Assembly (NCBI GenBank): GCA_964016885.1
Contig: OZ024742.1
Coordinates: 26,660,001-26,724,000, forward strand
Direction: 5' to 3'
Length of the DNA: 64,000 nucleotides
Origin: Eledone cirrhosa
Taxonomy: Eukaryota
Made by a program: the position numbers and the translations under genes. Numbering within the stretch: the stretch's first letter is position 1; each line of letters starts with the position of its first letter. This document shows positions 1 through 64,000 of this stretch, piece by piece. The notes beneath the pieces are model-generated. The model ran no database searches. It was not told where the DNA came from and saw nothing but the letters and a program-made list of their open reading frames with translations.

Positions 1-142
1 TATAATGGATAACATCTATGATATCGGTTGGTTTTGCTTGGGGATCAAATCAATTGGTGATGGTTGCGCCTGACAGGAGCCGCTGTAAGGCTTACTTGAG
101 GACTATGGCACCACGGCACTTCCAAGAAGAAAGGGAGAAGAA

Positions 143-880
143 GAATTCTTAATTGTTCACTAGGGCCGAAACACAAAGAACAACGCAGTTGAACAGGTAT
201 AGTAGGAATTTACATTTAATCAAACGTATGGGGAAAATAATAAAAAAAGCAGTTATCAATTTAATATAACAAATTAACACAAACAAAATTCCCCAACAGG
301 GGCAGTAGAACTACCCAGGTGTAATTTACGAACCCATTAGTTTCGAAACCACTCTGCTCACCAAGCGCACCATAGGAAGTTACCTCTCTACTCTCCAGCC
401 CACAGACGCATGGTCTGAGTATCCTTATTCACTCGGCCAATGCTTGCTCTATTAACACATCTTAACAAATCACCTAGGAGGCAGCCCTTCTCTCACCACC
501 CCTGCCTCCTTTCGAAATAGAACTGGAAAAATTCGATGAGAGCCTGGCGGAAATAAGACCGGTCTGTCACCAGTCTTTTCACTACGGTCACCAGAAAGAT
601 GAAACTGCTTGGCCTTCACGGCCAAAATAAGGTTGTGCGCTGATCTTCACGATGGATTCGCCCGATAACCGAATCCTTCATACACGCGATAATAGATGAT
701 CAACATTTCTCCACAAGTCAGTAATGCTCGGATACTGTACAGGTGCATCCAGACTAGTTTCGTCGCTCTGCTCGCATATAAGACATGCCTGTCTTACAGC
801 ACTTTCGTCCCTCTAGAGTTTGTCTCAACGGCACTGACAGGCGAAGAAATTCTAGAAATGTTTCGTAGTCCTAGGAAAAA
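143..880 (-). mobile_element. Degenerate 3' end of an L1/Tx1-like LINE (C-terminal Cys/His region and 3' UTR)
   Basis: Minus-strand translation across frameshifts gives ..RQACLICEQSDETSLDAPVQYPSITDLW..RLSGESIVKI.., resembling the CxxC..ET..H..C zinc knuckle at the end of L1/Tx1 ORF2. Confidence 0.65.
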
Positions 881-2254
881 ATGTTCTACGGAATGATAAT
901 AATAATTTCAATCTAGTATAAATTTATATCCATGTGTCCAATTCCCACATGTTTTAACGACAGTCACGCTACTTTAGGAATATGAAATTCCATAACCTCA
1001 ATTTCTGTTTCACTTATGAAAAAGTCTGTGCTTTCTACCTAATAAAGGATCAATGTTTTGTAATCATAAGCCTGTCTATATTGTGTTAAGTCGATGTCCT
1101 TTGTTCCTTTCACCCGTTTTTATAACATGGAATTAAAGGTTTAATAAAGATTTTTGCACTAATGCAGTTTATTATATATCACTGGGAAATACTTTTCACA
1201 ATATATAATATATAGTAGTGCGATAGTTCTTTTGAAAAATTTGTTTCAATTGTACATACATTCTATGCTTATAATGTTCCGTTATGGTTTCGTTCTTTTC
1301 AATAATACATTCGACATTAAAACCTGTACTTTTCAGAATATCTGGTGTCTCTGGAGTAGATAAAACACGCTTGCGATTACCAAAGTCAAGAGATAATCAA
1401 TGCGAGAGAAAGAGAGAAAGCAATAGCCAATGTAGTCTACAAAGAAGACAAAGAAAGCAATGAAATAAAAGTTGTTTAATATAAATGCTGTAGCTAAAGG
1501 TGAGGAGGTGAGATAGGAGAGTAGTAATATAGGAGAAAGGCTGCGAGAAGATGGCGCTCAGATATGAACTTAATGAAGCGGTTTATTAGAAGTTCAAATA
1601 CAAGCTTGCTTTAGAGCGGTGATTAAAGTATAAAACGGTTGTTTAACAAGAGAACATCAATTACGTGAATACCAACCATTTATCAACAGTACAAAGGTTT
1701 ATGGACATAGCAACACATTGCAGAGGTGAATGAGAAAGCTTATCGATTGCAAAGAAAAACACACGCTATGTAACAAAATACGAATTATTTCATGTTACAT
1801 ACCAGTATGTATCATGGTACTGCATGTTTTATACAACTGAATCAAGATATTCAAGGATAAACACTTTAAATGAAATTCTTTTTTTTTCTTCTATTCTTAC
1901 GGTTCGTGTAATCTCACCAGTATTGCATGGTATCCATGACAAAGCTGAAGCATATCTATCAGCAGCCCAGTACACTAGACTAGAAATAAATACGCCGTAA
2001 TTTGGAAAATTTGTTAGAACGTCCGAAGTAACGTCTTGTAGAATCTATTCCGACCCCATACGTTCTGATTTCAAGTACATCAGATGCGAATTTTACCATT
2101 CATCCTTCAGAGTTACATACAATAATAATAGTACACCCCCCACCCCACCCCACCCCGCCACCCGGCAATGTAATGGTGTAAACCGTATAATAAGGCATAC
2201 CTCTCCAGGTTTAAATACGGTAGATATCCTCCCGAGAAGAATAGAGAATGGAAG

Positions 2255-2440
2255 AATGGATGTGAAAAAGAGATATAGAAGAAGGACCGGTCCTAGTACT
2301 TGAGTGGTACTTTTTTATCGACCTCGAATGGGTGAAAGTCAAAGTTGGACTCAGCGAGCAGAGACCCGGAATGAATACGGAAAAGCATTCTATCAACATT
2401 CTAATGTCTACCAATTCGCCACCTACTTCAGCCGATCTAG
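2255..2440 (-). mobile_element. Diverged tRNA-derived SINE (family A)
   Basis: Matches the local SINE consensus ggtactt..atcgacc..gaaagtcaaagttg..ctaccaattcgccacct. Confidence 0.6.
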
Positions 2441-2554
2441 ACTTATACTATAAGCAACCCGAGTCAAATATTACGAAATTGTGTGTTCACTTCTTCGGCG
2501 AACCTCACTACTGTCAGTATTCAGTCCAATAATCTCCAATGTCTGTGACTCTGG

Positions 2555-2625
<71 letters not shown>

Positions 2626-2628
<3 letters not shown>

Positions 2629-3060
2629 TTTTTTCCGTTGTGTTGTAATATAAATATTACACACAGTATAATATATTCTATAAAATATATATATATATAC
2701 AGTTTTTTCCGTTGTGTTGTAATATAAATATTACACACAGTATAATATATTCTATAAAAAATGTCAAAACAACAGATGGGAATCTAATTAATCACTGCCA
2801 CCAAGAATTCTCACTGCTATCGAAAAACCACTCCTTCAACTATTCTTCTAACAACTTCACCCCTTCCTCCTAATATTCTCTATAAAAACTAAATAGGTCC
2901 TCAGTAATATTATTCTGATGAAATGACAGTAAACAATAACATTGAAATATTGAATGTCTGCATAACTAAAAGTTTGTAGATAGCTGTTTTAGGTTATGTA
3001 ACTGTTATAGAAACACGTGTCAATAAATTCCTTTCAACTAAACTGTATCCATTCAAATCT

Positions 3061-3065
<5 letters not shown>
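2626..3065 (+). mobile_element. Solo 3' UTR/pseudo-LTR of a Penelope-like element between (TA)n tracts
   Basis: 2745-3065 is the reverse complement of 31895-32225, the 3' UTR of the PLE fragment at 31893-32947. It has a ~60 bp direct duplication at its 5' side (2626/2700) and carries an HHR. Confidence 0.75.
2910..3026 (+). ncRNA. Type I hammerhead ribozyme with large branched stem II insertion
   Basis: ttatt-CTGATGA-a atgacagt..(~70 nt)..actgttat a-GAAA-cacgtg-TC-aataa; palindromic stem III and GTC cleavage triplet. Confidence 0.75.
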
Positions 3066-3096
<31 letters not shown>

Positions 3097-3098
<2 letters not shown>

Positions 3099-3280
3099 GG
3101 AGTTGTGGTAAGGAACCAGATGGACCATAACGCACCAGAGTACTCAATACTTAGGGTAGTAGAGTGGGTAATAGTACAATGTATGACTCCGACGGCAGAG
3201 CTCAAGCCGTTTCGACGGCTATTTCCAGAAATAGCCGTCGAAACAGCTTGAGCTCTGTCGTTGGGGTCATACATTTTCCT
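3097..3280 (-). mobile_element. Short fold-back element family F1, copy 1 (3' half of an HHR)
   Basis: Homologous to 7920-8118 and 16020-16217. Hairpin ~3177-3275 centred on gacggctatt..aatagccgtc, followed by GAAA cggc-ttgagctct-gccg TC; (TA)n on both sides. Confidence 0.75.
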
Positions 3281-4014
3281 ATATATATATATATGCATAT
3301 AAATATCTATTCGTTTTTGAGAAAATCATTGGTTTTATATACATATATATATATGTGTTTGTGTGTGTGTGTGTGTGTGCGTCCGTGTGTCTGTGTGCAT
3401 ATCCATTCATATTTTTGTGAATGATTGCTTATATATATATATATAATTTTAGTATATATCACTAACATGGTGATGGCATATATAACCTTGAACACACATC
3501 TATACCTCAATCACGTCAGTTCGAAAAGATGCACTTTTTGCATATTTTTTTATCAAACTTCAGGCCTAACCACCAAACGTTGACAAGTTATCGCAATAGT
3601 CTATAAGAAAAAAAAACGCAAAATCACATAAGTAGCTCCTCATTTCAATTTTTTTTTTCGTGATTTTGTTCACTCAAGAGATCTTTTACGATGATATATA
3701 GTATGAACTGTACATGTCACCATATTTTGGTAGATCTGAAATGAGCAGTCAATAAACACACACATACTGTCAGAAAAAGAGGTACACATGCATAAATTAA
3801 CATGCGGACACGCTGATGTGTCCGTATATATGCAAACCAATCCACATCCATATATTTCCAAGCAGTTCTTTATATATGTATTTGTAGCTCTATCTAATAC
3901 ATAGGGAGTGTTCAATATACTAAAGTAAAGTAAATATTATAGTATAGCATTGTGAATTACATGAGGAAATAACTTGCGAATGAAACAGTTGTAGCCCTGT
4001 AGAAGTCATTTCTT

Positions 4015-4050
<36 letters not shown>

Positions 4051-4096
4051 AAAAAAGATGAAATCGAATATGCAACTGGAGTCTTTTTTTTAAATA

Positions 4097-4211
4097 TTTA
4101 TTTGGTTCCTTTACCGGTTTCGCAGTTCTTTTGCTTTTCAAAAGTAGAACTGAGATGGAGGTTTTGTGGTTTTTCTCGCATCGATGCGAGAAAAACCACA
4201 AACCCTCCATC
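4097..4211 (-). mobile_element. Half-HHR plus adjacent palindrome
   Basis: Minus strand reads cagttct..agaactg-c-GAAA-ccgg-TA-aaggaacc-AAATAAA with no CTGANGA. A near-perfect palindrome at 4154-4211 is centred on gcatcgatgc. Confidence 0.55.
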
Positions 4212-4399
4212 ACACACACACACACATATATATATATAGATATATTATTATTATTTATTACTGCAACAAGTGGATCGTTTATGTTGCCTACATTATTTCG
4301 CTGCTGTTTTAAATATTTATCTACTAATATTCTTTCCTAACCTTTAGTTTCGCTTGTAGTCGTACTATGAATAATTCATTCATAGTTAATTATTTTTAT

Positions 4400-6400
4400 A
4401 TTTTATATTTAGTTTGTATATAAGAGCTCATTAGTACAATAATTTATCTTCTTATTAACATGTCTTTCTAACACTCATCGCACATAACTTCCTCTACGAA
4501 ATATGGATACTTTCTGCAGCAAGGTTGCGACATTTTATCATCTACATTTTCATCAAGCTTAAGGTATTTCATATATAAAATATGGTTATATATTTCCTGT
4601 AGTATTACAACCTGGGTCCTGTCTGGATTAATATGTTGTAGAAAAAGGGCTGCAGAAAGGGATTCTCCTTGAAATATTACTCTTCTATGAAAAAAAAAAA
4701 AATAGACCGTATAACGTTTCATAAATTCCACTTTTGTTTTATCTTACACATTTCTTGTTATTTGCTTATGAAATATTTCATGGAAATTATTATTATTGAT
4801 GCTACTTTAAACATAGTCATATCTTTCCAGAACCCATGTGGGAAGAAAATATCAACATGCTTCAAGTAATCTGCCATTTGCAGTTCTTTCCTTTCTTTAT
4901 TTTCAATGTTTAGTTAGAACATTCTTGATCAGCAATTGACTTCTGTCAAATTTACATTTCATCCTTTTGAGCTCGATATGAAATACACCACCCACCACTG
5001 GAGCTAGCTTACTTCCCAGTCTTCCTCCCCCCCTCTCTCTCTATCTCTCTCTTCCCTCACTCTCTCTCTTCTCACTCTCTCTCTCCTCTCTCACTCTTTC
5101 TATCTCTCACACACATACTCTTTCTCTTTACCCTTGGTTTGAAGAAAACTGTGTTCAAACATGAGATGGATTATTTCCGCGTGACATATATATCCAAGTT
5201 ACGGCATATATCACAAAGGCGCCACTACGACTCAATCAGAAGGTATGAACTAAATAGAGAAGGAAAATAATAATGTTTACAGTTTTATCAGCTTATTCAG
5301 CAGCACGTCTGTTGAGAACTTGAGTTGCTTTATCCCGGATATATCTTTATTCTGTGTTGTTATGTCTTTGAACGTCACAATAAAGGTAGATTAATGTGTA
5401 TAGAGTTTTCTGTTTCCTGTAGTCCAGAAGAATAAGATGTTCTCTTCAATGAGTGAGTTATGTGTTTTTCCTGCTCAGTCAGTATCGTAACATATAACTC
5501 TGCTGGCGATTTACCTATCTTTCTTAAATGTTATAACTAGAAATGTTTGATCTCACCATGTTATGTCACCTTCCATTTATTTTCTTCTATTCTTTTGAGG
5601 CGTTTAGGCTCTACATTAAACCTCTCACACTTGTTAAGTAGTTGCATTGCCTGTTCCTGGTTAACACCACACTCAGTATGTCCCCCTTCTACTGATCTTA
5701 CAGTTAGTGTTGCATTAATATTTCCTATATGTTTTAGTTCTTGATGAAATTATTTTGGAGTGGTATCGTACATTTGCAGAGGAGCGGCGTCGTTCTTTGC
5801 AGAAGAACTACTGTCTTATCACATTAATGGATTCTTTCTTCGTTAACGAACACATCCTGTTTCAGGTGTACTTGGTGTGGAGTATTGTATTTTCTTATGT
5901 TTATATTTCTGTGGTATTTGGTCATCATTCTGCTTTAGATATATCAATTCAAACTTGGCTTCATTAACGTCTTCTAGAATATGTCATTATTTTTAAATGT
6001 ATTTCTCTGTATTCTATGTTAATTTCTTTTATTGTGTACCAGAATTCTGATATTTCTGTCTATATAAATCTGAGGGAGTATAAATATACCTTTAGATCCA
6101 TTTTACACATTCATGTTTTCCGCCTAACCTGACAACATTAATGTTTATCTCTGGTTTAGATAAGCTGCGATGACTAGGTATCCATTTTGTTTTAATTATT
6201 GCTATTTTATCTTTTTGTACTGTCGTTGCTTTATATTATAATCCTGCCATTTCAAAATATTTCTGACTATTTAGGCTGTCATTCCTAATTTGCCGTTTTA
6301 GAATTGTATTCTAAAGCTTTTCTCATTTTCTCCTTTATATGTTTTGATCTGGTTAAAGGTTAGGCGTTTAACTCGGTAGGAGTTATGTGGTTTAATTTTC
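4400..6400 (-). mobile_element. Highly degenerate R4/Dong-like non-LTR retrotransposon RT region
   Basis: ORF 4468-4731 RRVIFQGESLSAALF..NHILYMKYLKL resembles RRGIFQGDSLSPLLF..NHLLYMDDLKL. Upstream QLLIKN..LQMADYLKHVD..PH resembles QLLIN..WIDYKKAFDSVPH. The extent beyond ~4940 is less certain. Confidence 0.6.
4935..5015 (+). mobile_element. SINE family A fragment
   Basis: tttcatccttttgagctcgat..aaatac resembles ctttcatcct..gtcgataaaataaagtacc. Confidence 0.4.
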
Positions 6401-6429
6401 TTGTCGTTTCATATATAAATACACACATA

Positions 6430-6622
6430 TACGAGAGGATGTCGAAAGTTCCTGACTTGATCAATGCACAGAGACCTTTTTACAGTGCTTAGAAAATCTG
6501 AAGTACCGCTTCAATAAGTGTGTGAATTTGAGAGGGGATTATGTTGAATAAAATGATCATGAACTGATCCTGCTGTGTTTTCTTTTACCAACAAGTCAGT
6601 AAGTTTTCAGCACCTCCTCTTA
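6430..6622 (+). mobile_element. Mariner-derived MITE / internally deleted mariner
   Basis: TA-flanked imperfect TIRs (tacgagaggatgtcgaaagttcctgac / gtcagtaagttttcagcacctcctctta). The interior encodes ..KYRFNKCVNLRGDYVE*, the conserved mariner transposase C-terminus. Confidence 0.75.
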
Positions 6623-7919
6623 TATAGTAGAAACGTATAGGTATTTATTATAAACACTCTTTCCTCATACTGATGTTATCGATTTTGCAACGATGAGAGC
6701 TAAGCCAGAAACTGATGAGAAACAATGTATATTCACGTGGCTGAAAATAAAATACGAATATGTCTCCAGAAACTAAGTACAAAAGGAAAATATATTTATA
6801 GTGTGATAACAAAGTTATTGATACAATAACAGAATAATATCAAAATTAATAAGACATTTATTGTGTGATACTAAATTTTAATAATCTAATTATAGTATAA
6901 TACCAACATTAATAATACATTATTTTTGCAATTCTGAAATACGATATAATCATTCGATAGAGGTTCATTTTATTTTATCTTTTCTCTAAAACTTGGAAAT
7001 ACTCCAACCAATATTGAAGTCGAAACTGAGGGTAAATATCGAAGTGTTTTATCGAAACGTAGGAAATATGATTCAGATAAAGAACAGAACATATGAACTA
7101 AACAAAAGAATGAGAAATGATTGTAATATCTATTTTAATGACACGAGAAAATAAAATACTTTTTGAAAATATTAATAGATAAATATAATATTTAGCATGG
7201 TATAACAAACATAACAAACCCACCTTATCTTCAGTTTTATTTCACGTGTGGTGGAATAACAGAATAACACGTAGAATCCCTGTAATATACTTTGAAATCT
7301 GTGTAATTTTGGTCAGAAAATGGCGAAGAGAAAACAAATTTTATTATTACAGAATTCTCTGAGAATTGAAGTTCTTTCCTATTGGGAAACTGCATTAGTT
7401 TATTGGGAACTTATATTACTTTGTAAATAAATAAGTGTAACCTTTTATCAATTGATATATCATAAATATGTTTCTATATTCATGATTTGTTAGCTGACAG
7501 TCGAAGTATGTGTATATACGTACATCTGTGCAGTTCAACTCAGGCTCATAGGAAGGTCAGACAAGAACCCGCCCGCCATATCGACAGATACAATGAGGCC
7601 ATCCTATCAAGGTCAATGGGGAGAACATAAAACCGTTCGAGAAACTGTATGAAACGATCCACCTTTCCAGAGCGTTCTTTGGGGACAGTACCACTCACAG
7701 AAATACAAGGAAGACCCCTGTTGACTTCAGGTATGCCATGTCAGAGACTACACTACCACAGTAGTGTATACCTACATATCATTATCCAAAACCACATGCA
7801 CTCCCACCTACATCTGTATTCTGAGCTCCCCATCTTTGAAATGTTCGTAACTGTGCATAATCAATAAGGACATTAATGTGGAATCTCGTTTTGTTCTGAA
7901 TATATATATATATATATAT

Positions 7920-8118
7920 AACGAAGGAAGTGTGGTAGGGAACCAGGTGGACAATAACGTACCAGGGTACTCGAGACTTTGGGTAGTAGAATGAGTAATA
8001 GGAAAATAGTCATGACCCTGACGGCAGAGCTCAAAACGTTTGCCGTTTCGAGAGCTATTTCTGGAATAGCTGTCGAAACGGCTTGAGCTCTGCCGTCGAG
8101 GTTCTGATTATTTTCCTA
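7920..8118 (-). mobile_element. Fold-back family F1, copy 2
   Basis: Homologous to 3097-3280; hairpin ~8000-8118; (TA)n flanks. Confidence 0.75.
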
Positions 8119-8247
8119 TATACATACATATATATATATATATATATATGATTATATGTATGTATATATATATATATATGATTATATGTATGTATATATA
8201 TATATATATATATATATGATTGTATGTATGTATATATATATATATAT

Positions 8248-8851
8248 GTCAGGTCACCAGTTGGTGCTACTGGTAACATGTATCCCAGTACAACCTGTCT
8301 CATGGTCGGGTCGTTGGCAACTAAACTGGCAACCCCACCAAGGTTTCTTGGTGAGGAGGGTGACTTTGGACATCCTGCAGGACTAAAAACAAAACCTGTC
8401 AAAGGGCAAAGGACCTCTTAAGAGTCAATGGCCATCCAAAATCACCGGGAGTGATGACCCCTTAGCCTTTGTCAAGGCAGAATTCTAGGAGAAGGAAAAC
8501 TCTGATATAACACCTGCAACCCTGATGGTATCCAATGATGTTGACTTGTTCTTCTTTTTGGTAAATATCACCTTGGTTAAGAGAGTAGGACTGGTTTTGT
8601 GCAGTGCCTTTGCTCACTATAAAAGCTTCACGGCACAGGCATTGCTTTATATCTGGAGATCTCTCTGCCCTTGTCGTCACATGGTACCATGGGCCCAGCA
8701 CTATGTGTCAATAATTGTCACAAGTGTAGTGTTTGTACCAGAGTTTTCAAGTTGCTGGCTAGACTAAAAAGTCACTCGTTCAGCGCATCGGTAGGGGTTC
8801 TCCTACATGGATATAAAGTAATGGCCGTACTCGAAAACGAGTTGGCAGCCA

Positions 8852-8853
<2 letters not shown>
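8248..8853 (+). mobile_element. Non-autonomous RTE-derived short element, copy 1
   Basis: Similar copies at 28400 and 29893. The 3' part retains a C2H2-like HKCSVCTRVFK(S)LAGLKSH typical of RTE ORF ends and ends at ..gagttggcagccacc(at)n; inserted in (TA)n. Confidence 0.75.
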
Positions 8854-8888
<35 letters not shown>

Positions 8889-8898
8889 TGTATGTATG

Positions 8899-8940
<42 letters not shown>

Positions 8941-9344
8941 TAGGAACGAAGTCAAGTTTGCACCATAAATAAACTTTATTTCATATGACAATTTTTTCGA
9001 TATCGATCATAATAATTGAGGCCCGACTCTGCATCGACATCTCACTAGATATGCGAGATCGAGTTCGTGGTCACGGCACATATTTGTGGAGAATTAAAGC
9101 CTGTAGCTAAAAATGTATACAAAGCCTGTGTTTGGTAGCCATGAAAAAATTCAAAATGTTAATTTGTGTATCAACGCAAATGACTATAATAAAATAATCG
9201 ATAACTATAAAAATAATCGATCACAATAAACAATAGTTTCGATTCCTCGTGGTGACTCCATCCACACTTTACGTCTCGGATTTTATCTATCTGAAACTTT
9301 ATGCGTGTTATCTGATGAGGCCTGATACGTATAAAAGAGCGAAT

Positions 9345-9505
9345 TCACTGGAGAATTACAGCGTTAGATAAAATATATTGCGGCATTTATTCCGGATCCT
9401 TGTTTTCCAAGTTCAAATCCTGCCGCAATCAATGTTGCCGTCAATCATTTCAGTGTCTGTAAATGGGCTGAAACCTCCGCCTTTAGATTGACGTAATCGA
9501 TAGAG
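9345..9505 (+). mobile_element. Diverged SINE family A
   Basis: B-box-like aagttcaaatcctgccg, followed by a diverged body. Confidence 0.5.
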
Positions 9506-10707
9506 TATCGAACAACATGCCCTGCGCTATTTATTCTGGTTATTTGTGTTTTGATTTCTAACATAACAATAGATTAGTTGGGTCTCATATTTAATTCGTC
9601 GCTATGGCTAACTCCACCACGTGGACCTTAGGTAACTTTAACGGAGTGTTCTCTGTTGAAAGCACTCGACGTCCAATTTGATGCCACGTGTCCCATTTCT
9701 CGCGACCTTTCTTAGTAGCCCTAGAATGCTCAATATGTACTAACCTTCAGCCTGACACAACTATAGATGAATAGGTTAAAAGCAAAATAAACTTCCTTGT
9801 CCGTGTAATTTAATGCAGTGTTTTGAATAAGAAAAAGAGAAAGTGTGAGAGGGACAGAGACAGACAGACTTAGACAGAGATACATATAATGTAAACAAAA
9901 GGCTTTGGTGATGTTGGTGAGCAAAAACAAAAGGCAAAATATTACAAAATCAAATCATAAGGGTATCATTTATGGCGGAAACAAAATATTTTATTCAAAA
10001 ATATCAACAATTAAACCTTTGATCTTTTTCCAAATTCTCATCTCTTGAAACTGTGTTATGTATGCGCTAATTTTATTTGTTATTTTCTTAAGAGGTGTCT
10101 AAGACACTTAATACTAATCTATCAGGAGAATAGAAGCGTCTTCTCGGTAATGGTAGCATTAATAATGGATGTATTGATATTAGCTGTCATATAAACTATA
10201 TTGATAATAATCATGCTGCTACTATAATTGCTAATGTTTGTCAAACTAAATGATGGTCTGCGACTGTCTAGATAATAAAGAACCACAACAATTATTAAAT
10301 TATATTGTTTAGTTACGTGCCACACGATTCCGTGTTCAGACTGTAACGGAATTGACTTTGTCATTCATTGCTCCGGGGTCATTCAAATGATTACCGGAAT
10401 ATCGAAGTCTACAGTCGACAGAAATATCGAAGAAAATGTCAATTCGTAATGGTTGTTGTTTTGCCTCAGGTCAACCCGAGTCAAGCAGACGTTTCGTAAA
10501 CGACTTTCATGTCGGGGTCGTGTATATCGGACGAGAACCGAGGCTTTAAGCGTGACTATAATTTTAAATATCAGAGACTATAGTATCGAAAGTTTTGTTC
10601 CAGTAACTATGCTTTCAGTTACGTTGGCTGCTATTTCTAGCAGAAAACATCTACACTGTGGGACAAAAGTGGAAAACTTCTCGTCCACTTATGAAGATCT
10701 AAACTCC

Positions 10708-10838
10708 ACATCGACCCCGTAAGGATGAAAGGCAAAGTTAACCTCGGCGGGATATGAAATCAGATCATAAAGGGGCGTAACTCTATGCTTCAAAGCATGG
10801 CGTCCGACTCTCTACCGATACTGCCAATCCACTGCCCT
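10708..10838 (-). mobile_element. SINE family A (partial)
   Basis: atcgaccccgtaaggatgaaaggcaaagttaacctcggcggg..ctaccgatactgccaatccactgccct. Confidence 0.8.
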
Positions 10839-12822
10839 TATATATATAATAACAATAATGAAAACTATTGTGTACAGTGATCAGATGCACTACAACTCAT
10901 TGAAGTTGCATGTATAGTACACAGAATAATGTACACATTTCAGATAAATGTGTGCGTATGACTAGAGGGAGTATATTATGTGTAGTATTGGTGAATTTAG
11001 GGAAGAATGGAAGTTTTGAAGGTTGCAGTGTGCCAACAATTAACAACTGATGCAAGTAGCTTGATCCATACTTCAGCAACTCTCAGCGTGAAAAAAAGTT
11101 CCCGAAAGTCATGGGAGCTGTGTTGTTTTCTGATTTTGTAAGCATGGCAACGAGTATTGAACGCATGACATTCAAAATGGTGCTCAAGTTTGTTGTTGGA
11201 TAATAATAATATTTCGGGTGTATATAAATCTTTTTATTCATGTATGTATATATCTATGTATGTTAATGGAAGTAAAAAACACCCACATTCCACCACCATA
11301 AATTATATTGAAGGGTCATTCCGCCTCGTAGTCCCGGCTGGTAGGATGTGTCATGCAACATCAGTCAAAAGTAGGATTACGTTGCGAACTGATCACGTAT
11401 TAGACGCATTCCAATTAATAAAAATGAAGAAGTAAAAGGACGCAAAATTCTTGATTGATTCGTAATGTGTCCTCATGATACACACCATGTAGGTTACATC
11501 AAGCCTGATGAAGGTCATCTCTCTCCTGATTGAACACAGCCAATTTCTTGCAGAAATAAAGTGGGGACCAATCTCGGTTCGGAATTCAGTGCACGATAAA
11601 CGCAAACAAATGCTGAAGCCTTTTTATACCGACATCCTAACAACTCTGACAATTGGCTGCCTTCATTTCGTTTACTACTAATTAGCATGTAGCATTTATC
11701 ATGTTATTTGCGGATTTGTTTTTTTGTTTTTTTCATTTTTAAAAAGTGTAAATCAATATTGTAAGTTTCATAAAGCTAACAACTCCTGCAGTGCGTAAGA
11801 TGAAAATAGTTGCCGGCAATAATGTATATACTTTCGGTGATAGATTGACACACCGTTATGTTTTACTGTGTGTTTATTGAATATGTAATAATTGTGTTTC
11901 TGATCTTATAAAGTGATGGTGGTGTTGAAGTGAAGTAACAAAGAGGAATTACTGAACGAATAGTGATGAATATATGCATAAAGAAGTCTGGTGGAGGTGA
12001 TGGACGAAGCAAAGGAGATATGTTGGCGGTATTGACGAGTAGGAGCGAGGAAAAATAACTGCGGGTGTGCTTTTGTGAGAAGGTCTGAAATCTGGAGTAG
12101 GTGATGGAAGAATAGCAGGGTTATTAAATGAAGGAACGAAATGGAATGACAGCAAGATTAGTGGTGAAAGAGAATAAAAAAATGTGTAGAAGAAAGACAA
12201 TGGGGGAAGAAGCTAATATGAGGGAGGGGTTTGGTAAAAAGTTTCAGTACCAGTGGCAATAGAGTAGAGTTGAACAGAAGAAAAAACAAATATGAAAGGA
12301 AGGGAAAACGAAGAAAGCAGATAAAAGATATGATTTATTTTTTTAACTATTTTCATATCTAATCGACTTAAACATCCCCTGGACCTATGATGAACATGTT
12401 GTTTAATGTTTATATGTAACTAAACAATTTCCATAATAATTTTGTTTAAGAAACGTACTCCAAAAAACCAGCTTAAACATACGAACATTCCTTGTATTAC
12501 TAAATCCCTCCAATATCATGATTATTTTTTTAATTTTTGAAAACTAGAGAGTATTTCATGAGAAATACGGTAACAAAAAAGTATAGATAAATGACAGGTA
12601 AGAAACGGGAAAGGTAAGAGTGAGTTTGTATGAGTGTGGGGTGAAGAGCTACGAAAGAAAAATGATTAGAATGTAACCTCGTGTCCCAAATAATAGGGAG
12701 GGGAAATACTATCTTCCAATATTTGTTGTCTTAATATAGAGATAACTAGTATTGTTACTTAATTCCATAAAGTGCAGTTGGAGATATTTTATGAGGAGAC
12801 ACTGACATATGTTGGTGATATT

Positions 12823-12869
<47 letters not shown>

Positions 12870-13213
12870 AGGAAAATGCGAAGTTAAAGATATTAGGTTC
12901 CATTATTAATTTAGTCTTGTATAACGAATATAAATATATATATATATAAACGGAAACAATGAAATGAAATTTCATTTCTCACTCTTAGTACGGTTGTTAC
13001 TTAAATATAAGTATGTATACGTACATACATATATGTATACAGACGTACAGTAGTATGTATATATACATACATGCACACATATATATATATGTAAGTATGG
13101 ATTTACCGAACATTAATTATAATGTTCGGTGTGTTTGTAAACAAATATCCCGAATTAAGTCGTACAGTGTTTAGCAACCACCGTTGCTCTTTTGTTCAAC
13201 ACTGACAAAGGAA

Positions 13214-13254
13214 CGCTGTTCTAGTTTCAAGCGTATTAGCTATCGTCAGCAACG
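13214..13254 (-). ncRNA. Type I hammerhead ribozyme (cleavage site mutated)
   Basis: Reverse complement: cgttg-CTGACGA-tagc taatac gctt-GAAA-ctag-AA-cagcg. Confidence 0.7.
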
Positions 13255-13420
13255 CATATTTTCCTGCCAGATGATTGAACGTCTGAAAGTATATACTTTC
13301 CTTATGCATATTAACCTCTGAGCAGCCTAATTTGCATATCGAGTGAGTTAATCGGCCGGGTGCACCGAAAACGATAATAAATGTTCGGTAAATCCATACG
13401 TACATATATATGTGTCCCTG

Positions 13421-13456
<36 letters not shown>

Positions 13457-13684
13457 TACTACTGTACGTCTGTATACATATATGTATGTACGTATACATA
13501 CTGATATTTAAGTAACAGCTGTACTAAGAGTGGGAAATGAAATTTCGTTTCATTTTTTCCGTTTATCGTTTTCGGTGAGCCCGGCCGATTAACTCACTCG
13601 ATATGCAAATTAGGCTGCTCAGCCGTTAACATGCATAAGGAAAGTATATACTTTCAGACGTTCAATCATCTGGCAGGAAGGTAT

Positions 13685-13727
13685 ACGCTGCTGACGATAG
13701 CTAATAAGCTTGAAACTGGTACAGCGT
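13685..13727 (+). ncRNA. Minimal type I hammerhead ribozyme
   Basis: acgctg-CTGACGA-tagc taataa gctt-GAAA-ctgg-TA-cagcgt. Confidence 0.85.
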
Positions 13728-13934
13728 TCCTTTGTCAGTGTTGAACAAAAGAGCAACGATGGTTGCTAAACACTCTACGGCTTAATTCGGGTTGTTTGTT
13801 TACAAACACACCGAGCATTATAATAAATGTTCGGTTAATCCATACGTAAATATATATATGTGTGCATGCATATATATATATATATATACATACTACTGTA
13901 CGTCTGTATACATATATGTATGTACGTATACATA

Positions 13935-13977
<43 letters not shown>

Positions 13978-13979
<2 letters not shown>

Positions 13980-14860
13980 TATGAAGAGAGAAGAAACATT
14001 TAGATATAATTAGTAATAAAATGTATCATACCTAAACTGCAGTTTAGGTATGATACATTTTATTACTAATTATATCTAAATGTTTCTTCTCTCTTCATAA
14101 TGTATTTTTAACTCTGATACTGGTTCAGTCTAGTTCAACTGAATTGGTCTGTCCCAGTCATTCATTGAGCAACATCGGTGAAGTCGGCACCCTTAACTCA
14201 CAGTTGGGTGCGGATGCATTCATGTATATATGTGTGTGTCCGCATGTATCTGTGTGTTTCTAAATATATTAATAACTGCCTCTGGTCGAGCAATCTTTGA
14301 AGTGTGGGGACAACTGGAAAGCTTCCATTACTCATACTTTTCGCCTTCTTCACTACCTCTTCTACGGCCTCGATATGAATACCCCCTCCGCCTCCGTGGT
14401 ATTTTCTTCGTGGTTATAAGAGGCTTAGCTCTGTTTCTCGACCGTTATATCGCGTGACTATCTCCCCCTCCGCCTTTTGGGATTCTTTCTCACGTCGTGT
14501 AGACGCGTTCTTGAGACTAGTAAAATGAGGTATCCTCTTGATAAGTCGGCAGACCTCGCAAGGACTCTATATCTTTGATATATTGTTTTTGTTTATGCCA
14601 CGAAACTACGTAGTCGAGGAATTTAGGAGCAGTTTAGGTATGATACATTTTATTACTAATTATATCTAAATGTTTCTTCTCTCTTCATAATGTATTTTTA
14701 ACTCTGATACTGGTTCAGTCTAGTTCAACTGAATTGGTCTGTCCCAGTCATTCATTGAGCAACATCGGTGAAGTCGGCACCCTTAACTCACAGTTGGGTG
14801 CGGATGCATTCATGTATATATGTGTGTGTCCGCATGTATCTGTGTGTTTCTAAATATATT
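13978..14860. repeat. Perfect palindrome plus ~230 bp direct repeats (pLTR-like architecture)
   Basis: 13978-14101 is a perfect palindrome centred on ctgcag; 14039-14270 is repeated at 14629-14860 around a ~360 bp unique core; (TA)n flanks. Confidence 0.7.
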
Positions 14861-15783
14861 ATATATATATATATATATATGGAGAGAGAGAGAGGGAGAG
14901 AGAGATATTTAAGTGAAAACCCAAAGATTATACTTCGGAGCGTTTCATGAATTTCTACGTTCCTTTCAACTTTAGAGCACATCAAACACTGTGTGATTAA
15001 ATAGTGATTTGCAGATTAATCAATTAATTTAACAGTAAAGCAGTTGCAATCACTTAACATTAAAGTATCCTCATGAAATCGATATAAATTTGGAGAATAC
15101 ATGTCCCGAACAAAAACATATCAATTCATGTTCAATAACATATACTAAAAAGTCAGGGCAGGCTTTCAGAGTGCTGAAAGAGACCGTTATACATTTAAGC
15201 ATCATGCAATTAGTTCAAAGCAGTAATCAGTTTAATGCAATGCAATAAAACCTCCTGGTTGTAGTATAGTTTAAATAAATAAGCACAAATATATTAACAT
15301 ACTACATTCTATTATTTGTGGTCTAAACTATTTTTAAGAACATAAACATCCAAGAGCGATATTCGGCAGAGTTCAACGTTCAAAATATGTTTATATTAAA
15401 AACAATGGATTATGAATAGATATCCAAATTCAAAATATCGGTTGTTCGATTAGAAAGCGGAACCAAATATGTTTTCAAACTATATGTTCGATAGTGACCT
15501 ACACTAAAAGTGTACATTTGGATATATACGGGTTATTATAAAAGAAATCTACGAATGTAAGTTTAAAAACTCTCGAGTAGACCTGTGTAACCTTATAGAG
15601 AAAACTTATGTAGACCTACTTTTGATAGTAATATTATATGTCTCAGATGTCTAATACAAAGAGACGTATGATTCTTATTAGGTTATAGGCAGAAGAGGGA
15701 GATAATTTAAGGTCCGTGGCTTAATTTTAAACTCCAACTGAGGTGTATATTACTTAGGGTCACCTTTATAATAATAAAAGGAT

Positions 15784-15847
<64 letters not shown>

Positions 15848-15983
15848 ACACTGGAAGGTAATATATTCGTAGTGGTAGAGCATTCAGTCTATGGGTCGAG
15901 ATGGGTAGAAGTGATAAAACAACAGTAAGAACAACAGTATGAACGCGCGTGCGCAGAAACGGTCACTTCACCCAAGCGATATA

Positions 15984-16019
<36 letters not shown>

Positions 16020-16021
<2 letters not shown>

Positions 16022-16217
16022 ACGAAGGATGTGTGGTCAGGAACCAGATGGACCATAACGCACCACAACACTCAATACTTAGGGCAGTAGAGCTGGTAAT
16101 AGGAAAAATGTTAGACCCCGACGGCAGAGCTCAAGCCGTTTCGACGGCTATTTCTGGAGCCCAGATATAGCCGTCGAAACGGCTTGAGCTCTGCCGTCGG
16201 GGTCTAACATATTCCCA
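16020..16217 (-). mobile_element. Fold-back family F1, copy 3
   Basis: Homologous to 3097-3280; near-perfect hairpin 16100-16217; (TA)n flanks. Confidence 0.8.
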
Positions 16218-16287
16218 TAAATATATATATATATATAAAATAAAGATAAATAAAAAGTCAAATGATTAAAATTTAGCTTCGTTTATT

Positions 16288-16342
16288 ACTGCTATATATA
16301 TTTCAGTGACAGCCATCTTTGGCTGTGACCTCCTCAGGCAGT
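16288..16342 (-). ncRNA. Type I hammerhead ribozyme (family of 47453/49626)
   Basis: Reverse complement: actgc-CTGAGGA-ggtcacagcca aaga tggctgtcact-GAAA-tatata-TA-gcagt-AATAAA. Confidence 0.85.
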
Positions 16343-16458
16343 TTGAATTAGTATGGTATAGACAAGTACATATGTTGTTGAGGTGTATAATATTGTCAAT
16401 ACTCTGATATGCCCAGTTCCTGGTTGGGTTGTTATTTCACTGAGGAACTGGAATCATA

Positions 16459-16523
<65 letters not shown>

Positions 16524-16562
16524 TAAAATAACAGATTAAAGTCTTCAAATTTATTATTATTA

Positions 16563-16599
<37 letters not shown>

Positions 16600-16604
<5 letters not shown>

Positions 16605-16858
16605 TAAAATAACTGATAAAAGTTTAAGCAAAGAATCACTGCTTCCACCCTTAAGGGGATCTTCTGAAACTCCGAATAATGATTTATACTATGTATATAT
16701 ATATATGCGCTGATTTGATTCTCCTGTATAAAGGTTAGACTTTTCAATATTTTTTGTTTATATTTCCTAATATTACATCTTGAGTTTCAGAAGATCCCGT
16801 TAAAGGTGAACGCAGCGATTTTTTGCTTAAACTTTAATCTGTTATTTTAATAAATATT
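16600..16858. repeat. ~72 bp inverted repeat next to (TA)n
   Basis: tttattaaaataac..gatcttctgaaactc (16600-16672) versus gagtttcagaagatc..gttattttaataaa (16782-16855). Confidence 0.7.
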
Positions 16859-17595
16859 TGGAACTAAGAGGGAAAACAATGAAATCTAGAGGATATTAAG
16901 CTGTTGTAAATGTGTCACCTACATAGAGGATAGCGGTCACTTTTATTTATATTTTCGAATCGTCTATATCACGTATCTCCCATGGTGAAAATGTTGGCCT
17001 TCAGCCTAAGTCAAAACAATTCAATAATTTATAAGCTTAACTCAAATGTTCGCCTTGACATTTTTCACTGACACTCATTTCAGATCAAAATCATCTTTAC
17101 TTGGCAAGTCAATTTATATATTTAATGGACTTGCTATTTTAAAATGCAAAGTGCTTACCAAATTGTAACTATTCAAGGTGTCAAACCAATACATCAAGAA
17201 ATCTGATTCCTTTTCGCTGTCAAAGCACAGCAATTCTTCATAAATTCACTAGCTTTCTGTTTATCTTTTCTATTGAAGAAAATGTAAAGAGGGATTTACA
17301 TAAGCTTCGATGTAATCTACACTATTTTCAAAAACGGTTTCCAGTAATAATAAAGGAAATATCTATTGTCATGTGTTTCGTTACTAGATAAGTCTATTGA
17401 ATGATTTGTCAGCAGAAACCCAATTCTGGGGACGTGACAGTGTTGAGAACTAATTATACAATAATAAAGTAAATGAAGCATATATACATGTATGTAAGTG
17501 ATCGTGTGTGTGTGTATGTGTGTGTGTGTGAGTGAATATATATATATATATATACGATATTAACAAATGGAAACTATATTTATAAAACCATATCT

Positions 17596-17658
17596 ATTTT
17601 ATTATACATATTTCAAGGATACCATGTTAAAGTATGGTATGCTTTCATCAGACAAAAT
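17596..17658 (-). ncRNA. Type I hammerhead ribozyme
   Basis: Reverse complement: attttgt-CTGATGA-aagcataccat actttaac atggtatcctt-GAAA-tatgta-TA-ataaaat; AATAAA overlaps stem I. Confidence 0.8.
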
Positions 17659-18891
17659 ACAATATATACCAGTTTTATAAATAAATATTGACATAACCTT
17701 TCAAAATGCAACCGTTACTTTTGGAAGACATCGGGATAGTGGATTTGTTTACTTATATTAGTAAGTCGTTGTGTTACAGAGAAGGAAAAAGACGGAGAGA
17801 GAGAAAAGAGGAGAGGGAGAAAAGGGAGAAAGAAAGAAAAAAAAAGAAAAAAGAAAAAAAAAAGAAAAAAGAGAGAAAAACGAGAGAGAGATATAAAAAT
17901 ACTAGACAGAGAGAAAAAATCGAGAGAGAGAAATATAGAGATAGAGAGAGGTAGAGAGAACGAAAACCTTAAGTCATGTCATATTAAGTTAAGTTAACAA
18001 TTGAAATGAAATGAATAAATAAAATTAGAAATATTAATATTCATGAATGGAATATACATATATAATATGAGAAATTAATCATTGTTTAACTATGATTACA
18101 TATTGAGTTTAAAAATTGAGATCAATATATAAAAAAATTGGAATTTAAACATTAAGAAATCTATATATTGCTAGAGAAACTACATATCATATAATACGTA
18201 CACACAAGCAAAATACACATAAATATATATATACACACACTCACAAAATACACATCATATCTACCCCCGTATATAATATATACATACAAAGCATAAACGA
18301 TTTTTTTTATTTAATGTTATACATCCTTTGTGTTATTAAATAAACATTTTTAATATATATATATAAATCTATAAGATTAGCTGTCATGCATTTATGGCTG
18401 TTAATTATGTCTATCTGCAATCAAATTGTATGGGTATACATGTACATGTACACACACAATTCTTACATATACATATATATATACATGTGTGTGCATCCTC
18501 AACCAATTGGTAGACACGCGTCACGCATGTATAAATACAGAAAGACATATATTCATAAAAATGCGCATAACACATGTATATGTATGCTAATATACACATA
18601 TAGATACAAACACGTATAGAGATAAGTATATATCAATATAGTACATAGTATAATTGAGTACATAAAATACAAAAGGATTATATTTTGGAAATATAATTAT
18701 ATGAATATAATTTTTAAAACAAAACAATTCTAAAATATTAAAAAATTAAAATATTTTAAAATATTATAGAATATTTTAAGTTAAAATAATATGTTTAAAA
18801 GATTTAGTATTGAAATTTATCTCACGTATATTTTACTCAAGATATTGAAAGGACAAACTTTCGAAAATTATGAGAAGCTATCTATATTATA

Positions 18892-18943
<52 letters not shown>

Positions 18944-18959
18944 GGGGGGGGGAGTATGT

Positions 18960-19859
18960 ATGTACGGAAGTTACAATCAAGATGGCTAAGAGTAGACATA
19001 GAAATTATTTGTGTTAGTAAGTAGTAAATAAGTTAGGGCCCTGATCCCATCAAGGTAGTGGCCCTGTTCGATATGTAGAAAAGCAGTAGCCAGAAACTCT
19101 ATACATTGTACACAATACAAATCTTGAGTATATAAGAGGTGTAGTCGGAGAGCAGGCAGAATAAGAAGAAAGGAATACATCGCATGTTATAGATGCATAA
19201 GGGTAATCGATAGAGCGACAGTGATAGAAACATTTCCTAGTTACATGAAAGATCAATAGATGTGGTTGATAGCATCACATTCATTGATAATCTAATTAGC
19301 AGTAGAAGAGGGTGCTCCGAGAGCTTAGTAGCTATAATAAGGATAAAGATGGAAGAAGTTTAATGAGCTATTCTCTCTTTTGACAAAAATATTTTTCTCC
19401 CTACGAATCAAAGGAGGGGTTTATGCTTCCTATGTGCGAGGTCTGATGTTGCATGGTAGTGAAACATGCACAGTGAGCGCAGAGGACACATGAAGCAAGC
19501 ATGCCTTGATGGATGTGCAATATTAATGTGGGAACGGCAGAGCTTGGATGAATTGAGTGGAAAACTGGGTTGAAGAGGAATCAGATGTGATGAACCAAAT
19601 AGAAGAATGAAACAGTATGGACATGTGATGGACATTGATGACGATATTTGGGTGAAGATGTGCCAAGTGATCCCAGTTGATGGACCGTTCATTGGAGGAA
19701 AACCCCCAAAATACCGGACAGACGCGTTGAGGTCTGATCCCCAATCGATGAGACTCACAGTGCAGTCGACGAAGACATGACAAGTGAGGTGTTATTGTTC
19801 TGAAGAAAACATGTCCAACCCATTTAAGAATGTGATAGTAATCACCTAAGAAAGCACCC

Positions 19860-19860
<1 letters not shown>
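18960..19860 (+). mobile_element. Degenerate 3' part of an RTE-type LINE with a Cys-rich insert
   Basis: Remnants WPCSICRKAVARNSIHCTQ..KRCS, then ..KFNELFSLLT..FSLRIKGGVYASYVRGLMLHGSET, and WYGHV-like and GGKP..T motifs typical of RTE ORF ends. Confidence 0.65.
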
Positions 19861-19911
<51 letters not shown>

Positions 19912-19916
<5 letters not shown>

Positions 19917-20073
19917 ATGCTTTGGGAGGGTCATGTTGCCAATAAGAAACACACGCACCAGTTGCTTTCACTGGTGAGTGTTACTTATTGGCAGCATGAC
20001 CCTCCCAAAGCATAACAATATCGGTTTCAACACACGTTTTCAGATAAAGAATCTTGCTAAACAAATTCAGAAA

Positions 20074-20076
<3 letters not shown>
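19912..20076. mobile_element. Fold-back family F2, copy 1
   Basis: Hairpin 19911-20019 plus a ~55 bp unpaired tail; homologue at 53112-53270; (TA)n both sides. Confidence 0.75.
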
Positions 20077-20106
<30 letters not shown>

Positions 20107-20109
<3 letters not shown>

Positions 20110-21332
20110 CGGGTAAAATTCCCGAGATCCACGGACCTGTTCTCTCCAGTGGTCTCTGTCCCTCATTATCGCTGCCATGTCCTGCGTCTCCAACAGACCA
20201 GTGTCTGTCCTTAGGGCATCAACATACGTTAATCTTGGTATTCCTCTTCCAGTGTGTCCATGTAGTGGCTCCCACAGGAGCACTGAGTGCAATGTCAACT
20301 CTGGATATCGGTGAGCAATGTCTCCTCTGTGTCACTTTTGAACTGACTTTTGGGAGGCTCTCATACAGCTCTGAGTTTTTTATCCTCAGTGTATACTGAT
20401 TAATGTTCAGAGCCATCCTCAGCATTCTCGTGTAGCACCCATCCACCATCTGAGTGAGTTTCTTGGTCAGTGTCCAAGTCTCAGACCCGCACAGCAGCAC
20501 AGACTCCACTACAGCAAAGAAGAGGGGAATTTTCAGGTCTTTACGAAGGTCCGACTTCCACACCGATCTCAAGCTGTGGCACGCCGCCGAGGCCTTGCTC
20601 TTCCTCTCAACCACCTCATCTTCCGTATTCCTAATCTTTGCTGCCAAATACAGGAAGCTCTCAACCAATTCTAGCGGCTTCCCGCCTACATTAATGATCC
20701 ACTGAGGCTTCTCAACATTCTCTACCAGATATTTTGTTTTAGTCTAATTCCTTCTCAGCCGCACACTCATTGACACAGTCTCACCATTCCACATCAAATC
20801 CTGTGCCTCCGTCACTGTATTTGTCACCAAAACTCTGTCGTCGTCAAATTCAGCATCTGATACCTTTTTCGGCTTAACTCTCCTGCTCTTAGCCGGTGCT
20901 ACAGTAAAGCCAGAGTCCTGGTGTTTCTCCAGTGCAAGGCGTATACAATAGTCCACTACGATGATACAAAGGTAGGGAGCCATTGTATCTCCCTGGAGCA
21001 CTCCAGTCAGTATCTCAAAGAACTCTGTCATCCCATCAGGTGTAATGACTTGGGCTTTGGTGTTGGTTTAGAGCAGTGATATCAGGTCCACTATCTTCTT
21101 GGGGATACCATAAGCCTGTAAGAACTTCATCAGGCAGTGACGGTCCAAAGAATCAAAGGCCTTCCTAAAGTCAATGAAAACCATGACCGCAGGAAGGCAC
21201 TCTACTCTACCTCCCTCTAATACCCTCCTCAGCATTAGGATGTGACTGGTGGTTTGACTTCCCTCTCTGAAGCCGTTCTTGTTGTCCCTGAACTTCTTCT
21301 CCATCTCAGGCTGGATCCTGTTAAGAATCATC

Positions 21333-21335
<3 letters not shown>
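20107..21335 (-). mobile_element. 5'-truncated RTE-clade LINE (RT domain to 3' end) in (TA)n
   Basis: ORFs give VFIDFRKAFDS, GVLQGDTMAPYL, EFDDD, ESVLLCGSETWTLT and GRGIPRLTYVD; frameshifted. Confidence 0.9.
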
Positions 21336-21398
<63 letters not shown>

Positions 21399-21537
21399 GT
21401 GTTAAACAATATTCAATGATTATGTCAAAGAATGAGTTTTACAGTAGATTGGAAGCACTAAACGGGAAAAAATTTTCAGGAGTTATTAATATTAAAATAT
21501 AAGTATAAATAAAATAGATGTTCTTTTGATCAATTAC

Positions 21538-21590
21538 ATTTTATTATACATATTTCGGATGTACAACAGTACGTCCTCATCACACAAAAT
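21538..21590 (-). ncRNA. Hammerhead ribozyme, core C mutated
   Basis: Reverse complement: attttgt-GTGATGA-ggacgtac tgtt gtacatcc-GAAA-tatgta-TA-ataaaat. Confidence 0.7.
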
Positions 21591-22422
21591 ATAATGATAC
21601 ATGACATACCCTGAGATGTTATATGGTTAAGATTTAATCAATGTAGTGATTAACCCAAGAGAAAATTTTACTTATATCCTATTTATGAGAAAATGCGAAA
21701 ACGTAATAAATTCATTAGGGAATGTGTGAGTAAGAAAAAACGTTGCATACTCTGTAACTGTTCTAAAAGTTTTAAAGTGTATGATACTACGATATATCTA
21801 GGAAAACGTCTCATGAATCATAACAGCCAGTGATAGCCACTGGAAAAGGATTTATAAAGACGGAAAAATAAAGTGGGGGGGGGGGGGGGGTGATATATGC
21901 AGAAGGAGATTTTTTCAGTAAGTTAAACGGTTTAATTTGAAAATATTTAATTTATAATATTAGGGTAAAGACTCCGGAGTTCAGGATTATTTGCTTGTTA
22001 TTTATATATTATTTTATAAATTCGATAAGTGTGTTATCATTTCTAAACTTCTGAATTTTATGAGGGTAACATTTAAAGGATTTATCTGGCACATAAAAAA
22101 TGAAATATTATACTGTTGATTATTTACCTAAATTAAAACTTTAACAAATATACCAACATATTAGTGAAGTACTTATTGTTATAAATATTTAAATTTTAGT
22201 TTAATACCCATTCCATAAATGTTTATGAAACTTATCTATAACTGTAAATTTATAATGAGTTTTTGATCTATTATTTAGAGTATAATATAATATAGTATAT
22301 GCATATATTTCTTTTAAATATATTTACTGCACTATAAAATCTAAAATTTGAGACGGATTCAAACTTATATATAAATGTAAATTTTTGCTGCGCTTTTGAT
22401 TTCTTATTTATTTATAATATAA

Positions 22423-22602
22423 TCGTTTCTACTTTTGGCACAAGGCCAGCAATTACCCAGTACATTACTGGTACTTTATTTTATCGACCCCGTAAGGATG
22501 AAAGGCAAAGTTAACCTCGGCGGGATTTGACTGTAAAAGGACGTAACTATGCTGGAAAGCATGGCGTCCGACTCTCTACTGATACTGCCAATTCACCGCC
22601 CT
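22423..22602 (-). mobile_element. SINE family A (short-tail variant) with TSD
   Basis: Full head to tail; flanked by direct repeat tatttataatataat. Confidence 0.85.
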
Positions 22603-23687
22603 TATTTATAATATAATGTATTATGATATCTATGTAGTTATATATTATATTTTATATATTTTTAAATATTTTAAAATATACCTACCACATTTCGATATAT
22701 ATGATTCAAATATAGAGAAAATATTCAAACTAAAAATTATTATAGACACTATTTTGAACTCTGAATTATCCATGCACACATTGTTGTTTTTCTCATATAT
22801 ATATGTATTTAAATGTAACACGTTGAACTCTACTTTATAAAAGTATAACTGTTATCATTTACTTAAAGTATACTACACTAAAAATACCTAATATCTATAT
22901 CTATATCTCCCTGTATCTAATAATATGTTGATATCTTGGTTGAAGAATAATTAGTGCATTTACACCCAGTTATACATAGGTATATATTTATCCTTAACAT
23001 CCTTCAATCTATTATCTTATTTTATTTTTATCTTCGTCGTTATTATTTACCTTAAACATACTGGCTCATTAATATATACCTATATGGATAACAGTTATTT
23101 AAATATTTATAACAATAAGTACTTCAAAAGCTTTACATACCTAATATGTTGGTATATTTGTTAAAGTTTGAATTTAGGTAAATAATCAACAATATAATAT
23201 TTCATTATTTATGTGTCAGATAATTCTTTTAAATGTTACCCTCATAAAATTCAGAAGTTTAGAAGTGATAACACACTTATCGAATTTATAAAAATAATAT
23301 ATAAATAACCAGCAAATAATCCTGAAATCTGGAGTTTTCACCCTAATATTATACATTTTTCAAATGTAACCGTTTAACTTTCGGAAAAAATCTCCTTCTG
23401 CACCCTTTAATTTTCCCTCTTTAAACATCGTTTTCCAGAGGCTATCACTGGCTGTTATGATTCATGAGACGTTTTCCTAGATATATAGTAGTAGCATACA
23501 CTTTAAAACTTTTAGAACATTTACAGTATGCAACGGTTTTTTTACTCACACATTCTCTAATGAATTTATTACGTTTTCGCATTTTCTCATAAATAGGCTA
23601 CATAAGTAAAATGTTCTCTTGGGTTAATCTCTACCTTGATTAAATCATAATCATGTAATATCTCAGGGTATGTCATGTATCATTATG

Positions 23688-23733
23688 TTTTGTCTGATGA
23701 GGACGTACTGTTGTACATCCGAGATATGTAAAT
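23688..23733 (+). ncRNA. Hammerhead ribozyme, degenerate
   Basis: ttttgt-CTGATGA-ggacgtac tgtt gtacatcc-GAGA-tatgta; GAAA mutated and 3' stem I deleted. Confidence 0.6.
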
Positions 23734-23782
23734 GATCAAAGAACATCTGTTTTATTAATACTTATATTTTAATATATATATT

Positions 23783-23848
<66 letters not shown>

Positions 23849-23851
<3 letters not shown>

Positions 23852-24623
23852 ATGAGAAGAAAGAAGAATACTACGTGGTTGCACATGGGTTACATATGAT
23901 AAAAATAGTCCTTCGTCAGTGATTTTCTAACCATCATTTGTATTTCATCGCATTAAGCCAAACTGGAGGAAGTGAGAAGGGGAGAAACAGAGAGTGGGTG
24001 AGCGGAAGTGCGAGGAAGCGGTCAGTGGAGTGAAAGTGTAACTGACAGATGTGGCGAAAGAAGGTGAGAGAAACAGACAAACGCAGCTGAGGTAAATATA
24101 TATAAAAAACATAAGAAGAAAGAAGAATACTGCATGGTTGCACATGGGTTACATATGATAAAAATAGTCCTTCGTCAGGGATTTTCCAACCATCATTGGT
24201 ATTTAATCGCATTAAAAATCATATACCTCAGGTTGGGGCGAGCAAAAACTAAAAAAAGTTATTGGGACCAGTAAATCGCGTAAAGCGAGGGGAGCAAGTA
24301 AACAACATAGAAGGATAAAAGCAAACCAAAGATAGGAAAAAAACAAGCAGCATGGTTGTCCGGTCAGCATAATCTGGGTGGATTTCATGAGCGAAAGGTA
24401 CAGACCGTCCGACGTGAGTGAGATGTAAGCAAGAAGAGATCCACTGTAAGCCAAATGGGAGGAAGTGAGAAAGGGAGAAACAGAGAGTGAGTGAGTGGAA
24501 GTGCGAGGAAGCCGTCAGTCGAGAGAAAGTGTAAGTGACAGAGGGGGCGAAAGAAGGTGAGAGAAACAGAGAGAACGGCGAAGCAGTAAGAGAGAAACAG
24601 ACAAACGAAGCCGAGGTAAATTA

Positions 24624-24625
<2 letters not shown>
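23849..24625. repeat. Interleaved direct repeats A-B-A-C-B between (TA)n tracts
   Basis: A: 23849-23956 and 24108-24215; B (purine-rich): 23956-24097 and 24448-24621. Confidence 0.7.
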
Positions 24626-24675
<50 letters not shown>

Positions 24676-25363
24676 TAATTTATGTTGTCATAACATATAT
24701 AATGCATATGATGATTATGTTTCTCAGTAGAAAAGCTCAATGGACATTTTCCCAGCGCATCAACAATTCAAACAAAAATATATATGTATATATGTAGAGG
24801 GGCCATATATCATTTGAGAAACACATAGTGTTTGGGTTTGGTACATATATATAAAGCACATAATATTTAAGAATATGTACATAATTTAAGGGCTTCCCCA
24901 CTTTAAAGTATATACTTTTTCATATATATTATCTGCTTTATACTGTGTTTCTCAAACCATATATACATATATCTCTCTCTCGCCCCTCCCCCCCTCTCTC
25001 TCTCTTTATATATATATATATAATGTTAAATTATATATATCTTTTAATTATATATATATATATATATAAGAGACGCGTTTCGCACCTGTCCGACAGACAA
25101 CCTTTACCCCGGAAAAAAACCCCAGTTGATGGATGTGAATCCGAAATATATAGGGACAATTAAATCTCTCCCAAGGTAACTTTCTTTGTGTTGTTATTTT
25201 AATTTTATCCTTTTACTCTTCCCTTCTTTCTTCTATACATTTACACATCTTTACACACCACGCATCTCAACGTACACCCACTTACATCTCTCTCTCCACC
25301 ACCGGATCTTGTTACCCGGAGATTTACCTATTTGCATTGTCGAGGCTTCCAAACGACTTAAAG

Positions 25364-25394
<31 letters not shown>

Positions 25395-25559
25395 AATTAT
25401 ATAATTTGAAAAAAAAAAAATATATATATATATATATAGTTTACACACCCATATATCATTCCCATACCAATTTATATATACATACAATTGCATTTAGATA
25501 CAGTGTTGAAAAATATGTGTAGAAATATCACGTTTACACTAAAAAGAAGACAATCAAAA

Positions 25560-26480
25560 TTTCTCACACATACAAACACGTCAGGCACACACACTTACAT
25601 ACTTTATCACACACATATACAGATACAAATCTACATATACGTTCATACTCACATGCATTCACTCGCACACAGTATAACGCACACATACGTACATATTTAA
25701 TTACGTTTCAACATACGTTTTTACTCACGTACACATACACATACTCAAACAAAAAATTTACACGCACGTTCATACTCACATGCCGTGACTCCCACACACC
25801 TAAACCAACACACACGTTCATACATACAAGCAAACACACCTACACAAACAAAACTACACACACATTCATACTCACGTATGCACATACACTCACTCACACA
25901 CTAAAAAAAACACACATACGTTCATACATATATACATACGTTCAAACACACACACACATACACACCTACACAAACACAAATCTACATACACGATCTTCCT
26001 CACATAAATCTCTCCCACACACTTAAAAATACACGTACATTCATTCAAACATACATGCAAACACACACACACGCACACACACCTACAAAATACAAACTTA
26101 TATACACTTTCAAGCTCACATGCAGTCACTTCTACACATAAAAACTCACATATGCTCATAGATACATACGTTCAAACACACACACATGCGCAAGCAGAAA
26201 TCTACACTCACACACGTTACACTCACTCCCACACACTAAACACACACACACACACGTTCAAATAGACACGTACACAAGTACAACTCAACACACACGTTCG
26301 TACATACATTCACTCCCACACACGTTTATACATACACTCACTCCCACACACCTAAACCCATACACATACATTCATACATACATATGTTCAAACACACACA
26401 TCTATAGTCACACTAATGTTTACATTCTTATACACACATATTTCAGCAACGACACATACAGTCTCTTCAAACAAGTACTT
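25560..26480. repeat. Cryptic (CA)-rich low-complexity tract
   Basis: Recurrent cacacacgttcatac/ctcacac motifs. Confidence 0.8.
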
Positions 26481-26744
26481 CACAACGGTCACAAACACAT
26501 TCAATGCACATAACTGAATATATCCCCACATACAACTACACAATCGAAGGAATTACACACTCAGCCGCAATGAATCACACACGATCTCTGATAATCAGGC
26601 ATAGGTAATGGATATTCGTCGTTTTCAACGATGTGTGTTCCAGTAGTTCAATCAACGACACCGTTTACTCGTGAAATTAATGTGTAATTGGCTAAGCAGC
26701 TTATAATTTCTCATACTATACCTCATTGTAAATTAGATTACATA

Positions 26745-26975
26745 GAATCGTGATTAGAGTGTCTCATGAAAGCACCTTTGGACAGATTTTACGGGCAAAA
26801 CCAACATGTAGGAGACCCAGGGATAGACTCCGAGCAAGATGGCTATATAATCTTCATGAACTTGTCTGGTCTCGCAAGGGGACAAGCCGGATCTGTTGGA
26901 GACGGTTGGTTCTGAAAAGAAGAAGAAGAAGAAGAAGAAGAAGAAGAAGAAGAAGAAGAAGAAGAAGAAGAAGAA
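26745..26975 (+). mobile_element. RTE 3' end fragment with (GAA)n tail
   Basis: RVSHE..QILRAKPTCRRPRDRLRARW..LVWSRKG resembles the RTE C-terminal GRRPRGRPRTRW; followed by (GAA)n. Confidence 0.6.
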
Positions 26976-27114
26976 AATGATGATGATGAAAAAGTAGAAC
27001 CCCGACTCTATGATTTCAACATGACATTCTGTGAGGCTGAGGTTTAAAATTAATAACAATTTCAAGAAACAACGAAGACGTAGATACCCTACATCTATCT
27101 ACACACTTATAATG

Positions 27115-27329
27115 ATTTCTTATATAGGCACAAAGCCAGTAATTTTGATGGAGGGGAAAGTCGATTAAACCGACCCCAGTGCGTGACTGGTACTTTATTT
27201 TATCGACCCCGTAAGGATGAAAGGTAAAGTTAACCTCGACGGGATTTGAACTCATATCATAAAGGGCCGTAACTATATGTTGCACAGCATGGCGTCCGAC
27301 CCGCTACCGATACTGCCAATCCACCGCCC
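27115..27329 (-). mobile_element. SINE family A (long-tail variant) with TSD
   Basis: Includes the ttttgatggaggggaaagtcgattaaaccgacc segment; flanked by tatctacaca(c/g)ttataatga. Confidence 0.85.
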
Positions 27330-27529
27330 TGTATCTACACAGTTATAATGAAATGTATTGGTGTGCGCTGTTAGGGATCGAACATAGAGGTGAAAATAAC
27401 AAAGAGAAACATTTACATACTCCGTCCGTCATGTATGTATCATAGTCAGTAATATCACACGAACACTCACACACACTTGAAATCATACGTAGACGATATA
27501 AAACATAAAACATACACGTTTTCTCTTAA

Positions 27530-27748
27530 CCCTTTATCATCTACATTACTCTATATATACTATTATATTTTCATGGTAACGGCTTTACTTCACACACTAT
27601 CTCTGATAATATCAAATCTATGAAATTTTGAATGTATATATTTTGAGAACAATACCTTAACATCGGTTTGAGTGACCAATTACAGCCAGTTTCAACAGAA
27701 AAAGGTAGAGAATTCTGGCCGGTTTTGGACGGTTTGAATATTAAAGGG
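27530..27748. mobile_element. TTAA-flanked MITE (piggyBac-type ends)
   Basis: TTAA-cccttta ... taaaggg-TTAA. Confidence 0.6.
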
Positions 27749-27908
27749 TTAAACAACACATCGAAGGATGTATATATGTCGACACACACACAAAGCAAGG
27801 CTAAATCTATGCACACATAAACACAATTAATATGTATTTCATAGTGTTTTTCCAAATATTTTACCACGATAATTTTTAGAATTTTAAAAATACTGGTCTT
27901 CATTTAAT

Positions 27909-27956
<48 letters not shown>

Positions 27957-28057
27957 ATCTCTCTCTCTCTCTATCTGTTTCTCACGTTATGTCTTCGGAC
28001 CTCTTTTCACTACATGTGTCGCACGTTCTCCTGCCTTTCTCCCTATCTCTCCCTGTC

Positions 28058-28151
<94 letters not shown>

Positions 28152-28200
28152 GTATATATATATAGATGTATATATATATAGATGTATATATATATGTATA

Positions 28201-28239
<39 letters not shown>

Positions 28240-28399
28240 ATGTATATATATATATATATGTATGTATATATGTATATATATATATATATGTATGTATATA
28301 TGTATATATATATATATGTATGTATATATGTATATATATATATGTATATATGTATATATATATATATATGTATGTATATATGTATATATATATATGTAT

Positions 28400-28946
28400 G
28401 GTCATTGGCGACTAAACTGGCAACCCCACCAAGGTTTCTTGGTGAAGAGGGTGACTTTGGACATCCTGCAAGACTAAAAACAAAACGTGTCAAAGGGCAA
28501 AGGAGCTCGTAAGAGTCAATGGCCATCCAAAATCAAGGAGAGAGATGACCCCTTAGCCTCTGTCAAGGCAGAATTCTAGGAGAAGGAAAACTCTGATATA
28601 ACACCTGCAACCCTGATGGTATCCAATGATGTTGACTTGTTCTTCTTTTTGGTAAATATCATCTTGGTTAAGAGAGTAGGACTGGTTTTGTGCAGTGCTT
28701 TTGCTCACTATAAAAGCTTCACGGCACAGGCATTGCTTTATATCTGGAGATCTCTCTGCACTTGACGTCACATGGTACCATGGGCCCAGCACTATGTGTC
28801 AATAATTATCACAAGTACAGTGTTTGTAGCAGAGTTTTCAAGTCGCTGGCTGGACTAAAAAGTCACACTCGTTCTGCGCATCAGTAGGTGTTCTCTTACA
28901 TGGATATGAAGTAGTGGCCGTACTCGAAAACGAGTTGGCAGCCACC
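28400..28946 (+). mobile_element. Non-autonomous RTE-derived element, copy 2
   Basis: Near-identical to 8310-8853; 5'-truncated; (TA)n flanks. Confidence 0.8.
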
Positions 28947-28987
28947 ATATATATATATATATGTATGTATATATATATATATGTATG

Positions 28988-29190
<203 letters not shown>

Positions 29191-29467
29191 ATATATGTAT
29201 ATATGTATGTATATATATGTATATATATATGTATGTATATATATGTATATATATATGTATGTATATATATGTATATATATATGTATGTATATATATGTAT
29301 ATATATATGTATGTATATATATGTATATATATATATGTATGTATATATATGTATATATATATATATGTATGTATATATATGTATATATATATATATATGT
29401 ATGTATATATATGTATATATATGTATATATATATATATATGTATGTATATATATATATATATGTATG

Positions 29468-29501
<34 letters not shown>

Positions 29502-29527
29502 AGTATGTATATATATATATATGTATG

Positions 29528-29892
<365 letters not shown>

Positions 29893-30478
29893 GTCTCATG
29901 GTCGGGTCGTTGGCGACTAAACTGGCAACCCCACCAAGGTTTCTTGGTGAGGAGGGTGACTTTGGACATCCTGCAGGACTAAAAACAAAACCTGTCAAAG
30001 GGCAAAGGAGCTCTTAAGAGTCAATGGCCATCCAAAATCACCGGGAGAGATGACCCCTTTAGCCTTAGTCAAGGCAGAATTCTAGGAGAAGGAAAACTCT
30101 GATATAACACCTGCAACCCTGATGGTATCCAATGATGTTGACTTGTTCTTCTTTTTGGTAAATAGCATCTTGGTTAAGAGAGTGGGACTGGCTTTGTGCA
30201 GTGCCTTTGCTCACTATAAAAGCTTCACGGCACAGGCATTGCTTTATATCTGGAGATCTCTCTGCACTTGTCCTCACATGGGCCCAGCACTATGTGTCAA
30301 TAATTGTCCTACCATGGGCCTAGCACTATGTGTCAATAATTGTCACAGGTGTAGTGTTTGTACCAGAGGTTTCAAGTCGCTGGCTGGACTAAAAAGTCAC
30401 ACTCGTTCAGCGCTTCGGTAGGGGTTATCCTACATGGATGTAAAGTAGTGGCCGTACTCGAAAACGAGTTGGCAGCCA

Positions 30479-30480
<2 letters not shown>
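29893..30480 (+). mobile_element. Non-autonomous RTE-derived element, copy 3
   Basis: Near-identical to 8298-8853 with a ~35 bp internal duplication (catgggccc..aattgtc) near 30277-30345. Confidence 0.8.
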
Positions 30481-30534
<54 letters not shown>

Positions 30535-30594
30535 ATATATATATGTATATATATGTGTGTGTGTGTGTATATATATATGTATATATATATATAA

Positions 30595-30715
<121 letters not shown>

Positions 30716-30768
30716 TATATATGTGTGTGTGTGTATATGTATATATATATATATATATACATATATAA

Positions 30769-30859
<91 letters not shown>

Positions 30860-31375
30860 TAAATATGTATATATATATATATATATATATAAATATATAT
30901 GTGTGTGAAAGATTATGTTCCGTGTCCCACACATAAGGTGTGATATCTTTTGTGAAAGCCTTATTACAGGAACTGTTAACACAAAAGAAATCACATGCGA
31001 TGTTTTTGTCAATAAGTGAAAGATCTTGGAACAATGCAAAAACATCTGATTCACTCAGCCACTCAGCCATTCCTATCTCTCTCTTTCTCTCTCTCTAAAT
31101 ATATATATATATATACTTATAGATATTTGCTGATATATATATGTATATATAAATATATGTATCTATGTATGTGTGTATATAAATATAGATATATCTATGT
31201 ATATGTGTATATATATATATATATCTATGTATAAGTGTATATATATATCTCTATGTATAAGTGTATATATATATATATCTATGTATATGTGTATTTATAT
31301 ATATATCTATGTATAAGTGTATTTATATATATATCTATGTATAAGTGTATTTATATATATATCTATGTATAAGTG

Positions 31376-31424
<49 letters not shown>

Positions 31425-31841
31425 TTCCTCAGTCAAAAGACTGCTGGAATTTCAAATTTGGCGGTCATTCGATGCGTGAAGGGACAACTTAACAGACACG
31501 AAAATTAACTGCGGTGAGAATTTTTTTCTTATATCAAAGTTTAATGGGCTTCCACTGAAGATTTATGAGTGCCCACCTAAATATGTTAGTCTTCTACATA
31601 AACTGGAAACATTCTCCCAACTTGTAGAAAACTTATAATGAAACACTTGTTTGGAAAGAGAGCTATATTTTAACTTTAATTATATCTCATATAAAATAAT
31701 ACAACTGGCTCTCCACAAAATATATATATAGTTAGCACCCCACACTCTTACATTGGGTATATACTAACGTATAACCTAATGTTTGTTGAGTGAGATGGTT
31801 ACCAGTCGGAGTTTAGATTAAAGCTATCTCTGTTATTATAT

Positions 31842-31892
<51 letters not shown>

Positions 31893-31901
<9 letters not shown>

Positions 31902-32946
31902 AAGATTTGAATGGATACAGTTTAGTTGAAAGGAATTTATTGACACGTGTTTCTATAACAGTTACATAACCTGAAAACAGCTGCTATCTACAAAGTTTTA
32001 GTTATGCAGACATTCAATATTTCAATGTTATTATTTACTGTCATTTCATCAGAATAATATTATTGAGGACCTACTTGGTTTTTATAGAGAATATTAGGAG
32101 GGAGGGGTGAAGTTGTTAGAAGAATAGTTGAGGGAGTGGTTTGTTGATAGCAGTGAGAATTTTTGGTGGCAGTGAGTAATTAGATTCCCATCTGTTGTTT
32201 TGAAATTTTTATAGAATATATTATTGGTTATTTTTCTAAATTTATAGAAGGATTAGAGATAGTAAAGATATGCGTGGTTGGTTTTGTGTTTGCACTTAAT
32301 TAACATTCAGACTTCAATTTTTCTTTCAAGTGTACGTATCCTTTCACCTACGCATTCACACACAAATATATTTGCACACCTCTACAGTGTATTGTCTACT
32401 GTTTTTTTTTTTGTGTTTTTTGTACTTAAGTTCTTAGTGTTTTCGTTTAACCTTCTAGTATTGATCTTTTTTATGTGTTGTTCAAGGTTTAACGCTGTAG
32501 AGTATGACAGTCTTATAGTGGTTGGGTTTAGGATTTTGTGGTATTTGTGTGATGTAGGAAAATGTCTCTTAATTATTTTAAAGAAGAGTACTGGTAAATT
32601 TGTACTAATGGAACTATTGTATTCGGGGTTATACCATAAGTACTCTTTGCATCGCTTTCTATTATTTTTGTTTGTTGGTTTACTGGTGTGCATACTACGG
32701 AGGTAAGTGTGGTTTGGTGTTGTGTTATTATATCTACCTATGTGGGATTTATTTTGGGTGTTTTGATTGTTCCCATCTATATACTCTATTTTGTTGAGGT
32801 AGCCTGCTTTACTAAGGGCGTTATCGTAGTATTCGGCGTGTTTCTTAAATACTTGTATGTTAGAAGATAGACCCGAGATTCTAAGGGAAATATTTTTAGG
32901 GATAGATTTAATTATAGAGATGGGGGGGTTAGATCCAACATTTACG

Positions 32947-32947
<1 letters not shown>
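31893..32947 (-). mobile_element. 5'-truncated, internally deleted Penelope-like element in (TA)n
   Basis: Minus strand: YVNVGSNP(P)..[30 protein letters not shown], then WYNPEYNSSISTNL..HFPTSHKYHKILNPTTIRLSYS (PLE RT/GIY-YIG linker motifs), then LIKCKHK (C-terminal CRH-like). The 3' UTR has an HHR. Confidence 0.85.
31937..32057 (-). ncRNA. Type I hammerhead ribozyme with large branched stem II insertion
   Basis: Reverse complement of the 2910-3026 motif, with intact CTGATGA, GAAA-cacgtg-TC and AATAAA. Confidence 0.75.
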
Positions 32948-32994
<47 letters not shown>

Positions 32995-33288
32995 CATATG
33001 CATATATATGTATATATATATGTATATTTATATGTATATATATGTATATGTATGCATATTTATATGTATATATATGTATATGTATATATATGTATATGTA
33101 TGTGTGTATATATATATCTATATATATATATATATATAGGATGTGAGTTTTATTGTAGTAAAATAAAGCAATGCAGATATCGGATATATATATATATATA
33201 ACCATGTATATATACTTATACATATTTGCTGATATATGTATATATATATAAATATATGTATATATGTATGTGTGTATATACATATCTA

Positions 33289-33331
<43 letters not shown>

Positions 33332-33389
33332 CTATGTATATGTGTATATATATCTATGTATAAGTGTATATATATATATCTATGTATAA

Positions 33390-33461
<72 letters not shown>

Positions 33462-33573
33462 GCATATATATATATATGTATATATATGTATATTTATATG
33501 TATATATATGTATATGTATGTGTATTTATATGTATGTATATATATATATATGTATATATATGTATATGTATAT

Positions 33574-47348
<13,775 letters not shown>

Positions 47349-47452
47349 TTCCTGCTGACATTATTAAATTATTCCTTACAAGCTCATATGTCCCAAGTGT
47401 CTGATACCATCAACACTATACACACAGTGCTGTCATATCTAGGAACTGACTA

Positions 47453-47508
47453 ACTGCCTGATGAGGTCATAGCCATTCAATGGCTATCATCGAAATATAT
47501 ATAGCAGT
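47453..47508 (+). ncRNA. Type I hammerhead ribozyme
   Basis: actgc-CTGATGA-ggtcatagcca ttcaa tggctatcatc-GAAA-tatata-TA-gcagt-aAATAAA; lies in a short element (~47350-47555) abutting the (TA)n array. Confidence 0.88.
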
Positions 47509-48495
47509 AAATAAAGAATTATGAGTTCATGCAATTGACTTATGTTTGGTCACTATATATAATGATACAATCTCATTTGCACATGTATCCTGATTTTTCT
47601 TTACTTTTAATTGCTAGAAATAATAATGTTTTCTTTTCTGTTACGTTGCTATACAAACTGTTATGTTAGTGATAGTTGATAAATTGCTATATATATTGTT
47701 GTTGTTACTCTAGTAGTTCATATTATTAGTTCTGTTGTTGTAGTAGTTGCAACTATTCCTGTGGTTGGCTTCTTAATGTCGTATGACATGTGGACACCAT
47801 TTCGAGAAGCAAGTCGTAACCGCCGAGTCACACCTAGGCCTCATTTACTGCATTTTGGATTGAATTCAGGGCGCTGGGAAAACGTCTAATGGGTCAATCC
47901 CGAACAACATGCAGCACTGTCTGGACAGAGTCTTAATACTCACATGCTGGGCTGTCTATCGTTTCCCTTCGATGGAGATAATGTGCTGTGGTTGTGCTTC
48001 ATAATACTGGTAGAGTTTTTATCGTTGCTTCATTTTCATACATTTCTTATCTTTCTCGTTGTGTCGAGGGTCTTAATAAATCCTATTTTTTATTCCTACC
48101 GTTCCTATTTTTATGCGTATTGCTGTAGCGGTTTCACTTCTATATGCTGTTGTTGTTATTGTTGCTGTGCGTAATTCTACATTTACAGATTATTTTCTAG
48201 ATAGAAAGTCAACAATTACTTCAATTATTTAATATTTTGTCTATGATGAAGATCAAAATATAAAATCAAAATAGGTTATTGCTAAAATCATCCAGGTTAG
48301 ATATAAAAACATCTCAGGTTAGATATAATTCTGCTTCTTTATACCTTCTTACAGGCACACACAAACACACATATATATCTATATTTAAATATCAATTTAT
48401 ATGAAACAGTCTTACTATGTGAGGTATTGTGCTTTCTATATTCTAAACATTTAGGCACACAACGCACACACACACACATGCACACCCATATTTAC

Positions 48496-48729
<234 letters not shown>

Positions 48730-48869
48730 AACATATCAGAGGACCTTACAAATGCAGAGTCAGGTTCGATCTATAATATATCCTGCCTTGAGCTGATCGT
48801 CGAAGAAACATATGTAATATATTAATAAATTTTTTTTGATGCATCACTGATTCCTCGTTATCTATAATA

Positions 48870-49057
48870 ATTGTTTCTACTTTAGGCACAACGCCAGCAA
48901 TTACCCAGTGCATTACTGGTACTTTATTTCATCGACCCCGTAAGGATGAAAGGCAAAGTCAACCTCGGCGGGATTTGAACTGAGATCGTAAAGGGACGTA
49001 ACTATGCTGGGAAACATGGCGTCCGACCTTCTACCGATACTGCCAATCCACCGCCCT
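48870..49057 (-). mobile_element. SINE family A (short-tail variant) with TSD
   Basis: Flanked by cgttatctataataat direct repeats. Confidence 0.88.
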
Positions 49058-49625
49058 CGTTATCTATAATAATATACGTTGGTCTGCGGTGGCATGGAGT
49101 CCTCAAACGGCATATCGCCTACGGACGCATTTATTGCAAACTTACAACAACTATATGTATGTATAGCTTATGGCGCACCTATCAGCACTAAAGCTAATAT
49201 TTGGGTCCGGCTACCGATGTGGTATTCCACATTATGTATCACTAAGAAGCAGAATGTTAATAATAATAATGAGTTCTACTATAGGCACAAGGTCAGCAAT
49301 TTGAAGAGAGGGAAAGTCGATTAAATAGACTCCAATGCTTAACTGGTAAGTATGGTGTCCAGCGCAGCACTGGTACTGCCAATCCGCATAGTAATAAGGA
49401 GCAGGAACGAAGTATTGATATACCATCATTATGTATATTCACCTGTGACGCATATTTCCCGATTGGTCAGTTCATGGTCCGATGAGTAGTGATTGGGCCA
49501 GAGTCCGGACTCGATAGCTCTTCAGACTTGTGGGTTCTCAGGAAATATATATATATATATATGTCCCAAGGCTCTGATACCATCAACACTAAACACACAG
49601 TGCTGTCATATCTAAGAACTGACTA

Positions 49626-49681
49626 ACAGCCTGATGAGGTCATAGCCATTAAATGGCTATCATCGAAATATATATAGCAGT
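49626..49681 (+). ncRNA. Type I hammerhead ribozyme
   Basis: acagc-CTGATGA-ggtcatagccatt a aatggctatcatc-GAAA-tatata-TA-gcagt; lies in 49563-49727, a copy of 47390-47555 flanked by (TA)n. Confidence 0.85.
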
Positions 49682-49769
49682 AAATAAAGGATTATGAGTT
49701 AATGTAATTGACTTATGTTTCGTCACTATATATATATATATATATGTTTGAATGTATGCTCACACACAC

Positions 49770-49932
49770 GGTAGAGGGTCGGACGCCATGCTTTTCAGCA
49801 TAGTTACGACACTTTACGATCTGAGTTCAAATCCTGCCGAGGTTAACTTTGCCTTTCATCCTTACGAGGTCGATAAAATAAAGTACCAGTAATGCACTGG
49901 GTAATTGCTGGCCTTGTGCCTAAAATAGAAAC

Positions 49933-49935
<3 letters not shown>
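49770..49935 (+). mobile_element. SINE family A (short-tail variant), sense
   Basis: ggtagagggtcggacgccatgc..gagttcaaatcc (B box)..cctaaaatagaaacaat. Confidence 0.85.
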
Positions 49936-49988
<53 letters not shown>

Positions 49989-49991
<3 letters not shown>

Positions 49992-52011
49992 TCCTCTGGT
50001 CCCACTGGACACCTCATCGTGGCGAAGGGGTGCCAACTACTAATCTCAGTGGACAAAGAATCGGCAAATAGAGGTAGCAGACGTCGGGTTACCAACCCGT
50101 CACTGCTGTAAAAATTCTAACCGCTAAAGAAACACCAAGAAAAGCCAAAAAAACAAAAATGATCGGCGTCAAGATGAAGGCGTTGGAAACACTCCACTCT
50201 TGACGGACCTCAACCAAAGCCGAAAGGACGTTGTGGTTCCGATGAGCGGGATTCTGAGCACCAAAACAAAGATGTGAATTGGAACTTGGAACGTGCGTAC
50301 ACTATACCAGGCAGGAAAGCTTGCTCAGCTATTCGCGAGTTCGACCAGTACCATCTGGACATTCTGGGCGTGAGTATAATGCGCTGTACCGGCAGCGGAA
50401 AGATGAGTGGCAGCTCTGCTCTACTCTGAGACACAACTCTGAGACACAACTCTGCTCTACTCTGGACACCAAGACAAGCACGTTCATGGCGTTGGACTTG
50501 TGCTTAGCACCCGAGCAACTCGAGCATTGATCGGATGGGAGCTAGTCAGCGAGCGCATCATAACCTCCAGTTTTCAAAGTGGGCATGCGAAAATGACTGT
50601 TGTTCAGGTCTACGCACCGATTGATGACGCAGCCGACATCGACAAGGACGCCTTCTACGAACAGCTGCAGGACACATTTAATAACTTGCCCAGCCATGAC
50701 ATTAAACTACTGATCGGTGATTTCAACGCTCAGATTGGCTGCAACAGACAGGGACTGGAACAGGTCACTAGGCCATTCGGTTCTGCTGCGGTCACCACGG
50801 ACAACGGCGAGATACTGCAGCTGATTTGTGCCATCAACAGCTTGTGCATTAGCAAAGGCGATTCACAAGGCTACTTGGCAGTGTCCGGACCAGAAACGCC
50901 GGAATGAGAGCGACTACATCTGCGTCAACCAGCGCTGGCGGTCCTCGGTACGTGACGTCAGAGTGTACCGAGGTGCGGACGTGGGCTCAGACCACCACCT
51001 ACCGTGTGCGGAACTTCAGCTGCGCCTGAGTAAACGAACACGACAGGAAAGATAAAAGCCATATGCAGAGGAGAAACTGAGGTATCCAGGTCAAGCGCGA
51101 CTGTACCAACTGGCGCTACACAACCGATTCCAGCAGTTGAGAGAGGCTGCAGATCTGGAAGATCAATGGACGATGTTCACGACAGCGATGACTGTGGCAG
51201 CACAAGAAACTATTGGGCGAAGACGAGGAACGAGGGGGGGGGGATCAAAGAACCAACTTGGGACCTGATTGACACACGAAAAAAGGCAAAAGTTGGGCGA
51301 GATTCTGCCAGATCGGAAGAAGACCAAAAGAAAAGAGATGCCGTATACCGCCAAATCGACCGACTGGTAAAGCGAAGCTGCCGGAAGGACAAACGTGACT
51401 GGCTGGAGAAAAGGTGTGCTGAAGCAGAGGAAGTTACTGGTCGAAACGACACAAAAGCACTGTTCCGCATCGTGAGGGAGTTGACAGGAATGTCGAGCGG
51501 TGCCAGCACGCCAGTGAAGGACAAAAATGGTAAGACGTTGACCACTGGAGCGGAACAGGAGCAGAGATGGATGATGGAGCACTTCCGGGAGACGCTGAAC
51601 CAACCAAATCCTGTCGCCCTGATAGACTTGACCGCAGAGACTCCAGCAACCACTGAGGTACTCAAAGTCTGCGAGGACAATATCACCAAGCAAGAGACGA
51701 GAGATGCGATTAGCCACTTGAGGAACGGTGGACTGGATGAGATCTCTGCTGAGCTGCTTAAATTCGTTGAGGAGAGCACGATAACGGCGTTGTCAGACTT
51801 AATGAAACACTACTGGAGGGTTGGTCGGGTTCCTCTTGAGTGGCAGCGCGGTGTCATCGTCAAACTGCCGAAGAAGGGAAACCTGGCAGACTGCAACAAC
51901 TGGCATAGAATCACATTGCTGTCAGTCTCAGGCAAGGCGTTCTGCACTGTGAAGTTGCGTCGACTAAGGCAGGCTGTCAACTCTGTGCTCCAGGAGGAAC
52001 ACAGAGTTGAC
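49989..52011 (+). mobile_element. RTE-clade LINE 5' half (5' UTR, APE endonuclease, start of RT), 3'-truncated
   Basis: GTWNVRTL, DILGVS, VQVYAP, LIGDFNAQIG, DYICVNQRW, GSDHH, KKGNLADCNNWHRITLL; frameshifts; starts at (TA)n. Confidence 0.92.
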
Positions 52012-52837
52012 AGTTAATATGTATTAAGAATAATATTTAAGGGTTTAATAATATTATTAAACCCTTAAATATTATTCTTAATACATATTAACATTTTCTT
52101 TTCATCGCACATATTATTAAACCCTTAAATATTATTCTTAATACATATTAACATTTTCTTTCCATCGCACATATTATTAAACCCTTAAATATTATTCTTA
52201 ATACATATTAACATTTTCTTTCCATCGCACATATTATTAAACCCTTAAATATTATTCTTAATACATATTAATATTTTCTTTCCATCGCACATATTATTAA
52301 ACCCTTAAATATTATTCTTAATACATATTAACATTTTCTTTTCATCGCACATAGTATTAAACCCTTCAATATACAAACCTTAACTTTACATTATTTTTCT
52401 CTTCGTTAATTTTCAAATTCTGTTAATTTATACATTATCTTCCAACGGCTTTCAACCTCTCTATGTAAAACAATATATTTTTCTCAGTTATAAAAGCTAT
52501 CTCTCTCTCTTTATCTCTCTTTATCACCCATCTCTCCTCCTATCTCATCCTTCCTCATTATACTCCTCCCCATCCACTTTTTACTCTCATCTCCTCCTCT
52601 TTTCCATCCTTTCCAACCTCCCCCCTCAAAAAAATGTTTTTCCCAATATCACACATCAATCTAAAACTACTTTTCATATGTTGATTCAAAACTGCACTAT
52701 TCACAAGTGTGTTTTAACCTTCATATCATGTCTTCCTATTTTATCTGATGAAAACACAAATATTATTGCATGATGATATTTGTTTTTGAAATGCGGATAA
52801 TAAAATACATGGAACTCTTTTAACCATCCTTTGATCT

Positions 52838-52845
<8 letters not shown>
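52012..52845 (+). mobile_element. PLE-like 3' fragment with 5' inversion, ~5 tandem 60-mers and terminal HHR
   Basis: 52012-52053 is the reverse complement of part of the 60-mer; the 60 bp unit is repeated across 52051-52370; HHR at 52737. Confidence 0.65.
52737..52807 (+). ncRNA. Type I hammerhead ribozyme
   Basis: tattttat-CTGATGA-aaacacaaatattatt gcat gatgatatttgttttt-GAAA-tgcgga-TA-ataaaata; 8 bp stem I. Confidence 0.8.
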
Positions 52846-52887
<42 letters not shown>

Positions 52888-52888
52888 C

Positions 52889-53071
52889 TAGTAACACAAC
52901 AGTTAGTTCACCATACCGAGAACAAATGTTTCACCTTATGCGCATCTTCATCTCGGACTGAAGATCCGCATAAGGGAAAACAATTGTCCTCGGTATGGTG
53001 AACTAACTGTTGTGTTACTACTCCTACCAAACACTAATACTACAGATATTACCTTCCAGTGTTCTACCATC

Positions 53072-53072
<1 letters not shown>
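52889..53072 (+). mobile_element. Fold-back element with degenerate HHR on both arms
   Basis: Inverted repeat 52889-53020. Plus strand: CTGAAGA-tccgcataagg-GAAA-acaattg-TC-ctcgg. Minus strand: ccgag-aTGAAGA..GAAA-catttg-TT-ctcgg. Confidence 0.7.
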
Positions 53073-53111
<39 letters not shown>

Positions 53112-53117
<6 letters not shown>

Positions 53118-53269
53118 ATACTTTGGGAGGGTCATGTTGCCAATAAGAAACACACGTACCAACTGGTGCGTGTGTTTCTTATTGGCAACATGACCCCCCC
53201 AAAGTATAACAATATCGGTTTCAACACACGATTTCAGATAAAGAATCTTGCTAAACAAATTCAGAAACG

Positions 53270-53270
<1 letters not shown>
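53112..53270. mobile_element. Fold-back family F2, copy 2
   Basis: Homologue of 19912-20076; a further short stub lies at ~53785-53810. Confidence 0.75.
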
Positions 53271-53329
<59 letters not shown>

Positions 53330-53335
<6 letters not shown>

Positions 53336-53751
53336 AAATAACAGGAGGCTGGACTTCTGTAAGTCCTTGAAAGGTTTATTATACTATGATCATTTGAATG
53401 ACCGTATGAATTCGGTGATATCAGGTATTCGAAATATAATAAATAAATGTAACTGATTTTCAGCCCCATAGATTTTATGTTGCATTCATTTATTATATTT
53501 CCAATACCTGATGATATCACCGGATTCATACGGAACCCGGTCATTGAAATGATCATAGTATAATAAACCTTTCAAGGATTTACACTAGTCAGCCTCCTGT
53601 TATTTTATTATAATATTTAAGTCCGTACTCGCACCACCAACTACACAAATTAAGGCGGTTGAGCTGCTTTACATTGAGTACTCTCCATATTATTACATCA
53701 AGATTGACCATACGGAATGACCAACTCTATCAAGTGGTGAACCTTCAAACC

Positions 53752-53755
<4 letters not shown>
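53330..53755 (+). mobile_element. Fold-back element with HHR
   Basis: 53330-53450 is inverted relative to 53483-53610; (TA)n flanks. Confidence 0.7.
53504..53561 (+). ncRNA. Type I hammerhead ribozyme
   Basis: atac-CTGATGA-tatcaccgg..ccggtcatt-GAAA-tgatca-TA-gtat-AATAAA. Confidence 0.8.
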
Positions 53756-53790
<35 letters not shown>

Positions 53791-54059
53791 ATATTTGGGG
53801 AGGGTCATATTTGCGTAATATTGCCAGAATTAATAACAGAACACACTCACTGTATATATATATATAAAACAGAGAAAGAGAGGGGGGAGGGCGAGAAGTA
53901 GCTAGATTTGTTCTTTTCCCTGTTGGTTTCAGGCATTAGCCTGCAGTTGTGGGGAGGCATCATCCTGTAAATGCTGTAGTCAATCATATCAACCCCTATT
54001 TATTGATTTTCAATCTCTTATTTATTTTAACGATCTCTTCTTGTCGAACAAGTAAAATA

Positions 54060-54453
54060 ATTATTTCTACTTTTGGCACAATGCCGACAATTATACCAGT
54101 ACATTACTGGTACTTTATTTTATCGACCTCGTAAGTATGAAAAGCAAAGTTAACCTCGGCGGGATTTGAAATCAGACCATAAAGGACCGTAACTCTTTGC
54201 TGCCAAGCATGGCGTTCGACCCTCTACCGATACTGCCAATCTATCGCCCTAAACCAAGTAAAATATTTGTTTCTACTATTGGCACAAGCCAGCAATTACC
54301 CAGTACATTACTGGTACTTTATTTTATCGACCCCGCCATGATGAAAGGCAAAGTTAACCTCGACGGCGTTTGAACTCAGATCAGAAAGGGACGTCACTCT
54401 TTGCCGCAAAGCATGACGTCCGACTCTATACCGATACTGCTAATCCACTGCCC
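54060..54453 (-). mobile_element. Two tandem SINE family A copies
   Basis: 54060-54250 and 54266-54453; a caagtaaaata-like motif occurs before, between and after them. Confidence 0.85.
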
Positions 54454-54751
54454 TACCACGTAAAATAATGAGACAGTAAATCTCAACATAGACTCTCATA
54501 TACACATATATAAGCATTCTGGTAAATTTGGCATGAGTATGCGCATCCAGCATGGCTTCCATAATACCTTCTATTATTGAGCCCGAGGCTAATGTAGAAG
54601 TCCACTGGCGTAAAGTGTAACGCAGCTGGACACCTTCTGAAACGATGTAATTATGAACTGAACTGTGTAATTTAACACACATGTATGCACCTACTTATCT
54701 AGTTATCTCTATCTCAGTGCGTGCGCATGCACACATTGTTTTGTATATATA

Positions 54752-55735
<984 letters not shown>

Positions 55736-55770
55736 TCTATTTACACACACACATCACATATACTGATTTG

Positions 55771-55813
<43 letters not shown>

Positions 55814-56541
55814 ATGTATGAATATATTTATATGCATAATATATACTTACATATATATGTGTGTGCACGTACATATGTGCATATTATATATATTTTATTC
55901 CCAATTCATCGAAAGTTGGAAATGGAGCGATATTAATATCTCCCCACTTTTGATATGTTTTTCTTTAGTCTATTACATATCTTAGTTATCATTTTATATA
56001 TTCTAGTAAAAAAAATATATTTTCCTTTATCGCTTTATCATATTGCTTTCTTTTTCTATATTGTAGATTTTTTTAGTTTTATTCGCTCACAACTTTTTTG
56101 TACTTTAGATATATATCTAGTCAGTTTCTCAAACGACTTTTAGTTCACTAGAATATTGAGCTTTGTTTCCCAGTTATGTATGTGCCTTTCTACCTTTTTG
56201 TATGCGTCGCTGTCTACATATTTCTATGCACCTGTGTATCTTTTATATGCGTTTATGTATAGATTTTGAATGCGTTGATGTATCTTTTCTATGCGTTTTT
56301 TCTGTACCATTTAGTAAATGTCTGTGTATGTGTTTGTGTGTAGAATTTTGTATGCGCGTATGTGTATCTTTCTGTATGCTCCTGTGCACTTTTTGTATGT
56401 GTTTTCTTTTTTTGGCGATCATGGCTGCTAGTTTCACATATGCTACTGTTAGATTTATAGCATCAGTATGAGGACTTGTCAAAACCTGCTACAAGTGGAG
56501 GCTATTCCCGATAATTGGCAAAAGCGTGAATCTAATGATCA

Positions 56542-56712
56542 TTCAGTATCGGTAGAGGGTCGGACGCCATGCTTTGACGCATGGAGTTACGGCCCTTGCC
56601 ATTCTGAGTTCAAATCAATTAACTTTGCCTTTCATCTTTACGGGGTCGTTAAAATAAAGTACCAGCAATGCACTGGATAATTGCTGGCCTTGTGTAAAAA
56701 GTAGAAACAATT
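56542..56712 (+). mobile_element. SINE family A (short-tail variant), sense
   Basis: cagtatcggtagagggtcggacgcc..gagttcaaatc..gtagaaacaat. Confidence 0.85.
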
Positions 56713-56723
56713 ATTATCATGCT

Positions 56724-56766
<43 letters not shown>

Positions 56767-56817
56767 GGGTATGTGTGTGTAAGTACATCATATATATAGG
56801 TATAAATATATATATAT

Positions 56818-57046
56818 ATAAAGAAAACGAAAAATCAGTGATGCATCTGGACTTAATTTATTGCGTGTTACAATTGTTCCGCCAGCAGGTAGCTCGAGAC
56901 ATGGTCCCTGTATGGATCTCGCTGATTCTAATGTAGAATCAGCCAGATCCATACAGGGACCATGTCTCGAGCTACCTACCGGCGGATCAATTGTAACACG
57001 CAATAAATTAAGTCCAGATGCATCACTGATTTTTCGTTTTCTTTAT
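56818..57046. repeat. ~230 bp near-perfect palindrome at a (TA)n edge
   Basis: Centre gctgattcta-atg-tagaatcagc; arms end in ..caattgTAacacgcAATAAA. Confidence 0.9.
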
Positions 57047-58129
57047 GCTATCTACACTCTACTCTGCTGAATATCGTGTGCTAATTTTGGCATACCGCCT
57101 ATGGAAGGACCATAGCTACCATTATACACAACTATATATATATATAGATATATATGATATCCATAACTGTTTCCTTGCACAATGTTTCTTCCTCGTTTAT
57201 TTTTTCTTTTAATATTTCAACCATATATACATATGCTTGAAGGAATTATATAGTATAAAACCCCTTACTATATTTCTGGTATATATATTTTGCAGATTTG
57301 AGATGAAGGAAAAACTAATCAGTCGTGTGTGATTTAAACAATGAAATGTATTCAATCAGATTATGTTTAGCTCTTTAGTCAGTGAGGAAAATGCAGATTT
57401 GTTGACACTATGGATGGGACTTCGAAGTAATAATTTAAGATATTCTCAATCGATCATGTAGCTCCAATTCTTGCAACCAAGGGAACTCTGCTGAAGAAGT
57501 TATTGGCCCTGTGGTGCAAATAAATCAAATTTGCAAGAGGGTGGTGTTTTAGTAGTATAGGAGTTAGTTTTTGTGTTAACACTACGATATTTCCTACATG
57601 GCGATATTTAACTATAGTATTTTTCTTAAAATCTGCAAATTTGCAGTCAGTCAGTTAGTTGTGAGGACACCTCGAGATTTGGTAGCCGGTAGATTTTTTA
57701 CTGTCTAGAAGTTAGTAATTGTCTTAGAACCAAAAGATTCGCTAGACGATGTGTTTTATTTTTACTGTTCAAGAAATTATTCTGTGTGTGGATACCATGA
57801 AACGTGGTAGACTAGTGTTTTGTGGTCAATAATTTTATCCTTGTGTTAACACCCACCAAGTGTGTGAGGTTACGTGGTAATGAAACTATCAGCACATACA
57901 GTGACTGGTTTTAATCATCATTAAACTATTAAAGTTGTAAGATATTGCCTGTACACTAATAATGTACAGGTTAAATATAGTATCAAGAAATGTGTCCGTT
58001 AGGTCATTGAAACGAAGTAATTATTGTAATTTTCATCAACATAAAGAGTAGAGCATATCATCTATGTTTTTCAAATTTCGACCATCACGTTGCAAATAAT
58101 GGTTTCTGATCTTTCATAATGCCAACTAT

Positions 58130-58295
58130 TTTATCGGGGTGGCGAAATATTATGAAACCGACCTCAATGCTTGACTATTACCTTATTTTATCTACCTCGT
58201 ATCGATGAAAGGTTAAAACCCAGAACACAAAGCCCTTAAATTCTATACCACAAAGCATGTCCGACGCTCTATCGATGCTCTCAATCTACCACCCT
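58130..58295 (-). mobile_element. Diverged SINE family A
   Basis: ttattttatctacctcgtatcgatgaaagg..gtccgacgctcta..aatctaccaccct. Confidence 0.6.
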
Positions 58296-58559
58296 TTACG
58301 TTACTAATAATGTAAAAGGTGTACCTTTTTTTAAGTGTGTAGTTGACCGAAACTTTATAATAGTCATTGATAGACATAACGATATTTCGAAGTCAACATG
58401 TATTATAGTTCGTTTCTGATAGTCACAGGATCACCATGGGTCTTCACAATTCCGTGAACCTAATAAATCAGGATAAGTTTGCTATTTGATTGTCGAATCC
58501 AGGTCTGAAAACAGCCTCTTTCTTTCAGAGAAGGATAGAAGGTGATAAAGAGATATAGA

Positions 58560-58722
58560 GAAGGAATTGATCCCAGTACTGGGCAGGTACTTTTTTATCG
58601 GCCTTGAAAGGATGAAAGGCAAGGTGGACCTCCATGGAATTTGAACTAAGGTGGTAGAAAGCCGAAACGAATAACACAAACATTATATCCGAGCTTCTAA
58701 CGACTTTGCAAATTCGCCGCCT
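58560..58722 (-). mobile_element. Diverged SINE family A
   Basis: ggtactttttatcggcc..aggatgaaaggcaaggtggacctc..gaatttgaact..aattcgccgcct. Confidence 0.65.
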
Positions 58723-59559
58723 AACACAGATACTCTCCGTGTAAATTCTATTTTCGTCGCTTTTTTTTAAATATCTTTCAATAGATTAACATCTACATAT
58801 TCGTTGTTGATGGACATATTTCATTGTAAGGATGCGTTGATTCTGCTCAGATTTAATGCAATAAAGTTATGTTAGTTGAGATTGCATTAATACACTAATT
58901 ATTGCACGATGATATTCCACAATGCTTATAGACACTGGAGAATTGAAAGACCAAAAGAACAAAAAAAAAAAAACATATACTTACATACAGAACATGGTGT
59001 TGTATAATTCTTCGTCAGTAAATCGATATTCAATTTATCTGATTTGCAGAATGCCAAATGTGCCCTGGAAGAGAATAAAGATTTGAAGGGATGGGGAAGG
59101 TGAATATAGGTCTTAGCGTACTTTTTATTTACATAATGCGTGGAATACAGATATTCCGCTCCCTCATCTAAAGTAGGAATATAAAAAGAAAATGGTTATG
59201 ATACGTATTTTATGGGGCAAAAATGCGACTTAAAAATAGCATTTACTAAAACGTTGACATTTGCATAATCTGTATATATTTCAGAATTAATTTTTCTTTG
59301 TAGCCTGCAAGATCGATATCAATATATTTTTGAGAAAGAAAATAAAAGTTAGAAGAAAAAGCTGCTATAAAAACATCAAATATAAACAGAATTAAATTTA
59401 AAAAACAACTCTTAAACCCATGCGTCGCTATGTCACCGACAAAGGCTTTAACTTAATATAACATTTAAAGTGGATTTAAATTTCGGTGATGGAGCGCAGT
59501 CGACCTTTCAATGATATTAACTACATTTTAGAAATGGCTATTACTATGTTTGGTTGTGA

Positions 59560-59795
59560 AGGCGCATGCATGACTTACTGGTTAGAATGTCTGGTTGAGT
59601 ATTATAAGGATATTAGTTCGATTTCAAGTGAAACGTTGTATTCGCGAGTGAGACACTTGCTCCAGTCCACTTAAATGACAAATACACGTACGTTGTACCA
59701 GTAATTCAAACGGCCAGCTTTGTGACACACTGTGGCACGCTGAATTTCCATAAGAAGGCACATATGTCTAAAGAAAGTCTAGCAACTTACACAGC
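59560..59795 (+). mobile_element. Diverged tRNA-head SINE (family B)
   Basis: A/B-box-like tgacttactggttaga..gttcgattt; shares ttgctccagt(c/a)cact with 60398. Confidence 0.5.
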
Positions 59796-60032
59796 TACAT
59801 TGTATGTTTAGGTAATGTTTGTGAGATCTAGATTCGATGAATATTTCCATTATTTGTCGTAGTAAAGAGAGGAGAAGAATGTTTTATATAAAAGTTTCCA
59901 CCATCTTATAATTCATTACTAAGTGATACAAACAGAAATGTATCCTCTCGCAGGATTTGTATAACTCCAGTGTTAAGTATATGATCTATATGTTAAGTAT
60001 AACTCCAGTGTTAAGTAAATAATCTATATGCT

Positions 60033-61007
60033 ATAGAAAGTAGCTTGTAAGATGGTGATAAATCATAGATTGTGTCAAATCAATTGATTAATTTTACTTT
60101 CTGATGTCGCTAATCTTTCGTGTGAGCACGAAGATCTGTACTTTAAAATTAACCTTTCTGCACCGCAACAACTTTGTATCTAAATACGACACGGATTTCT
60201 CGTAATTGTTCACTCTCAATTGAATGGACGTCCGTCGCTTTCGACCATAACTGCCCCAATTGTTAGATCAACGTAATAGCCTGCTCAGCAAATTAAATTA
60301 TAAAGGGCTTGATATTCAGGGAGACTGAAAACCAATGAATAAATTATCAAACCTCATCCAGCCGTAAGTTATAATTAATTGGGATGCGTAATTAGAAGGC
60401 ACGTAGCTTAGTGGTAAGGATATTGGATATACGTTCATAATGTCTGGAGTTCAATTCCTGGGCTGGGCTTTGTGTTGTGTTCCTTATCAACACACTTCAT
60501 TTTCCGTTGCTCCAGTATACTCAGCTGAAAATGAGTACCAACAATAGCTGCTAGTTTAAACGTGTGATGGACTGACTTCCTGTCCACGGGGCAATGTGTT
60601 ATCTCAGACGCTTCATGCCACGAAAACCGTGATCACCACCAGCCTGACGTGCCTCCTGGCTTGCAATTGACTTTAGATACCGGTGATAGGTACGTGATTA
60701 CAATCAGATCAGCTAGACCCATCAGACTTAAATTCCTTGATCAAGATGAGAACTGTGACTCGAAACAAACAGCGGCTTTCAATCGCAGTAATCATGTAGT
60801 CTATATGGCAGCTGGAGATCAAGATAGAAACAAGTGACATTTGAAAACGGAACCTTAATTTTATATCACAAAACATCAACTCAAATAATCTATCATTTTA
60901 GCCACTCCAGTTTATCCTCGTTGTATCATATTGATTAACATCAAATGTTGAATTTATCGGGGAATTGAAACCGTAATTTAAACAGGTAGAACTGAACACA
61001 CGATAAT

Positions 61008-61093
<86 letters not shown>

Positions 61094-61894
61094 GTTTTCT
61101 CTCATTCTCTCTCCTTTACTCTTTTTCAAACACACTCACAAAAACTCTCTTTCCCTTTCTCCCTATATATATATCTATTTCTCTCTCTCACATACATATG
61201 GTCGCTCTCATTTTATATATCTTACGTCTTATTATATAGTACTGCATGAGAAACTAGAAAATTACCTCAAGTACTTGATAAATGATAATTACATAATGTC
61301 ATAATTGGCTTCGAAATAAACTTATTCAAATGATCATCTTTAAATTCATTTACTTACGAACTTCAATAGGATTCACAATTTCTATCAGAATGGGACTTCT
61401 ATACCTTTCAATCTCTTATTAAGTACGCCATACACATTCTAAATAAGTAAACTAGATTTGATACACCAAGTGATATATTTAAGCATGTAACATTAGGACA
61501 TCATGTCTTCTGATCCGGAAAGAATTACACAGCTGTCATTTCAATCACCTTACTATATACCTTGATATTCATTCAATTATTTTCAATCACCGCTATGTCT
61601 CGTCATACGAAATACGTTGAGAATACAAACTTTATCCTAATATACTGTACGTACCACTTGCTTATTTAATTTCACACGAGAAATTAGATTTGAGGGTACA
61701 AACTATAAACTCATTCATTCATGGTTCTACAAGCATCTATAGATACACAACCTAACTGGTTACGGTATAGAAAGGTTAATTTTAAAGAACAAATCTCCGT
61801 GCTCAAGTGAAGGATTAGCGACATCAGAAAGTAAAATTAATCAATTGATTTGACAGAATCAATGATTTATCACTCTCTTACAAGCAACATTCTA
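60033..61894. repeat. ~150 bp inverted repeats 1.6 kb apart (possible old TIR element)
   Basis: 60033-60182 is the diverged reverse complement of 61740-61894. Confidence 0.65.
60398..60650 (+). mobile_element. tRNA-head SINE (family B, CORE-like centre)
   Basis: ggcacgtagcttagtggtaagg (A box)..ggagttcaattcc (B box)..gtgttccttatcaacacactt..aatgagtacc. Confidence 0.6.
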
Positions 61895-62689
61895 AAGAAT
61901 TCATTCTCTATATGATTAGACTGCTTCTCATTATTTAGAATTAAAAGTTTATTACAAGATAGTATTATAATGTTAATTCTGCTCATCACTAATTGTTGAC
62001 GTGAGGAAAGTATAGATTTTATGCCACCTTTGTTTAGCATGGCTTCTAAGTTGTCTGCGGATTTCTTTCATTGACTTATTAACAAATATAATTGTTTTGT
62101 GATGGCGCAAAAATAAGAATTCTTTTGAAATTAGGTGATAAAAAGCTCAGTCAGAAGACAGTATTTTTAGTTCCAAGATATCGGATTAAAATGGAATATA
62201 TTGATCGGACGTATACACATGTATGTCCAAAAAGGTGGATTATAATATAAAATTATTAGGTCACACTTTTGTAGCAGATGGCAGTAGTCTATTTGAAAAG
62301 GCCAAGTGTATGACTGGTACTTTTCTAGCAATCAGGAATGATCAAATCTAACGGTGGTCGATCACATGCAATGTATTCCTTTAATTTAGAGCAAGAATGC
62401 AAATATTACAAGGTAAATCCAAGAAATCTATTTCGTATCAATCATGAACGATTGAACGAAAGGTTAATCGATCATGTGTAACTTGTTCTTATACATTACA
62501 GCAAGGAATTAAAAAACCATGAGGTATTGATCCAACATAATCCATATTATATATTTAATTTAAACAAAAATCGATTGGGATAACATTTAAATAACTTATA
62601 TAGTAACTAGCCACAGTCAAATCTAATCTCATAAAACATTATATGATGGCTCAGTGTCAACGGGTCTGAATAAGGTCCCAATTGCTCTC

Positions 62690-63120
62690 ATAAGTTTTCT
62701 TCTAATACATTATATAGAAATGGGAGCCCACGCACTGGCCACCTCACGATCCCACTGGAGAGAATAGAGAAGGAGTTTCTCCGGAGGAGGGTGAGGGACA
62801 TGTGTTGGAATTGGAATTGCCATTCCAGCTCATGAGGCTCACACCTGCGGGTAGCCAACTCCATGTATATGGTGAGTAGGGAAGTGGTCGTAGCGCCAAG
62901 AACCCCAGAAGTCCCCACTGCTATGAGCTCGAACGCAAACCTGTTAGAGAGATTACCCTCCTCGGCATGAAGTGCAGCAGAGTTTGGATTAGTCATAGAC
63001 TTCACCAGGTTGACGCCGAGAGGAAAGTGTTGCTGCAGCTGCAGGGTTTACTGCCGCGGAATGGGAAGATCGTCATGCAGTCTGGCCTGTTGCCGTGTCC
63101 TCAGTCCAGGAGCATCCAAG
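62690..63120 (-). mobile_element. 3' fragment of a CRE-like non-LTR retrotransposon (restriction-like endonuclease)
   Basis: Minus strand: GNRPDCMTIFPFRG.. then AEE..FELIAVGTSGVLG..ELEWQFQ..MSLTLLRRNSFSIL, matching the RPDG..AVETxG..FQRLS..RGN C-terminus of CRE-clade elements. Confidence 0.7.
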
Positions 63121-63358
63121 CCATATAGTCATATACTATGCGACCCATCAAGATATTACGGTCGGAATGAATGGATTGTGAACAGGAACTAACCCTGGGT
63201 TACATCTGTCCTGCAATCTAACAGTTCACTGTGTGGGTTTGTCACTCTGTGGCCGAATAACATTCTAAGTTTGAGACATCCCACCGGGAGTAAAGTCGAC
63301 TTCAATCCAGGTGGAATTTAGCAGAAGTAACCACAGTTAAACGTAAACATATCCCCCC

Positions 63359-63530
<172 letters not shown>

Positions 63531-63701
63531 ACGTCTCTTAACTGAGGGTTGGACAAATACAATGGCGATAAAACTAGTATCTAACGTGGGAAAATAAGTA
63601 ATAAACCGATAGTATCCGCTAAAGCAATGCGATGACTCGGCATGATCACCGTCTAATGACTTAATCATGTTAGTGACAGGAGAAAAGACGATACGTATAC
63701 A

Positions 63702-63732
<31 letters not shown>

Positions 63733-63825
63733 GTATGTATATATGTGTATGTGTGTGTGTGTGTGTATGGATGAGACAACGAAGTTTCACTTTACATACA
63801 TACATATATATATATACATATATAT

Positions 63826-64000
63826 TGGAGATCGTCAGACTGAAGGATGACTCAGTCAACCTGAAATCGGAAATAATCATGACGTGCAGACACCAGAGAA
63901 GGTGCACACTCTCCACATGAAATCCACCGGGCAGCCCAAGCTAAAGCCATGCAGGGGAGCGCACGCCAGCCAGAATGGCCAAACGGGTTCAAGGGATCAG
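63826..64000 (+). mobile_element. Extreme 3' end of a Penelope-like ORF plus 3' UTR, 5'-truncated at (TA)n
   Basis: EIVRLKDDSVNLKSEIIMTCRHQRRCTL* resembles the PLE GIY-YIG C-terminus LNKRSELxxxCRH. Confidence 0.65.

Follow-up and report, generated by a model that had tools for sequence, protein, structure and literature searches.

The window analysed here is a stretch of 64,000 nucleotides from Eledone cirrhosa (contig OZ024742.1, positions 26,660,001 to 26,724,000 of the forward strand), and it contains three hairpin copies of a repeat family, F1, each made of two arms placed head to head and bordered on both sides by (TA)n or decayed (TA)n runs. Positions within the element are numbered from the G of a conserved GAAA, taken as 0, with minus values upstream. 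Copy 1 lies to the right of a (TA)n target (3065..3095) and comprises a tail-bearing arm on the minus strand (3096..3225), which is the 3' end of a Penelope-like element (PLE) running from about -12 to the tail end at +122 adjoining (TA)n and which carries stem III, the cleavage site, the 3' strand of stem I and the tail, and a tail-less arm on the plus strand (3224..3282), which begins at about -14/-16 and meets (TA)n at its +43 end; the two arms overlap by 2 nt. The tail-bearing arm of copy 2 (7919..8065, minus strand) ends at about -15/-16 and has a private 7-nt insertion at about 8036-8042, and its tail-less arm (8065..8119, plus strand) extends from about -9/-10 to the +43 end. In copy 3, the tail-bearing arm (16020..16158, minus strand) ends at about -14 to -16, and the tail-less arm (16158..16217, plus strand) covers -18, the putative transcription start, to +43. 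The G that precedes this last arm, at 16157, is possibly derived from an mRNA cap.

An initial annotation of this DNA had described the three hairpins, and their folding as single-stranded DNA bears this out (z = -15.9, -13.9 and -20.4; none of 200 shuffles as good). It had also recognized the arms as the 3' half of a hammerhead ribozyme. Indeed, the right arms of all three copies read through GAAA, stem III, TC and GGGGT (GAGGT in copy 2), CTGANGA is absent throughout, the whole 5' half of the hammerhead core being missing from all three, a copy-specific variant in the stem I bulge is common to both arms of each copy, and the loops differ between copies. The roughly 80 nt on the left of each hairpin correspond to the PLE tail on the minus strand, and are thus part of the element. 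As for other RNA families, the 150 of 748 Rfam rows examined for the whole window were microRNA-model matches below the gathering score, mostly on microsatellites.

The source proposed in that annotation, a PLE with a hammerhead, is supported by the parent elements, which by their motifs would belong to the Hydra clade. One of the parent loci, L303, has an open frame of 786 amino acids in which YRDD, SMG..DSAE, FLDV and a C-terminal IY..YIG region were read by eye; reverse transcriptase (RT) and GIY-YIG endonuclease (EN) are identified through these motifs, and Pfam gave no match to the ORFs of F1 parents at E <= 1. The locus is arranged as an inverted tailed pLTR, a direct pLTR, the ORF and a tail-less pLTR, and the combination of direct and inverted pLTRs with a tail at one end, a feature of EN+ PLEs, is found both there and in L085-L093. 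The Hydra motifs of the parent include RWR (RWK-like), DKT, a CxCX5C linker, the lack of CCHH, and CxxC plus CxH around the end of the EN, and its insertion target is (TA)n, as in the Hydra clade. Tandem copies have a period of about 3.53-3.54 kb. A parent from the Neptune clade was also considered and dropped, as the motifs fit Hydra. Both outer ends of the F1 hairpins are the parent's own 3' ends. Relative to the parent, the hairpins lack the 5' strand of stem II and about 30 nt of its loop, and their left half repeats the 3' strand of the parent's stem II in reverse complement, so that the palindromic "stem II" of the hairpins is the inversion itself, not the stem II of the parent.

The parent expected from the initial annotation, with CTGANGA, was not found: none of the 24 matches to such a pattern has a closed stem II. 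The parental core is instead TTGANAA (1,179 pattern matches), with a U3-A8 pair in 59 of 71 parents, C3-A8 in 11 and U3-G8 in one. The pattern for the parents of the other main subfamily gave only 9 matches because stem II is mismatched there; these parents were later identified among the retrieved loci. Core, three helices and cleavage triplet follow the type I order, the difference from CUGANGA being the U3-A8 pair. A three-way junction is predicted in the minimum-free-energy folds of two parents (z = -2.36 and -0.04), 91.8% of helix cells are paired across parents, and G10.1-C11.1 is present in 30 of 30; only two pairs show double changes, a level of covariation reached by 282 of 500 shuffles, which does not establish the fold, and Rfam returned no hammerhead match on the parent at E <= 10. 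Among short tail arms, 6 of 39 start at +22..+24, the predicted cleavage site, where 1.2 would be expected (p = 0.002), which may hint indirectly at self-cleavage, in a window that was chosen from the model and whose neighbour at +17..+19 holds 5 starts.

At the scale of the genome, F1 comprises at least 17,848 short hairpin copies. Each consists of two 3' ends from a single element, inserted in (TA)n, and one of these ends carries a tail of about 80 nt; the two fixed 3' ends of the family are +43 and +122. The F1 hairpins are the known head-to-head structure of PLEs in its smallest form, within a continuum that goes from 60-nt solos to kilobase-long inverted pairs. Junctions were analysed in 97 distinct hairpins among the matches listed (100 entries, three two-tailed hairpins having been entered twice and counted once) and in 97 distinct tail-anchored copies out of 100 matches listed; 30 loci whose scores were biased toward copy 3 were excluded. 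The mean difference between the two arms of one hairpin is 1.28 nt, compared with 4.3 from copy to copy, and the left arms form no cluster of their own, in agreement with the earlier proposal that the inversion arises anew at each insertion. It is very improbable that a pre-formed, MITE- or SINE-like hairpin spreads as a whole while gene conversion keeps its arms alike. Although neither outer end varies and certain loops are found more than once, each subfamily contains dozens of different junctions (1-5 nt overlaps, blunt joins or short insertions), the size continuum has to be accommodated, and the outer ends both belong to the parent's 3' ends. Nor do the copies resemble a MITE with terminal inverted repeats and a fixed interior, since their ends are asymmetric, their centre is variable and their parent encodes an RT.

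Some 12-22 nt upstream of GAAA the arms come to a stop, in the region of an initiator-like TTAGTCC. Ends at -12..-22 were found in 88 of the tail arms and 79 of the tail-less arms of the 97 hairpins, and the 5' ends of the tail arms in the tail-anchored copies lie at -28..-12 in 49 cases, with 9 longer and 39 shorter. Solos without any inversion have the same stop, and starts at -4..-22 are also seen in 8 of 30 ORF-linked arms. About a quarter of the arms (23 and 21 of 97) apparently reach -19..-22, which, if the cDNAs run off an RNA end at -18, would require heterogeneous starts or added As that mimic the template. In public run X1, the summed contig depth on L303 is about 3.0 million at 6851-6877 but 0.17 million at 6797-6823 and 6-9 thousand over the ORF; run X3, whose sample is identical to that of X1, shows the same step, although contigs of this kind do not resolve starts. 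A splice acceptor at the apex was discarded, there being no common upstream exon beyond the stop. Jumps from poly(T) onto poly(A) tails were also discarded, the runs being As on the cDNA.

Two explanations involve stem II. In the initial annotation, stem II of the ribozyme itself provides the fold on which the cDNA self-primes, which would fit an apex located, in most copies, immediately past the 3' strand of this stem. However, loop II and the 5' strand of stem II of the parent, which should survive in the product of such a fold-back, are both absent from the hairpins; either arm can be the longer one, the tail-less arm being so in 34 of 97; tail-less solos exist; and the stop is the same where no inversion has taken place. 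This is the least probable of the explanations considered, and we regard it as practically dismissed. Alternatively, two primed cDNAs might be blocked on a long RNA, either by the distal helix of stem II or by a bound protein. The stop does coincide with the base of this helix, for which 7 bp are predicted (84% of cells paired), and the ends are scattered across about 10 nt. Yet stems I, III and proximal II, although stronger, do not halt the RT in this way, the stop point is where template jumps and A runs begin, and a block accounts neither for the initiator and its spacing from a TATA-like run nor for the concentration of an extra G at two pyrimidine-A steps, which makes it distinctly improbable.

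These last features point to a candidate transcription start. Among 71 parents, the stop carries TTAGTCC in 52 and TCAGT(C/A)C in 10, with its A at -18, and in 68 of them the 5' strand of stem II contains a TATA-like run 29-31 nt upstream. At 242 sites a base other than T lies between (TA)n and A(-18), and in the first 100 of these it is G in 80, A in 11 and C in 9; 498 plain (TA)n-A(-18) junctions serve for comparison. Counted by eye, the first 100 of 565 "TATATG" junctions have G before -18 in 27 cases, plus 4 with GG, before -13, the other pyrimidine-A step, in 6, before -17 in 4, and before -15, -14 and -12 in one each, together with 29 plain starts at -17 and 12 at -12. This corresponds to an estimated 0.08-0.14 G per plain junction at -17/-12 and at least 0.39 at -18, values obtained with different anchors. 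The extra, non-parental G in solos starting at the stop is probably the signature expected from copying of an mRNA cap, although some of these Gs come from the target, because (TA)n often decays to TATG. From this arrangement we infer that an RNA polymerase II promoter overlaps the ribozyme, with a probably capped start inside loop II.

Taken together, we consider it probable that an F1 copy is a minimal insertion of a PLE, Hydra-clade by its motifs, in which two separately primed cDNAs run off at the putative capped start in loop II and are end-joined head to head. Transcription from A(-18) would give an RNA whose 5' end carries only the 3' half of the ribozyme, so no cleavage in cis would occur there. 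By analogy with in vitro data on Poseidon from Anolis, priming would take place internally at +43 and +122, the nicks used at these two sites being in opposite strands of (TA)n. Close to the cap, both cDNAs would be short (about 60 and 140 nt), and on reaching -17/-18 they would often acquire a cap-templated base, an A run or a re-primed repeat, or jump to another RNA end; among 30 ORF-linked loci, with L341 and L342 counted as one, 5 have jumps that leave the element at about -14 to -21 and land on fragments of the ORF start. The two ends would then be trimmed and joined by microhomology-type end joining, the capture of a single cDNA giving a solo. Both arms would usually derive from one RNA or one source locus: arms of clearly different subfamilies are rare (about 1 in 97, by eye), so that the use of two RNAs does not emerge as the rule. 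While the absence of the 5' half of the core from short copies stands as initially annotated, its removal by a fold-back does not, the most likely reason for the missing core being a template RNA that begins downstream of it.

The closest competitor is a snap-back at the 5' end of the RNA, where a tail-primed cDNA would fold at -17/-18, prime itself and copy to +43, with later deletions at the apex causing the asymmetry. Self-priming has been proposed for junction palindromes of PLEs in the consulted part of PMC3846280, and in F1 the arms are nearly always of one subfamily, with common private variants, palindromes that are perfect or nearly so occur at some junctions (L157, L171, L112), and arm lengths correlate, if weakly, within hairpins (Spearman 0.22 with p = 0.03 when maximal ends are taken, 0.33 with p = 0.001 when minimal ends are). 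The palindromes and the correlation count against two independent cDNAs. Nevertheless, the longer arm is the tail arm in 42 hairpins and the tail-less arm in 34, with 21 overlapping, and in 18 of 97 tail-anchored copies the tail-less arm extends more than 10 nt further upstream, so a snap-back would have to be followed by loss from one side in no fewer than 34 of 97 hairpins and in these 18 copies. It also leaves unexplained the tail-less solos with an extra G (14 of the 20 G-junction copies examined), the (TA)n between the two arms of L374, the A runs at the end of either arm (L113, L159, L150), and the long pair L085, whose tail arm lacks sequence that the other arm has. We therefore judge it unlikely. 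Either arm being the longer, the tail-less solos and L374 favour two separate arms over a fold-back.

A broader reading, towards which we lean only slightly, is that the promoter is built into the hammerhead, with the TATA-like box in stem II and the initiator in loop II, that a dimeric RT primes twice near the cap, the head-to-head structure being double priming with run-off, and that jumps from the cap to the 3' end build the tandems. A start inside the ribozyme would split it, sparing the 5' end of the RNA from self-cleavage. The origin of the tandem and inverted ends of PLEs is called unresolved in the available text of PMC8557442, PMC3846280 and PMC11167929. No comparable finding appeared in the titles and abstract openings of the open-licence papers retrieved. 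With a single design that is short and fully readable, and independent junctions numbering in the tens of thousands, F1 allows discrimination between self-priming and double priming, and its junctions place a candidate capped start to a single base. If true, the promoter over the ribozyme core would explain how self-cleaving RNA is carried alongside the use of uncleaved templates, and the joining of two run-off cDNAs would help to explain the inverted ends of PLEs.

Inversions also arise in L1 by twin priming, through a second priming event; there each cDNA is copied from a different part of the RNA, and the inversion forms no palindrome. In F1, on the contrary, both cDNAs would copy the same 60 nt and point outward. 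A paper from 2013 on junction palindromes in Penelope elements of Adineta vaga is reportedly the work of Arkhipova and co-workers. Those elements share with F1 a head-to-head inverted structure, palindromic junctions and an optional tail, but the model in the text consulted is self-priming on an antisense template, whereas F1 junctions fit two sense-templated cDNAs better (PMC3846280). The extra 5' G beside a pyrimidine-purine initiator resembles the untemplated, cap-derived G of LINE-1, as far as described in the consulted part of PMC9341517. The promoter of Penelope from D. virilis is described as internal and TATA-less in the available text, unlike the TATA-like layout proposed for F1 (PMC2377424). 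Regarding the ribozyme, F1 agrees with the PLE hammerheads of Cervera and De la Pena (2014, PMC4209133, in the portion available) in being type I within a pLTR, with U3-A8 covariation, G10.1-C11.1, a long helix II and a palindromic loop III, and in motifs often lying near each other on opposite strands; it differs in a helix III of 5 pairs, a helix II that is long and bulged, and most copies having only the 3' half. Non-LTR retrozymes, according to the accessible part of bioRxiv 10.64898/2026.07.22.740005, are tandem, head-to-tail, with complete type I hammerheads, in contrast to the head-to-head, coreless F1.

A biochemical parallel comes from in vitro work on Anolis Poseidon_Ac (Frangieh et al. 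2024, PMC11167929), where two internal RT starts define the tail, both strands of an AT-rich target are cleaved and extended, and the template is uncleaved RNA. It belongs to another clade than F1, and the available portion of that paper leaves later steps for validation and maps no transcription start within the hammerhead. Finally, F1 shares with the C-terminal EN+ PLEs of the Hydra clade (Craig et al. 2021, PMC8557442, in the text consulted) a single ORF, RWR/DKT, CxCX5C, no CCHH, a hammerhead and (TA)n, and with PLEs in general the insertions in tandem and inverted arrangement, one end of which is tailed. It departs from the Hydra clade as presented there in its tail of about 80 nt (30-40 in Hydra), its tandem period of about 3.5 kb (generally <3 kb), its U3-A8 core (canonical in Hydra), its putative promoter inside the ribozyme and its tens of thousands of minimal copies, although the family may already be among the Hydra consensus sequences of that study.

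The three F1 hairpins reported by the initial annotation are a real feature: they lie at 3096-3282 (copy 1), 7919-8119 (copy 2) and 16020-16217 (copy 3), fold far better than shuffled sequences (z = -14 to -20), and a BLAST search of the window returned no F1 copies beyond them. Across the 3.0-Gb genome, the arm 18-mer occurs 65,985 times, the tail 23-mer 42,156 times, and tail-left hairpins whose anchors lie no more than 80 nt apart 17,848 times (two-tailed hairpins counting twice), lower bounds since only exact matches were taken; reversed-pattern controls gave 0 matches. In element coordinates the G of the ribozyme GAAA is 0, the tail-less end +43 and the tail end +122, with hammerhead cleavage predicted between +22 and +23; T and P denote the tail-bearing and the tail-less arm, respectively.

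The parent had been expected to carry a canonical CTGANGA, and none was found, a search with this pattern giving 24 matches. Some of these loci hold longer arms with un-inverted upstream sequence, from which a pattern was made that matched the genome 1,179 times. Among 71 distinct parents, the core is TTGANAAG (U3-A8) in 59, CTGANAAG in 11 and TTGAAGAG in 1; the U3-A8 variant is known from hammerheads of Penelope-like elements (PLEs), as described in passages of PMC4209133. Subfamilies with a C3-A8 core (CTGAGAAG; 11/71 parents; seen at the numbered genomic loci L076, L077, L099, L100, L101, L235, L238 and L239), predicted to be mismatched, have nonetheless amplified, and L215 has a U3-G8 core. 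A type I three-way junction appears in the predicted folds of two parents; 91.8% of cells are paired in an alignment of 30 parents, where covariation was not above shuffles, and an Rfam search gave no match for the parent hammerhead. The copy-specific variable stretch noticed initially is present, its position now being placed at the stem I bulge.

Locus L303 shows the full layout, in order: an inverted tailed pLTR (the terminal repeat holding the hammerhead), a direct pLTR, a tail running into the ORF, and a tail-less pLTR; Pfam did not recognise this ORF. Tandem arrays have a period of ~3.5 kb. The tail of L303 (L303:6930-6996) contains a donor-like GT site; a pyrimidine tract plus TAG follows directly on its end, where a short upstream ORF also stops. 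These signals may mark a retained intron of ~67 nt in the 5' UTR, such as other PLEs have; no splice-type joint for it occurs among the joints listed from public-run contigs. Three long arms (L085:4216-4292, L089:3873 and L100:5356) have ends in the RT region that fall within ~80 nt of each other and may mark a second stop site.

The F1 hairpin differs from the stem II of its parent. Upstream of the F1 turning point the parent has the 5' strand of stem II and about 30 nt of loop and distal helix; the parsed hairpins lack both, and their left half repeats the 3' strand in reverse complement. A cDNA snapping back on stem II, as first proposed, would keep that strand and loop, which leaves this explanation next to no probability. 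The inversion anew at each insertion is, however, borne out. In 97 position-ordered hairpins of contig C1, compared over +11 to about +40, arms differ by a mean of 1.28 nt within a copy versus 4.31 between copies, and T-T and P-P distances between copies are both 4.29, so that grouping follows the copy rather than the side; left arms do not cluster with left arms. Junctions are diverse: the arms overlap by 1-5 nt in 43, meet bluntly in 26 and are separated by an insertion in 28, A runs and short arm repeats among these. Both results speak against a hairpin master spreading whole, which is very improbable. Arms from two different subfamilies were seen by eye in ~1/97 hairpins, and also at L011 and L045 in other samples.

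The longer arm in these 97 hairpins is T in 42 and P in 34, with 21 overlapping. Since this sample was selected for both anchors, a second one was anchored on the tail alone (n=97): 9 copies are long, 49 end at -28 to -12, and 39 end further down, to +82 inside the tail. The P arm of 18 of these 97 copies extends beyond the T arm by more than 10 nt on the upstream side, stopping at -12 to -25 in 15 of them; neither arm lies within the other, so that fold-back is impossible without later deletion. Snap-back at the RNA end would thus require such deletions in all 18, and we consider it unlikely; in its favour are the weak correlation of arm lengths within hairpins (rho 0.22-0.33) and the perfect palindromes at a few junctions, both counting against full independence of the arms. 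Solo arms on (TA)n, the target, mostly start at -17/-18. The same step is present in contig depth from a public run, a rough measure: a factor of ~18 across -18 and of several hundred over the ORF. Short T arms start at +22 to +24 in 6/39 cases versus 1.2 expected, a weak hint that cleaved RNAs are copied as well, weak because +17 to +19 also holds 5. One arm at each of L205, L208 and L263 is missing the segment bounded by the two 6-nt direct repeats that flank stem III.

The context of A(-18) is TTAGTCC in 52/71 parents and TCAGT(C/A)C in 10/71. The initiator consensus is YYANWYY or TCAGTY, and both contexts fit it. A TATA-like run, part of the stem II 5' strand, starts 29-31 nt upstream in 68/71 parents. 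The single non-T base between (TA)n and A(-18) is G at 80, A at 11 and C at 9 of the first 100 of 242 sites (G at 75/95 once tandem and paired sites are merged), the preceding parental base being T or C. The 498 plain junctions, -17 starts included, put G per plain junction at -18 at about 0.39 or more. In a control counted by eye on the first 100 of 565 sites, extra G occurs 27 times at -18 (plus 4 GG), 6 at -13, 4 at -17, and once each at -15, -14 and -12; with 29 plain starts at -17 and 12 at -12, this gives 0.14 and 0.08 per plain junction. Positions -18 and -13 are the two pyrimidine-A steps of the stretch. LINE-1 studies take an untemplated 5' G next to such a step to be the copy of an mRNA cap (passages of PMC9341517). 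Blocking of the RT by the distal helix of stem II, instead of a transcription start, is decidedly improbable as the cause of the stop. The 20 G-junction copies fetched comprise 14 without a tail and 6 with one; among them, L374 is a hairpin whose arms are separated by (TA)n. In 30 loci the tail leads on into the ORF; at these, 8 arms start at -4 to -22, and at 5 of the loci a cDNA that had ended near -14 to -21 carries on from an RNA end 60-820 nt into ORF-side sequence. Within their upstream (TA)n, L383 and L386 carry short abortive repeats (extra G plus the element's first bases), which look like a cDNA end re-priming twice.

We therefore regard F1 as probably the product of double-primed cDNAs that run off at a capped -18 start and are joined end to end. 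According to passages of PMC11167929, the Poseidon protein of Anolis cleaves both strands of its target and extends them, begins reverse transcription at two internal sites bounding the tail, and uses uncleaved RNA as template. An F1 element acting likewise at the cap-nearest pLTR-ORF junction would yield two primed cDNAs of ~60 and ~140 nt, which would both reach the end of the template at -18 and come together by their 3' ends; trimming and microhomology-type joining would produce the varied loops. F1 would lack the ribozyme core because the RNA, from its putative start, begins downstream of it. What the sequences show directly is the parent, both ends, the stop position, the additional G and the kinds of junction; promoter, cap, priming at two sites and the route of joining are inferred.

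A second, unrelated hammerhead-like family, whose core is CTGANGA and whose stem III is a minimal TATA, lies at 16235-16455 (minus strand), 47453-47520 (plus) and 49626-49690 (plus), one copy directly adjoining F1 copy 3. At L031, L038 and L042 (about 1330-1700), an F1 tail arm stands head to head with an arm of this family, without (TA)n between them at L031; cDNAs of two different elements may have been joined at one site. Further CTGATGA...GAAA motifs at 2915 (+), 32052 (-), 17651 (-), 53508 (+) and 11505 (+) look like other PLE hammerhead families by motif, and a strict helix I filter did not recover them. The window also holds a very long AT-rich microsatellite tract (28000-48000; GC as low as 0.065-0.074 at 38-46 kb) and a ~105-nt near-perfect hairpin unrelated to F1 (53110-53215), whose microRNA-model match was below threshold.

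In the openly licensed literature, supplements and Repbase aside, we found no report that places a capped start within the hammerhead of a PLE and no junction statistics favouring double priming. Head-to-head inverted pLTRs, one-sided tails, junction palindromes and (TA)n targeting are already described in parts of PMC8557442 and PMC3846280, the latter hypothesizing self-priming on an antisense template for junction palindromes, and the promoter of the D. virilis PLE is internal and TATA-less, as stated in passages of PMC2377424.
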